Of a stretch of DNA of 64,000 nt, positions 1 to 64,000 are shown piece after piece. The translations under genes and the position numbers were made by a program. The notes under the pieces were generated by a model. It did not search any database. It was not told the origin of the DNA and saw nothing but the letters and a program-made list of their open reading frames with translations. Position 1 is the first letter of the stretch, and every line of letters begins with the position of its first letter. The DNA comes from Malassezia furfur. Its lineage: Eukaryota. Where the stretch lies: NCBI GenBank assembly GCA_052055015.1, contig JBQJIT010000013.1; one strand, written 5' to 3'.

Positions 1-60
<60 letters not shown>

Positions 61-72
61 CAACAACAACAG
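1..72 (+). repeat. (CAG)17(CAA)6CAG trinucleotide repeat encoding at least 24 Gln, cut by the window edge
   Basis: Read directly from the sequence. Confidence 0.97.
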
Positions 73-1293
73 CACCTGCAACAGCTGGCGGCGCAACAGG
101 CACAGGCGAAGCAAGCCAGCGTGCCGCACTCGTCTCCGGAAAAGAACCAACGTACCCGTGTTAACGTCACTCCCAAGATGCTGGAGGACGCTGAGACGGT
201 GCTGAAGCGCATCGATGCGAGCTTGGCTACGTCGCGGCCCAAACTGCCCGTGATCGAAAACATGCCCGAGTCGGAGCGTACGCAGGTTCTGGACCAGATT
301 CAGAAACTTGTCTCGCTCAAGGCGACGGTGCTGGCGCTTCTGCCGGCATTCTTGGCAATGACGGGGACAATTGAGCCGGCGAAGCGCGTCAAGATCATGA
401 TCTGCATGTTTGACGACCAACTGGCACTCGTGCCCAAGCGCCAGTGCATCCTGCGGGCGAGCGATTTGGAGAAGCTCAAGACGCAAATGACGCGGTGCAT
501 TGGCTTTGTCCGTGTGAACGATGACCGGCTTGCGCAGCAGATTGTGGCCAAGGCATCGCAGTCCATGGCGCGGAAAGCCACGCGACAGAAGCAGGAGGAC
601 ACGCGCGCACCGCCGGCGGAGCAGCCTGCGAAGCGTGCCCGGCATGCCGACACCACTGACGACTTTGAGATTGTGGCAACGCGGTCGCCGAAAGCCGACG
701 CCGAGACCGCCCGGAGCGGGCCTCGAACACGGAGTGTGCGCACTCGCGCGAGCGGTGTGTCGCCCACGACCCCCGCGGACCCTACCGAGGCGTCTACGCC
801 CGGCACCAAGTCGGACAAGTCGGCCGCCATGCCGGATACCGCGGAGCTGTTTGCAGCGGCAATCAAACAGGCAGAGGACACGGTGAACCAGGAACAGACC
901 AGGTATGCTGAGCTGGCCATGAGCTCGCCCATCGACTTTGTCAAGAAGACATGGAACGAGCTCGTGGCCACGGGCCAGCAGGTGGACAAGTCCAAGCCCA
1001 TGACCCGGCTCAAGAGTCCGTCGCACGCGCAGCTCGACGACCTCTCGGTGCTGAGCGAGCGCAACACGAAGCAGTACCTGTTTGCACTGATCAACGCACC
1101 GTACAGCGTGGGCGGCGACTTTCAGGACATGCTTGCGCTGGGCGCACCGGATCAAGACGCTTCGTTCGAGCCCAAGCCGTCACGCCATGGGCTCGACGAG
1201 GACGCCGACTTCCACGCGGGCCGCTGGAGCGTGAAAATCCGCGACTGGACATGGGGCAGCGGCGCAGATACAGGGCTTCTTACCGAGTCGTAA
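1..1293 (+). CDS. 5'-truncated poly-Q protein, probably Mediator subunit Med15/Gal11-like
   Basis: Frame is open from base 1 through the poly-Q tract into ORF 121-1293. The helical segment 'ERTQVLDQIQKL...LLPAFLAMTG...KIMICMFDDQL...LEKLKTQM' resembles the fungal Gal11 coactivator region. Confidence 0.5.
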
Positions 1294-1712
1294 ATAGACT
1301 ATTTGGTTATCACATGGATTTCCTGAGGATCCGCGTCTGACCAGGGACCGCCCCCATCAAGCGGTGGGTAGCGTCCGTGCACGGTCTTGTCCGCCTGTGC
1401 CTAGCGCGTTTCCGCGCTGGTTCAATTTTAGGCAACGCAAAGTCCGCGCTTCGCACATCGCTGATTGGTGGAAATTCTCCTATGACCGCGCTCGAATTGT
1501 TCGTTTCCCAGATCCAGCCCACAATTTCATTTCGCACGGACGTGCCACTCGATGCCAACGTGTTCGCAATCTGGGATGGCCATTCATTGGCAGTGGTTCC
1601 TCCTGACCTGGCATCGAACTCTGGGGAGAGAGAGGGAGTCTGCGCCACCAGCACCGTCGAGAATGAACGTATATATATCTAGCACTTAGGTGGATAATCC
1701 GCAGAGTCCATC

Positions 1713-3257
1713 ATGTCCAACCCTCGCGTCCGTACACAGGAAGAGTCTCCCTCCTATGTCGAGACCATCCTGGCTCGCGAAAAGCCCTTGCCGCCAATTC
1801 AATGGCGCAACATTTTTTCGGAAATCCAATGGATCTCGTTCCTGGCTCTTACGATCCCTCCGCTGCTCGCCGTTTATGCCTTTCTCTACGTGCCGCTCCA
1901 GTACTCTACACTGGCCTGGGCCCTGACCTACTACTTCCTGACGGGCCTTGGCATCACGGCGGGGTACCACCGTCTCTGGTCCCACCGATCCTACACAGCA
2001 TCGGATCCGCTTCAAGCTTTCTTGATGTGCATGGGCTCGGGCGCTGTGGAAGGCTCCATCCTATGGTGGTCTCGTGGCCACCGCTCGCACCACCGCTACA
2101 CTGATACGGATCTCGACCCGTATGGTGCACACACCGGCCTAGTTTGGGCTCATATTGGCTGGATGATCGTCAAGCCGCGTCGCAAGCCCGGCCCTGTCGA
2201 CACCGGGGACTTGAAGAAGAACAAGTTTGTGCAGTTCCAGCAACGACACTATGTCCCCATGATCCTCTTCTGGGGCTTGATCTTCCCAACACTCGTGGCC
2301 GGTCTTGGATGGGGTGATTGGAAGGGCGGCTTTTTCTTTGCGGGTATTGCTCGACTCGTGCTTGTCCACCACTCCACGTTCTGCATCAATTCACTCGCAC
2401 ACTATCTTGGCGAAGCTTCGTTCGATGCCAAACATTCGCCTCGGGACAACATCATCACCGCTTTTGCGACCTTTGGGGAGGGCTACCACAATTTCCACCA
2501 CGAATTCCCCATGGACTTCCGCAACGCGATCAAGTGGTACCAGTACGACCCCACCAAATGGTTTATTTGGAGCATGAGCAAACTGGGCCTTGCCTCCAAC
2601 CTCAAGATCTTCCCGGACAATGAGGTCAAGAAAGGAAGACTGGCCATGAAGTTGCAGAAATTGCGGGCAGATGAAGAGAAGCTTGCCTTTTCCAAAGCAC
2701 CCAAGGATCTCCCCGTACTCAGCTGGGACGATTTTGTGGCTGAATCGAAGACGCGTCCTCTGATCGTCATTCACGGATTTATCCATGATGTCTCTGACCT
2801 CATGGATAGCCATCCCGGCGGCCGTGCTCTGCTTGCTTCACGCATTGGGAAGGATGCGACGGTGGCATTTGAAGGAGGTATCTACGAGCACTCCAATGCT
2901 GCCCACAATATGTTGTCGATGATGCGTGTAGGTGTTCTGTCCGGCGGCTATGCTCCTCCCAAGGTATGGCCCATGATGAGTGCGAATACGTCACAAGACA
3001 CTTCAAGCTCGATGCCAGAAATGACGACCGCATCGTCTTCTAGCGAGAGTGACACGGGTGAGCTGGAATCGCCGCACCTCGTTCACCTTTCCACCATTGA
3101 CGTCCCTACGTACGAAAAGTCTTCCCCGGAGCAGAAAGACGTGTGCCGGGACGCATTGACCTACATTGCTCCAGGAGAAGCGTATCATATCGAGAAACGC
3201 CGCGAGCTTGGGACTAACATCAAGTTGAACAACACCAAATTTGGCAAGCTCTTCTGA
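1713..3257 (+). CDS. OLE1: Delta-9 acyl-CoA desaturase with fused cytochrome b5 domain
   Basis: His boxes GYHRLWSH, HRSHH, GEGYHNFHHEFP; YDPTKW; b5 HPGG motif. Confidence 0.96.
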   Translation: MSNPRVRTQEESPSYVETILAREKPLPPIQWRNIFSEIQWISFLALTIPPLLAVYAFLYVPLQYSTLAWALTYYFLTGLGITAGYHRLWSHRSYTASDPLQAFLMCMGSGAVEGSILWWSRGHRSHHRYTDTDLDPYGAHTGLVWAHIGWMIVKPRRKPGPVDTGDLKKNKFVQFQQRHYVPMILFWGLIFPTLVAGLGWGDWKGGFFFAGIARLVLVHHSTFCINSLAHYLGEASFDAKHSPRDNIITAFATFGEGYHNFHHEFPMDFRNAIKWYQYDPTKWFIWSMSKLGLASNLKIFPDNEVKKGRLAMKLQKLRADEEKLAFSKAPKDLPVLSWDDFVAESKTRPLIVIHGFIHDVSDLMDSHPGGRALLASRIGKDATVAFEGGIYEHSNAAHNMLSMMRVGVLSGGYAPPKVWPMMSANTSQDTSSSMPEMTTASSSSESDTGELESPHLVHLSTIDVPTYEKSSPEQKDVCRDALTYIAPGEAYHIEKRRELGTNIKLNNTKFGKLF

Positions 3258-3471
3258 ACGAAGCAATGTGAGCGTTACGACATAGAGTTATTAATTGCCA
3301 TTCCATGGAAACAAATGTATTTTGACATCCTCTCCCCATCATTCGTCGCCCGGCGATCATTACGTGTCGTCTGCGCTCTCTTTCACAATCTCGGGCCCCT
3401 GCGTGCCCTTCATGGTATGCCTAGGTTGAGCATGGGCCACCTGGCTACAGACCTCCACTCGATCCTGCTCC

Positions 3472-3977
3472 ATGTACGCCTGGCTGAAGGGTGAAACGGC
3501 GCGGGCGCTGATCCCGCAATTTTTGATGTTGTCGGTGGTCAGCTCCGTCGCTCTGAATACAACTCTCATGATCCGTGAGCGAGAGCTTGCAGCACGGTCG
3601 TTCCGGCTGCAGCGCGAGGTACTGCAGAACCTACGCGAGCAGCTTCGGATGAACCGCTCGGCAACCTTGGCGCGCTCCCCCGAGATTTGCCGGCAACTGG
3701 TCAAGGTGGGCCTGAAGCCGACGGACTACGGTCTGGACAGCGAAGACTCTGCGCATGCCGAAGCGGATGTGGTGCCATTCCATCGCGACCTTTCTTGGTT
3801 CGACGTATTCTTCTCGCGCAGAAAGGTGGATCAACAATACAACCCGAAGTCGACGCTGTCGTCCGAGACGGATTGGGAAAAAGGTATGTTTCTATGTGCA
3901 CGGCTAATGGAGCAGAGCTCGCCAACCTGATTGAGGAGCTGGAGCAAGAGTGCGAGCTGGACGACGTCAGCACGTAG
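3472..3977 (+). CDS. Small hypothetical membrane protein, 2 exons (32-nt intron 3884-3915)
   Basis: N-terminal hydrophobic helix. GTATGT...GCTAAT...CAG intron joins ORF 3472 to ELANLIEELEQ...ST*. Confidence 0.65.
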
Positions 3978-4084
3978 GGATCTGCTTGGACGTCGGCCCT
4001 ACGCATCCAGGGCGATGCGTCTGCAGCGCAGCAGTCTGTGCATTTGTAGGCCGGCATCGTGTATAGTACAAGTGTGCATCGTAT

Positions 4085-4309
4085 TCAAGCGGAGTCGAGT
4101 CCGTTGCGCAGGTTAATCAGTTGGCTCAGGAGCACCCCGCCCGAGTTGGCAACTTCGGCCACATCGGGGTTGCCCGTGGGGTCCGCACCACAGCGGAGCT
4201 TGTATTCGGCCATGAAGGCATCGATACGTGCCTTGGCGTCCTCGGTTGAGACGTCCTCGGGCTTGCTCGACGTTGATAGACGCAACAGTGGCTGCAACAG
4301 TGGGTCCAT
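4085..4309 (-). CDS. 74-aa protein resembling RNA polymerase I subunit A14 (Rpa14/Ker1)
   Basis: MDPLLQPLLRL...VSTEDAKARIDAFM...VLLSQLINLRNGL has the two-helix pattern of A14; divergent from ERG9. Confidence 0.5.
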   Translation of the reverse strand: MDPLLQPLLRLSTSSKPEDVSTEDAKARIDAFMAEYKLRCGADPTGNPDVAEVANSGGVLLSQLINLRNGLDSA

Positions 4310-4460
4310 CTTGATTGGAACAAGCGGCCCCCTCCGCTGAGAAGATTTGCGACTTTGCGTGGCCGCCCAGCGTTTTGCTCCAATCACGTGCGCGCAAACG
4401 CTGGTGCAAAATGGCGCCGAACGCGTGCGGTGCGCCCTCTCGTACAAGCGTCGTTCCAGC

Positions 4461-6137
4461 ATGGGTGCCGCCGATTTGCTGCTGACGGCGATTACCCATC
4501 CGAAGGAATTTCGTGCCCTGGTTACGTACAAGGTATGGCGCGACCCTGTGCACGACTTCAAGCGGAATCCGGCCGCCAGCGGCTGGGACCGTGAGCGCAT
4601 GCGGGAATGCTGGAAATTCCTCGACATGACGAGCCGCAGCTTTGCGGCGGTGATCAAGGAGCTCAAGGGCGAGCTGAGCCGCGTCATTTGTATTTTTTAC
4701 CTAGTTCTTCGTGGTCTGGACACCATTGAGGACGACATGACCCTCGACCCCAAGGTCAAGGTGCCGCTCCTCGTCGACTTCCACAAGAAGCTCCAGGAGC
4801 CCGGCTGGACGTTTAGTGGCAGTGGTCCCAATGAGAAGGACCGCCAGCTTCTTGTCGAGTTCGACAAAGTCATTGCCGAGTACGAGTTGCTGAACGACGG
4901 CTGCCGCTACGTCATCGCCGACATTTGCGCGCGCATGGGCGCCGGCATGGCGTCCTACATCGAGTTGGGCGACTCACCGCAGGGCCTTACCATGGAGACG
5001 TATGGCGACTACGACCTGTACTGCCACATTGTTGCGGGCCTGGTCGGTGAGGGTCTCTCAGGCCTCTTTGCCGAGACGCACATCGAGCGTCCCGAGATTG
5101 GCATGCAGCTCACGCTGTCGAACCACATGGGTCTCTTCCTGCAAAAGACCAACATCATCCGCGACTATGCTGAGGACGTCGCCGAAGGCCGCTCGTTCTG
5201 GCCCAAGCAGTGCTGGGGTGCAAACGGCGTGTTTGCGCGCCAGGCCGACATTCAGCGCGGCGTCGTCGAGACGCGGCCAGGGTCCGGCAAGTGGAAGTGG
5301 GCCGACAATGCGGACGGTCGTGAGGCCCGTCGCATTCTGTCCGAGATGCTGCTCGACGCAGTGAACCACGCGACGAACTCGCTCGAGTACATGATTCTGC
5401 TGCGTGACCAGAGTGTGTTCAACTTTTGCGCGACGCCGCAGGTGATGGCCATTGCGACGCTGGCGCTCATGTTTGACAACCCCAACGTTTTGAAGAAGAA
5501 CGTCAAAATCCGCAAGTCGCTCGCTGTGCGCCTGATCCTCTTCGCGATCAACCCTCGCGACGTGGCCTTCATCTTCCGTGACTATGCGCGCGACATTCAC
5601 CGCCGCCTGTTTGTGCAGGACCCCAACTACATCCGCTGGTCTGTCGAGGTGGGCCGCATCGAGGCATGGTGCGAGAGCCGCTTCCCGTCGTATGTGATGA
5701 CCGCCGCGAAAAAGAACAAGGGCGACATTCGCTCCCATATGTTTGAGCGCTGGGTGCTCGATAACGAGCGCGCCGTTCGCAACGTGCGTCTTGCGCGCGG
5801 TGAAAAGGTGCTGCAGCCCACGGCCGCCGATACGCTGCTCAAGAACCGCGCGGAGAACAACCGCATGGTGCTGATCACGTTCCTAATGATTGTTGGCATC
5901 ACGGCCCTCATGGCACTGGTCGCGCTCGTTTGCTGGCTCGCCGTATGGTACTACCTTGAAGACGAGACGGACCCGCTCACGCTGCTCTTCTACCACTCGT
6001 GGAAGTTTGGTCAGCAAGCGTGGCGCGACGGCGAGTTTGGGCTACACCCGATCGAAAACCTCTGGGTAATGAAGAGCATCGTGGCCAAGGCCGGCACGGC
6101 CGTGTCGCATCGGATGGAACAAGCGTGGGGCAACTAG
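4461..6137 (+). CDS. ERG9: Squalene synthase
   Basis: TSRSFAAVI, LRGLDTIEDD, YCHIVAGLVGEGL, MGLFLQKTNIIRDY, FCATPQVMAIATL, C-terminal TM. Confidence 0.97.
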   Translation: MGAADLLLTAITHPKEFRALVTYKVWRDPVHDFKRNPAASGWDRERMRECWKFLDMTSRSFAAVIKELKGELSRVICIFYLVLRGLDTIEDDMTLDPKVKVPLLVDFHKKLQEPGWTFSGSGPNEKDRQLLVEFDKVIAEYELLNDGCRYVIADICARMGAGMASYIELGDSPQGLTMETYGDYDLYCHIVAGLVGEGLSGLFAETHIERPEIGMQLTLSNHMGLFLQKTNIIRDYAEDVAEGRSFWPKQCWGANGVFARQADIQRGVVETRPGSGKWKWADNADGREARRILSEMLLDAVNHATNSLEYMILLRDQSVFNFCATPQVMAIATLALMFDNPNVLKKNVKIRKSLAVRLILFAINPRDVAFIFRDYARDIHRRLFVQDPNYIRWSVEVGRIEAWCESRFPSYVMTAAKKNKGDIRSHMFERWVLDNERAVRNVRLARGEKVLQPTAADTLLKNRAENNRMVLITFLMIVGITALMALVALVCWLAVWYYLEDETDPLTLLFYHSWKFGQQAWRDGEFGLHPIENLWVMKSIVAKAGTAVSHRMEQAWGN

Positions 6138-6138
6138 T

Positions 6139-8004
6139 CTACTTCGTAGCGCCTTCCTGGGTCTCTTCCGTGTCATGCGCAGCCTGCTGCTGCTTGAGCT
6201 TCTGCCGCTCCTTTTTGCCCAGGCGCTTCTTCTTGGGCGGCTCAGCGGGTTCCGCGCCTCCTTCCTCGTCCCACTTGGCCTGAATTTGCTCACGGAAGCG
6301 CTTCAGCTTCTTGTTTAGGTTGGCCGGCTTGCCCCCGCCACGGCGGTAGGGCTGCAGGTGCTTCAAGCCAACCACCTGGTTCAGCTCTGCGTCGTCCGCG
6401 AGGAGGATCTCGACGGCGCTCATGCCAAAGTTCTCCTTGGGCACCTTGGCATACTTGAAACGCGTGGGCGTATCGCCAATAATGTCCTCGTAGCCCAAGT
6501 TGTAGTACTCGTCCATCAGCTCACGCGCCTTGGCCTTGCGGTCCTGCTCGCTCTCAGGATCAACAGTACGCTCGGCATCCATCTCGTCCACATCCACGCC
6601 CTGGTCGGCTTCGGCACGCTCGGCCTTGCTCCGTGCCTTCTTTTCCTGCTTCTTGAGCCGCTTACGTTCCTTCTTGGACAGTTTCGCATCCGATTGACCC
6701 TCGATAAAGTCGGCGTCCATCACGTCGGCGTCGCCCGTGTCGTCCTTCTTGCTCTTCTTCTTCTTCTTCTTCGGCAGCTCCTCATCCTCGTTCTCCTCGA
6801 GGATCTCTTGGAGCTCATCGTCTTCATCCCAGTGCGGCTTTTCGCCATCCTTCACGTCGTAATACGCGTCACCGAACTGCTTCTGCATCAGCCGGTCGTG
6901 CTCGTCCGGATCAAAGTCGGCCTCGAGGTCGATGTCATTGAATGCACCGTCGTCCATCTGGTTATCTCCGCCCGCCACTTCACGCAGCTGCTTGAGCTTG
7001 TCGGCGATTGACTTGCGCTTCTCCGCCTTGGCTCGATCCAACTTGCGCTTCTTCTCCTCTTTTTCGCGCTGCTTGCGCTCGGCACGCTCCTGACGTGCAA
7101 TCTTGCGCCGGTCGTCAGTGCGGCGTGCCGAGTCGGTCGCATGCCGGGGGAAACTCTGGATCGCAAAGTTTTGCTGCGCCAGCGACGGGTCTTCAAAGCG
7201 GAAGTTGTATGCATGCTCGAACGCATCCGCTGCCGAGTCAAACGACGCCTCCGACTCGAGCTCGGCGGCCTCTGCGTCCCAATCACGGCCGTCCTTGCCA
7301 GCATTGGGCGTTTCTTTGTCGACCCACCCACGGTTCAGCACATAGTTCAAAAGGAAGTCCTCGTTTTCCTTCGACAGGCCGCCCTCCTCTTGCTTCGGCT
7401 CGGTGTCGCGCAGCAATTCGCGCACCTTGCCTTCGTCGCCGCCGTCCAGGGCGCCGATGAGCGCAGTGCGGTAGGTATCTTGAGGAGCGTCATCGTCGCG
7501 GCGGACATGGAACAGGTCTTCTCCATCGTCATCATCCGGCACCGCCGTGAGAAACTCATTCCGGATTGACTCCTGTTCTTCGTCGTGAGTCGGCGCCGGC
7601 GCCACGTCCTTGGTGCGCTGCTTCGTCGTCGCCTCAGCAAACGCCCGCGCGGGATCCGCTTCAGTGTCCATGGCCTCTTGGAGACGCTGGCGCTGGTAGT
7701 CCTGCAGTGTCATCTTTTTGGAGGCATGACGCGGAGTATCCGGCAGCGCGAGCTTGGATGCCTGCTCCCGCTCTAGATCAAAGACGCGGCGCTCCGCGTT
7801 GTACACCTCTGGGTCCTTGCTCCGGATTTTCTGCAGGGTGCGCAGAATGGCCGCATCGACCTGCGGCGTCAGCTGCTCGCCCTCTTCATCCTCAGTCGCA
7901 TCCGAATCGGTCTCAGACACATCACTCTCCTCGCTCTGGGCTTCAGCTTCTTGCTCGGCGCGGCGCTTGAGCTCGCGGTACCGCTCCGCGTACGAGCCTT
8001 CCAT
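6139..8004 (-). CDS. KRI1: Kri1, KRR1-interacting 40S biogenesis factor
   Basis: FEHAYNFRFED, EDIIGDTPTRFKY, FGMSAVEILLADDAELNQVVGLKHLQPYR. Confidence 0.94.
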   Translation of the reverse strand: MEGSYAERYRELKRRAEQEAEAQSEESDVSETDSDATEDEEGEQLTPQVDAAILRTLQKIRSKDPEVYNAERRVFDLEREQASKLALPDTPRHASKKMTLQDYQRQRLQEAMDTEADPARAFAEATTKQRTKDVAPAPTHDEEQESIRNEFLTAVPDDDDGEDLFHVRRDDDAPQDTYRTALIGALDGGDEGKVRELLRDTEPKQEEGGLSKENEDFLLNYVLNRGWVDKETPNAGKDGRDWDAEAAELESEASFDSAADAFEHAYNFRFEDPSLAQQNFAIQSFPRHATDSARRTDDRRKIARQERAERKQREKEEKKRKLDRAKAEKRKSIADKLKQLREVAGGDNQMDDGAFNDIDLEADFDPDEHDRLMQKQFGDAYYDVKDGEKPHWDEDDELQEILEENEDEELPKKKKKKSKKDDTGDADVMDADFIEGQSDAKLSKKERKRLKKQEKKARSKAERAEADQGVDVDEMDAERTVDPESEQDRKAKARELMDEYYNLGYEDIIGDTPTRFKYAKVPKENFGMSAVEILLADDAELNQVVGLKHLQPYRRGGGKPANLNKKLKRFREQIQAKWDEEGGAEPAEPPKKKRLGKKERQKLKQQQAAHDTEETQEGATK

Positions 8005-8074
8005 GACGGCAAACCGTGCGCCAGAATGCATCGGCCGAGGAAAAAAAAAGTTGGCACTCCACTCTTCGGCGACG
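8005..8074. promoter_or_regulatory. 70-bp bidirectional promoter KRI1/UTP20 with an A9 tract
   Basis: Divergent ATGs at 8004 and 8075; GAAAAAAAAAGTT at 8040-8052. Confidence 0.6.
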
Positions 8075-11000
8075 ATGAGCGAAGCGGGGCGCTTCAAGTA
8101 TGTATCGTTTCACGAGCGCCTCCGGGACGTCTCAATCGACCTCTCGCGCGAGAGTGAGTCGAGTTGGGGCGCCTCTCGTCTGCTAGTAGCTGGCCTGGAT
8201 GCGCCAGCGAGTGCTTTTGCCGCTGCCACCAGCGCGAAAAATGTCGCCGAGACCACCGATCCGAATAGTACCGCATTCGGTGTCGCGCTGCGCGAATGGA
8301 GCGAGCTCAATTTGAGCCTCCCATTCCAACACTTTTATTCTGGGGCCTCTTCTATGTCGCAGTCGCTTGTGCTGCTTTTACACCACCGCGACGAACTTGC
8401 CGACTTATTAGACCGCTTCCTAACCCTGGACGACCAAAACTGGCTCGCATGGGACGCGTTCTTGGACCTCATTCCCCGCCTTGCATTCGACTTAGGTCCT
8501 GAGTTCCTGCCTATATACCCGCGCCTGCTCACGGCGCTTCTGCGCGCGTCATCGCTGATGGACAAGAATGTTACCAAGAACGATGAGGCAACGGCTGCGC
8601 GGCTCGTCGAGCGCGCCTTTCACAGTGCCGCGTGGCTCTTTCGTGCGGTCACAACGCTAATGCTTCGCGCAACCGACGCCACCTTACTGCTCAAAAGCTG
8701 GGCAATCATTCGGCGGTTCTTGGATCCTCGTGAGGGGCGCACCAAGGCGCATACACGGCGCTTTGCGACCGAGGCATTTGCGCATCTGGTCCGCAAGGTG
8801 CCAGTGCCTAAGCTGAAAGTGCTGGTGGCACAAATGCTACACGACGCTGACAGTCCAGCGCTGGAAAATGGTGTCGCAGCAACACTGGCGTACAGTTGCT
8901 CGTCGGCAGCGCACGCGCTGCACTCGCGCACGCCCCAGCTCCTCGAGGCGTTTTTGCTGCATGGCACGTTTCCGGACCGCACGCAGCGCATCGGCTGTGA
9001 GGCTTTTACTGCGCTCGTGCACCACACCAAGGCGCCGCAGATGCAAAAGGCGCTCGAGGTGCTTCTCGGCTGGACGTCGGCGCGTGTCGACGCGCTGGAT
9101 GATGTGGCCGAGACGCGCGATGCACTGCAAGTGACGCTCATTTGGCTCACGTATGCCGTCGGGACGCGCAAAGGCACACGCGTCGACGACGCCGTCAAGG
9201 CACCACTGTTTGCGCTCCTTCGTCGGCTGGATGAACGCCTCGTGTGGACGCGCGAAACGGCGAGCTTACTTGAGACGTACTGTACGCTCTTGGCCCTTGT
9301 TCTCCCGCTCGGCCGTGTGCAAGACTCAGCAGGGGCGGGTACCGACATTTTGCGGCGGTTTGCCCACCGGTTGACGTCCAACTTTGATGTCACGTTTCCT
9401 GCCTTCCAGGGTCTGGTGCTTGCCGAGACGCACTGGAGTGGTTTTCGTGCATTTGTGCTGCCCGCGGCACTTGAGGCGACGGCCGCGTTGCTCGGTGGTC
9501 CACGTGCCGAGCAGGACGCGGCGTTGCTGCTCCTTGCCGAACTCGACGAGCAAGGCCATTTGGCGCACCTGCAGACCGCGCCGCCCACAAGCACGGTGCT
9601 GCGCTGGATGCGGCAGGCACGGAGCGTGATTGATGCGCGCCTTTCTCCGATTGCCGAGGTGGATGCAGGGTTGTTGGCCGCCGTGCGCCTGGCGCCGCTC
9701 TTTTCCACCCATGCTCAGGCGCATGTCGAGGCACTTGTGCGCGCCATTGATCAGCGCAAGCACGCTACCGATGCCGAAGAGATTGCGGTGCTTGGTGCAC
9801 TGCTCACCGGTGTTATCCGCATCGCCGAGGCCGGCGACGTGCGCGGCGCGCTCGCCCCGCTGTTTGACGGGCAGCCCAGCGCCGTCGCGCAGCTGATGGA
9901 GGTGGAGGCACGCTCCGTTGCGGCGCCGCTCGCGGCCCTCTTCGTGCACGGTGCGGCGCACGGTTGGGCGCTGCCGCGTGCCGCCGAGGCGCTTGCGGTG
10001 CTGCGTCCTCGTCTGCTCGCGGCCGACCGCGTGCTCGTCCAGTCTGCCTTGCGTATGCTGGCGGAGGTGCACGCCGCTGCGCCCTTCAATGTCTTCTCGC
10101 ATCTGCTCGCCACCGAGGAGCTTCCGCTCGACGTGGCCAACGTCACGACACGCAACGTCAAGCTGCGGCAGACGCAGCGCGAGGCGTTCAAGGCGCTGCG
10201 TGGCAACGATACCCAGCTCCAGGCGCTCATCACTTACACGGTGGGCACACTCAAGCTCAACCTCAAGCCGATCTGGAAGGAGAGCCGCGCCACGCTCGTG
10301 GCACTCGCGGCACGGCTGCCAAACGAGGTATGGGACGTGTCGTTCTCAGAGCTGCATGCGACGGATGCCGAAATTGACGCGGCGTATGCCGCTCAGGCGA
10401 GCACTGCCGAGGCCGAGGCCCAAGCAGACGCGGACGCAGACGCAGAAGTGGGCGAAGACGAGGAGGAGGCGGACGAAGAGGCGGAGGGCGCCGATGGTGC
10501 CCTCAGTATCGACTCTGCCGAGCCTTTTGATGCGCCGCTCGATCCCACGCTCGACGACCCCCAGCTGCGTACACGCCTGGCGTCGCTGCGCGATGCGCTG
10601 TCGCTCATGCATCCTACCGACGCTGCACAGCACGCCATGGAGGCGCTTCTGCGTGCGCCGGAGGTGCGGTTCGAGGCGCGGCACTACGCCGACCAGCTTC
10701 TGCAAGTCTACGAAGGGCATATTGTGCTAGTCGAAAAGCATGCGACGCCGTTCGTCGAGCATGTGCTGGCGCAGTGGCCGCGTCTTGTTGCCGACGTGGG
10801 TCATGCACCGCTCAAGCACCGCCTCGCACGTCTCGAGCGGCTGCTCGGCGTGTTTGGCGAGGTACGTACCATGCCCTCGCTGCATGCCTCCAACACGCTG
10901 TGGACGCACTTTGTCGCGCTGTGTGCGCATCCAGAGCTGCCCATCCAGCGTGGGGCGCTCACCTGCCTGCTGGCCTGGAAGCACGCGTGGCTCGAGCATC

Positions 11001-14000
11001 ACGCCGATCGCCTGCGCCATCTGCTCGACCCCGTGCAGTTCCGCGAGACGCTTGCGCAGCTTGACCTGCGCGCCGGCGCCGAGATGTTTGCGTCGCACCG
11101 TGACGAGCTGATGCCGATCGTTCTTCGCCTGCTGTACGGCCTGATGGTGTCGCGCCGCGCGACGCGCACCTCTGGCGCAGGGCAGCACGCGCGGCGCACG
11201 GCGATCCTCGATGCGCTGTACGAGTGCAGCGCCGAGGAATTGGGCCTGCTGGTCGACCTGATGTTGCACGCGTTCCCGGATCATGGCGCGGTGCGCGGCG
11301 GGACGTTTTGCATGGGCGACGCGCCCCACGCCACGCCGCGGCAGCAGCTGGGTGTGCTGACGTTCCTCGGCGACGTGCTGCGCCGTCTAGGCACGCCGCT
11401 CGAGCGCGAGATGCCGCGCATCGTCGAGACGATCGTGACGCTCGCGGCGCATGCGGCACACGACGCCGAAAAGAGCATTTATCGGCTGGGCCTGCGCCGT
11501 CTCGCGGATGCGGTCAAGTATGCACAGGCGCCCGAGTGGGGTCCATACGCCGCCACGATTCTCACGCGGCTCGTGCACCCTCGCCTGGCGACGCTCGCAC
11601 AGGACAGCGTGCAGTCGCCCTCGGCGCTGCTCGACCTCGTGCAGACGTGGGCGCAGCGCGGAGACACGATGCGCCTTTTCTTTACGGACGCCAGTGTGCT
11701 GCCGCAGGTGTATGCGTGCCTGAGCAGCGCGAGCATCAAGCCGGCGGTGGCACACACGGTGCTGGACATTGCCGAGCACACGCTCGCCGAGGCGTCAATC
11801 GTGCGCACGAGCGTCGCGTCGCTGCTGGACGACCTGTCGGCGCTTGTGCAGCGCACGATCCGCAGCGAGTTTACCTATACCCTCGGCGGCCACGCGCGCG
11901 ACGAGCTGCTCCGCCGCGAGATGGCGCTTCTTACGTCGCTCGGCGCGTACATGGAGCACGGCGAGGACGCGGCAGCGGTGCTGGCGCTGCTTGTGCCGCT
12001 CATGCGGCACAGTGCGCGCGCTGTGCCGGAACGCACCAAGCTCGAGATGCTGCGCACCTTTGAGACGCTGCTCCCGCTTGCGCCGCTCGACGGCGACGCC
12101 TTTGCGGATCTGTACGCCCTGTTCTGCCGCCTCGGCGCCGAGCTGCGCTCGCAAAACGCCCGCGCGCAGTACGCCGCGGCGTTTGCGCAGCTCGTGCCGG
12201 CAAACCCGTCGTTGGCGCGGGCGGCGGACTGGGTGCGTGGCCTGAATGCGTACACGCACCGAGCGATTGGCGAAATCGACTTTGACGCGCGTCTCGCGGC
12301 CGCGGATGCGATCCTCGCGCCCGACACCCAGGTGACGGTTGACGAGTGGCATGCGCTGCTGTACAATGCGCTGTTCTTTGTGACCGACACCGAGGAGCTC
12401 GCGATGCGTACGACGGGCGCCTCGATTCTGCAGCGCTTCGTGCGCGAGGCGGTGCCTGACGGTGTGCCGCTGGTGTACAAGGTGCTCCTTCCTGGCCTGC
12501 GCCGCCGGCTGCATGCACGCGCCGAGCCGGTGCGCAAAGAGGTATTTGCGCTGCTCGGCGAGGCGGTCACGCGTTTGGCGCCGATGGTGCCACCACTGCA
12601 GGAGCTGCAGTGCCTGCTGGTGGGCGGCGACGAGGAGGCCAGCGTGTTTGCGAACCTGTACCATATCCAGGCGCACCGCCGCGTGCGTGCGCTGCACCGC
12701 CTTGCCGAGTTTGCCGAGGCGGGCGCCCTGCGCTCCAAGACGCTCTCGGAGCTGTTTGTGCCGCTCGTGTGGGCCTTTTTGCAGCCGAACGCGAGCGGCG
12801 GGTACGACATGAACATGGTCAACGAGGCGCTCGGCACGATCAAGCGTATCTGTGCGCAGCTGCAGTGGAGTCACTACTACCACTGGCTCGCACGCTTCCT
12901 GCGTGAGGTCAAGGAGCAAACCAAGAAGGAGGAGGCGTCGGCCGCCGAACGTCTGCATGTCCGCGGCACGGTCGGCGTGCTCGAGGCGTTCCACTTTGCG
13001 ATGGACGCCGAGGCGATGGAGGAAGAGAAGGGCGACGATGCGCCCGACGAGGACGGCGATGCCGAGGCGGATGACGAGGACGGCGAGGGCGACGCCGACG
13101 CCGACGCGGCGGCGGACCTCACGGCCGCACCCGCACGCATGCGCCGCGTCGTCTCTCCCGCCGCGATCGCCCAGGTCGTCACGGAGCGTGTCCTGCCGCA
13201 GCTGCACAGTGCGCTCGACACGCGCGATGAGGACCGCCTGCCGCTGCGTCTGCCGCTGCTCGTGGGTGCCGCGCGCGTCGCGCAGCACCTGCCCGACGAG
13301 CGCCGGCGCACCGAGCTGTTCAAGACGTTCTCGGGCGTGGCGATGGCGCTGCGGAGCAAGCTGCAGTCGACGCGCGACACGACGCGCGACATTGCGCTGC
13401 AGCTCGTGCGCGCGATCGGCGCCGCGTACTTTGCACCGCTCGTGCACGAGCTGCGACGCACTCTGACGCGCGGCCCGCAGCGTGCCGTGTGTGCGTTTAG
13501 TGTGCACAGTCTGCTCGTGGCGCTCAGCACCAAGACGCCGACGCTCCCGCCGCTCCTGACGCTCGTCGACGACGGCGTGCACGACGTGGTCGCTGCCGCC
13601 GTCGAGGACATCTTTGGCGAGACCGGCGAGGACCGCGAGGCGATCGAGAACAAGACCAAGGTGCGCGAGATGCGCCAGAGCAAGAGCCTGGATACCCTCG
13701 AGCAGCTCGCGCGGCTCGCGGCGCCGACGCGGCTTAACGAACTGCTCCTCCCGCTGCGCGACGTGCTCAGCGGCACGTCGGCGCCCAAGACGCTGCGCAC
13801 CACCGAAGAGTGCCTGCGCCGTGTTGCCTCGGGCGTCAACGCGAACGAGCACCTCGACGCCGGGGCGCTACTTGTGCTGTGCCACACGCTGATTGCGCGG
13901 GGTGTAAGTGCGCTGGGCAGCGCGCCACGCGCGACCAAGCGGCGCAAGGACAAACACGAGGTGCAGTCGTCGCGCAAGGACGCCGAGCACGTCGACCACG

Positions 14001-16030
14001 ACCACCTCGCGCAGAACGCGCACCTGTTCGTCGATTTTGGCCTCGATATGCTCACCACGGCGCTGCGCCGCTCGCGCTTCGATGTGCACGACGAGGCGAC
14101 CGTCGCCAAGCTCATGCCGCTGCTCCCGGCGGTCGGCGAGACGCTCTATGCGCGGCACGCGGCGGTGGTCGAGCGCGGCCTGCGCGCCGCAGCGGCGCTC
14201 AGCCGCGTGCCGCTGCCGAACCTGACCAAGGCACTGCCCGTGATTCAGCGCCAGATCCTAGCCATCCTGCGGCACACGGGCGGTCTGCACTCGGCGGTCG
14301 CCCAGGCGGCGGTGCGTGCGCTGGCGGTGATGCTGCGCGACTGCAAGGCGGTCGCGCCGCAGGAGCAGCAGCTCGCGGAGTTGCTGCGCCTCGTGGCGCC
14401 GGACGTCGACGACCCCGACGTGGGCGCCGTTGTGTTTGCGCTGCTGCGCGCCGTGGTGTCGCGTGCGTTTGTGGTGCCGGAGATCTACGACGTGATGGAC
14501 CGCATCGCCGAGCTGCTCGTCACGAGCCACGACGCACAGGTGCGCGAGGTGTGCCGTGCGCTCTACCTCCAGTTCCTGCTCGACTATCCGCAGGGCAAGG
14601 GGCGCCTCGAGAGCCAGCTGCAGTTCCTTGCGAAGAACCTCGCATACGAGACCGAGAGTGGGCGCCGCAGTGTGCTCGAGCTGCTCGGCGCCGTGCTTGC
14701 CAAGTTCAACGCAGAGGTCGTCAACGCGCACGCCAAACTCTTCTTTGTGGCGCTCGTCATGCAGCTGTGCAACGACGAGTCGGTCGCGTGCAAGCAGCAG
14801 GCGGCCCACGTGCTCGGCATCCTGCTCGCTGCGCTCGACGACCGCCGCTTTGCACAGGTCATGGGGATGACGCAGAAATGGGCCAACGCGCCGCACGCCT
14901 CAGCACAGGCCATGCAGCTCGTCGCCGTGGCGCTGCGCGTCTACGACCTGGCGCTCGCGCGTCCGGACGGTTTCCGCGTCGCGACCGACGCCATGCCCGT
15001 CGTCGCCCGTGCGATCGCCGATGGCGCGCGCGACGCGGAGGCGACAGATGCCGACGAGGATGCCTGGCGCATCACGTACCAGGCGCTGCAGACGCTGCAG
15101 ACGCTGCTCAATGTCGATGCGCCGCGTGCGCTCGCGATGCTGCCCGCGGCGACGGCCGACGAGGTGCTCACCCTACTGACCTATCCGCATGCATGGGTCC
15201 GCATCGCCGCGAGCCGTGTGGTCGGTGCCCTGTTTGCGGCGTCGTTCCCGATGGAGCACGCAATGCATGTCCGCGCCGCCAAGCAGCTCGTGACCCAGCT
15301 GCACGGCGCGACGCTCGACGATGCGCTCACGCTGCAGGTCGTGCGCAATCTCGTGCACCTCGGCCGGCTCTTTGCCGCCCGCGGCGACCAGGTGGAGGCG
15401 GCACCGGCCGACGCCCCCGCCGAGACGCCGGCGGAGGCGGATGCCGCCAGCGACGCGTCCGAAGACGAGGGCACGCACGACGCCCAGCTCGCGGCCGTCG
15501 AGGCCGCGATCGATGCCGTCGGCGACCGTGCGCGCGGTGCCGAGGAAAACCCGCTCGCCTGGCTCTTTACCAAGCTATCGCACGCCGCGCGGCTCTCACC
15601 ACAGGCCGGCGCGCGCGAGCTGGCGCCGCAGCGCATCTCGGCGATCCTCAAGTGGTTTGCGGCGATCGCAACGCAGCTCGAGCCCGCACGGCTCGAGACG
15701 TTCCTCGTGCACATCCTCTCGCCGATCCAGCGCATCGTCGAGGACGACACGGCCGATGCAGCCCTGCGCACGCTCGCCGACGAGGTGCAGGAGCTCGTGC
15801 AGAGCCGCGTGTCTGCCTCGGCGTTCACACGCGCCTATGCGCACGTGCGCCAGTCGATCGCGACCAAGCGCCGCGAGCGGCGCAACGCGCGCCTCTTGCA
15901 GGGCGTCACGGACCCGGAGCGTGCTGCGTCGCGCCGGCACGCGCGTAACGTGCACAAGCACGAGAGCCGCAAACGCAAGAACGCCACGTTCCGCGAGGGG
16001 CGGCTGCGCAACGTGCGCAAGCGTACATAG
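8075..16030 (+). CDS. UTP20: U3 snoRNP HEAT-repeat protein Utp20 (about 2650 aa, intronless)
   Basis: RFKYVSFHERL N-terminus, HIQAHRRVRAL, QFLLDYPQGKGRL, LAYETESGRRSVLE, basic C-terminus. Confidence 0.95.
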   Translation: MSEAGRFKYVSFHERLRDVSIDLSRESESSWGASRLLVAGLDAPASAFAAATSAKNVAETTDPNSTAFGVALREWSELNLSLPFQHFYSGASSMSQSLVLLLHHRDELADLLDRFLTLDDQNWLAWDAFLDLIPRLAFDLGPEFLPIYPRLLTALLRASSLMDKNVTKNDEATAARLVERAFHSAAWLFRAVTTLMLRATDATLLLKSWAIIRRFLDPREGRTKAHTRRFATEAFAHLVRKVPVPKLKVLVAQMLHDADSPALENGVAATLAYSCSSAAHALHSRTPQLLEAFLLHGTFPDRTQRIGCEAFTALVHHTKAPQMQKALEVLLGWTSARVDALDDVAETRDALQVTLIWLTYAVGTRKGTRVDDAVKAPLFALLRRLDERLVWTRETASLLETYCTLLALVLPLGRVQDSAGAGTDILRRFAHRLTSNFDVTFPAFQGLVLAETHWSGFRAFVLPAALEATAALLGGPRAEQDAALLLLAELDEQGHLAHLQTAPPTSTVLRWMRQARSVIDARLSPIAEVDAGLLAAVRLAPLFSTHAQAHVEALVRAIDQRKHATDAEEIAVLGALLTGVIRIAEAGDVRGALAPLFDGQPSAVAQLMEVEARSVAAPLAALFVHGAAHGWALPRAAEALAVLRPRLLAADRVLVQSALRMLAEVHAAAPFNVFSHLLATEELPLDVANVTTRNVKLRQTQREAFKALRGNDTQLQALITYTVGTLKLNLKPIWKESRATLVALAARLPNEVWDVSFSELHATDAEIDAAYAAQASTAEAEAQADADADAEVGEDEEEADEEAEGADGALSIDSAEPFDAPLDPTLDDPQLRTRLASLRDALSLMHPTDAAQHAMEALLRAPEVRFEARHYADQLLQVYEGHIVLVEKHATPFVEHVLAQWPRLVADVGHAPLKHRLARLERLLGVFGEVRTMPSLHASNTLWTHFVALCAHPELPIQRGALTCLLAWKHAWLEHHADRLRHLLDPVQFRETLAQLDLRAGAEMFASHRDELMPIVLRLLYGLMVSRRATRTSGAGQHARRTAILDALYECSAEELGLLVDLMLHAFPDHGAVRGGTFCMGDAPHATPRQQLGVLTFLGDVLRRLGTPLEREMPRIVETIVTLAAHAAHDAEKSIYRLGLRRLADAVKYAQAPEWGPYAATILTRLVHPRLATLAQDSVQSPSALLDLVQTWAQRGDTMRLFFTDASVLPQVYACLSSASIKPAVAHTVLDIAEHTLAEASIVRTSVASLLDDLSALVQRTIRSEFTYTLGGHARDELLRREMALLTSLGAYMEHGEDAAAVLALLVPLMRHSARAVPERTKLEMLRTFETLLPLAPLDGDAFADLYALFCRLGAELRSQNARAQYAAAFAQLVPANPSLARAADWVRGLNAYTHRAIGEIDFDARLAAADAILAPDTQVTVDEWHALLYNALFFVTDTEELAMRTTGASILQRFVREAVPDGVPLVYKVLLPGLRRRLHARAEPVRKEVFALLGEAVTRLAPMVPPLQELQCLLVGGDEEASVFANLYHIQAHRRVRALHRLAEFAEAGALRSKTLSELFVPLVWAFLQPNASGGYDMNMVNEALGTIKRICAQLQWSHYYHWLARFLREVKEQTKKEEASAAERLHVRGTVGVLEAFHFAMDAEAMEEEKGDDAPDEDGDAEADDEDGEGDADADAAADLTAAPARMRRVVSPAAIAQVVTERVLPQLHSALDTRDEDRLPLRLPLLVGAARVAQHLPDERRRTELFKTFSGVAMALRSKLQSTRDTTRDIALQLVRAIGAAYFAPLVHELRRTLTRGPQRAVCAFSVHSLLVALSTKTPTLPPLLTLVDDGVHDVVAAAVEDIFGETGEDREAIENKTKVREMRQSKSLDTLEQLARLAAPTRLNELLLPLRDVLSGTSAPKTLRTTEECLRRVASGVNANEHLDAGALLVLCHTLIARGVSALGSAPRATKRRKDKHEVQSSRKDAEHVDHDHLAQNAHLFVDFGLDMLTTALRRSRFDVHDEATVAKLMPLLPAVGETLYARHAAVVERGLRAAAALSRVPLPNLTKALPVIQRQILAILRHTGGLHSAVAQAAVRALAVMLRDCKAVAPQEQQLAELLRLVAPDVDDPDVGAVVFALLRAVVSRAFVVPEIYDVMDRIAELLVTSHDAQVREVCRALYLQFLLDYPQGKGRLESQLQFLAKNLAYETESGRRSVLELLGAVLAKFNAEVVNAHAKLFFVALVMQLCNDESVACKQQAAHVLGILLAALDDRRFAQVMGMTQKWANAPHASAQAMQLVAVALRVYDLALARPDGFRVATDAMPVVARAIADGARDAEATDADEDAWRITYQALQTLQTLLNVDAPRALAMLPAATADEVLTLLTYPHAWVRIAASRVVGALFAASFPMEHAMHVRAAKQLVTQLHGATLDDALTLQVVRNLVHLGRLFAARGDQVEAAPADAPAETPAEADAASDASEDEGTHDAQLAAVEAAIDAVGDRARGAEENPLAWLFTKLSHAARLSPQAGARELAPQRISAILKWFAAIATQLEPARLETFLVHILSPIQRIVEDDTADAALRTLADEVQELVQSRVSASAFTRAYAHVRQSIATKRRERRNARLLQGVTDPERAASRRHARNVHKHESRKRKNATFREGRLRNVRKRT

Positions 16031-16039
16031 ACAGTAGCG

Positions 16040-16567
16040 CTACGACTGCGGCACACGCAGTTTGTCGGCAAACCCACCGAAGCGGTGCATCAGCTCGCGC
16101 ATGCGCGACACGTTGAGCGGCGGCTCACGGCGGTCCTTTTGGCGCTCGACCTTCACGAAAAAGTAGTCGCGCGCGTCGCTGCGCGCGCCCGGCGCAAGCG
16201 GCGACGAGGCATGCACCGCGTCGAGCACCGACGGTGCTGTTGCCCACGCACGCTCGGCATCCTCAAGCGAGGTGTAGGAGATCGCCTGTGGGTCCCGGAT
16301 GCGCGACGCATACGGGATACGGAGCATGCCGTTGCGCTCATGCGCGGCATGCAGCATGCGCGTGACACTTTCGGGGTCCTGGAACGTAATGGTGCCGTAG
16401 CCCAGCAAGCGGCTCATGCCGCGCGGAAAATGGCATTGTACTACCGGACCCCACTGTCGCGCACTGTATGCAGCCAGCGCGAGCGCATGCTGCGGCCCAA
16501 GCCGCCATTCAGCGCCGCTCGCAGTAGGGCCACGCAGGTGCACAAAGACGGTGCACCGTGGAGGCAT
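16040..16567 (-). CDS. Small RRM-like hypothetical protein
   Basis: 'QWGPVVQCHFPR...LGYGTITFQD' RNP1-like segment; fills the gap between UTP20 and the SEL1 gene. Confidence 0.55.
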   Translation of the reverse strand: MPPRCTVFVHLRGPTASGAEWRLGPQHALALAAYSARQWGPVVQCHFPRGMSRLLGYGTITFQDPESVTRMLHAAHERNGMLRIPYASRIRDPQAISYTSLEDAERAWATAPSVLDAVHASSPLAPGARSDARDYFFVKVERQKDRREPPLNVSRMRELMHRFGGFADKLRVPQS

Positions 16568-16597
16568 AGCGACACGTGGAGGTTGGCCCCTCCGACC

Positions 16598-19186
16598 ATG
16601 CACGTCCCTGGCTGGCGTGCAGCGTGCCTCCTGCTTGCGTGCGCCGCGGGCATGGCGCACGCGCTCGACACGCCAGGTGCAGAGACAGTGTACCCGTTCG
16701 ACACACAGTGCCTCGCGCTCACGGGCACGGCGTTGCACGAAGCGCTCCCAACGCTGTACACGTCGCACGAAGCGATCTACGACGAGGCCCTGCGGCTTCT
16801 GAACCTCACGCGCGGGGCCCCCGATGCGCGAATGTCTCTACAGCCAAACCAAATTGTCGTCACAGTGCCACGCGCGCCCTCCTGCGGCCTACTGTGCCGT
16901 GCACACGCGCAGGCACGCCGGTGGACGCGGCAGCAGCTGCAACGGACGCCAGGGGCTCCCTACGCCGGGCCACTCCGTGAGGCGATGGCAACGCTGCTGG
17001 AGCTCGTCTTGTCGTCTACCCCATCGCGTAGGCCGGCGCACACATACTATGATGCGACGCACGTCTGGCCGGATGAGCCCTTCGTGGGGAACAACGGTCC
17101 CTTGGACGCCGGCTCCGCTCACCCAAATATCAACGGGTGGGAGGCCGCTGTGTGGGGCCCATTTGTCGGAGGTATCGCACGTACGCATGTCCCCGCAATG
17201 CAGTCCATCCAGGATGCGCACGACGCAGCGCCTAAAACGCACGCGCTGCGTACGCTGGCTCGGCGATGGATGCTGCCGCCGTCGCCGACGGCACCGGCGT
17301 GCCATGCCGCATGCCAGGTGCGTGACTATGCAGTTCGCTTGCTCGAGTACCTTGCTTTCCTTGCGGATGCAGATACCCAGGCTGTTACGTCCGATGCTGC
17401 GTGGGTGCTCGGTGAGCACTCGCTGTGGGGTACGCATGGCGCATTGCCCAACGTCTCGCGCGCATTGCATGCGTACGAACGGCTCGCGGCGGCCGGGAAC
17501 GCATCGGCCCATTCACGGCTCGGATTCTTGTATGGCAGTTCTGTTGTACACTCCTTGCTTGGTGTGCCGGACGATCCGGCGCGTGCTATTGCACACTATG
17601 CCGCCGCGGCGAAGCAGGGCGAGCGGCACGCGACACTTGCCCTTGCCTACCGCTCGCTCCACGGCCTTGGCGTACGTGAAAGCTGTATGCGCGCTCTCCA
17701 TCTCTACGAGCACGAAGCGCGCAGCGCATATACCCAGTCGCAGGCGGTCCTCGGAGGGCGGACGCCGTCGTACACCAAGTGGCCCGTGCACCGACTCGAG
17801 CAGTGGGAGCAACGGACACGCCAGATGCCATCCTTGCTTCATCTCCCGCCCAAGCGCGGCATATTTTGGCGGTATCAGCGGCACCATATGGTGCCCAAAA
17901 TCCTCGAAGAGCAGCCGCGGCTTGTGTACGATGCCGAGTTCCGGTACGAACTTCTGCAGGTACTTGACGCCGACCCCTCGGAGGACCTGGAGCAGTACTT
18001 GTTTCTTGCTCTCGCGCTTTACCATGGCAGCATGATATCCCAGAGCGAGACCATCGCGGCTGTTCCGCGCGACTTTGCGCGAAGTGCTGAGCTTGCGCAG
18101 CGCGTCGTGCACCATTATTGGCCCGTCGACCTGGCGCAGGCACCGTCCAAAACGCTCAACGAGCACGACCTGGGCGTTGTTGCAGAGGCCGCAGAGCTGC
18201 TCGGAATGCAATACCTCCGTGGTGAGGGCGTTCCTAAGGACGAGCACCGTGCGGCGCTCTGGTTTGAGCGTTCCCGCCGCGCCTATGGCGAGTACGGTCT
18301 GGGTCTACTCGACTTGTACGGCCTGGCAGGGCATGTACGTGACCCGGACGCGGCACAAACCCACTTTGCAAACCGCTCGTTTATCACGTCACCGTACCCC
18401 GCTGCGCGTCTCGAGGTGGCCAAATACGGCCTGGCGCGCGGAAACCTCACTCTGGCACACGAAGGCCTCGACACACCGCTGCTCTCCTTTGGCGACCACT
18501 GGTACGCCGTATACCCGCGGGTGGAGCAGCCGTACATTGAAGGGCTTGTGGCCGCCGAAGATCTGCGCCGCGGAAATGCGACATGCAAGCTTGCCACGCG
18601 CAAACTCAAGGAGGCGGCGGAACGAGGCGACTGGGCCGACCCCATTTACCACCGCGGGACGGCAGCGTATGCCCGAGATGATATTCCCACAGCGCTGCTG
18701 GCGTTTGCGCTGGCCGCCGAGCAGGGCATGCCATCGGCCCAGGCAAATGTCGCCTACCTGCTAGAGTCACGTACGTGTTTTACTGACGCAGACAACCGCG
18801 TGATCTCGCGACGCACGCCCAATCCGCGCGGCCCACTCGCGCTCCGTTTCTGGGCGCAGAGCGCCGTCCAAAAAGGGGAGGGTGCCGTGCATATGTGTGA
18901 CGCACAGCTCGCATCTGGCAACCGGCAGGCAGCGATCGACTGCTTTGGGCACCTCGCGCGCCGCGGAGTGCGCATCGCCTACTGGCGGCTCGGCTGGCTC
19001 TACGAGACGGGTCCTACGCCGGACTATGCGCTCGCAAAACGAAACTACGATTTGGCCATGCAAGACGGACCACATACCGAGACCCTGTACGCGTTCTTGG
19101 TCTATGTGCGTCTAGGACTGCGTGTCCTCTGGCACGTCGCGCGGCACTGTGATCCGTGGCTGCTGTGGGCGTTTGCTACTGCGTAG
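16598..19186 (+). CDS. Divergent Hrd3/SEL1L-like TPR protein, paralogue 1
   Basis: Signal peptide MHVPGWRAACLLLACAAGMAHA; SEL1 repeats GNASAHSRLGFLY, AAEQGMPSAQANVAY, DYALAKRNYD. Confidence 0.82.
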   Translation: MHVPGWRAACLLLACAAGMAHALDTPGAETVYPFDTQCLALTGTALHEALPTLYTSHEAIYDEALRLLNLTRGAPDARMSLQPNQIVVTVPRAPSCGLLCRAHAQARRWTRQQLQRTPGAPYAGPLREAMATLLELVLSSTPSRRPAHTYYDATHVWPDEPFVGNNGPLDAGSAHPNINGWEAAVWGPFVGGIARTHVPAMQSIQDAHDAAPKTHALRTLARRWMLPPSPTAPACHAACQVRDYAVRLLEYLAFLADADTQAVTSDAAWVLGEHSLWGTHGALPNVSRALHAYERLAAAGNASAHSRLGFLYGSSVVHSLLGVPDDPARAIAHYAAAAKQGERHATLALAYRSLHGLGVRESCMRALHLYEHEARSAYTQSQAVLGGRTPSYTKWPVHRLEQWEQRTRQMPSLLHLPPKRGIFWRYQRHHMVPKILEEQPRLVYDAEFRYELLQVLDADPSEDLEQYLFLALALYHGSMISQSETIAAVPRDFARSAELAQRVVHHYWPVDLAQAPSKTLNEHDLGVVAEAAELLGMQYLRGEGVPKDEHRAALWFERSRRAYGEYGLGLLDLYGLAGHVRDPDAAQTHFANRSFITSPYPAARLEVAKYGLARGNLTLAHEGLDTPLLSFGDHWYAVYPRVEQPYIEGLVAAEDLRRGNATCKLATRKLKEAAERGDWADPIYHRGTAAYARDDIPTALLAFALAAEQGMPSAQANVAYLLESRTCFTDADNRVISRRTPNPRGPLALRFWAQSAVQKGEGAVHMCDAQLASGNRQAAIDCFGHLARRGVRIAYWRLGWLYETGPTPDYALAKRNYDLAMQDGPHTETLYAFLVYVRLGLRVLWHVARHCDPWLLWAFATA

Positions 19187-19266
19187 GGTCCGTACCAACA
19201 ACTTCTCCACCCGACTGTGCGTGGGGCCAAGTCCACGTGGTGCGCACGGCCGGTCCTTCTGTCGTC

Positions 19267-22131
19267 ATGCGCGTTGCGTTGCTCGTGGTCGCGGCGCTGG
19301 TGGCCGTCGCGTCCGCGCATAGCGACGCGGATGAGACATATGCGGCGGCTCTTGCCGACCTGCGGAGCCTTGTGGACGATGCTATCTCACCACTAGACAC
19401 CGCATCCGAGCGATCTTCGTGGACCCACACCGCCGCCGCGTGGGCCGAGCACCTGGGCTTGGACCGCGTCGGCGCGCGCCTGCGCACGCATGCGCACGAC
19501 CGCGTGCGTAGCCAGCACGAGAGTACCAAGGCCCCGGCCTCGCTCACGGGGCGCATGGCCGCGTGGCTGGACCCGCGCCCGAAACTAACGCGCGAGCGCG
19601 AACCGTTTACCGTCTACGACACGCCCGACCGTGCGCTATGGCCGGACTGGGACTATGACCATGTCAAGGCGAGCCGCGCATATGCGCGTCGCAACGTGCC
19701 CTTGGCCATCAACGGATGGGAGCAGGCAATGTGGGGCCCATTTGTCGCCGACATCCAGGATTCACAGCCGCCGTTGGTCCAAACCGCGGTGGATGCGTTC
19801 CACTCAACGCAGCATGGAGCGCTCATTGCTGAGTGGATCACGAATCAGACACGCAGGTTTGTGCGCGCCACGGCACCGCACGACGCGCCCCGCGGGGCGG
19901 CCGCCTCGCCGGCAGCCCAAGCCGCGGTCGCCAAGCGGGACAGGGCGATTGCCATGCTCGAGCAGGTGGCCTTCCGCGATGCGTACAATGACGAGGCCAT
20001 GCTTGCCAGCACATTCCGCGATGAAAACGTGTCGACGACGCAGGCGGACGCATTGTGGGTGCTTGGTGAGCATTCGCTTTGGGGCACGCACGGCGCTGCC
20101 CCCGACCTGCCACGCGCCTTGCGTGCGTTTGCGCAACTTGCGCAGCTCGGCAATGCGAGTGCACATGCGCGCCTCGGGTTTCTGTACGATAGTCCGCTCA
20201 CCGACGTCCTGCATGGCCTGCCACAACATGCGCCGCGTGCGCTCATGCACCATGTGTTTGCCGCGCAAGAGGGCGAGTATGGCGCGCAACTCGCACTCGC
20301 CCACCGCTATGCCCACGGTCTCGGCGTGCCGGTCGACTGTCTTGAGGCGCTGCGGTGGTACGACGCAGCGGCGCAGGCCACCTACACGCAGTACCTCGCC
20401 GGCCCGCCGGGCGGGCGCACCCTGCCGTACGCCAAGGTGCGGCTGAGCGATCGGGCGATTCTGGCGAGCAAACTGAGCCCCCGGCTGTATGCGGGCCGTT
20501 TGAATCCGCTGCTCTCCGTCAAGCTGCTTCGGGCCGACCTGCGGCGCCTGCTTGCGCAGGAGCCGAGGGCGCTGAGCGACACAGCGGCGCTGCATGGTAT
20601 TCTCGATGTGTACCAGCACCATCATGGCCCCAACGAGCTGGCCCGTGTGCTGTTCCTGGCACACGCATACTACCGCGGAAGCATTGTGGGCGAGGGCGAA
20701 GCGCTCGGGGCCGTTGAGCGCAACTTCCCCCTGGCGATGCACTACGCCCGCTATGTCGCCGAGAAGCGCTGGCCGATGCCGGCCGAGCTCGAAAATGCGG
20801 CGTGGTCGGCCAGGCGGCCGGACGGCGGTCTGCAGCGGGCCTACCAGGCGGTGGAGATGAGCGAGGCCGATACGGTGCGTACGGGCGATGCCGCGGCGCT
20901 GCTCGGCATGATGTACCTGCGCGGCGAAGGCACTCCACAGGACTTGGAGCGCGCACAAGTCTGGCTGACGCGCGCGCAGCTGGACGGCAACCGACGCGCC
21001 GCCGCCTGGCTCGCGGTGATGTACGACGAGGGCTGGACGGCGCCGCGTAATCCGGAGCTGGCCCAAGAGATCCTCAACGACGCGCTGCGAAAGGAGCATG
21101 CCCCTGATGCGGCCGTCGAAATGGCGCGCAAACTAATCGAGTCGAAACTGTACGAGGAAGGCGTCACGCGTCTTCCGCGCATCGCGTACCTGGGTGCGGA
21201 AGGCGAGCGCGTGGGCGAGTCGGGCCAGCTCGAAACAACCTACGAGGTATCCTATTTGCACGGCAGTGTGTACGCCGACCAGCTCATGGCACACACCGCC
21301 AGTGTCGCAGCGTGCAATATCGGCGCCGAGGAGCTGAAACGCGCCGCCGAACGCGCGGATTGGGCCGACCCCGTATTCCACCGCGCCGAGGCAGCGTTGG
21401 CGCGTGGCGACGTCGCGACGGCACTCATGGGCTGGGCCATCGCCGCGTCGTACGGCGTCGAGGAGGCCCAGGACAACGTCGCCTTTGTGCTGGACCCAAT
21501 CAAGTCGCTCCTGCGTCCGGCGCCGCCGCGGGCCTCTGACCGCGCCGCGCTGCAGTACTGGGCAGAAAGCGCCCTGCAGGGCTCGCGGCACGCGCTCGAG
21601 CGCGTGTGCGACTACGTGCGCCTCGCGCGCGGCACCGACGCCGGCCAAGACGACGCAGCGTCCTGTTACATGGCGCTGATCGACGTCGAGAAGGACCTGG
21701 CCGCGCCATACTGGTACCTCGCGCGAATGTATGAGGATGGCGCAGGGACGACGACGCGCGACTTCCCACTCGCTAAGCGCTACTATGATGTGGTGACGGG
21801 GCTCGCGCCCGGTAAGGCGATCCTGACGACCTTCCCTGCACTCGTGCGACTGCACCTCAAAGCCGTGTGGCTGTGGATGCACGGCGACGACAGTGCACGT
21901 CGCCTGCTTGCAAGCTACGTGTGGAAGCCGCGCACGAAGCGCGCGCCGTCGCCCGCACGGCCGCCCGCCACGCCGGCCGATGCGGATGCGTGGCTCGATT
22001 ATGCGGTTGACGCGGCGGTTTTTGGCGTGGGCCTTGTGCTGCTGGGTGTGCTGTATCTCGTGCGCCGCTGGATCGATGCGCGGCTACAAGCGGCCAACGC
22101 GCAGCTCGCGCAGATTCAGGCGCTTCGGTAG
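19267..22131 (+). CDS. HRD3: Hrd3/SEL1L ERAD component, paralogue 2
   Basis: Signal peptide; GPPGGRTLP..RLSD, AQDNVAFVLD, RDFPLAKRYYD; C-terminal TM. Confidence 0.87.
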   Translation: MRVALLVVAALVAVASAHSDADETYAAALADLRSLVDDAISPLDTASERSSWTHTAAAWAEHLGLDRVGARLRTHAHDRVRSQHESTKAPASLTGRMAAWLDPRPKLTREREPFTVYDTPDRALWPDWDYDHVKASRAYARRNVPLAINGWEQAMWGPFVADIQDSQPPLVQTAVDAFHSTQHGALIAEWITNQTRRFVRATAPHDAPRGAAASPAAQAAVAKRDRAIAMLEQVAFRDAYNDEAMLASTFRDENVSTTQADALWVLGEHSLWGTHGAAPDLPRALRAFAQLAQLGNASAHARLGFLYDSPLTDVLHGLPQHAPRALMHHVFAAQEGEYGAQLALAHRYAHGLGVPVDCLEALRWYDAAAQATYTQYLAGPPGGRTLPYAKVRLSDRAILASKLSPRLYAGRLNPLLSVKLLRADLRRLLAQEPRALSDTAALHGILDVYQHHHGPNELARVLFLAHAYYRGSIVGEGEALGAVERNFPLAMHYARYVAEKRWPMPAELENAAWSARRPDGGLQRAYQAVEMSEADTVRTGDAAALLGMMYLRGEGTPQDLERAQVWLTRAQLDGNRRAAAWLAVMYDEGWTAPRNPELAQEILNDALRKEHAPDAAVEMARKLIESKLYEEGVTRLPRIAYLGAEGERVGESGQLETTYEVSYLHGSVYADQLMAHTASVAACNIGAEELKRAAERADWADPVFHRAEAALARGDVATALMGWAIAASYGVEEAQDNVAFVLDPIKSLLRPAPPRASDRAALQYWAESALQGSRHALERVCDYVRLARGTDAGQDDAASCYMALIDVEKDLAAPYWYLARMYEDGAGTTTRDFPLAKRYYDVVTGLAPGKAILTTFPALVRLHLKAVWLWMHGDDSARRLLASYVWKPRTKRAPSPARPPATPADADAWLDYAVDAAVFGVGLVLLGVLYLVRRWIDARLQAANAQLAQIQALR

Positions 22132-22238
22132 AAGGGCATAGAGCAACGAAGCTGGCCGCGCCGCCGGGGCGCGCCTGGCCTGTGCGTGTTGTTGTTTCGG
22201 CCGAGGCGTCGTCGACGTGGAACCGTCTTCCTTCCAGC

Positions 22239-24926
22239 ATGCGAAGCATCCCCGCAGGCTGGCTGACGGTGCTGGTGTGTGCCGCGCTGGCGGTGTTCCT
22301 CGCTCCGCCCGCGGCCGCAATTGGCGTCGTGAGTATCGACTACGGAACCGAGTGGATCAAGGCTGCGCTCGTCAAGCCCGGCATGCCGTTTGACGTTGTG
22401 TTGAGCCGCGACTCGAAGCGCAAGGTGCAGTCGACCGTCGCCTTCAAGGGCAAGGTGCCTGCGGACGGCAATCTCGCCAAGCAGGAGCGCCTGCTCGGTG
22501 GCGATGCGTACGCGTTTGCATCGCGCAATCCGCTCCAGACCTACCATGCGGCCAAGCTGCTGCTCGGCCAGTCGTGCAACGACACCGAGTCGAGCGGCGC
22601 GCGCCTCTATGAGCGCGTGTTTGGCAACGATATGGTGCCGCTGCGTGGTGCGAATGTGAGCGGCTCGTCGTGTGTTGTGCGCCCGTCGCCCGATAACGAG
22701 GCGTTCTGGCGCCCCGAGGAGATCGTCGGCATGGAGCTCGACCACATCCGCGAGCTCGCCGAGGACACCGCCAGCGAGATGCTCAGCATTGGCTTCGTGC
22801 CTGGCGCGCAGGGCTACTTTAGCGCACAGAAGGGGCTCGACACGGTGATTACCGTGCCCATCTACTTTACCAACCTGGAGCGGCAAGCGCTCTTTGACTC
22901 GGCCGTCCTGGCCGGCTTCCGCCCGCACCTGATCAGCGACGGTGCAGCGGCCGCGACCAACTACGCGCAGAGCCGCTCGTTCCCGAAGCCCGAGTACCAC
23001 ATCTTCTTCGACGTGGGCTCTGGTGCGTCGCGCGCCACGCTCGTCGAGCTCTCTGAGCAGCCGTCGGCCGAGGCGCGCGGCAAAGCGGTGACCAACGTGC
23101 GCGTCCTGGACGCCGCGTGGAGCCGCGAGGTGGGCGGTCTGACGTTTGACCTGCTGGTGCGCGACTTGCTTGCCGACGCGTTCGACCGGCAGCATCGCGC
23201 CGCGCTTGCCACGTCGGTGCGCGACGACAAGCGCGCCATGGCGCGTTTGCTGCGCGAAGCAAACCGCGTGAAGCACGTGCTGTCGGCCAACGCCGAGGCG
23301 TCGAGCTACGTCGAGGGACTTGCGCAGGACCTCGACCTGCGCACCTCGGTGACGCGCGAGCAGTTTGAGCGTGCGATGGAGGACGCGGGGCAGCTTGCGC
23401 GCGTCGTGGCGCCGATCCATGAGCTGCTGCAGCGCACGCGCCGCTCGGTCGCCGACATTGACTCGGTGGTGCTGATTGGTGGCTCGACACGCGTGCCGGC
23501 CGTGCAGGCGGCGCTGCGCACCGCGGGCGTGCCTGAGGAGAAGATCGCGGTAAACGTCAACGCGGACGAGGCGCCGGTCATGGGCGCTGCGCTGTACGCC
23601 GCCAACATGCAGCCGGCCTTGCGCATGAAGCAGGTCAACGTCACCGATGGCAACGTGTACCCCGTGAGCGTCGCGGGCTTCGACACACCCACGCCGCGTG
23701 TCGTGTTCCCTGCGGGCCCCGCGGCCCTGAGCGAGGTGCCGCTGGAGCGCAGCGACGTCACGGAAGACTTTGGCTTGACCATTGCGTACACGCCCGAGGC
23801 CGTCGCGCGTCTCCCTGCGGGCTATGCCGGCCCACTCGCGCGCGTCGAGCTCGACGGCATCACCGAGACCCTGCAGGAGCTGGGCGACGCGAGCGAACTG
23901 CGCCACGTCCAGACCAAGGTGAATGCGACGCTCAGGAGCGGCCCTGCGGGCGTGTACGTCGTGGCAAACCCCACGCTGCTTGTCACGCCGAAGACGACGA
24001 TTGCTGGTGCCCTCAAAGCCTTTTTCAAGCTGGACGAGCCGAGCACCACGAACGCGACCGACGCGAATGTCACGGATGCGACGCAAGAGCGTGTGGTGCC
24101 GTTGTTGCAGACCGTCGAGTGGCTCACCAACATGCGCCCGCTGAGCGCCGAGGACAAGCTCAAGGCGCTGGAGCGGCTGCGCCTGATCGTGTACGAGGCC
24201 AAGGAGCGCGTCAAGAAGGACACGGCGTCGAACCAGCTCGAGGCGCTGCTGTATCAGGCGCGCGAGCTGCTCGACGACGCGCAGTTTACGCCGTACGCGG
24301 CGGAGCGCGAGACAAAGCAGATCCGCGAGAGCATGGAGCAGGCCAGCGCGTTCCTGGGCGACGACGTCGAGGAGGCCGCGGCGTCGACCGTGGAGAAAAA
24401 GTACAAAGACTTTAAGAAGCTGCTCGACACGCCGCGCCTGCGCGCCGAGGAGGCGGCGCGGCGCCCTGCGTCGAGTGCGGCGCTGCGTGCGGTGCTGGAA
24501 GATGGTGCGCAGTTTGTGGCCGAGGCGCGCACGAACCTCACGGCGGCGCTCAAGGCGCAGCAGGGCAGCAAGTACTCGGTCACCGAGCTGGACGCGCTGC
24601 AGAGCCAGTTGGAGGGCGACCGCAAGTGGCTCGACGACGGCGAGCGTGCCCAGGCGGCGCGCAAGCTGTACGAGAATGCGGTGGTGCGTGCGGACGAAAT
24701 GGATCGTCGTGCCAAGAAGCTGCGGGACACGCTAGGCCGTCTGCGCCGGCGCCGCATTGCCAAGACGCGCCCGCCGAAGAAGGAGACGACTTCGAGCGCG
24801 AGCGAGAGTGCGACGACGAGCGCGAGTGCGAGCGAGAGTGCCACGCAGAGCACAACGACGCCCACGAGCAGCGCGACGCCCGCGCAGTCGTCGACGGCGG
24901 AGCCGCCGCTGCACACGGAGCTGTAG
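22239..24926 (+). CDS. LHS1: ER-lumenal Hsp70 / nucleotide exchange factor (Grp170/HYOU1)
   Basis: Signal peptide, SIDYGTEWIKAALVKPG, LIGGSTRVPAVQ, NVNADEA, C-terminal HTEL retention signal. Confidence 0.93.
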   Translation: MRSIPAGWLTVLVCAALAVFLAPPAAAIGVVSIDYGTEWIKAALVKPGMPFDVVLSRDSKRKVQSTVAFKGKVPADGNLAKQERLLGGDAYAFASRNPLQTYHAAKLLLGQSCNDTESSGARLYERVFGNDMVPLRGANVSGSSCVVRPSPDNEAFWRPEEIVGMELDHIRELAEDTASEMLSIGFVPGAQGYFSAQKGLDTVITVPIYFTNLERQALFDSAVLAGFRPHLISDGAAAATNYAQSRSFPKPEYHIFFDVGSGASRATLVELSEQPSAEARGKAVTNVRVLDAAWSREVGGLTFDLLVRDLLADAFDRQHRAALATSVRDDKRAMARLLREANRVKHVLSANAEASSYVEGLAQDLDLRTSVTREQFERAMEDAGQLARVVAPIHELLQRTRRSVADIDSVVLIGGSTRVPAVQAALRTAGVPEEKIAVNVNADEAPVMGAALYAANMQPALRMKQVNVTDGNVYPVSVAGFDTPTPRVVFPAGPAALSEVPLERSDVTEDFGLTIAYTPEAVARLPAGYAGPLARVELDGITETLQELGDASELRHVQTKVNATLRSGPAGVYVVANPTLLVTPKTTIAGALKAFFKLDEPSTTNATDANVTDATQERVVPLLQTVEWLTNMRPLSAEDKLKALERLRLIVYEAKERVKKDTASNQLEALLYQARELLDDAQFTPYAAERETKQIRESMEQASAFLGDDVEEAAASTVEKKYKDFKKLLDTPRLRAEEAARRPASSAALRAVLEDGAQFVAEARTNLTAALKAQQGSKYSVTELDALQSQLEGDRKWLDDGERAQAARKLYENAVVRADEMDRRAKKLRDTLGRLRRRRIAKTRPPKKETTSSASESATTSASASESATQSTTTPTSSATPAQSSTAEPPLHTEL

Positions 24927-25010
24927 AGACGTAGTGTGTCACACACCTCCATTGCCTGCCCGTCTGGCCCCTGCGCGCGGTGCATCCACCTCCATCGCAC
25001 CCGTCTCGGG

Positions 25011-27785
25011 ATGGGCGCCCGGAGTTATGTCGACAGCGATGGTACGTGGCCCACTTACGCAGCGCCATACCGGTCGAGCGAGCGAACGAGCCAGAAGGCA
25101 TCGGTCCGGTTCATGCGCATGAGCGTCGACGAGACGCTCGAGGCGCTCGACACGCCGTCGCTGGAGCGGGGCCTATCAGACGCCCAGGCGGCCGAGGCGC
25201 GCAAGGAGTACGGGCGCAACGAGCTGGCGGGCAAAGAGAAGCCGCCCATGTATACCAGGTGGCTCGGCCAGCTGCGCGAGCCGCTGAATCTGCTGCTGCT
25301 CGGCAGCGCGGCGGTGAGTGTGATGGTGGGCCAGGTGGACGACGCGGTGACCATCACCGTCGCGCTGCTGATTGTCATCACGGTGGGCATTGTGCAAGAG
25401 TACCGCTCGGAAAAGAGCCTCGAAGCGCTCAGCCAGCTCGTGCCGCCCAAGTGTCATGTGCTGCGCGACGGCGAGTCGCGCAAGGTGTTTGCCGCGGACC
25501 TTGTCCCCGGCGACGTAGTGTCGTTTTCGTCGGGCGACCGTGTGCCGGCGGATGTGCGGATTGCGCACGCGTCGAGCCTCGAGATTGACGAGAGCACGCT
25601 GACCGGCGAGGTGCACCCGATGCGCAAGACGTCCAAGGCGATTCCGCCGCACGACGACGCGCAGGGCGACGACGTGGCGATCAACGAGCGCGAAAACATT
25701 GCGTTTATGGGCACGCTGGTGCAGCACGGCAGCGCCAAGGGCGTGGTGATTGCGACGGGCGCGGGCACCGAGTTCGGCAGCATCTTTGACATGGTCGACC
25801 AGGTGGGCGAGCGGCAGACGCCGATGCAGCGCAGCATGGCGGACCTGGCGCAGCGGCTGAGCGTGCTGAGTCTGTGTGTGATTGCGGTGATTATGATGAT
25901 CGGCGCGCTGCAGCAGCAGCCGCTGCTCGAGATGTTCACCATCGCCGTGTCGCTCGCCGTCGCGGCGATCCCCGAGGGGCTGCCGATTGTGGTGACGGTC
26001 ACGCTGGCGCTCGGCGCGCTGCGCATGTCGCACCAGAACGCCATTTTGAAGAATCTGCCGAGCGTCGAGACGCTGGGGAGCGTGTCGGTGATCTGCTCCG
26101 ACAAGACGGGGACGCTGACGGCGAACGAAATGCGCGTCGTCAAGACGTACACAGTGCCCGACGGCGTGCAGGACGTGCCCGAGACGGCCGACAGCGAGGC
26201 GTCCTTGCCCCGTGCGCTCGCGCGCTGCCTCGAGGTCGGGATGCTGTGCAACAACACCGAGACGGGCAAGGACGGGCAGCTGATCGGGCAGTCGACCGAG
26301 GTCGCGATGCTGCGGGTGCTGCCCAAGTTTGGTCTGCACGACCGGCGCGGCGAGTGGGTGCGTGAGCACGAGACGCCCTTCCGCTCGGACACCAAGATGA
26401 TGGACGTCACCGGGCACTACCGCAGCGACGCGCACGGCTCGCCGCAGCTGCTGCTCAAGGGCGCGCCCGAGGTGGTCCTGCGCCAGTGCACGCTCTACCA
26501 CACCGCCACCGAGCCGCAGAAGCTCGGCGACGACGTGCGCCAGCAGATCCGCGACGCCATCTCGGAGCTCGCCAACTCTGGCCTGCGTGTGCTCGCAATG
26601 GCCAGCGCGTCGGCGCCCGCGCCGCACCAGCGCCCGACGCTGGCGTTCTGCGGCCTGCAGGCGATGCACGACCCGCCGCGCCCGGGCGTCGCCGAGGCGG
26701 TCCAGAAGCTGCACCGCGGGCGCGTGCACGTCGCCATGATCACGGGCGACTCGGAGGTGACCGCCGCGGCGATCGCGCGGCAGCTCGGCCTCGTGGCGTC
26801 GAGCGGGCGCGTCGACGTGCTCACCGGGCCGCAGATCGAGAAGCTGAGCGACCGCCAGCTGCGCGAGCGCGTGCGCTCCGTGACGGTGTTTGCGCGCACC
26901 GCGCCGGAGCACAAGCTGCGCATCGTGTCCGCGTTCCAGTCGCACGACGAGGTGGTCGGTATGACGGGCGACGGCGTGAACGATGCACCGGCGCTCAAGC
27001 TCGCCGACGTCGGCATTGCGATGGGCAAGGGCGGCACGGACGTCACCAAGGAGGCGGCCGACATGATCCTCGTCGACGACAACTTCGCCACGATCCTCGC
27101 CGCGGTGCGCGAGGGGAAGAGCATCTTTTACAATATCCAAAACTTTGTCACCTTCCAGTTGAGCACGTCGGCGGCCGCGCTTGTGCTCATCGCGACGAGC
27201 ACACTGCTGCGTCTGCGCTTCCCGCTGAACCCGATGCAGATCCTCTTTATCAACATCCTCATGGACGGGCCGCCGAGCCAGAGCCTCGGCGTCGACCCCG
27301 CCAACGAGAGTGTGATGCGCCGCCCGCCGCGGCCCAAGGACGCACCGGTCGTCACGCGCCGCCTGCTCCACCGCACCATCTTCTCCGCGACGCTCATCAC
27401 CCTGGGCACCTTCTTCGTGTTCCTCTTTGAGCGCCCGCCCGGCGACGTCGACGGCGACAAGCGCGACGCGACCATGACGTTTACCTGCTTCGTGTTCCTC
27501 GACCTCGTCTCGGTCGTGCAGAACCGCGGGCCGCTCACGGGCATCACCCAGAACCACATGCTCCTCTGGACGGTCGGCGCTAGCTTCGCCGCACAGATGC
27601 TCATCGTCTACTTCCCGCTGCTCCAGGACGTGTTCCTGACACAGGCACTCGCGTTCAACGACCTCCTCTTCCTCCTCGTGCTCGCCGCAGGCGCCTTTGC
27701 CCTGCACGAGGCCCGCCGCGTATACGAGCGCGCGCAAATCGCCCAGGAGGACCAGGACAACCAGAGCATGCAGCACATCGCATAG
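25011..27785 (+). CDS. PMR1: Golgi Ca2+/Mn2+ P-type ATPase (possible 21-nt in-frame intron 25042-25062)
   Basis: AAIPEGLP, CSDKTGTLT, GDGVNDAPALK, NPMQILFINILMDGPPSQSLGV. Confidence 0.95.
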   Translation: MGARSYVDSDGTWPTYAAPYRSSERTSQKASVRFMRMSVDETLEALDTPSLERGLSDAQAAEARKEYGRNELAGKEKPPMYTRWLGQLREPLNLLLLGSAAVSVMVGQVDDAVTITVALLIVITVGIVQEYRSEKSLEALSQLVPPKCHVLRDGESRKVFAADLVPGDVVSFSSGDRVPADVRIAHASSLEIDESTLTGEVHPMRKTSKAIPPHDDAQGDDVAINERENIAFMGTLVQHGSAKGVVIATGAGTEFGSIFDMVDQVGERQTPMQRSMADLAQRLSVLSLCVIAVIMMIGALQQQPLLEMFTIAVSLAVAAIPEGLPIVVTVTLALGALRMSHQNAILKNLPSVETLGSVSVICSDKTGTLTANEMRVVKTYTVPDGVQDVPETADSEASLPRALARCLEVGMLCNNTETGKDGQLIGQSTEVAMLRVLPKFGLHDRRGEWVREHETPFRSDTKMMDVTGHYRSDAHGSPQLLLKGAPEVVLRQCTLYHTATEPQKLGDDVRQQIRDAISELANSGLRVLAMASASAPAPHQRPTLAFCGLQAMHDPPRPGVAEAVQKLHRGRVHVAMITGDSEVTAAAIARQLGLVASSGRVDVLTGPQIEKLSDRQLRERVRSVTVFARTAPEHKLRIVSAFQSHDEVVGMTGDGVNDAPALKLADVGIAMGKGGTDVTKEAADMILVDDNFATILAAVREGKSIFYNIQNFVTFQLSTSAAALVLIATSTLLRLRFPLNPMQILFINILMDGPPSQSLGVDPANESVMRRPPRPKDAPVVTRRLLHRTIFSATLITLGTFFVFLFERPPGDVDGDKRDATMTFTCFVFLDLVSVVQNRGPLTGITQNHMLLWTVGASFAAQMLIVYFPLLQDVFLTQALAFNDLLFLLVLAAGAFALHEARRVYERAQIAQEDQDNQSMQHIA

Positions 27786-27815
27786 CCAAAACCTCCGTAC
27801 CTACCACACACACGT

Positions 27816-29105
27816 CTACGAATGCACACGCAGCACACCAGTCACGTCCGTCACCCCAGTCACATCCTGTACGCCGAGCGTCACCCCGCCGTACTTGGCG
27901 AGCCGCGCACACAGCGCATCGGGGGCGGCCGTCGCCGGCGTCAGGACACCCCCACGCTGCGCCATGGGCGTAAACTGGCCGCGCTCCCACGCGAGCGTAA
28001 GCGCCGACTCGGACAGAAACGCGGCCGACTTGAGGTAGCCAGGGTCCCCCTTGACGCTAAAGGTCGACATACACCGCGTCTGGCCATCAGCAGCGTAGGC
28101 CAACGTGCGCAGCACCGCACACCCCTTGAGCTGCGCCTCCAGCGAGGGACCCGTGCCCTGCGGCAGGACGCGCATCGCCAGCTTGCCAAAGCCGGGCACC
28201 TTGAGCATGTACGGGAACATTTGGAACTTGGTCGAGATCAGGCTCGCCGACAGGCGCGACGAGCACGTCTCGGCCTCCTCGTACGCAAAGCCGCGGCCGT
28301 ACTGCTGCGCAGCCTGTGCCTCCTGCAGCAGACCCCACGTACGGTACACCACCCGCGTGTTGTGCGGCGTGAACGCGGTAAACGAGCCCACCTGGCCAAA
28401 CTGCGGCAAATCGCGCCACTTGTACGCGTGCGCGTCGTGCGTGCCGCGCACCGGACTTAGCCAGTACGGCTCGGCGTACCGCAGCGCAAACGGATGGTCG
28501 GCCATTGCTACCCCACTCGCGAGCGTGCCGCCAGACATGGAGCCCTCGACGTGGTAGCCGACGAGCACCTTGTCCACCTCGGCATCGGCGCCCAGCAACT
28601 TTTTCACCTCTTGCACCGCAAGGTACGTGCTCAGGTCAAACGGCAGGCTGTCAAAGCCGGACGACGGCACAAGCACGGCACCCGTCTTTTGCGCCAACGC
28701 ATGCAAGTGCTCCACGTCTTTATGGTACACATCCGACTCGCCCGTCAGATCCACGTACCCGCCGCCCACCTCGGCAACCGCCCGGGCCACCTCAAACCCA
28801 CCCAGCAAGCCAAAGGGGCCCACCGTGTTGATCACGACGTGTGCGCTCTCGGCGAGCCGACGAAGGCTCGCTTCGTCACCGGCCGACGCCTCCATCAGAC
28901 CAATGCTCTCGACCCGCTCCTTGGACACGCTCGTGAGCTTGTCGCGCACATTGCGCAGTTTCTGCGCATTGCGGCCGGCAAACGCAATTTTGGGGGCCTG
29001 GGGGTGCTCGGCAAGGTACTGCGCGACGAGGCTCCCAGTGAACCCAGTCGCGCCGTACAGTACCACATCGTACTGCGGGCTGCGGTTTCCAGCGGGCATC
29101 GTCAT
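27816..29105 (-). CDS. Saccharopine dehydrogenase-like oxidoreductase (SCCPDH / trans-enoyl reductase family), copy 1
   Basis: YGATGFTG, INTVGPF, YVDLTGE, GFDSLPFD, SGGT, GDPGY, GGVLTPA. Confidence 0.9.
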   Translation of the reverse strand: MTMPAGNRSPQYDVVLYGATGFTGSLVAQYLAEHPQAPKIAFAGRNAQKLRNVRDKLTSVSKERVESIGLMEASAGDEASLRRLAESAHVVINTVGPFGLLGGFEVARAVAEVGGGYVDLTGESDVYHKDVEHLHALAQKTGAVLVPSSGFDSLPFDLSTYLAVQEVKKLLGADAEVDKVLVGYHVEGSMSGGTLASGVAMADHPFALRYAEPYWLSPVRGTHDAHAYKWRDLPQFGQVGSFTAFTPHNTRVVYRTWGLLQEAQAAQQYGRGFAYEEAETCSSRLSASLISTKFQMFPYMLKVPGFGKLAMRVLPQGTGPSLEAQLKGCAVLRTLAYAADGQTRCMSTFSVKGDPGYLKSAAFLSESALTLAWERGQFTPMAQRGGVLTPATAAPDALCARLAKYGGVTLGVQDVTGVTDVTGVLRVHS

Positions 29106-29307
29106 GCTGATGCCCAAAGACGTTCCGCACACGCCCTATATACCATCGTTGGGGCGTCCACCTAGACCCATACGGATTTCACGCGCACCGTGCAGGGCCC
29201 CACCCCACCTACTCCACACACGACTTTCTGCCAGGGTCGAAGCGGCAAGAATTTCGGCGAAGTTAAAATTAATCCCCGACTCGGGGGTATCACACATAGT
29301 CACGCGT

Positions 29308-30840
29308 CTATGTCCGTCGACGTTTTCGCGTTTCCGCAGAGATGGCCGAGGCCGGGCGCCCGCCCCCGCACGCCTCGCAAAACCATTCGCCCTCTGGCAC
29401 ACTCGCAAGCGGCGGCTTGAGGCACCCAAGATGGTACGGATTCTCGCACCGATCGCACGCTAGTAGCGTCGCATCGTCATCATCCTGCGCAGAGTGGCAC
29501 ACAAGGCACGCGTCAGACGAATGCGTCTCGCGCGGAAGTCGCGGTAGCTCCGTGTATGCTTTGGTCGGTTCCACGAGCCAGTACGACGTCGTCGCACCAC
29601 TTTGCACGTCGACGATATGCAGATCGCGCATCGCACTCATGACGTGTGGGTCGGCCAGCACCCGCCGTGTCCCAAGCTCGTCATGAGAAGCATTTTGGCC
29701 CCAGGCGTACGGCACAATCGGAGCACCCTCGGCAGGATCCGAAGCAAGGCAGTAGTACGCATCCTCGCCGAGCGCCGCCGTGCGGATGCGCAAGCCTTCG
29801 AGCACAGGGAGCGGCTTGAAGATGTAGTACCCTTGGCCGAGGCCGCCGTCACCGGTGATGCGCGTCCGGCCGGCAATCCAGTAGTTCGCGCTGGCGTCCA
29901 GGCACACGGTCGCCTCGTACCCTGCCATCACCCGTTCGATGCGCTCCTCCCTGCTTTTCCTGTGTGAGCGTCGCACGTACCGCACAAATTGCTGCACACG
30001 CACAGGTGCCATCTGGTCGCGCTGTGTGCCGCACCCTAGACAGCCAAACCGGTTCGCGCCCCAGGTATATACGTATCCGTCACGGTCCACACTGCATGAG
30101 CATGGCACTTACGCTGCCGCATGACGCATTCCACAAGATATTTGTACAATATGCTGCAGGGCGAGGGGGACTGAGTCAGGCCACCGCGTACCAAATGTGC
30201 TGTGCGTCGCATACACGACATCAGACGCCGACGTCGACACGGCCCCAAACTCATTTGTGCCCAGCTGACCGCACTCGGTGGATCCAGCTGCATGGACTGA
30301 ATTTGTACTGAACACGTACCTTTGCTCGACGCAAGGACCAGGCTAAAGGTGCGCCCACACGACACTTGCGTGGCCTTGGCCATACCCTCAACGCGCTGAA
30401 ACGGCAAGACGGCTGACATCCCACCAAGACCGCATTGCCCCTGAGCATTCGAGCCAGCCGCATAGACGTTACCAGCCGACGTCACCAGGAGCGAGTGCGC
30501 AGCGCCCGTCGCCGCATCCACCACCCGCTCGTCCTGTCCAAGCGGAGGAGAAAAATCGCGTGGCGCTAGCCTCACGGGCTCAGCGAGTACTTTTCCCGCC
30601 GTATCCACCCCACATTGACCGTGGCCATTGTCTCCGTACGCGTACACTTCGCCGTCGGTCGACACGAAGAGTACATGCCGGCTGGAAACCGACGCGCCGA
30701 TCTTGCGTACACGCACATTGGAGATTCCACGCAAGATTGTCGGGGTCGTGACGCTTTCCCATGTATTGTCCGGCGCGGGAACGCTGCCACACAGAAGCAC
30801 TGGGTCAGTCTCGACGCGTACCTCGGCCCCACAACGCCAT
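29308..30840 (-). CDS. RCC1-repeat (RCC2/TD-60-like) protein with C-terminal PHD finger; introns 30800-30821, 30297-30319, 30092-30112, 29960-29980
   Basis: Splicing gives MALWGRVLLCG..., restores RCC1 repeats (GQCG, GQLG, VYTWG..GCLG), and ends in a C4HC3 PHD (CLVC...CDRC..PYHLGC...GEWFCEAC). Confidence 0.88.
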
Positions 30841-30886
30841 ACAGACCCTCGCGTCGAGGCGCGTTTCGTTTTTGGTCACGTGTACG

Positions 30887-31588
30887 ATGGACGGACGCGA
30901 GGTGTTTGAGGCCATTTTGGCGCCGCCGGCGGGCTCGAGCGAACACTACGAGGCGCGTGTGCAGGGGAAACGTATCCAGCTCGCCAATGTAGACCGTGCC
31001 GCGCCTCGTCCGGCTTCTTCCGTGCTCGAACGACAGGCGGAGCGCGCCAAACGGCGCATGCGCCGCGCCCAGAGAAAGTTGGCTCCACAGACGCGGCATA
31101 CAGGTGTACCGCCACGCCCACGCAGCTTGCCGTATGCAGATGCGGTCCCTCTGTACGACCTTTGGCTGAAATATGTGCAAGATCTCGTGAGCTTACCGGA
31201 CCTGGCATCGGGACCTGACCCTGCGGCAGCCTTGACGCAAAATGTCAGTGGTGTGTCACAGATGCAAGCGATCCAAAATACCCTACTTAAAGCGGACTGG
31301 ATCGGCGCAAAACTCACCGTGGTTCAGTCAACCAACCCCGTCCTCTTACATTTGCACGGCATTGTCGTGCAGGAGACGCATGAGACCTTCCTACTCGTAC
31401 CAGAAAACAGCGAGCGCGTTCGCATGGTGCCGAAACAAAACACCGTGTTCCAAGTGGCGATACCAGCGACGTCTTCACCCGACGCCCCGCGTCTCAAGCT
31501 TGAGCTCTATGGAAACCAAATGCGCTATGCACTGCCGGCGCGTGCGACGCGGAAACACAAGGCACGCAAGACGGTCGAGCTGGGGTAG
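30887..31588 (+). CDS. POP4: RNase P/MRP subunit Pop4/Rpp29
   Basis: LYDLWLKY, LKADWIGAKLTVVQS.NP...GIVVQET, VPKQNTVF, LYGNQ. Confidence 0.9.
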   Translation: MDGREVFEAILAPPAGSSEHYEARVQGKRIQLANVDRAAPRPASSVLERQAERAKRRMRRAQRKLAPQTRHTGVPPRPRSLPYADAVPLYDLWLKYVQDLVSLPDLASGPDPAAALTQNVSGVSQMQAIQNTLLKADWIGAKLTVVQSTNPVLLHLHGIVVQETHETFLLVPENSERVRMVPKQNTVFQVAIPATSSPDAPRLKLELYGNQMRYALPARATRKHKARKTVELG

Positions 31589-31850
31589 CGTATGAATTCG
31601 TATAGCTGTATATACCCAATGCGTACGAGCTGTTTTATACGTGATACATAGCCTGCACCTAGTCAATTGTCTCCAAAAGATGATCAATGTGTGGGGATAC
31701 AAAAATTGGCTGAAATTCACGCTTTCTTGATAATTCCAAAATATTAGTGCCGTAGGCCTAGGACTAAATACGCTTGGCTCTCTTCCGAACCCTCGGCAAG
31801 AAACTCTTCTCGCTCAGAGCCACACACACAAGGGCTATTCTACTTCTCGT

Positions 31851-33125
31851 CTATCCACGGGCAAACACTTTTGCAGGGTTTTCGGCATTGGTGACGTCTG
31901 CTGCATGAATGGATACTCCCGCAAACTTGCTCAGACGCTCACGAAGGATTTCGGTGCCCAAAATGGCGGGCGTCAGTACACCACCCTGTTGGGCCAGAGG
32001 CGAGAGCAGTTCAGGGTTCAATGCGATGGCCAGGCCAGCTTCCGAAATAAATGCGGCTGTCTTGAGGTAGCCGGGGTCACCCTTGGTGTAGAACGTAGCG
32101 AGACCTTTAGTCCTGCCGTCCTGTCCATAGGCAAGCGCACGCAGCTCCAAAAAGCCTTTCAGCTGGTTTTCAATAGTCGGTCCACTTCCAGGCGGAACCA
32201 TCCTGCTCATGATCCGGACCACGAAAGAGGCGTGTTCCATAATGAATGCAAACACGTGTACGAACATAGTCAGGAACAGAGCCAAGATGTAAGAGGGAAC
32301 GACCAGTCCCTCCTCGTACCGGAAATTGGGGCCGTACCGGATCGGTACGTGTGATTCTTCCAACAGACCCCACGTACGGTTAACGATGCGTGTGTTATGG
32401 GGTGAGAGCATAATTTCCGTTCCATACTTGCCGAATTGCGGCATGTATCGTGGCATTGTACTTGCACGTTCCTGTGTTCCTTTCACCGGACTGAACCAGT
32501 ACGGCCGATTGTTGCGCAGGGACGTGGGGTCCTCATCACAAGCAATCAGGCCACTTTGCACCGTGCCGCCCGACACACTTGCGCGCAAACGGAAGCCTAG
32601 GAGCACTTTGCTCACCGCCGACTCGACACCTGCTACTTTCTTCACCTCCTCAACCGCAAGGAAGGTCGCAAGGTCGAACGGGAGCGAGTCAAAGCCTGCC
32701 GAGGGAACAATAATGGCATTGGTCTCCTTTGCGATGGGATGAATCTTCTCCACCATACGCGCATATAGGTTCGTCTCGCCTGTCAGGTCCAAGTACGCAT
32801 TTCCAGCTTCGGCGACAGCCTGAGCAATGTCAAACCCACCGTACAAGGTGTATGGGCCCGCAGCATTGATCAAGACTTTGGCGGCCCGTGCCAAATGCGA
32901 CAGACTCTGCTTGTTGTCCACGGTGGCCTGCACCAGCGTGATGGTCTTCAGGCGCTCTTTCGACAGTCCGTGCAGTTGTTCCAACGTCGCTTGCAGCTTC
33001 TCGGGGTTACGTCCGGCGAGCACGAGTCTAGGGGCTTCGGGGTGTGTCGCAAGGTATTGCGCGATTAGTTTCCCTGTGAATCCAGTGGCGCCATACACTG
33101 CAACATCATAGGGAGGCACATTCAT
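31851..33125 (-). CDS. Saccharopine dehydrogenase-like oxidoreductase, copy 2
   Basis: Same motif set as copy 1; visibly lower-GC codon usage. Confidence 0.9.
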   Translation of the reverse strand: MNVPPYDVAVYGATGFTGKLIAQYLATHPEAPRLVLAGRNPEKLQATLEQLHGLSKERLKTITLVQATVDNKQSLSHLARAAKVLINAAGPYTLYGGFDIAQAVAEAGNAYLDLTGETNLYARMVEKIHPIAKETNAIIVPSAGFDSLPFDLATFLAVEEVKKVAGVESAVSKVLLGFRLRASVSGGTVQSGLIACDEDPTSLRNNRPYWFSPVKGTQERASTMPRYMPQFGKYGTEIMLSPHNTRIVNRTWGLLEESHVPIRYGPNFRYEEGLVVPSYILALFLTMFVHVFAFIMEHASFVVRIMSRMVPPGSGPTIENQLKGFLELRALAYGQDGRTKGLATFYTKGDPGYLKTAAFISEAGLAIALNPELLSPLAQQGGVLTPAILGTEILRERLSKFAGVSIHAADVTNAENPAKVFARG

Positions 33126-33217
33126 TGTGGCTTGGTTCGGTAGACAAGGGGATGACGAATAAGCGCGGGCCCCATTTAGGGTTTGCGCCTCTGCGGCCGA
33201 TTAGCACCACTGGCGCG

Positions 33218-33247
33218 CACGGACCCACGTCCACGGACCCACGTCCA
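33218..33247. repeat. 14-bp tandem repeat (CACGGACCCACGTC)x2 upstream of oxidoreductase copy 2
   Basis: Read directly from the sequence. Confidence 0.85.
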
Positions 33248-33365
33248 AACTGAGCCGGTGACCAATTTGGTCTATAGCTCCTCGACACATACCATAAAAT
33301 TGCATCCGCGGCACACTGTACATACAGGAGGGACTACTTAAAAAAGTCAGAAGTGCGGAACGCGT

Positions 33366-34634
33366 TTACTTCGCAAGTGCCTTGGTCAAGTCGGCATCGT
33401 TCGTGACGTTGGCCATCTTAATCTCGACACCGGCGAATTCACCGAGGCGCTCGGCGAGCACCTCAGCACCGATCGTGGCGGGAGTCAATACACCACCCTG
33501 CTTCGCAAGCGGCGAAAGACGGTCCTTCTCAAGGGCAATCGTCAGTGCTGTCTCCGAGATGAACGCGGCGGTCTTCAGGTAGCCAGGGTTGCCTTTCACG
33601 TAGAAAGTCGACAGGCCTTTGGTGTGCCCATCACGGCCATAGGCAACCGTACGGAGGTAGCCAAAGCCCTTGAGCTGCTCTTCCATCGAGGGCCCGGAGC
33701 CCTGCGGCAACATCTTCTGCAGGGCTTGGCCCACAACGGACACGTGCAGGACGAGCCAGGCAAAGATTTTCATGAACGCAGCCATCACGAAAGCCCTGAA
33801 GTAGGACGGCGTGACGACGCCCTCCAGGTAGCGGAACGTGGAGCCGTAGCGACTGGGCGCACGGGCGTCCTCCAGAAGACCCCACGAACGGTTCACGACA
33901 CGGGTGTTGTGCGCCGCGAACAGGCCAAATGCACCGTATGTGTTAAACTGCGGCAGGTAGCGAGCCATGTACGGCGTCAGTTGCTGCACGCCCTGAATCG
34001 GGCTGAACCAGTACGGCCTGTTGTACAGGAGCGCATCCGGATCGTTCCGCATGTTAATGAGACTCGCGAGCGTGCCTCCTGACATGCCGCCCTTGATTTT
34101 GTAGCCGAGCAAAACATGATCGACGTCTGCTTCGTCGCCAAGCACCTTCTTGACCTCCTTCACGGCAAAGTAGGTACCTAGGTCGAACGGCAGGCAATCG
34201 AAGCCGGCCGATGGTACGATTACTGCACCCGTCTGCTTCGCCTGGCCGTGCAGCTCGCGCGTAATGCGGGCGTACACGTCAGACTCGCCGGTCAGATCGA
34301 CGTAGCCCGTACCGGCCTCCACGCACGCCTGTGCGACTTCAAAGCCGCCCAGCAGTCCGTACGGGCCTACCATGTTGATCACGACCTTGGCCGAGCGAGC
34401 AAGACGCTGCAAACTTGCCTTGTCAGTCGCCGAGGCCTCGATGATGCCGATACTTTCAAGACGTTGCTTGGGTACATCCACGAGCTTGTCGCGGACGTCG
34501 CGGAGCTTGGCCGCATTGCGTCCGGCGAAAGCGATCTTGGGCGCCTTGGGGTGCGCCGCGAGGTACTGTGCCGCAAGACTCCCCGTAAAGCCCGTGGCAC
34601 CGTAAAGAACAGCGTCGTACGTAGATTCTGACAT
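33366..34634 (-). CDS. Saccharopine dehydrogenase-like oxidoreductase, copy 3
   Basis: MSESTYDAVLYGATGFTG...GNPGYLKTAAFISE...GGVLTPA. Confidence 0.9.
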   Translation of the reverse strand: MSESTYDAVLYGATGFTGSLAAQYLAAHPKAPKIAFAGRNAAKLRDVRDKLVDVPKQRLESIGIIEASATDKASLQRLARSAKVVINMVGPYGLLGGFEVAQACVEAGTGYVDLTGESDVYARITRELHGQAKQTGAVIVPSAGFDCLPFDLGTYFAVKEVKKVLGDEADVDHVLLGYKIKGGMSGGTLASLINMRNDPDALLYNRPYWFSPIQGVQQLTPYMARYLPQFNTYGAFGLFAAHNTRVVNRSWGLLEDARAPSRYGSTFRYLEGVVTPSYFRAFVMAAFMKIFAWLVLHVSVVGQALQKMLPQGSGPSMEEQLKGFGYLRTVAYGRDGHTKGLSTFYVKGNPGYLKTAAFISETALTIALEKDRLSPLAKQGGVLTPATIGAEVLAERLGEFAGVEIKMANVTNDADLTKALAK

Positions 34635-35143
34635 GGTGGCAACCTCGAACTGATGCATAGGGCTGTTCGGTGCGTCGGGGCCCAAATTCTTTATGTCCGA
34701 GCTCGGGCCAATGCCAATGTTGGTTAGTCATCATACCCTGCGAACGGAGCGGGTTGCTGTACGTTGTGGATCCGTCGACGTTGAGTCCCACTGCATTTAC
34801 GATGCTCTGCCCAGCTCGTTTGCGCAGCAGGGAAGCTAGACGGGCGCTGGCACAGATCTGAGCGTCGTGGGATGCGTTGTACAGAGCAATTGCGTCATGT
34901 ACGTCTTGTCTGGGTACCGTGGCAGGCACGTCGGGTATTGCGTACCAGGACTAGCAATATAGCTCATGATTTGATAGAGAGATGAGCCGCATCTTGTGCT
35001 TAATGGGGAACGAGGCACTAGGAAATTCGAGCTTCTGTGTCGAACTCGACCTGACCGTGTCGGCGAGCTGGGGCCACCCTTGCGCCCTCCACGTAATTCC
35101 ACAACATAGTTCCTCGCCGGCCTATTGCGCGTTCTTCGACACG

Positions 35144-36805
35144 ATGACGCTGCAAGTTCCGCGGGCGGGCGGTCCGAACCTATTCAAGGATGGGTACAAG
35201 CACCTGCAGGGCATTGAGGAGGCCGTTCTGCGCAACATTCAGGCGTCGAATGAGCTAACTGACATTGTGCGCACGTCGTTCGGTCCGCTGGGCCGCAACA
35301 AGCTCATTGTGAACCATCTGGGTCGCCTCTTTGTGACGAGCGACGCCGCCACGATCATCCGCGAGATGGATGTCGTCCATCCTGCGGCCAAGCTTCTCGT
35401 GTTTGCGTCTCAACAACAGGAGGCAGAGATGGGTGATGGCACTAACTTTGTGCTCATTTTGGCCGGGGAGCTTCTGCGCCAGGCCGAGTCGCTCATCACG
35501 CTGGGCCTGCACCCGATGGAAATTGTGCAGGGCTACGAGCTGGCGCGCGACCGTGCGCTGGAGCAGCTTGAGTCGCTTTCGATTGCTGCGCTGTCGTCCC
35601 CACCGTCGCAGGAGTCGCTGGCGCTCGCGCTGCGCCCGGCGCTGGCCTCGCAGCAGTACGGCGCAGAAAATGTGCTGGCGCCGCTGGTGGCGCAGGCGGT
35701 GCACCTGGTGCTGCCATCGCGCGACACGCTGCGTGACCTGAGCGTCGACAACGTGCGGGTGGTCAAGATCATGGGCGGCAGCCTGGCCCAGAGCCGCGTG
35801 GTGCGCGGCATGGTGTTTGGTCGCGAGCCCGAGGGGATCGTCAAGTCGGCGCACGGTGCCAAGGTCGCGGTGTTCTCGTGCGGGATTGACATCTCGCAGA
35901 CGGAGACCAAGGGCACGGTGCTGCTGCACAATGCCGAGGAGCTGCGCACTTTTTCGCGGGGCGAGGAGCAGCAGCTCGAAAAGGTCATTACCGAGCTCGC
36001 CGAGGCCGACGTCCGGGTGGTGGTCTCGCAGAGCACCGTGGGCGATTTGGCGCTGCACTACCTGAACCGCATGGGCATCATGGTGATCAAGGTGCCGTCC
36101 AAGTTTGATGTGCAGCGCCTGTGCCGCTTGGTGGGCGCGACGCCCCTCGCGCGTCTGGGCGCGCCGATGGCCGAGGAGGCCGGCTTTGTGGACACGGTCG
36201 AGTCCACTGAGATCGGCGGCGACCGCGTCACCGTCTTCCGCCAGGAGGAGGGGCAGCCCGGTGGCAAGGCGAACCCCCGCCTGGCGACGATTGTGCTGCG
36301 TGGCGCGACGACGAGCTACCTGGATGACCTGGAGCGCACGATCGACGACGGGATCAACGCCGTCAAGGCGCTTACTCGCGACCCCCGGCTTGTGCCCGGT
36401 GCGGGTGCGAGCGAGATCGAGCTGGCGCGGCGTGTGATGGAGTACGGCGACAAGACCCCTGGCCTGAACCAGCACGCGATCAAAAAGTTTGGCGAGGCAC
36501 TCCAGGTGATCCCCCGCACGCTTGCCGAGACGGCCGGCCTCGACGCCACGGATGTGGTGGGCCGCCTCTTGGCGAAGCACGCGGATGCCGACGCGGCCGA
36601 CGTCGGCGTGGACGTCGACAACGAGGAGGGCGGCATCGTCTCGACGGTGCACGCGCAAATCTTTGACGTGCTCGTCGCAAAGCACTGGGCGATCCGGTAC
36701 GCGACGAGTGCCGCGATCGATGTGCTCAAGGTGGACTCGATCATCATGAGTAAGCCGGCTGGCATCAAGGCGCCTGGCAAAAACCCCAACTGGGACGAGG
36801 ACTAG
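35144..36805 (+). CDS. CCT8: Chaperonin CCT theta subunit
   Basis: TSFGPLGRNK, TSDAATI, MGDGTN, TETKGTVLL, IIMSKPAG, NPNWDED. Confidence 0.96.
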   Translation: MTLQVPRAGGPNLFKDGYKHLQGIEEAVLRNIQASNELTDIVRTSFGPLGRNKLIVNHLGRLFVTSDAATIIREMDVVHPAAKLLVFASQQQEAEMGDGTNFVLILAGELLRQAESLITLGLHPMEIVQGYELARDRALEQLESLSIAALSSPPSQESLALALRPALASQQYGAENVLAPLVAQAVHLVLPSRDTLRDLSVDNVRVVKIMGGSLAQSRVVRGMVFGREPEGIVKSAHGAKVAVFSCGIDISQTETKGTVLLHNAEELRTFSRGEEQQLEKVITELAEADVRVVVSQSTVGDLALHYLNRMGIMVIKVPSKFDVQRLCRLVGATPLARLGAPMAEEAGFVDTVESTEIGGDRVTVFRQEEGQPGGKANPRLATIVLRGATTSYLDDLERTIDDGINAVKALTRDPRLVPGAGASEIELARRVMEYGDKTPGLNQHAIKKFGEALQVIPRTLAETAGLDATDVVGRLLAKHADADAADVGVDVDNEEGGIVSTVHAQIFDVLVAKHWAIRYATSAAIDVLKVDSIIMSKPAGIKAPGKNPNWDED

Positions 36806-36873
36806 CGGGTAGCGAGACAACTACCGAGTGCGCATTCTATGTGGCTCTTCTTTGTGGTCTTCGATGGTATATA

Positions 36874-39672
36874 TCACACCCCGTAGCGCTCCTGCAGCCG
36901 CTGCTGGATCAGGGGAGGGAACTGGGCCTTGGTCTCGCCCCACTTGTCTCCGCTCATTTGGCGGAAGCCGTGGAGGATCTCGGCAAAGCGTTCGTTGAGC
37001 TGCGCACTCGGCTTTTGCCAGCGGACGACGGCGTTGCAGAAGAAGGCAAAGCCCTGCGTCGCGCCGTTGGGATTGGTCTTGATCATCTCGCACAGGCCCA
37101 AAAAGGCCGAGTCCTTTTCGTCGTTGTCCTTGATGTCCCACAGCGCGCGGCACCACGGCTCGAGGAAGACGGCAAGGTGCGGCGCCACCGCCTGCGGCGC
37201 GACGAGCCCCAGGCGACCGATGGTCACCGCGGCGTTCTCCGAGAGGCTCTTGACGCTCTTGGGGTGGCGCAGGATCGCGATCAGCTTCGTCAGCAGCTCG
37301 GGGATCCACTGGTGCAGCTCGGGATCGTCGCGGCCGTACTGCAGCGCAATTTCGCCCGCGGCCCACGTCGCATTGTTGCACACACTCAGCGTCTCGTGCT
37401 TCTGCTCGGGGTCGATCTGCGCGAGGAGCAGCGGCATGTACGACGGCAGGAAGGGGCGCAGCTGCGCAAACGCCGAGATGGCCAGGTCACCCAGCAGCGC
37501 ATAGGCGCTCTGTCGCACGGGCGCCTCGGCATTCGTCAGGCACGGCTGCAGCTGCGGCAGGAGGAGCGGCTGTCCGTTGGCCACGAGCTCGGCCATGCTC
37601 GCGCCGAGCCCCTGGCTCAGTCCACTGAGCAGGTCGAGCGCCACAATCAAGAAGGTGTGGTCGGGCACTTCGTCGTCCGCGTCGGGGTGTGCCGCGGCCT
37701 GCTCGTACGCGGTGAGGTTCGCGTGGATGATCGACACGCACCGCTGGTACACAGGCAGTGCGTACTGCGCAAAGCCCGTGCCCATTGCGATCGTCACCGA
37801 GGCGAGACACTCGAGCAGCGGGATCAAATCAGGATCCGTGTCGTCCAGCGACGCCCACTTGGCGGTAAGCGGCCCCATGAGCAGCTCAATGTACTGCGGC
37901 TGGTTCAACGCGGGGCCCACACTGTCCGCCAGCGTGCCGACGGCATCGTACAGGATCAGCATGTTCTTTTGGTGGTAGCGGTCGAACGCCATCACGAGCG
38001 TCTGCAGCACAGGGCCAAGGTAGGGCCCCAGCGTCGCGCCGACCTCTTCTTCGAGCGTAGCAAACGCGCTGCACCCGGCTTCTTGGACGCGCTTGTTGTT
38101 GTCGAGCACCATGGTGAGCAGCCCCTCGAGCGTAGGAGCAAAGTACTGCTGCAGATGCTCTTGCGAGACGTCTCCCGCAAACCACGACGAGTAGCGCCCG
38201 AGCGTCCAGCAGGTGATGCTGCGCACGAGCGGCTGCTTGTCCTGCAGCATGGACAGCAGCATCGGGACAAGCGTGGGAAGGTGCGGCTCGATGCCGCTCA
38301 TGCATCCCTCGGCAATCGCGCCAAGCGCCAGGATGCCGGCTTCGCGCTGCACCCAGTCTTCCGAGAAGAGGCGCTCCTTGAGCAGCGGCAGGAGCGTCGG
38401 CAGAATTTCCTCGTGGAAATGCACGGCGAGCACGTCGAGCGCCGCCGCGGAACACTTGCGCAAGTTCCACGAGCCAAGCGCGTCGTCGTCGTCTTCGTCG
38501 TCTTCATCGTCGTCGTCCTCATCGTCGTCCTCGTCGTCGTTCTCCTCGTCAAACTCGGCGTCGATCGCCGCGCGCGAGCGGTGCGTCGTGCCGTGCGTGG
38601 GCGCCTCGCCCTCCTCAGCGGCGACACGTTCGCTGCGGTGCGTCGTGCCGCCATAGTGCCGCGGCTTGATGTCTTCGGGACGGTCAGGCTGCGCCGCATC
38701 GTCGTTCGACTCGCCGAGCAGCAGCAGGCTCAGCTCGCTGTACACCATGCACTTGAGCAGCACAGGGATGACGCGCGGGAGGTACGGGCGCAGCTGGTCG
38801 GCAAGCCGTGTCTCCTCGGCAAACTGCAGCCAGAACTCGGCGGCCTCGAGCGCCACATCCTCGTCCTTGTCCTGCGTGGAGTAGAGCATGTACTCCACGA
38901 GGTTGTTCATCTCAGGCGCCAGCTTCTCCGGCCAGGTGCTCAGCACAAAGACAAGCGCCTTGCATACAAACTTGCGCACCACTGGGCGCTCGTCGCTGGC
39001 GCGCTGGAAGAGCGCCGCGACGTAGGCGTCCACGTTGGCATTCATCGACGGCGAGCCGATCTGGATGTACTGGTTGAGCGCGTTAAGGGCATGCACGCGG
39101 ATACGCGTGTCGTTGTGTGCCGTTGCCTGGAGCAGCTTGGGGATCAGCACATCGAGCGGGCGCACGCCGTTGATCTCGCATGCATCGAGCTGCTCGGGCA
39201 TGTCCTCGCTGATCTTGGCGAGCGTTGAGAGCGCCGCCTCGGCCTCGTCGACGTTTGACGAGTCCATGGCCTGCGTGAGCACCGAGAGTGCCTCGACCCA
39301 GTTGGCCGGCTTCACCACCTGAATGATGACCGACACGAGCTGCGTCGCGACGTTGCGGAGAACGGTGTCGGAGAAGGACAGCGCGGGCAAGACCATGCCT
39401 TTTACATACTCGAGCGACTCGGGAGAGACACGCTGGTAGTTAAAGTACAAATGGTTCTTGGCGAGCAGGCCGGCGACGCTGCGTGTCGAGACTTCTTCCT
39501 GCGTCATCTGGACAAAGACGAGCACGAGGTAATTGACATAGTCGGGAATCTGGCTGATCGCATCGAGCCGCTCGGCGATGCGCCGCTGTACATCGCGCTC
39601 CGTGCTCGTCGACTGCCGAAACAGCTCAACGAGCTCCGCGAGACCCTCGGGCTGCGGATTCCACGACGCCAT
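36874..39672 (-). CDS. KAP104: Transportin-1 / importin beta-2
   Basis: WNPQPEGL, EDIKPR plus acidic H8 loop, WNLRKCSAAALDVLA, ENAAVTIGRLG. Confidence 0.94.
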   Translation of the reverse strand: MASWNPQPEGLAELVELFRQSTSTERDVQRRIAERLDAISQIPDYVNYLVLVFVQMTQEEVSTRSVAGLLAKNHLYFNYQRVSPESLEYVKGMVLPALSFSDTVLRNVATQLVSVIIQVVKPANWVEALSVLTQAMDSSNVDEAEAALSTLAKISEDMPEQLDACEINGVRPLDVLIPKLLQATAHNDTRIRVHALNALNQYIQIGSPSMNANVDAYVAALFQRASDERPVVRKFVCKALVFVLSTWPEKLAPEMNNLVEYMLYSTQDKDEDVALEAAEFWLQFAEETRLADQLRPYLPRVIPVLLKCMVYSELSLLLLGESNDDAAQPDRPEDIKPRHYGGTTHRSERVAAEEGEAPTHGTTHRSRAAIDAEFDEENDDEDDDEDDDDEDDEDDDDALGSWNLRKCSAAALDVLAVHFHEEILPTLLPLLKERLFSEDWVQREAGILALGAIAEGCMSGIEPHLPTLVPMLLSMLQDKQPLVRSITCWTLGRYSSWFAGDVSQEHLQQYFAPTLEGLLTMVLDNNKRVQEAGCSAFATLEEEVGATLGPYLGPVLQTLVMAFDRYHQKNMLILYDAVGTLADSVGPALNQPQYIELLMGPLTAKWASLDDTDPDLIPLLECLASVTIAMGTGFAQYALPVYQRCVSIIHANLTAYEQAAAHPDADDEVPDHTFLIVALDLLSGLSQGLGASMAELVANGQPLLLPQLQPCLTNAEAPVRQSAYALLGDLAISAFAQLRPFLPSYMPLLLAQIDPEQKHETLSVCNNATWAAGEIALQYGRDDPELHQWIPELLTKLIAILRHPKSVKSLSENAAVTIGRLGLVAPQAVAPHLAVFLEPWCRALWDIKDNDEKDSAFLGLCEMIKTNPNGATQGFAFFCNAVVRWQKPSAQLNERFAEILHGFRQMSGDKWGETKAQFPPLIQQRLQERYGV

Positions 39673-39828
39673 CGCGAACCCCGCTTGTGGATGCTCGGTA
39701 CGGAAGGGTGCACGTAGGCGCTGGCGCTGCATCACGTGGCTGAGTCAGCACCCCGCAGCGCCGCGCGACGTGCCGGGACGCGCGGCGGCGCAGGCACCGT
39801 GCGGCCGACGTCTCTTGCCTCCGCGACC

Positions 39829-41679
39829 ATGACGACCGGGCCCGGGCCCTTGTTCCTTGGCTTGGACCTCAGCACACAGGCGCTCAAAGCGACGCTGCTC
39901 GATGTGCACCTGCAGGGCATCGACGAGGTGCACGTGCACTTTGACCGCGATTTGCCGCGCTTCCACACCCAGGGCGGCGTGCTGCCCTCGGGAGACCCGC
40001 TGCTCGACGAGCCCGATGAAGCAGCCGCGCCCGTGGAGATGTACGTGAGCGCGATGGACATGCTGTGGGACCGCATCGTGCACGACTGCAAGTGGCCGGT
40101 GCAGCATATCGTGTCGATTTCGTGCGGCGGCCAGCAGCATGCGTCTGTGTGCCTGAGCGACGAGGCGTGCGCGCGCCTCGGCAAGGTGCGCGGCGACCAA
40201 TCGCTGCACGCACAGCTCGGCCACGGCTTCTTCTCGCGCGTGGTGGTGCCCAACTGGCAGGACGCAACGACGCTCGAAGAGTGCGATGAGCTGATGCGCT
40301 ATGCGACTACGACGTGGGGCGGCGGCTACGTCCCGGCGCTGTGCCGCGTCACGGGCAGCATTGCACACACGCGCTTCACTGCCGCGCAGATCTTGCGCTG
40401 GCGCAAGAACGAGCCGCAGCAGTACGTCGAGACGGGACACATTCTGCTCATCAGCAACTTCCTCGCGACGCTGCTCGGCGCCGGTACGCTGCGCCGCATC
40501 GCGCCACTGGACCGCAGCGATGCGTGCGGCATGAATCTGTGGGACATGAGCGCCGACCCGCCGCACTGGAGCGTGCCGCTGCTGCGCTACGTCTCCAAGG
40601 AGGACCGCATCGATAAGAACGGCAAGATTCTGCACGGCACTGAGGCGCTCGGTGGGCACCAGACGCTCGAGCGCATGCTCGGCCGCGTGATGCATGACCC
40701 CGCAGAGCCGATTGGGTTCGTGGGCAGCTGGCTGCAGCAGCGCTACGGGCTCAACGAGCACTGTCTCATCGCGCAGGGCACCGGCGACAATCCGGCGACG
40801 CTGCAGTGCCTTACGCCCAAGTACGGCGAGGCGGTCATCTCGCTCGGCACCTCGGATACCATCCTGCTGCCGAGCAACGAGTACATGCCCTCGGCGCAGT
40901 ACCACACCTTCACACACCCGGTGCACTGCACCAACGACCCCGAAACGCCTCGTTACTTTATGATGTTTGTGTACAAGAACGGCTCACTCACGCGCGAATG
41001 GGTGCGTGACACCTACTGCGACGGCTCCTGGGACACCTTCAACGCGTCCATCGACGAGGGCGGCGCGCTCCACCCGGACCGCCAGGGCGTCGGCTTCTAC
41101 TGGATCCGGCCCGAGATCCTCCCCTGGGATGCACGCGGCGTCCACCGCTTCGAGTGCCGCGGCACACAGTGGGAGCGCGTCAAGGACTTCGCGCTGCCGC
41201 GCCACAACGCGCGCGCGATCGTCCAGAGCCAGTTTATGGACTTCCGCATGCGCATTGCACGCGTGCTCGGCGCCACCAAGGGCGTACAGCTCACGCGTGT
41301 GTACGTCGTCGGCGGCGCCGCCGAGAACCGCACACTGTGCCAGCTGCTCGCCAATGTGCTCAACTGCGAGGTGGCTCGCCCGGTAGTGGTGGGCCGCACC
41401 TCGGACTCGGACGAGCGCGTGCCGTACAACATCGGGTCGGTCGGCTCGGCGTACCGCGCCCGGTGGACGTGGGAGTGCGCGCGGAATAAGTCGCACGTGC
41501 CCTTCCACCAGTGCATCGAGAATGGCCGCGCGTCAGGCGGTGCCAGCGCGCCGTTCGAGGTCATTGCACACCCCGAGGCGCACCGTGCGCAGGCGTATGC
41601 CGAGTTTGTGCAGCAGTGGGAGGAGCTCGAGATTGGCGCCGCCCAAGAGGGCTCCAAGCCCTCGTCCGTGTGGGGCTGA
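39829..41679 (+). CDS. XKS1: Xylulokinase (FGGY kinase)
   Basis: FLGLDLSTQALK, GQQHASV, NWQD, TGDNPAT, SLGTSDT, YKNGSLTRE. Confidence 0.93.
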   Translation: MTTGPGPLFLGLDLSTQALKATLLDVHLQGIDEVHVHFDRDLPRFHTQGGVLPSGDPLLDEPDEAAAPVEMYVSAMDMLWDRIVHDCKWPVQHIVSISCGGQQHASVCLSDEACARLGKVRGDQSLHAQLGHGFFSRVVVPNWQDATTLEECDELMRYATTTWGGGYVPALCRVTGSIAHTRFTAAQILRWRKNEPQQYVETGHILLISNFLATLLGAGTLRRIAPLDRSDACGMNLWDMSADPPHWSVPLLRYVSKEDRIDKNGKILHGTEALGGHQTLERMLGRVMHDPAEPIGFVGSWLQQRYGLNEHCLIAQGTGDNPATLQCLTPKYGEAVISLGTSDTILLPSNEYMPSAQYHTFTHPVHCTNDPETPRYFMMFVYKNGSLTREWVRDTYCDGSWDTFNASIDEGGALHPDRQGVGFYWIRPEILPWDARGVHRFECRGTQWERVKDFALPRHNARAIVQSQFMDFRMRIARVLGATKGVQLTRVYVVGGAAENRTLCQLLANVLNCEVARPVVVGRTSDSDERVPYNIGSVGSAYRARWTWECARNKSHVPFHQCIENGRASGGASAPFEVIAHPEAHRAQAYAEFVQQWEELEIGAAQEGSKPSSVWG

Positions 41680-41738
41680 GCGCCGAACGCTGGCCCTGCC
41701 CCACCGCCCCATCTCTCTTTGGCCACCCTTGGCCCTTT

Positions 41739-41764
41739 ACCGTAGCGCACCGTAGCGCACCGTG
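41739..41764. repeat. 10-bp tandem repeat (ACCGTAGCGC) about 2.5 copies between convergent XKS1 and BTS1
   Basis: Read directly from the sequence. Confidence 0.75.
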
Positions 41765-41790
41765 GCTGCATCCGCACCGATGACGCATGC

Positions 41791-42777
41791 CTACGCATCC
41801 ATTTCAAGCGCTGCCAGAATGTACAGCAGCTGGGGGTTTGGCGTGCCCAGCTGCACCTCGAGGCGCCGCACCTCGCGCTGCGCCTCGGCGTGTAGGCGGC
41901 GCAGCACCTCGCGCGTGTACGCAAAGCTGCCGCTGTGCTCCAGGCACTGCAGCGCAAACCGCTTCGTCTCGACGTTCGTGGTGCGCTGCCGTAGAATCGG
42001 TAGTAGCTGGCGCTCACTGCCATGCCGCATCGCGTGCACAATGGGGAAGGAAAACTTGCCCTCGGTCAGGTCCTCACAGAAGCCCTTGTTCGCCTGCAGC
42101 GGTGCGTCCTGCAGGTTGGCGTAGTCGTCGCGCACCTGGAAAAGCAGCCCGATCAGGTTGACGAGCGGCACGAGGTCGGGTGCCGCCGCACTGCTCCACG
42201 CGTGCATGAGCTGGATTGCGATGCGAAAGAGGCCGCCCGTCTTGTTGATGACCATCTCGACGTACTCCTCCTCGGTGGGGCACACGAGGTTTTCGCGCCA
42301 ATATAGGTCCATGCCCTGCCCACGGTGCAGGCGCACCAGCTCCTCAATTACCATCGCATGCACCTCGGGCGCTGCCTCGGTGAGCGTGCCGAGCACCTCG
42401 AAGTACACGTAGTTGGCCGCATTCAGCGTCTGTGCTACGCCGTAGATGGTGTGTGCCGTCGGCGCGCCGCGACGTAGCGCCGAGTTGTCTTCGATGTCGT
42501 CCACAAGCAGGCTCGCTGTGTGCAGACGGCGCACCACGTCCGTCACGCGCGCCAGCGCGTCCGGCGCGAGCGGCAGCCAGACGCAGAAGGCGTCGATGAG
42601 CTTCGTGCGGATCTCCTTGCCTGGGTGCTCATCTAGGTAGCGGTACGGCTCAAGTACCTCGCGCTCCTGCGCCGCCGACCACGCGCCCGGTCCGCGGAAC
42701 CGCTGCAGGACCGTATCGCACCACGCCGCGTCGTCCGCTGCCCCGTGCGCGCCGCGTGCGCCGCCGCGCTCCTCCAT
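41791..42777 (-). CDS. BTS1: Geranylgeranyl diphosphate synthase (type III)
   Basis: PGKEIR, LHTASLLVDDIED, LHRGQGMDL, KTGGLF, FQVRDDY, CEDLTEGKFS. Confidence 0.95.
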   Translation of the reverse strand: MEERGGARGAHGAADDAAWCDTVLQRFRGPGAWSAAQEREVLEPYRYLDEHPGKEIRTKLIDAFCVWLPLAPDALARVTDVVRRLHTASLLVDDIEDNSALRRGAPTAHTIYGVAQTLNAANYVYFEVLGTLTEAAPEVHAMVIEELVRLHRGQGMDLYWRENLVCPTEEEYVEMVINKTGGLFRIAIQLMHAWSSAAAPDLVPLVNLIGLLFQVRDDYANLQDAPLQANKGFCEDLTEGKFSFPIVHAMRHGSERQLLPILRQRTTNVETKRFALQCLEHSGSFAYTREVLRRLHAEAQREVRRLEVQLGTPNPQLLYILAALEMDA

Positions 42778-42813
42778 GGTGCGAAGATCACGTGGCTTTC
42801 TTTCGACGACGAG
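42778..42813. promoter_or_regulatory. 36-bp bidirectional promoter BTS1/RPB8 with ATCACGTGGC
   Basis: Divergent ATGs; CACGTG at 42789-42794. Confidence 0.6.
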
Positions 42814-43309
42814 ATGAGCCATAGCCTGTTTGACACGCAGTTCGTCGTGCAGCAAATCGACCCGGATGGCAAGAAGTTCGACCGGGGTATGTGTGCGTGC
42901 TGACCATGCAGTGTCGCGCATCATTGCGTCGTCGTCGATGCTCGACATGACGCTGTCGATTGACATTGCGACCGACATCTACCCCATCCACGTCGGCCAG
43001 CAGCTCACCTTCCAGCTTGTCTCGTCGCTGCGGCGCGAAAAGGGCGACGGCGAGGAAGTGCAGGCAGACCGTGATGCGTGGCGTGGCGATGGCGGCGACG
43101 ACCTGTCCGCCGACTTTGACTACGTGATGTATGGCAAGGTACGTTGCAGGACACACCAACTTATGCAGATCTTCAAGTACGACGAGCGCAGCACCGAGCA
43201 GGTTACGGTGTATGGCTCGTTTGGCGGTCTGCTTATGGCACTCACCGGCTCGTACCGTCACCTCAGCAAGATCACCGTGGGCACCAACGTCTACCTCTTG
43301 ATTCGGTAG
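42814..43309 (+). CDS. RPB8: RNA polymerases I/II/III common subunit Rpb8; introns 42887-42911 and 43139-43168
   Basis: Splicing gives IDPDGKKFDRVSRI...DYVMYGKIFKY...SFGGLLMAL. Confidence 0.95.
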
Positions 43310-43368
43310 CTTCCATACCCTCCCGCTAGCCACGTGACGTACCACGACCGCGGCACGCAGCACTGGCC

Positions 43369-45107
43369 ATGCGCCGAAGCTCGCCTCGCAAGCCGCGCGT
43401 CGACGACGGCTGGGACGACGAGGCATGGGCGTCGAACTCGGACGATGAAGAGTTCGTCACACGCATTGCCACCCGCCGCACTCCCAGCGCCGCGTGGACG
43501 CGCGCCATGGATGCACAAAAGGAGGGGGCATACCAACACTTGCCCCAGGAGGCGCCCGCCGCGCCCTCTGCGCCCGTGCCTGTGGCACCCGTGCACCCGA
43601 CGGACGTGCCTGCGCCGCGTCGCACATCTGGAACGGAAAAAATGGACGCGTTTGTCTCGTCGTGGGCCGAACGCAGCATGTCGCTCGTGTCGCCCGACTC
43701 GTTGCCGCCGCGCCCAGACCTGGACGCGCTGATCGACGGTACGTGCGCCGCGCGCCCTGACTGCCAGACCCGATGGAGGCCCTGACCACCTACCGCACCG
43801 AGCTCCAGCGCATGTACGCCGCGCCCGATCCCGAGGCGGAGCGGACGCTCGAGCCAGTCGACGCAGCGGCGTCGGCGCCGCATGACGACGACGGCGAGGA
43901 CCTCGGGCTGCATGCGTCGTACACGGCACCCAGTGCCCCTGCCTTTGACCCGCTCGCGACGACAGGCGATGGGGTCATGATGACGCTCGGGCCGTTTGCG
44001 CCCGCGTCTGCGCCCGAGCCACTGCGACCGCCACGGCCGCAGCCGGTGCGGCAGGCGTCGACCAGCTCCGTGCCTGCGAGCAGCGGGGAGCTGCGCCGAC
44101 GGCCAAGCTCGCGTACGCTGCGGCGCTACCAACAGTTTGCACAGTGCCTCGAGAGCGACACGATCGACCTCGCAACGCTGCGTACACTTGCGTGGAAGGG
44201 CGTGCCGAGTGCGCTGCGCCCGATCGTGTGGCCGATGCTGCTCGGGTACCTGCCCGTGTCCGCACCGCAGCGTGCCAGTACCCTTGCACGGAAGCGCGCC
44301 GAGTACGCGGCGGGCGTCGAGCGCGCCATGTCGCGTGGCACTCAGTCGCTCGACCAGGCCATCTGGCACCAGATCCACATCGATGTGCCGCGCACCAACC
44401 CGGGCATCCGACTGTGGCAGCAGGACGCGACGCAGCGGGCGCTCGAGCGGCTGCTGTACGTGTGGGCGATCCGGCACCCCGCAAGCGGCTACGTGCAGGG
44501 CATCAACGACCTGGCGACGCCCTTCTTCGAAGTGTTTCTCTCCGCGTACATCGACACGGACCCCGAGCAGTACGATTTGGCGCAGCTGCCGCCGCGCGCA
44601 CGGCAGGCGCTCGAGGCGGATACGTTCTGGTGCCTGTCGAAGCTGCTGGACGGCATTCAGGACAACTACATCTTTGCGCAGCCGGGAATCCAGCGCCAGC
44701 TGCGGCGCATGGGTGAAGTGGTGGCGCGCGTCGATGGTACGTGCCCAACTAACGCAGCTCCGTTGCACACGCATCTTCGCGACGAGGGCGTCGAGTACGT
44801 GCAGTTCTCGTTCCGGTGGATCAACTGCCTGTTGATGCGTGAGATGAGCGTCAAGAGCATTATCCGCATCTGGGACACCTACCTCGCCGAGGGCGCCGAC
44901 GCCTTTTCCGACTTCCATCCGTTCGTCTGCGCCGTCTTTCTGCATCGCTGGCGTGCGCAGCTGCTCGAGATGGATTTCCAGGGAATCATTATGTTTCTAC
45001 AGAGCCTCCCGACGCAAAACTGGTCGGACAAGGACGCCGAAATGCTCCTCAGCGAGGCGTTCATGTACAAGTCGCTGTTTGGCAACACAGCGCATCTGCA
45101 TACATAG
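43369..45107 (+). CDS. GYP1: TBC-domain Rab GAP (Gyp1/TBC1D22); introns 43739-43767 and 44737-44757
   Basis: IHIDVPRTNP, HPASGYVQGINDL, FRWINCLLMRE. Confidence 0.92.
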
Positions 45108-45115
45108 CCACACGA

Positions 45116-46234
45116 TTAATCGTTCAGCCACCAGTCGGGCGCCGCCTTGACGCGCGCCGTGTCCCGCCGCGGCTTGTCGCGCACGGCCGCCGCACCGCTC
45201 AGCTGCGGCACGGGCGGCGCCGGGGCGCGGGCAATGCGCGACGTCTTGGTGCGCACCACCGTCGCGCCGCCGTGCGCCTCCTCCGCGACACTCGTCTCGA
45301 CGGCCATCTCGACCGAGGTGCGCTTCCGCAGCTTGTTCGAGGTATGCATGCCCAGTGCCTTGTCCCACGCGGTTTTCTGCGTGCGGAAGATGGCCATCGT
45401 CGCGCGCGCGTCTTCCACAGGGCTGTGGGCGTGGCCCTTCTTCTGGATCTCGATGCCGAGCACAAGCTTGGCAAGCGTGCGCAGGCCGGGGTGCTTGCGC
45501 CCAGACAGCTCGCGCAGCGGCGCAAACTGCGCCGTGTCGCGGATCTGCGGGCGGGGGTGCGATAGCATCAGCGCGCGCAAGTCGTTCTCGATCGCATGAC
45601 CCACTAACACGCGGTCCTTGATCAGGTCCGCGACTTCGTGCTGGACCACCGCAAACGTGGGCGCCTTGCGCAAGTCCGCAGGGCGCACACCCGACACCCA
45701 CGTACGATAGTCGGTCACCTTTTCCTGCGGGCGCACAAACTTGTCGTACACCACATAGCCATGCCAGTTGACCAGCGTCACGCGCGCGAGCGCCGAGCCG
45801 CGTGCACCAGGGCCGACACCGACCATCTCGCAGTCGATTCCGATATAATGCCCAAGTTCCTTCTTCTCTGGGGTAAAGTCGGCATCGTTCTCGCCAAGTA
45901 CGATGCGCCGCTTGGTCGCCTCGTCAAGATAGCCCTCCCACTGCACGGCATTCTGCTTGAGCTGCTCCACCTGCTCGCGCGGCAAGTCGCGCTTCTCGAG
46001 TTCCGACTCGGTCGCGCCAGACGTCGACAGAACCAGCGCAAGATCCTCGGGCGTGAGGTCCTCGGCAAACCACGGCAGCGGCTTGGTGTCCGGCGCCTGC
46101 CGCGCCGTCGATGCCGCGTCCGACGGCCGTCGTGCGGGCTTCGGCTCGTGCCGCGCGCGGTGCGGCGGCGCGCCGTCCCGCAGCTTGTTCTGAAGCGCGC
46201 TCCAGTTGCTTCCCGGTCGTGCTGCGGCGCTCAT
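45116..46234 (-). CDS. REX4: RNA exonuclease 4 (DEDDh)
   Basis: IDCEMVGVG, DYRTWVSG, LVGHAIEND, HSPVEDARATM. Confidence 0.93.
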   Translation of the reverse strand: MSAAARPGSNWSALQNKLRDGAPPHRARHEPKPARRPSDAASTARQAPDTKPLPWFAEDLTPEDLALVLSTSGATESELEKRDLPREQVEQLKQNAVQWEGYLDEATKRRIVLGENDADFTPEKKELGHYIGIDCEMVGVGPGARGSALARVTLVNWHGYVVYDKFVRPQEKVTDYRTWVSGVRPADLRKAPTFAVVQHEVADLIKDRVLVGHAIENDLRALMLSHPRPQIRDTAQFAPLRELSGRKHPGLRTLAKLVLGIEIQKKGHAHSPVEDARATMAIFRTQKTAWDKALGMHTSNKLRKRTSVEMAVETSVAEEAHGGATVVRTKTSRIARAPAPPVPQLSGAAAVRDKPRRDTARVKAAPDWWLND

Positions 46235-46393
46235 TCGAAGCCAGTACCGCCAGCGGATTTTGTCGGTCGCGCGGTCTGGCGGAGCAACACGCGAGTCCCC
46301 ACCGTGATTGGCCTGACGCTAAAAAAAAAATCCACGGCGCGGCCAGGGCGCCGGCCAGCGCCGCTTGGTCAGCAGCATCGAAGAGTGTTCGAC

Positions 46394-47378
46394 ATGGCGC
46401 GTGCGTTCGTAGCATTGCGATGGGCGCCCACGGCGCCTCGGCTATGCATGGGCACAGCGCGGCACTATGCTAGTCAGTCCCGTGCGCCCGTTCCGGCGGC
46501 GCGTGTCATCTTCCGCGGCGGTGCGTACATGCGCCGCCCATGGTACTTTCTCGCGGGCACCTGCTTCATCCTTGCGGGGTACGTCGCGTGCTGACGCCAG
46601 CATCAACTTTTCCCTGTTTATCCGTGACTATCTGTCGTGGCCGCTGTTTGTGTCGGACCCGGAGAACCCGCCGGAGCTGGCGCGCCCGGTGTTCCGATAC
46701 ACAGCGGCGTTCGGCACTGTGTTGATTTCGTCACTTTGTGGGTGGTACTTTTGGTACTCGCCGAGCCGAATGATCACGCGTGTCACCGTGTATCCCCGCA
46801 CAAAGATGGTTGGCTTGCGCACCGCGGCACCGTCGCCGGCGCTATGGCTGCCGCGGTTCTTGCGGCAGCGCCCCTTTTTCCAGCGCGCCGGCGTCGCGTC
46901 CGACAAGGATCCGTTTGAGCGGCTCGTGCCGCTGAACGAGGTGTATCGGCTGCAGGGATCGGCGCTCGGCAGCGAGGTCGCAGCATGCAATCGGCTCGTC
47001 AAAGAGCGCGTTGATCTGCCGCCACACCTGCGCACGATGGTGAACCGCGTCGCGCCCAACATCTCCAAGGTCGACCTGCAGGACAACCTGATGCTGCGTG
47101 TGGGTGACGCTCGCCTCGCATTCCAACTGTCTGCGGAGCCGTCGCGTACGCTGCTGCTCAACGAGCCGCCCGTGTCGAGGGGCAAGCGGTGGTGGCAGGC
47201 CGTGTTCAAGGGCCCGGCCGATTGGGCGCAGCCGCCCAACTACGCGCCGTCCGAGGCTGAGGCGAAGGCGCACGAGATGCGTGTCGCGCGTGGGCTGCGC
47301 GCCGAGCCGTGGTTCTTGGACCGTGCCAACTTTGACCAACTCTTCCCGCTGGATGCGACGCGGTACAGCAAAAAGTAG
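46394..47378 (+). CDS. Probable mitochondrial membrane protein (TMEM223/Mrx15-like); 22-nt intron 46579-46600
   Basis: Arg-rich presequence, two TM segments, C-terminal FLDRANFDQLF; the intron joins two ORFs in the middle of a TM. Confidence 0.6.
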
Positions 47379-47404
47379 CGCTATAGATGGTACACGGCGC
47401 ACGG

Positions 47405-50400
47405 CTACAGACCGAGTGGGCGCGCCTGTGTGGTGTCGTACTGGCGAATGAGGTGTGCTTGATCGCCCTCGGTTTGCGAGAAAGCGTAGCCGCGCGAGCG
47501 GCGCAGGCGCTGCACCGCACGCACCTTGCGAATGCTTTGCTGGAACTGGTCCGCCCTCGGGTAGACGTCCTGCAAGTTGTACTTTTGCATCTCCTGCACG
47601 ATGTGGTAGGAGTGCGGGCGGTAAGTGCGCTGCCAGAAGCGCCACACGAGGTCGCGCAGCAACGACACGATCGGCACAAACACCAGAAGTAGCCAAAAGA
47701 GTGGTAGGCCCAACAGCCGCGGCACAATGTGGAAGTACTCGCGCGAGACGCCGAGCGCCGGCGCGACCGTCGCAAACACCACGAAGAAGACGAGCGTGGC
47801 GGCCAACGATCCGGGGATCGCCATCACCGTGTAGCGCGTCCACAGATTCATCACGAGCGCCGCCTTGCCAAGCACAGTGACGAGCACCGTAAAGAAGAGC
47901 GTGGTGCCCCAGATCCACTGGTAGGAAGTGGCGCCGCTGCGCTCCTGGATCGTATCGTAGAACGCATAGGTCACCAGGAAAAAGTTGGTAATGGAGTGGT
48001 ACACGGAGTTAAGCATCCAGCCGGCAATGTCGCGCCCCGTGAAGAATGCCTGGCGGTACAGCTGGGGGTATCGCTCCAGCATACGCGCACTGACGTACTG
48101 GTCAAAGATGCCAATGACCAGCGTCGGCATCACGGTGAACACGACATTGTAGAACGACTGCGTCCAGCTCTCGTACGCGGTTTGGCCCGAGAAACGGTTG
48201 TAGAACGAGAACCAGAAGAGCGTGAGGTAGAGCGTGACCGTCTTGTAGAAGCTGTACAGGATCATCTTGCTCAGCCGCGCATAGCTCCAGTTGCCATGCA
48301 CGAGGAGCAGCTTCTTGAGGTAGCGGAACTGGCTGATGGAAACGTCGGCGCTCCGCGCAGCCTGCAAGCCCTCGAGACCCGAAATGCCGATGCCGACGTG
48401 CGCCGCTTGGATCATTCCCACGTCGTTCGCCCCATCGCCGATCGCCAGCAAGATCGAGCTGGTGTACGCCTTGACGAGCTCCACGACGAGCGCTTTTTGC
48501 AGCGGCGACACGCGACAGCACACCACCGCATCGCATGCCGCCGCCAGCTCGAGGAAGAGCGGCGCCAGCGCAGCGTCCAGCGCGTGCTGCAGGCTGCGCC
48601 CCTCGATGACCAACGCCAGCTTCTCCTGCAAGCCATTGGCATCCGCGAGCTGCTCGTGCACTGTGTCGAGCTGCTGCCGGATTGCTGTCGCTGTGTCCTC
48701 GGGCGTCGCCTCGTTGACGATCAGCAGACTCATCGACTCGGAAATCAGCCGGCACGAGTAGCCGATATTGATCGCCGTCTCTTGGCGGTCGCCTGTGAGC
48801 ACCCACACCTTGATGCCAGCACTTTGCAGCGTGGCGATCGTCTCGGGCACACCCTCTTGCAGCTTGTCCTCGATGGCCGTTGCACCGACCAGCGTGAGCT
48901 GCTGCTCAATCTCTTCAGCGACCGCGTCGAGCTTCGCCGAGCGCTCCTCGAGGCTGGCAGCAGCCGCATCGTATTTTTGCGCCCATGCCCGGTATGTGTC
49001 ACGGTCCAAATCCCGCTTGGCGATGCACAGCGTGCGCAGGCCCTCGGCCGCATACGTCTCGAGCTGGCTCAGAGTCGTCTCGGTCGCCTGACCTGGCGCG
49101 AGGCGCGGCAAGATTACCGTGTCGGCACCCTTGCAGTACAGCGAAATTTGCCCATTCGGCTCGCGCACGACCGTCGACATACGCTTGCGTGTCGAGTTGA
49201 ACTCACACACCTGCAGGATTTCGTACTCGCGCACGTCGCCGTGCACGTCGACAAACACGCTGCGCGGCTTGCGCGTGACGAAGCGGTAGCCGAGGCGCTC
49301 GGCGCCGCTCACAAGCGCCGCCTCGTCGGGACTCGATGCCTGAAACACCACCTTGTCGCCCTGGCGCTCGGGAATTACTGTGTGGCACACGGCGAGGATC
49401 GTGAGGAACTCGTCGAGCGGCGCACGCAGCTGGTCGACATTGTCCCGCAGGATGTCGGGAAGCTGCCCCCACGTCCGCTGCCCCGTGACAAGCCGCCCAC
49501 CGTCGTACTCATCGTCGAGCTGCACCTCGCCGAGCGTGTCGGCAAACGCAACACCACCGATGGTCGCCTGCTTAAATACCATCTCGTTGCGCGTGAGGGT
49601 CCCCGTCTTGTCGCTAAAGATGTAGTCCACCTGGCCTAAATCCTCCACCAGATTCGAGCGCCGACACTGCGCGGGGGTGTCGGTCGCCTCGTAGTACATG
49701 TCGAGGTCCGAGTTGATCAGCGACGCCTGCTGGAACTTGACCAAATCCATAGACACGATCAGCGAGATGGGGATCAGACTGTTGTACAGGATAATAAACG
49801 TCAGCACCGACTCGACAAACGCACGCGCACTCGTGCGGTCGTCGAGCATCGGCATAAGGTAGAGTGCGTTGCGTCGCGCTCGGCGCGACGCAATCAGCGC
49901 ACCAATGGAGCACACGATCGCGAGCGCCAGCATAAGCACAAACAGGCTCAAAATCAGCGAGTTGACCTGTTTGTCGACACGCGTGCGCTTCAGCGGCGTC
50001 TTGGTCGCATTCTGCAGCAGCTTGGTATCATGCCCGGTGAACACCGCGAGGCCGTACACCCACGGCGCATTGCGCAGCTGCGAGCCTCGCAGCAGCAGCT
50101 GGTCAGGGCCCACGGGTAGCGCCGGGCCGCTGCTTGGCTTGAGCGTGCCGTCAAAGGTATAGAGAGAGTTGTTGGGGGCCTCACACACGAACGTGCCGCA
50201 CAGCCGGCTCATGGATGCCGCCGTGACGAGCTTGGCAGTCGCAGGCAGCGCCTGCTTCACTTTGAGGTTGGTCTCGCCGTCGAGGTTGGCTGTCTCGACA
50301 TACGCCAGCCCCTCGGGCTCCGACGAGCTCAGCAGGACGAGGTCCGCGGGGAAGAACCCATTGCGCTCCACGCGCACCACGTCGCCCACGCGCACGTCGC

Positions 50401-51334
50401 GCCATGGCTTGGGTATCCACGACTCGTTCTCGGCATCAAGCACGGGGATCAGGCTTGCGTTCAGTTCCGCATCCGCCTTGTACCGCCGCCAGTCTTCCGA
50501 TATCTCCTTGAGCGCACTGACCAGCAGCACAATCCCTAGCGGCACCAGCGTCGTCCATCGGTTCGTCGGTGACACGCCGGGAATCTGCTGCAAGCACCCA
50601 ATAAATAGGAAAAAGACGTTGGCATACTTGGAAAATTGCTCCAGAAGGAACAGTGGCAGGAAAGTCACGACGTTGTATTTGTTCGTCATCACCTGGTTGC
50701 TCTGGAAGTCAAGGTTCCCAGCATTTGCCCCAGGATCATTCAGGTGGATTGTGCGCGACTGCTGCGCAATATACTGCCCGCGATACCTTTGGATTTCGCG
50801 CCGTACGCGCTGGCGGAGCGAGCGGATCTGCCAGTGCGCATCCTGCAGCAGCATCGACACAATTGATGGCTGGCTTGGTGTCGCCCGCGTAGATGCCGCT
50901 CGTGGGCTCGGTTTCATGCGCCGTGGTGCACCGCGCCGGCCAGTTGCCGCGGGCCGGCTCGGCCCTGGCCGTGCATTCGACACAAACATATCGGCGTCCC
51001 CATCGTCGTCCGCCTCGATCGTCTTGCTCGACCCCATGGGCCGCAGCTGCATGTCATCGCCGTATGCAAATTCCCATGCATCCGCACGGTCATCGCCGTA
51101 GATACTGTCCGCCTTGTGCGCGCTCACGCTGGATGCGGCGCGGCGCAGCGAGGGTGCGTCGCCTCGCTCAGTAGTGGTGCGCGTCGGTTGCACGGGCACT
51201 TCGTCGCCCAAAAGGTCAACGTCATCATTCCCAAACAGCACATGGGACGGCTCCTCGTCGCCGTCCTGCGCGGGAGGCGCATAGCCAGCGCGCGCTGCTG
51301 GCCGCGACGAGAAGAGCGACTCAATGTCGTCCAT
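47405..51334 (-). CDS. DRS2: P4-ATPase phospholipid flippase
   Basis: PISL, FSDKTGTLT, ETANLDGETNLK, GDGANDV, RGYAFSQ autoinhibitory tail. Confidence 0.95.
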   Translation of the reverse strand: MDDIESLFSSRPAARAGYAPPAQDGDEEPSHVLFGNDDVDLLGDEVPVQPTRTTTERGDAPSLRRAASSVSAHKADSIYGDDRADAWEFAYGDDMQLRPMGSSKTIEADDDGDADMFVSNARPGPSRPAATGRRGAPRRMKPSPRAASTRATPSQPSIVSMLLQDAHWQIRSLRQRVRREIQRYRGQYIAQQSRTIHLNDPGANAGNLDFQSNQVMTNKYNVVTFLPLFLLEQFSKYANVFFLFIGCLQQIPGVSPTNRWTTLVPLGIVLLVSALKEISEDWRRYKADAELNASLIPVLDAENESWIPKPWRDVRVGDVVRVERNGFFPADLVLLSSSEPEGLAYVETANLDGETNLKVKQALPATAKLVTAASMSRLCGTFVCEAPNNSLYTFDGTLKPSSGPALPVGPDQLLLRGSQLRNAPWVYGLAVFTGHDTKLLQNATKTPLKRTRVDKQVNSLILSLFVLMLALAIVCSIGALIASRRARRNALYLMPMLDDRTSARAFVESVLTFIILYNSLIPISLIVSMDLVKFQQASLINSDLDMYYEATDTPAQCRRSNLVEDLGQVDYIFSDKTGTLTRNEMVFKQATIGGVAFADTLGEVQLDDEYDGGRLVTGQRTWGQLPDILRDNVDQLRAPLDEFLTILAVCHTVIPERQGDKVVFQASSPDEAALVSGAERLGYRFVTRKPRSVFVDVHGDVREYEILQVCEFNSTRKRMSTVVREPNGQISLYCKGADTVILPRLAPGQATETTLSQLETYAAEGLRTLCIAKRDLDRDTYRAWAQKYDAAAASLEERSAKLDAVAEEIEQQLTLVGATAIEDKLQEGVPETIATLQSAGIKVWVLTGDRQETAINIGYSCRLISESMSLLIVNEATPEDTATAIRQQLDTVHEQLADANGLQEKLALVIEGRSLQHALDAALAPLFLELAAACDAVVCCRVSPLQKALVVELVKAYTSSILLAIGDGANDVGMIQAAHVGIGISGLEGLQAARSADVSISQFRYLKKLLLVHGNWSYARLSKMILYSFYKTVTLYLTLFWFSFYNRFSGQTAYESWTQSFYNVVFTVMPTLVIGIFDQYVSARMLERYPQLYRQAFFTGRDIAGWMLNSVYHSITNFFLVTYAFYDTIQERSGATSYQWIWGTTLFFTVLVTVLGKAALVMNLWTRYTVMAIPGSLAATLVFFVVFATVAPALGVSREYFHIVPRLLGLPLFWLLLVFVPIVSLLRDLVWRFWQRTYRPHSYHIVQEMQKYNLQDVYPRADQFQQSIRKVRAVQRLRRSRGYAFSQTEGDQAHLIRQYDTTQARPLGL

Positions 51335-51373
51335 CGTCGTCGCCGAGACAGATTAGGTAAGCTGGTACGTGCC

Positions 51374-52456
51374 ATGACGAACAATGCACGGAGCAGGACT
51401 CCGGAGCCCAGTACGCCTGGGAGAGACACCGACGCACCGTCGGTGAGCGAACGAGCCGCAACATCTAACGACAACGACGTGAAGAAGGTGGAACCCGTAG
51501 CTCCTGAGGCTGCGGAGCCCGTGGCCGTGCACACCGCGGTCGATGAGCACAAGACTCCACAAGAAAATGACAGCCGCGCACGGTTGCCTGCACCTACGCG
51601 AGAAGCGCAGAGCATGCACACCGAGTCGCCTGCTTCTCCTACACCGCCACCAAGCGAACTACCAGTGAACAATACACCTTCGCGCGACGACGCGGCGGAT
51701 CGCGCCAGCCCGCCAAAGGCATCCCCCCATAACCTTGCGGACGGAACGGAGAGCCCAGCGCGTCATCCGGGCACCGAATCGCACCCCGCACAGGCCGGCC
51801 AAAAACGCCCTGCTCGGCGTCCGCAGCTGCAACTCGAAGACCAGCGGCGAGGTAAGAGAATGCTCGGTCTTCTCAACAACACCTTATCCCAGTCGCGTGA
51901 GCCGCGCAAGCGTGTGCGCACCGAGGCCGAGGCCGAGGCCCCGGCTCCGCCGCGGCCAGCTGCACCCGCGGTTGACCTCGCCGCCGAGCGGGCCACGCAC
52001 GATGCCGAGCGGGCCTCGATCCGAAAAGACCTCGAGCGAGCACATACCCTCGCGGAGGACCTCGCGGCGTACGAGGCGGCTTACCGTACGGCACGTTCGC
52101 AAAAGCGACGTCTTTCTAGCTACCTTGTGACACACATCAGCCCGACCAGCGCTGCACGCGCGCCGGCCAACCCGGCCGAGGCCGCTGCCACGGCGTTGGG
52201 CCGTGAGCCGCGTGTACCCATTGCTTTGCGCGGTGCACGTTCCTACGACGTGTACTATCTGCCGCGGAAGCTGCTTCCGGAACAGGAAGATGTGCTGGAT
52301 GCGCAAGAAGAGGCCATTGATGACATTCTTGACCGTGCGGACGACGAATACGACCGTGTGCGCGGTGAGATGGAGCGCGAGCTGGATGCTTGTAAGGCAC
52401 GCTTGCGGCAGCACAATGTGGACCCACTCAGTGTTCCACAACGACGGACGTGGTAA
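51374..52456 (+). CDS. Pinin/SDK/MemA-domain protein
   Basis: EDQRRGKRMLGLLNNTLSQ and YYLPRKL motifs; low-complexity N-terminus. Confidence 0.75.
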   Translation: MTNNARSRTPEPSTPGRDTDAPSVSERAATSNDNDVKKVEPVAPEAAEPVAVHTAVDEHKTPQENDSRARLPAPTREAQSMHTESPASPTPPPSELPVNNTPSRDDAADRASPPKASPHNLADGTESPARHPGTESHPAQAGQKRPARRPQLQLEDQRRGKRMLGLLNNTLSQSREPRKRVRTEAEAEAPAPPRPAAPAVDLAAERATHDAERASIRKDLERAHTLAEDLAAYEAAYRTARSQKRRLSSYLVTHISPTSAARAPANPAEAAATALGREPRVPIALRGARSYDVYYLPRKLLPEQEDVLDAQEEAIDDILDRADDEYDRVRGEMERELDACKARLRQHNVDPLSVPQRRTW

Positions 52457-52457
52457 G

Positions 52458-53474
52458 CTACTGGATCTTGCGCGCGCGGTACTCGTCGACGAACCGGTGC
52501 TTAGGGTCGTCATCGCGCACGCGCTTGATGTACGGAAGGAGCGAGTTGACAAACACAAAGTTGTCGGGGTGCTCACAGAGCGGCAGTACAATAGTCTGGC
52601 ACAAAACCATGAGTAGATACGCGCCATAGCACGTCAGAATGTGCCACCAGCCGTGTCCCTCGAGCAACAGCGCCCAGGGGTACCCCACAATCTCGCGGCT
52701 CACGCGCAGCGTGCCACAAAAAATGTTGTCAATGTTCCAGATCAAAAAGCCCGTCAAGAAGCTCACAATGCCGACCGCTTGCTGATGGCGCGCCGTGGCC
52801 TGCCAGACGCGCGAAGCAGGCGTCAGCGAGAGCGGCGAGTTCTTAGACCAGAGTGTCTTCAGACCGTGGATGCTGGTGAAAGCAAAGATGCACGCGTATG
52901 CGACCTGGTGAAATACTGGGTTTCCGTGCAGCACGTAGGTCACCGTGACGAACACAGCGAGACCCGCAACGAGGGTGCTGAGGATCGCAGGATGTTTCTT
53001 CTTGCCGTACGACACAGTCTCGTCGAGCAGGCACCAGCACACGTAGGAGCTAGCCCAGATCATCGGCAGTTCATCCATCATTTGTGCCTCATGCTTAAGC
53101 GTCATGTGGAAGAGGAAGGAGCCGAATCCAACCGTGCCCAGACCTGGTGTGAGCAGAGAGACGTACCGATGTACATGCCATGGAATCGGGCGGGAAGGCG
53201 CTGCTGGTGAATACGGTACATTCCGTATATCGCAGAGGCAAAAAAGAGCAGGTTGGTCAACTGCGTTAGCCACGAGATGCGCACCGTATTGACCGGCTCA
53301 GCAATGTACTTGGTCCATGCGCTCCGGTTAGATAGACACCTACTATTTTTTCTGGGTGAGTTGCGTTGGCGTACCTCGCACCAGAGCAACGTGCTCGTTC
53401 TGTGGTCAGTATTGCACATACACAGGGCCCCAGTAGCCAGTGGGGATCGGATCTCTCTCCTTGAGCCAGCTCAT
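52458..53474 (-). CDS. Alkaline ceramidase (Ydc1/Ypc1/ACER3 family); introns 53400-53421, 53352-53374, 53322-53343, 53261-53284, 53144-53166
   Basis: Splicing gives GYWGPVTSTLLWCEKKYAWTKYIAEPVNTLTNL...VGFGSFLFHMTL...DELPM...EGHGWWH. Confidence 0.93.
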
Positions 53475-53698
53475 GATGGTGGTGGTGCACGGTGCGGTGG
53501 GCACTCGGCACGTGCACTAAATCCGGCGGAGCGACGGGGGGTGTCGATCCGTCGATCCACCGGATCTGCCTGGGTGGGCGCACGTGGAGTGGAAGCGGGG
53601 CCGGTGCCTGAGTCGCGCGGTGGTGTCGCGTGGCCTTTAGCGGTCTGGCCGCCGATGCAGGCGTGGTTGGGCCGCGTGTTGGGCGGTCTACAGGTTCT

Positions 53699-54638
53699 CT
53701 ATGCATACAGGGCGAGGACGCGGTCCTCGATGCGGTCGCCGACCCATGCGACGCTGTCGTTTTTCTGCGACGCGCCCATCAGCTCCAAGCTGTCCTTTTC
53801 CGCGGCGTGGAGCTTGACGTGGTCGACCTGGCCAGGGACCTGCTCCTGCATCATCAGGGCAGCGCCGCCAGCGCCCATAGCCATGTCGCGCGACGAGTCG
53901 GCGGCTGGGTCAGTGGGTGTTCTACACACCATTGTTGTTGCCCAACAGCAGACGGTAGATGGCGTCCAAGCCGTAGAGGTTCAAAAAGTACCAGCTCAGC
54001 GACGACACCCACTGCACATCGAGGTCGCGCGCCGCGACGTCGCGCTGCAGCATGACCTTAAACCCCTGCGTGAGTGGGAAGGGGAGTTTGACTGCGTCAG
54101 CGTTGCACACCTACTCAGCACAAAGCCCGAGAAGAAGAAGTTGATCCAGCCCATGATGGCCGTCTGAGGCACCATCATCACGAGACTCTTTTTCGCCTGC
54201 TCGAGCATCATATCCATGGTGTTGGGGTCCGAGAGCGGGTTCTTCACCTCGGGCATCTCGTCCGGCTTGCGCTTGCGCTCGCGTTCAATCGCCGCCTTAG
54301 AGTCCGGCGCGAGGTACGAGCCGTCGCTGAGCGCGCGCGTGAGGAATGTTCGGCGCAGGGCCACGGCAGACGGCGGAATCATGAGGTAGTTAGCGCGCAA
54401 TGCGCTCGCGCGCGAGAGAATGTTCCGCTGGCGCAGCGCGGCGAGCTTGGCCGGCTTCGGCGGGCTCTCGAGGAACTGCATCAGGTTGTTACGGAGCACG
54501 CCGACGAGCACCATGACGAGCGTGATGGGAATCAATACCCAGTTGCGCAGAGCGCTGCATGAGTAAGGTGCGCGTACCTGTCGAGCAAGAGCGGCTGACT
54601 GTGCACGGTCAGTGGGCGCGGCCAACGTACCTCCCCAT
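53699..54638 (-). CDS. EMC3: ER membrane complex subunit 3; introns 54599-54630, 54555-54577, 54092-54114, 53905-53929
   Basis: Splicing gives [15 protein letters not shown]...[29 protein letters not shown]...[11 protein letters not shown]. Confidence 0.94.
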
Positions 54639-54683
54639 GGTGGTGTGGGAAAGCCACGTGGCCTCTTCACGACCGCGACGCGT
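54639..54683. promoter_or_regulatory. 45-bp bidirectional promoter EMC3/SMC3 with palindrome GCCACGTGGC
   Basis: Divergent ATGs; CACGTG at 54655-54660. Confidence 0.6.
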
Positions 54684-57600
54684 ATGTACATTAAGGCGTT
54701 GACGATCCACGGGTTCAAGTCGTTCCGCGACGCGACCGTGGTCGATTCTTTGAGCCCCCACGCGAACGTGGTGGTCGGCCGGAACGGGAGTGGTAAGAGC
54801 AACTTTTTCGCGGCGATCCGGTTCGTGCTGAGCGATGCATACACGTCGCTCTCACGCGAAGAGCGCCAGGCGCTGTTGTATGACGCGAGCGGCGCGACGA
54901 GCGCGACGCTGAGCGCGTTTGTCGAGGTCGTATTTGACAATGCGGATGGGCGGTTCCCGCTAAACGGCGACGAGGTCGTCGTGCGGCGTACCGTGAGTCT
55001 CGCCAAGGACGAGTACATGATCGACCGGAAGAATGCGAGCAAGACCGAGGTGGTTAACCTGCTTGAGAGCGCCGGGTTCAGCCGGAGCAACCCATACTAC
55101 ATCGTTCCGCAGGGGCGCATCACGCACCTCACCAATGCAACCGACGCCGAGCGCCTCGCGCTACTCAAAGAGGTTGCAGGCACGCGTGTCTACGAGCAGC
55201 GACGCATCGACAGTGTCGACATTCTGCGCGCGACCGACGCGCGCTACAACGGCACGGCCGAGCTTTTGAGTGAAATCGAGGCGCGGATCGAAGAGCTGAG
55301 CAAGGAACAGGGCGAGCTGCACAAGTTCCATAAGCGCGACCGTGAGCGGCGGTGCCTTGAGTATACCATCTACCAGCGCGAGCTCGCAGACCTGGCCGAG
55401 GTACTCGAGTCGCTCGAGAGTGACCGGCGCCTCGAGCTCGACCAGTCGAACACGCGGCGCGTCGAGCATGCGCGCGAGGACGCGGCGACTGCGCAACAGG
55501 AGGACCAGCTGCAGGAGCTGCGCGCGCAGCTCGAGCAGCTTGCGCTTGATCAGGCGCAGCTCGAGCAGGAGCGGCGCGCACTCAGCCGGGCCCAGGCGCA
55601 GCTCGACAGCACGCTCGAGGACCAGAGCGAGCGGGGTGGTGAGGACCGCCGCGCCGCGCTCGAGACGCAGCTTGCATCGATTGCTGCCGAGATTCGCACC
55701 AAAGAGACACAGCTCGCGGAGCAGAACGAGGCGCAGACGCGCGTTCTGCGCGACGTCGAGCAGGTGCAGAGCCGGCTCGAGCAGGCCCGCGCGCGCATCG
55801 CCGTGCTGTACGCCAAGCAGGGCCGCAGTGCGCAGTTTGCGACGCAGGCGGAGCGTGATGCAGCGCTCGAGGCGCAGCTACGCGAGCTCGATGCGGACGA
55901 TGCGGCGCGCGACGCCGAGGCTGCGCAACTTGCCGCGAAGCGCGACACGGAGGACGCCCAGCTTGCTGCGCTGCAGGCACAGCGCAGCGCGCTCGAGACG
56001 TCGCTTGCGACGCGCGGCGACTCCCTCACCGAGCTGAGCGACACCTACCACGCGCGCAAGACGGAGCGCGACGCACTCCTTGAGGAGAAGAAGGAGCTCT
56101 GGAAGACGGAAACCAAGGCCACGGCGGCACTCGCGCACGCGCAGGATCAGCTGAGCGCCGCCCAGCGCGCACTCGCCGCGACGGTCGACCGGACCACTGC
56201 GCGTGGCCTGCAGACCGTCGAGGCGCTGGTCGCGCGCGAGCAGCTGACGGGCGTGTATGGTCCCCTCTACACGCTTTTCCGCGTCGACGACCGGTACAAG
56301 GCGGCGGTGGAGGCGACGGCGGGCGGCAGCTTGTTCAACATTGTGGTCGACACGGATGCCACGGCGAGTACACTGCTCGAGCACATGCAGCGCGAGCCGC
56401 AGTCGGGACGTGTGACGTTTATGCCGCTCAATCGGCTGCACACCAATGACGTGGCGTATCCGCAGGCATCGGACGCGGTGGTGATGCTGCGCAAGCTCTC
56501 GTTCGTCCCCGAGGTGCTGCCGGCCATGAAGCAGGTGTTTGGCAAGACGATCATCTGCCCCCGTCTCGAGATCGCCGCGGCGTACGTGCGCGGCTCCAAG
56601 GGTGCGCTGAATGCCATCACGCTCGACGGCGACCAGGTGAGCCGCCGCGGGACACTCGCGGGCGGCTACCACGACCCGCGGCGCTCGCGTCTCGACGCGG
56701 TGCGCGCCGTGCAGCGCTGGCAAGCCGAGGTGCAGGCGCACACGGCCGAGCTTGCCGAGACGCGCACGCGCCTCGCGACGGTCGAGCAGCAGACGACCGC
56801 CCTGTATAGCGAGATGTACGCCGCGGAGCAAAAGCGGGCGCAGCTCCAGGAGCAGCGCACGCCGGAGCTCGACGAGCTGGTGTACGTGCGGCGCGCCGAG
56901 GCCGATGCACAGGCGCGCGTCGCACGCCTCGAGCGCGTCGCAGCCGACGCGGCGATCGCCGCCGAGGCGCAGGCGACGCGCCGCGCAGCGCTCCAGGCCG
57001 AGCTCGGGACGCCGCTCACCGACTCTCTCAGCGCGCAGGAGCACGCGGAGCTTGCCGAGCACATTGCGGAGGAAACTGCCGCGCAGGCCGCACTTGGCGA
57101 GCACACGCGTGCGGCGGTGCAGCTCGCCGAGGCGACGTCGGCGCTCGCGACCGAGCTCGACGAGGGTCTGCGCCGCACGCACGGCGCGCTCGCCGCGCGT
57201 CTCGAGGCGCTCGAGGCGGGCACCCGCGGCGTGGACGGCGCAAGCGCCGAGGACCTCGCGACGCACCTCGCGCGCAACACCGAGCGGATCGACGAGACGC
57301 AGCGTCGCTATGATGCAGTTGCCACCGAGGTGCACGCACTCGAGGCGCAGCTCGAAACAGCGCGCAGCAAGCAGGCCGAGCAGAGCGCCGACGTCGCCCG
57401 GCAGCAGCAGATCGCCGAGCGCTTTGCGGCCAAGCGCCAGCGCCTCCTCGAGCAGCGCGAGCGCGTGCACCAGCAGATCCGCGACCTGGGCGTCCTGCCC
57501 GAGGACGCGTTCCGCAAGTACGCCACGCTCTCCTCCGACCGCCTCGTCCAGCAGCTGCAGAGTGCCCGTGCGGCGCTGTCACAAATGGCGCACGTGAACA

Positions 57601-58220
57601 AACGCGCCGTCGAACAGTACAACAGCTTCACCAAGCAGCGCGATACCCTTCTCCGGCGGCACGAGGAGCTCGAGACGAGCAACGCGTCCATCCACGAACT
57701 GATCACCGTGCTCGACGCGCGCAAAGACGCGGCGCTCCGCGACACCTTTGCGCACGTCGCGCAACACTTCTCCGAGGTCTTTGCGCAGCTCGTTGCGGGC
57801 GGCACAGCGCGCCTCGAACTTGAGCGAGACGTATCGAGCGACGCGCCGGTCGGTGTTGCGATCCACGTCGCGTTTGGCGCGGGGCAGCGCGAGCAGCTGC
57901 TGCACCAGCTGTCGGGTGGGCAAAAATCACTCGTGGCCCTCACGCTGGTGTTTGCGATCCAAAAGAGCGATCCTGCCCCGTTCTATTTGTTTGACGAAAT
58001 TGACGCCAACCTGGACACGCAGTACCGCACGGCGGTTGCGCGCATGGTCCAGGAACTTGCGGAGGACGCACAGTTTATCATGACGACCTTCCGCCCGGAG
58101 CTGGTGGAGCGCGCACAGAAAGACTACGGCGTGCTATTTGGACCCCAGAAAGTGAGCACCATTGTGCCGATCGCACGCTCGGACGCGCTCGAGTTTGTCG
58201 AAGCCGCCGACACCAGGTAG
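54684..58220 (+). CDS. SMC3: Cohesin subunit Smc3
   Basis: GRNGSGKSNFF, GFSRSNPYYIVPQG, LSGGQKSLVAL, DPAPFYLFDEIDANLD. Confidence 0.97.
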   Translation: MYIKALTIHGFKSFRDATVVDSLSPHANVVVGRNGSGKSNFFAAIRFVLSDAYTSLSREERQALLYDASGATSATLSAFVEVVFDNADGRFPLNGDEVVVRRTVSLAKDEYMIDRKNASKTEVVNLLESAGFSRSNPYYIVPQGRITHLTNATDAERLALLKEVAGTRVYEQRRIDSVDILRATDARYNGTAELLSEIEARIEELSKEQGELHKFHKRDRERRCLEYTIYQRELADLAEVLESLESDRRLELDQSNTRRVEHAREDAATAQQEDQLQELRAQLEQLALDQAQLEQERRALSRAQAQLDSTLEDQSERGGEDRRAALETQLASIAAEIRTKETQLAEQNEAQTRVLRDVEQVQSRLEQARARIAVLYAKQGRSAQFATQAERDAALEAQLRELDADDAARDAEAAQLAAKRDTEDAQLAALQAQRSALETSLATRGDSLTELSDTYHARKTERDALLEEKKELWKTETKATAALAHAQDQLSAAQRALAATVDRTTARGLQTVEALVAREQLTGVYGPLYTLFRVDDRYKAAVEATAGGSLFNIVVDTDATASTLLEHMQREPQSGRVTFMPLNRLHTNDVAYPQASDAVVMLRKLSFVPEVLPAMKQVFGKTIICPRLEIAAAYVRGSKGALNAITLDGDQVSRRGTLAGGYHDPRRSRLDAVRAVQRWQAEVQAHTAELAETRTRLATVEQQTTALYSEMYAAEQKRAQLQEQRTPELDELVYVRRAEADAQARVARLERVAADAAIAAEAQATRRAALQAELGTPLTDSLSAQEHAELAEHIAEETAAQAALGEHTRAAVQLAEATSALATELDEGLRRTHGALAARLEALEAGTRGVDGASAEDLATHLARNTERIDETQRRYDAVATEVHALEAQLETARSKQAEQSADVARQQQIAERFAAKRQRLLEQRERVHQQIRDLGVLPEDAFRKYATLSSDRLVQQLQSARAALSQMAHVNKRAVEQYNSFTKQRDTLLRRHEELETSNASIHELITVLDARKDAALRDTFAHVAQHFSEVFAQLVAGGTARLELERDVSSDAPVGVAIHVAFGAGQREQLLHQLSGGQKSLVALTLVFAIQKSDPAPFYLFDEIDANLDTQYRTAVARMVQELAEDAQFIMTTFRPELVERAQKDYGVLFGPQKVSTIVPIARSDALEFVEAADTR

Positions 58221-58370
58221 GACATAGCGCGGTTGGCTTAATACGATGCGGTGCTCGACCCGGGACACTCCACGCCGGCGCCAAATTCGCCCATTTCTCC
58301 ACTAAGTCGTCGCGGGGGAAGGCCGCATACGTACAACGCGCCAATGGTCGCGATCTAGCCACGGGGACCA

Positions 58371-59120
58371 CTACGAGTCTACGTCCATAGCGCCACTCGC
58401 ACCCTTACGGCGCTGCTTCTTCTTGGGCTTCTTTGTTGTCGCGCTGCCCTCCATCTGGAGACGCTGGGCGAGCGGCAGACTCGACAGGCGGTCCTTGAGC
58501 GAGGTCGACTTGGTCGGCTTCGCTTCCGGCTGGCCCTTGCTTGCGAGGATCTTTTCCGTCTCCTTCAGGTAGCGTGCCTCGGCCTCGGCAAGACGGCGGC
58601 GCACGGCAATGGGCAGCGACGCATCGTTGCTGCGCGCCGTCGGCGGCACATCAGCACCCGCCTTGGCCTGCGCAACAGGCGCAGCCTTGACGACCTTGGC
58701 AGGCGGTGGCATGACCACCTTAGGTGCAGGCTCGGAGCCCTGCATGGTCACCTGGAGCACACGTCCATCGGCGAGCACGCCATCAAACTTGCGGCATGCG
58801 GCGAGCGCATCGCTGCGCTGCTCGAATGCGACCTGGAAGGCCACCGCGTTGCTCGCGAGGTTCGGTAGGCGGTACCCACGCACTTCGACGACACGTCCAA
58901 TTGGGTCAAACGTCAGACGCACGTCCTCCAGCGACGTGCCCTTAACGAGATTCGCGACGACGACCCACGTCGGCCCCGATGCGCCCTTGATGCTCACGCT
59001 GCGCTGTACATCAGCATGCTGTCCCGCACGTACCTCGCGTTCGTACGGGGCACTGCGCTGTGCACCCGACGCACGGCGGCGCGGCGCACGCGCGCGGCTC
59101 TCGCGCATTTCCACGTCCAT
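58371..59120 (-). CDS. RRM-domain protein (possible in-frame 30-nt intron 59004-59033)
   Basis: SIKGASGPTWVVVANLVKGT, FDGVLADGRVL; basic C-terminus. Confidence 0.75.
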   Translation of the reverse strand: MDVEMRESRARAPRRRASGAQRSAPYEREVRAGQHADVQRSVSIKGASGPTWVVVANLVKGTSLEDVRLTFDPIGRVVEVRGYRLPNLASNAVAFQVAFEQRSDALAACRKFDGVLADGRVLQVTMQGSEPAPKVVMPPPAKVVKAAPVAQAKAGADVPPTARSNDASLPIAVRRRLAEAEARYLKETEKILASKGQPEAKPTKSTSLKDRLSSLPLAQRLQMEGSATTKKPKKKQRRKGASGAMDVDS

Positions 59121-59184
59121 CGCGTCGGTGGAGGAAGGGGGCGACACAGTGGGGGCGGGAGAAATGCCAATATTTTTGGCGCGT

Positions 59185-61419
59185 CTACGGCCGAAACGTT
59201 ACTTGGAAGAGGCTCGGCGGGCGCTCCTCGGCGGGCTTGGCGGCATCCGCGGGGGGAAGCACGACCGACGCGTGCTCCGCAACATCGGCGTCGGTACTGA
59301 GCGAATGTACAACGTCTTGCAGCGCCGTCGCTGCGCGCGCGGCTGCCGCCGGTACGGGCGCGGCTGCCTCGGCCGCCGGCATGCGACGGGCATAGAGCAC
59401 GAGGTGGACGGGCGCCCCCTCGTCCTCCAACGAGCCCACGAGCAGGAAGCGCGACTGCAGGTCCGCGCCGTGTAGCTGCGCCGCGAGCCGGTCCACCGCC
59501 TCGGTCGGCAGCTCGGTGTCCTTACGCGCCAAGAGTGGCGCGGCGAATTCGGCCGCCCACGCGTCGAGATGGTATGCATGCAGGTTACGCAACAGATCGG
59601 CATCGAGGTAGGCCACGCGCTGTGCATCGCCTTGCGTGCCTGTGCACAGCGCAAGCACGCGCCGCATGCGCCTCGTCGAGGTGCTGGACGATGATAGGGA
59701 GCTGAGTGTCGGCGAGGCGGAGGAGAGCGACGGCACCGACGTATCGCTGCTCCCGTCTGCATGCGCGTGATCGGGCGTGTCGCTCCCCGCACGCTCCGCC
59801 TCTGGCTCGGTGGTGAGGGTGCACAGCACCGCCTCGTTTTCCCGGCGGCTCACTCGCAGCTGGACGAGGCCCTTGTGGTGCTCCTCAGCGCCGGCCAGCA
59901 GCTCGTGGAGCGGCGTCTGCCCTGCACCGTGCAGCTCTTGCAGCAGGTCTGTGGGGACGACATTCGATGCGCGCCGCACGAGCACCATGCCGAGTAGGAC
60001 AAAGAGCGCCATCGCGTTGGGGCACGCGTCGGCGGCGGCGTGTGCAGCGGCCGGTGTGGCAGCCGGTTCAGCCGGCTGTGGTGCGGCACTCGGCATGGCG
60101 CTCGGTGTTGCACCATCGCCTGCCCGCTGCTGCAGGTGTGCACGAAGCGCCGCACACTCGCTCCGTGCCTGCTCGGCGTCTTTTCGCGCCTGCGCCGCCT
60201 CGGCGCGGGCGCTCGCGAGCTGCGTATGCAGATCGTCGGGCGGGGATGCCGCCGATGCACCCTGGTTTGCCGCGGTCGGTTTCGGAGCAAAGGCGTCGTG
60301 GTGGTCGTAGTGGCTGTCGAGCAGAATCGCGCCTTGTTGGGAGACGAGTTGCTGGAAGACGGCACGCACGTCGTCGCTCTCGTGGCGAAGCTGCGCACCG
60401 AGCGGCGTCGCACTCAGCACGCGTTCTGCACCGCTCGGCACGCCCGCTGGATTCGTGTTGTTGGGCGCATAGCGCGCCGTGTCGAGGAGCGACTCGTATA
60501 GCAGCCAGGCGAGCCGCGCAAGGTGGCGGCACTTGCCACTCAACTCCTCGAACTGCTCGCGCTTGCGCTGGCGCGAGAGGAACGCCGCCGCACGGTTCTT
60601 CACGAGGCGCGCCTCGCGCTTGGTCAGTCCGGACGTGTCGGGGGGAATAAACAGCGAGGAGTGCTTCGCCGAGGTATCAATCACAGGGAACGGCTGGCCA
60701 GCCTCGGTCACCTGCGAGGCGCTCGGAGGTGGTCGGCGCGCGCCGCTCTGCGGCTTGCGCGCCGTGTGCGGCAGGTCGGCAGCGTCGGGTGAAGCGCGCT
60801 TACCGATTTCGGGCATCGTCACCGCGCGTGGCCGCGTGTCGACGCCAGGGTGCACGCCGGGATGCCCGAGTTTGCGCCGCTTGTCATCGGGCGATGCTCT
60901 GTACAGTGATTTGCCCGCGTTCTCGTCCTTGAGAAGAAGCGCCAGCGGTGGTGCATCCGGGTCCGACTTGGCCGGTAGCCCCGCAAACGCCGTACGATCC
61001 ACGGACTCGTGCAGCGGTCGCTCGGGCGCCGCCGCCGGTGCCCAGATTGGCGAGTTTTGGAACGTGTACGGCTCCGAGGCGCCCGTGGACGCCGTCGAAG
61101 ATACCGACGACGTCGAGTTGGTCGGTGCGCCAGTAGTTGCCGTCGTGTGTGCACTAGGCGAGCCCGCCCAGTCGAGCGTCAGGGATGCAAGATCCTGCGC
61201 CGGCGCAGGCGGCTTAACGAGTGACATCGCACTGTTCAGCGCAAACGGCTGGATGAACCCAAACTGATTCGCCCCCACGTCGGGCGCGCCGGTGACCCCA
61301 GCGCACAGATCCGCGTGGATGAACGAGTCAAACTCATTAACGCCCGTGTCGGCGGACGGCGCACCCGTCGCCGTCGACGGCATCGGGCCGTAGGCGGCCC
61401 GCGCTACCGTGGGGTCCAT
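59185..61419 (-). CDS. bZIP transcription factor
   Basis: KREARLVKNRAAAFLSRQRKREQFEEL basic region. Confidence 0.85.
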   Translation of the reverse strand: MDPTVARAAYGPMPSTATGAPSADTGVNEFDSFIHADLCAGVTGAPDVGANQFGFIQPFALNSAMSLVKPPAPAQDLASLTLDWAGSPSAHTTATTGAPTNSTSSVSSTASTGASEPYTFQNSPIWAPAAAPERPLHESVDRTAFAGLPAKSDPDAPPLALLLKDENAGKSLYRASPDDKRRKLGHPGVHPGVDTRPRAVTMPEIGKRASPDAADLPHTARKPQSGARRPPPSASQVTEAGQPFPVIDTSAKHSSLFIPPDTSGLTKREARLVKNRAAAFLSRQRKREQFEELSGKCRHLARLAWLLYESLLDTARYAPNNTNPAGVPSGAERVLSATPLGAQLRHESDDVRAVFQQLVSQQGAILLDSHYDHHDAFAPKPTAANQGASAASPPDDLHTQLASARAEAAQARKDAEQARSECAALRAHLQQRAGDGATPSAMPSAAPQPAEPAATPAAAHAAADACPNAMALFVLLGMVLVRRASNVVPTDLLQELHGAGQTPLHELLAGAEEHHKGLVQLRVSRRENEAVLCTLTTEPEAERAGSDTPDHAHADGSSDTSVPSLSSASPTLSSLSSSSTSTRRMRRVLALCTGTQGDAQRVAYLDADLLRNLHAYHLDAWAAEFAAPLLARKDTELPTEAVDRLAAQLHGADLQSRFLLVGSLEDEGAPVHLVLYARRMPAAEAAAPVPAAAARAATALQDVVHSLSTDADVAEHASVVLPPADAAKPAEERPPSLFQVTFRP

Positions 61420-61547
61420 CGTGCGTCTTCGCGTGGGCACCGCGCAGGTGGAAAGAAGCACACGGCGTGGCTCGGCCGCGGCCTCTGCGCCGCCGTTCGG
61501 TGTTGTTTACATAAGCACTGCGGCAGACCTCTATCGTGGTGTGATCG

Positions 61548-62526
61548 CTAGCGGAAGCCATCGGCGCGGCGCGCGTCGATGCCGTACTCGCCGAGCGCGG
61601 CACTCAGGTCGTCCATAGTCAGAACAGTGCGCGTGCGATCCTGCAAGTTAAACATTTCCACATACCCGTCCAGCGCCCGGCCGCGCTCGGCTGGGGCCAG
61701 CGTTGGTCCGAATCCGCGCGTATTGGAACGCGTCCGACGCGATGTCCGCGACGAACTTTTCCGTAGCCAGTGCGAGCAGACGCTTGCTGCATGTAAGCAG
61801 TAGAATACGTACAGGCGCACATCGTTGCTCTGGAACCCGGCGCGTTCTAGGTAGAAGTCGGTGACCTCGTCGGGGATCTGTCACGTTAGGTTCGTGTATA
61901 CGAACCAGCGGCGAGAACTGTTCCAGCATGCGCAGCATGTCGGCCAGCGATCGGTCCTTGCGTGCCTCCTCGGCTGCGCGCGCGTCCAACGAGCTGGGCA
62001 CCGGCGCAGCCTCGACGTACCGCGCGAGGTCGGCCGGCGTCGCGACGCTCTGGACCGACGTCCGCTCCGCGTCCGTTACCAGTGCAAAAGCATGTGTCTC
62101 AAAAAAGACCGACAGCTCGGCCAGCTCGGTTTCCGGCGTGATGACGCGGTAGGTTTCGGGTTTCGCGGGCGCCTCCTTGGTCCCGGCAAACGGTCGCTGC
62201 AATTCACCGAGGGGCACGTCCAGCCGCTCCTCAGTTTCAGCAATCACGAGATCCACCATTTCCACAAATCCACGCAGCTTCTCTTCGTCCACAACCAGTA
62301 TACATTGGCCGCCGTGGGCGCGCGCCATCGGCAGGGCCGTAGAAACGGGCGTGTCAGACTTCGCGGTTGCGGGCGGCAAAAGATTCAGTTGGCGCACCGT
62401 GGCGCCATGGAATTGTTGCTTGAGCACATCGCTCACTTCGAGTGGCTCGTCCACCGTGGGCGTCTTCTGGGGCGCTGGCACGCGGGTCTCTGGCCCCGGC
62501 GTGTCCTCCTCCATTTTGTCGCCCAT
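61548..62526 (-). CDS. TAF10: TFIID/SAGA subunit Taf10 with N-terminal CBS-domain-like extension; introns 61878-61905, 61787-61812, 61641-61665
   Basis: Splicing gives [43 protein letters not shown]...VLTMDDLSAALGEYGI. Confidence 0.88.
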
Positions 62527-62604
62527 CGTCGCGGTGGTTGGCGATCGGCGTGCGATCGGGCGTCTCTCCGCACTGCGCTCCACCCAACGTGCGGCTTGGG
62601 AACC

Positions 62605-63408
62605 ATGCAGCGCTCGGGCGTCAGTGCAAGCTCGGTGATGGGCCTCAAAGCCGAGATCCATGCGGCACGGCAGCGTGCGGAGCAGGAGCGTGAGGCACCC
62701 AACAAACGTGCACGGACCGACAAGCTGCGCTTCGCGGAGGCGGCGCACGACGAGACGCCGAAGGAGACGCTCAGCGACGACCGCCTCGCAGCATCGCGCA
62801 TCAAACTGCAGCGCAAGGCACGGGCCTATGCCCGGATGCAAGAAGGCCGCCAGTCCAGTTCTGCTGCCGAAGGTCTGGTAGATTGGGACCTGAAAGCGGG
62901 CGACGATGTTGACCATACTCCGTCGGACGCCAGCGACATCGACCGACCAGCGTCGCCACCCGCTGACGACCCGGACGACCCGCTCGTAGAGCATGTCGAC
63001 GAGTTTGGGCGTACGCGCATGGTCCGTCGCAGCGAACTGCCGCGCGCGCCCACGCCAGAGGAGGACGAGCCAGAGGCCATCTATGGGCCCGCGACGTCGT
63101 TCCCCGTATACCATCGCGCGCCGCACCAGCTCGAGGTGCGGCCTCCGCGTCCACTCTCCCCGGAACCGGAGCATTTTGATGCAGAATGGGAGATCCGTAC
63201 GCGTGGCGCCGCATTCTACAAGTTTGATGCTAACGAAAACGTCCGTCGCGCACAGCAGCGTGACTTGCAGGCGCTACGCGACGAGACGCAGGCGCGGCGC
63301 GCCGATCGCGGCATGTCGCCGGTTGCGGAGCGGCGTACGACGCTCGGTGCCGCGCGCCGAGCGGCGCGGCAGCGCGTTATTGATGCGCATCGCACCTCGG
63401 TTCGGTAG
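62605..63408 (+). CDS. CCDC174-like (DUF4078) protein
   Basis: SASSVMGLKAE, VDEFGRTR, HFDAEWEIRTRGAAFYKF. Confidence 0.8.
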   Translation: MQRSGVSASSVMGLKAEIHAARQRAEQEREAPNKRARTDKLRFAEAAHDETPKETLSDDRLAASRIKLQRKARAYARMQEGRQSSSAAEGLVDWDLKAGDDVDHTPSDASDIDRPASPPADDPDDPLVEHVDEFGRTRMVRRSELPRAPTPEEDEPEAIYGPATSFPVYHRAPHQLEVRPPRPLSPEPEHFDAEWEIRTRGAAFYKFDANENVRRAQQRDLQALRDETQARRADRGMSPVAERRTTLGAARRAARQRVIDAHRTSVR

Positions 63409-63442
63409 GTGCCACTTTGTGGTCTCTTGTACATATGCCCAA

Positions 63443-64000
63443 CTACGACGACGGCGACTCCTCCAAAAACGACAAACACCCTGGGCTGCACCCGCGCCAT
63501 AGCAGCGGGAGGCACCCGCTGTGCTGCATCTGCGTATGCGCGTCGGTTGCACCAGCGAGCAGCTCCGTGCCTTGTTTGGCAACGCGCACACCGGCAACGT
63601 GCGACACCCACTCGAGCCGCTCCTCGTACGGCTGCGCAAACAGCGGAGCATCGTCGATCGCCGACTCGGCGACTGGCCAATCGCTCACGCCGTCCGTCGA
63701 CGGCGCCGACTCGCGCGCGTTGGGGCACCGGTTGAAGTAGACGTTCTTGCACGCATCCTCCCCGGCGTCCAGCAAATGGTCCACGTCCATCGCGTCGGGC
63801 AGCGACTCGATCGACGCCTCGCTCTCGGGCGAGCCCGAGGGGTGGAAGTGCGCGCCGTCATACCACACGTCGTGGCCACGCTGCATGCGCTGGTTGCGAT
63901 GCGGCAGGTTGGTCGGCGTGCCCCACAGCCGCAGGGCACTGCGCCGCGCCGCCTCGAGGCGTGCGACCATTTGCACATCAAGCGTGTATTGCAGCGAACG
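63443..64000 (-). CDS. Hypothetical protein, probably 5'-truncated by the window edge
   Basis: Open frame convergent with the CCDC174-like gene; no motif recognised, exon structure uncertain. Confidence 0.4.
   Translation of the reverse strand, partial: RSLQYTLDVQMVARLEAARRSALRLWGTPTNLPHRNQRMQRGHDVWYDGAHFHPSGSPESEASIESLPDAMDVDHLLDAGEDACKNVYFNRCPNARESAPSTDGVSDWPVAESAIDDAPLFAQPYEERLEWVSHVAGVRVAKQGTELLAGATDAHTQMQHSGCLPLLWRGCSPGCLSFLEESPSS

Follow-up and report, generated by a model that had tools for sequence, protein, structure and literature searches.

The feature described here lies on the minus strand of a 64-kb window of Malassezia furfur DNA, the window being the whole stretch that was analysed. 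Judged by sequence similarity, the locus is the 5' end of an alkaline ceramidase gene (Ypc1/Ydc1/ACER3 family) of an M. furfur-like yeast. Exon 6 alone matches the Pfam profile PF05875 (Ceramidase) at 174.8 bits, against a cut-off of 32.5, over profile positions 61-257 of 259, and it matches human alkaline ceramidase 3 (ACER3, PDB 6g7o_A) with an E-value of 8.8e-25 over exon-6 residues 3-208; the label of ceramidase, given in a preliminary description of this DNA, is borne out by both matches. An intron-free orthologue from another Malassezia species (L003, described below) matches ACER3 (6g7o) at E 2.1e-36 with the N-terminus included. Among protein sequences the gene is closest to two M. furfur records (99% and 91% identity), and after these to proteins of other Malassezia and Ustilaginomycotina. 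The first 60 positions of the PF05875 profile, which are missing from the exon 6 match, are on these comparisons encoded by the small exons. An unspliced open reading frame (ORF) at 53105-53470(-) covers profile positions 15-61 at 25.4 bits, i.e., under the cut-off by itself.

In alignment A1 two residues, H163 and H167, are invariant, and a third, H12, is nearly so. All three align with the FH and H..WWH columns of ACER3, and the product carries the FH and HxxxH motifs, the histidines of which are zinc ligands in ACER3. The adjoining genes are EMC3 (upstream and on the same strand), SMC, a pinin/SDK/memA-like gene and a P4-ATPase gene, and their order is kept in three other Malassezia loci.

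Table 1. Exons and introns of the ceramidase gene, in the order of transcription, by position in the window.
Feature	Coordinates	Strand	Length (nt)	Signals, phase and content
Exon 1 (coding part)	53422..53474	-	53	ATG 53474-53472; phase 2 end inside codon 18
Intron 1	53400..53421	-	22	GTATGT .. CTGAC .. CAG; phase 2
Exon 2	53375..53399	-	25	Codons 19-26, terminal WCE motif
Intron 2	53352..53374	-	23	GTACGC .. CTCAC .. CAG; phase 0 after codon 26
Micro-exon AAAAAATA	53344..53351	-	8	Codons 27-28 plus two bases of codon 29 (K, K, Y)
Intron 3	53322..53343	-	22	GTAGGT .. CTAAC .. GAG (GAG = 53322-53324); phase 2
Exon 4	53285..53321	-	37	Codons 29 (3rd base)-41, AWTKYIAEPVNT
Intron 4	53261..53284	-	24	GTGCGC .. 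CTAAC .. CAG; phase 0 after codon 41; 3n, no in-frame stop
Exon 5	53167..53260	-	94	Codons 42-73 (first base of 73)
Intron 5	53144..53166	-	23	GTACGT .. CTCAC .. CAG; phase 1 in codon 73
Exon 6	52458..53143	-	686	Includes stop 52460-52458; bulk of the ceramidase domain

Joined by their coordinates, the six exons in Table 1 give 903 nt, i.e., 300 codons and a stop, with 0 internal stops. The ATG of exon 1 is the first in-frame ATG of its ORF and yields the MSWL start common to the orthologues. The five introns fit in 278 nt (53144-53421), the three small exons (exon 2, the micro-exon and exon 4, of 25, 8 and 37 nt) are consecutive, and intron 2, the micro-exon and intron 3 together measure 53 nt. 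Five introns of 22-24 nt, an 8-nt exon at 53344-53351 and a GAG acceptor had all been reported in the preliminary description, and every one of these coordinates and sequences proved correct on the minus strand. The structure is correct and extreme, yet ordinary in kind, with no new type of element or mechanism.

Orthologues, public models and the exon chain

A metagenome scan returned four loci (L001-L004) from other Malassezia species, which are 52-53% identical to the gene over the last exon. The N-terminus of L003 is one uninterrupted frame with no intron; L001/L002 have a single intron of 67 nt and L004 a single intron of 29 nt, each at the position and in the phase of intron 4. All four loci align gapless with the five-intron product from the GYWG motif onward, and L001-L003 have one additional residue near codon 5.

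The N-termini of 10 orthologues were then used as queries in our own protein-to-DNA spliced aligner, which scored with BLOSUM62 and affine gaps and allowed GT-AG introns of 15-200 nt in any phase. At penalties of 8 and 15 exactly the five introns were returned for 10/10 queries, and intron positions in orthologues, which had been proposed beforehand as a check, are in both these alignments and the gapless ones to L001-L004 in keeping with the five-intron chain. An extra upstream intron of 114 nt, seen with query P0034 at penalty 8, looks like an alignment artefact. At a penalty of 25 all 10 queries keep only introns 1 and 5, and introns 2+3 and intron 4 are read through as in-frame insertions; intron 1 is needed in 10/10 alignments at all three penalties. 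Homology scoring by itself is therefore not decisive against in-frame retention, which across the penalties is the only competing reading to leave the gene open.

Such a competitor would be a main mRNA that keeps the 53 nt of introns 2 and 3 and the 8-nt exon between them, the 24 nt of intron 4, or both, and that is translated with an insertion of 15 and/or 8 residues near the N-terminus. The frame does stay open when intron 4 is retained alone, when introns 2+3 are retained and when introns 2+3+4 are retained, as the earlier arithmetic had it (45 nt for introns 2+3, 24 nt for intron 4), and the aligner's choice at the highest penalty is in its favour. Read-through is also open in a second M. 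furfur lineage, known from the read-through ORF P0121 (105 residues, 87% identical), though P0121 could be found only because it is open. Against this reading stand the scores from an HMM built from 16 orthologues outside M. furfur: 437.4 bits for the five-intron model, compared with 423.1 bits when intron 4 is retained, 410.5 bits for introns 2+3 and 396.2 bits for introns 2+3+4. Extra residues at either of the insertion places are found in 0/92 family members, L001-L004 and human ACER3 are gapless there, and the inserted stretches themselves hold a full set of donor, branch-like and acceptor signals, spaced as in the other introns. We consider it very unlikely that the main mRNA retains any of these introns.

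The spacing WCE-x9-AE..N-x2-[ST]N is present in 92 of the 93 motif-bearing proteins (out of 123 compared), the exception being P0121, i.e., an unspliced ORF. Among the parses of the window, only the five-intron product has the WCE-x9-AE spacing, which is also that of human ACER3, and the residues of the micro-exon align to ACER3 E23-N24-Y25 (via the gapless L003 alignment). The claim that only this parse gives a family-like N-terminus holds up, as it has the best HMM score and the spacing found in 92/92, and retention of introns 2+3 and/or 4 is the only open competitor and scores lower. Retained singly, intron 1 leads to a stop at codon 22, intron 2 at codon 49, intron 3 at codon 28 and intron 5 at codon 93. 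Skipping of the 8-nt exon shifts the frame to a stop at codon 33, and the exon is as such a micro-exon in the sense of one of at most 15 nt, the omission of which breaks the frame.

By the same comparisons, three of the four named public Malassezia models of the ceramidase gene are wrong at the 5' end. The M. furfur model P0001 is truncated, starting inside exon 5 and lacking the first ~70 residues of all full-length orthologues. In P0002, also from M. furfur, exon 2 is skipped and the micro-exon and intron 3 are read as coding, which appears in the alignment as 16 missing residues and a misread exon-2 region. The public M. vespertilionis model P0007 lacks exactly 2 + 15 residues; the 15 match the 8-nt and 37-nt exons (45 nt) and the 2 match a shifted acceptor, a gap that would be expected of a predictor that had spliced from the intron 2 donor straight to the intron 4 acceptor.

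Given that P0001 and P0002 are the deposited annotations of M. furfur records, and that a P0002-like chain is open in the window (299 codons), the real transcript could in principle follow one of them, as a P0002-like chain or as one encoding a P0001-like, N-terminally truncated protein. Both chains lose conserved N-terminal motifs of the family, and the HMM scores are lower than the 437.4 bits above, at 401.0 for the exon chain of P0002 applied to the window DNA, 365.1 for the public protein P0002 and 313.2 for P0001. That either is the real transcript is hardly credible.

From this homology, together with the splice signals and the intron conservation described below, we put the probability at about 0.88 that the productive mRNA would consist of the six exons (53 coding, 25, 8, 37, 94 and 686 nt), with the five ultra-short U2-type introns removed. 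The practical value of this structure is that it corrects the public annotations of the ceramidase gene and explains their errors. Annotation pipelines for skin yeasts still miss micro-exons between introns of less than 25 nt, and databases misdescribe the N-terminal region of an enzyme of sphingolipid metabolism in a skin commensal that depends on lipids.

Splice signals and the order of intron removal

A generic intron search in the window, based on ORF bridging, GC3 and the codon usage of flanks, was too noisy at 60-70% GC, where wrong frames stay open; only a few clear cases from it were retained, and we therefore relied on homology-defined introns and on a strict tiny-intron motif (GT[AG]NG[CT] .. 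CTNA[CT] .. first AG, total 20-26 nt). In the 331 nt of 53144-53474(-) the matches to this motif are exactly the five introns, while 5000 dinucleotide shuffles of the same stretch gave 0 matches in 4756 cases, 1 in 233, 2 in 11 and three or more in none. Over the 64-kb window, both strands included, there are 22 matches, where 40 shuffles gave 11.5 on average and 20 at most; the 331-nt ceramidase stretch accounts for five of the matches, and the next densest cluster holds 3.

All five introns have a GTRNGY donor, a branch-like CTNAC element 9-12 nt past the donor hexamer with its A 5-6 nt from the 3' end, and the first AG as acceptor. The homology-defined introns of the neighbouring EMC3 gene (23, 23 and 25 nt), which are missing from L003, are built alike: in 8/8 homology-supported introns (5 ceramidase, 3 EMC3) the first AG, 5-6 nt past the branch-like A, is the acceptor, and 9-13 nt separate the donor hexamer from the A of the CTNAC/CTNAT site. 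At acceptor position -3, four of the ceramidase introns have the pyrimidine of CAG and intron 3 has the G of GAG. Among the 22 strict candidates in the window the acceptors are 19 CAG, 3 GAG, 0 TAG and 0 AAG; CAG is 3.6-fold enriched and GAG, with 2.98 expected by chance and 3 seen, is at the shuffle rate, i.e., not enriched. The other two GAG matches in the window (28949 and 28758) resemble coding sequence.

Intron 3 uses GAG because this is the first AG after CTAAC and no further AG follows for 13 nt; the next one ends at 53309, and its use would shift the frame. The status of intron 3 is left intact by its acceptor, since that status rests on homology, and its splicing may be inefficient.

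With regard to how so dense an array would be spliced, intron definition is most likely, each intron being recognised across itself, and the 8-nt exon would then need no exon-spanning complex. The branch-like A of intron 2 (53357) lies 14 nt from the donor of intron 3 (53343), across the micro-exon, and only 15-18 nt separate donor and branch site within each of the five introns. The steric argument of the preliminary description, by which two spliceosomes would not fit on the span together and removal would have to follow an order, is not specific to the 8-nt exon because the U1/U2 sites are already 15-18 nt apart inside every 22-24-nt intron, and the machinery of the genus, as far as these sequences indicate, already tolerates a spacing of that order. 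Introns that lie 8-37 nt apart are probably removed one after another. Sequential removal of neighbouring introns is plausible by analogy with what has been published for micro-exons (PMC8378409, PMC10250204), and it would concern the whole five-intron array, with its exons of 25, 8 and 37 nt, with no special device for the micro-exon.

A stronger version would have the 53-nt unit at or below the RNA footprint of one spliceosome, making sequential removal obligatory, with the GAG of intron 3 as the slow step and the 5' end of the ceramidase gene as a natural kinetic gate; we think this unlikely. If it were true, mis-ordered or failed steps would give either degraded frame-shifted RNAs or decay-immune in-frame variants with 15 or 8 additional residues, the additional residues would fall in the N-terminal stretch aligned to the calcium-site region of ACER3, and the 53-nt unit would be a ready substrate for asking what the minimum size of a spliceosomal intron-exon-intron unit is.

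A related reading accepts the five-intron chain as productive and makes the array a regulated or leaky switch as well, in which a weak GAG is slow or ordered, frame-shifted RNA is degraded, and retaining introns 2+3 or intron 4 in frame would yield variant proteins from decay-immune RNA. Consistent with this, the GAG acceptor is rare among the window candidates, intron 3 retained alone leads to an early stop while retention of 2+3 or of 4 leaves the frame open, and in animals the introns flanking micro-exons have been shown to be removed in order (PMC10250204). A hairpin is also predicted in an 81-nt fold round the micro-exon, in which the end of exon 2 pairs with the end of intron 3 (z -1.88, 4/200 shuffles fold as well). 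This fold is marginal, however, and the whole 331-nt region is unstructured (z -0.87); furthermore, the 45-nt and 24-nt segments would by a rough estimate be open by chance in roughly 15-25% of cases each. A switch of this kind is therefore, in our judgement, improbable. Retained products, if they occur, are on sequence grounds more likely errors than isoforms, because they score lower and break the invariant spacing of the family.

Intron history and comparison with known systems

Proteins in large collections are often plain ORFs from genomic contigs, and read-through ORFs thus report introns. P0121 aligns gapless through part of intron 1, exon 2, introns 2-4 with the micro-exon and exon 4, and exon 5, into intron 5. 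Introns 2, 3 and 4 are therefore of the same lengths in the second M. furfur lineage, and on the evidence of this alignment the five introns are conserved there. The differences fit spacer positions, the fourth base of the intron 5 donor and, in introns 3 and 5, the N of CTNAC (the DNA being deduced from the protein), and the 8 codons of exon 2 and the 12 codons of exon 4 are identical. Faster change of introns between the two M. furfur lineages was not significant, with 8/39 intron codons and 4/51 exon codons differing (Fisher p = 0.12).

In a more distant relative, P0122 (81 residues) starts inside an intron at position 3 and reads through introns at position 4 (27 nt) and position 5 (23 nt), the latter having the same position and length as intron 5. 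P0005 also begins inside an intron at position 3 and is without introns 4 and 5. At the intron 3 acceptor both proteins read Pro-Ser in place of the Arg-Ser of M. furfur, which is compatible with an ordinary NAG acceptor in these relatives. The public M. vespertilionis model fits introns at positions 1, 2 and 4. As far as these comparisons reach, intron 4 is common across Malassezia lineages and intron 3 is common to at least two nearer relatives. Intron 2 is absent from L001-L004.

Of 80 loci, 39 were examined for intron history, many of them being contigs of 1.0-1.6 kb, perhaps transcripts, and uninformative. In seven of the 39, which all come from distant fungi, an intron in phase 0 sits one codon 3' of the intron 2 position. 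An 18-nt "intron" in L013 looks like an alignment artefact. Loss in the intron-poor species appears no less likely than gain in M. furfur, because the position of intron 4 is shared, the M. vespertilionis model fits and the seven distant fungal loci have an intron near intron 2. Introns of this gene are present or absent among close relatives, with five, three or more, one or none.

At the protein level, the alkaline ceramidase family (human ACER3, yeast Ypc1/Ydc1) has the N-terminal pattern GYWG..WCE..Y..AE..NT..N with the same spacing as the Malassezia product. Positions 19, 23 and 24 of ACER3 are D, E and N, whereas the Malassezia proteins have L, K/Q/R and K. D19 and N24 are calcium ligands in ACER3, and judging from these residues the calcium site of the Malassezia enzymes may differ from that of ACER3.

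In ciliates, stop-free introns of 3n length are depleted, whereas intron 4 of the ceramidase gene is a stop-free 24-mer. The introns of Paramecium, at ~25 nt, are in a comparable size class in a different lineage (PMC5014332).

Very short introns are stated for the genus Malassezia (PMC7426719). The curated annotation of M. sympodialis gives a mean intron of 30 bp over 5350 introns, 99% of them supported by RNA-seq (PMC5389616, Table 2), M. restricta introns are given with an average of 37.2 and a median of 30 (PMC9241646, Table 1), and in the annotation of M. restricta introns were allowed down to a minimum length of 15-20 (PMC6473144). In M. sympodialis, SPO11 has been noted as a gene with several introns and a splice site that is non-canonical (PMC3560662). 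For M. furfur, RNA-seq has been used in gene annotation (bioRxiv 10.1101/638429). The ceramidase introns share with these ultra-short introns the GT-AG ends and a length of a few tens of bases, which is the genus rule (PMC5389616, PMC9241646), but at 22-24 nt they lie below the mean and median published for M. sympodialis and M. restricta in those tables. Five of them occur in 278 nt, compared with none or one in three other Malassezia orthologues. In a limited literature search we found no paper on ceramidase gene structure, or on micro-exons between introns of less than 25 nt, in Malassezia.

Micro-exons are well represented in another basidiomycete. The long-read annotation of Coprinopsis cinerea contains internal exons of at most 15 nt in ~9% of gene models (1,165), down to 1-3 nt, and their omission breaks the frame in 835 cases and is a known cause of broken annotations (PMC12230235). 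For animal micro-exons the idea has been that a very short exon leaves no room for both the U1 and the U2 complex to assemble across it, and the reported result is recognition across the intron, with one flanking intron removed first, downstream-first (PMC8378409, PMC10250204). The animal exons are alternative, are flanked by long introns and depend on dedicated factors, whereas the Malassezia exon is presumably constitutive and its introns are minimal. In Caenorhabditis elegans, very short flanking introns are reported to relieve the special micro-exon requirement (PMC8378409). From the sources cited here, tiny introns are the norm in Malassezia and micro-exons are common in Coprinopsis; compared with the micro-exons of the latter, that of the ceramidase gene has flanking introns of only 23 and 22 nt and an intron-exon-intron unit of 53 nt, and the locus is as such a compact natural example of the close packing of splice signals.

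Public models and predicted RNA folding at the ceramidase 5' end

When compared with the window at 53144-53474, the 5' end of the ceramidase gene proved to be wrong in three of the four named public Malassezia protein records, namely P0001 and P0002 from M. furfur and P0007 from M. vespertilionis, leaving P0006 (300 residues) as the sole colinear record. One of the three wrong models is truncated, one skips exon 2 and reads an intron as coding, and one is short of 2 + 15 residues. The RNA around the 8-nt micro-exon (53351-53344, minus strand) is predicted to form a hairpin (53310-53390, minus strand; -22.5 kcal/mol), in which the 3' part of exon 2 pairs with the 3'-terminal bases of intron 3 and the first base of exon 4, and the loop contains the micro-exon. 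Support for this fold is marginal (z -1.88), with 4 of 200 shuffles folding as well.

Acceptor usage among tiny-intron candidates

The strict motif (GT[AG]NG[CT], CTNA[CT], then the first AG; total 20-26 nt) gave 22 candidates on both strands of the window. Because 19 of these use a CAG acceptor and none use TAG or AAG, for which shuffles give 1.25 and 1.98 respectively, the acceptor consensus of this M. furfur-like genome looks like CAG rather than YAG. The second cluster of strict candidates (Table) is probably another multi-intron 5' end. The candidate intron on the plus strand offers GAG at 3912 and CAG at 3915, which lie 3 nt apart and both keep the frame. This intron may be another case of GAG usage, or its two sites may form a tandem acceptor.

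Table. Neighbouring gene and tiny-intron features in the window
Feature	Coordinates	Strand	Basis or detail
EMC3/TMCO1-family gene, upstream neighbour of ceramidase	53702-54640	-	PF01956 through L003 (another Malassezia species) orthologue
EMC3-family tiny intron, 23 nt	54577-54555	-	homology
EMC3-family tiny intron, 23 nt	54114-54092	-	homology
EMC3-family tiny intron, 25 nt	53929-53905	-	homology
EMC3-family fourth candidate intron, 32 nt	54630-54599	-	close to gene start
Second strict candidate cluster (21, 21, 21, 22 nt; all CAG)	29960-30191 and 30800-30821	-	motif
Candidate intron	3884-3915	+	donor GTATGT, branch-like CTAAT; two possible acceptors

Neighbouring genes

The L003 orthologue of the EMC3-family gene is a single ORF without any of the three tiny introns. 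Downstream, the ceramidase gene (stop 52460-52458, minus strand) converges with a pinin/SDK/memA-like gene on the plus strand, which ends at 52456; only 1 nt separates the stop codons (region 52454-52460), so the 3' untranslated regions of the two genes must overlap.

Comparison with distant fungi and human ACER3

In seven distant fungal loci (L010, L022, L028, L029, L036, L038 and L039), the residue aligned to codon 27 is followed by a phase-0 intron (52-73 nt), which puts this intron exactly one codon further 3' than ceramidase intron 2. Either an old intron position has shifted by 3 nt or the two introns were inserted independently. Micro-exon codons 27-29 align to E23, N24 and Y25 of human alkaline ceramidase 3 (ACER3), where Malassezia ceramidases have K/Q/R, K and Y, with L at ACER3 D19. 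D19 and N24 are calcium-binding residues in ACER3; given L and K at these positions, the calcium site may not be conserved in Malassezia.
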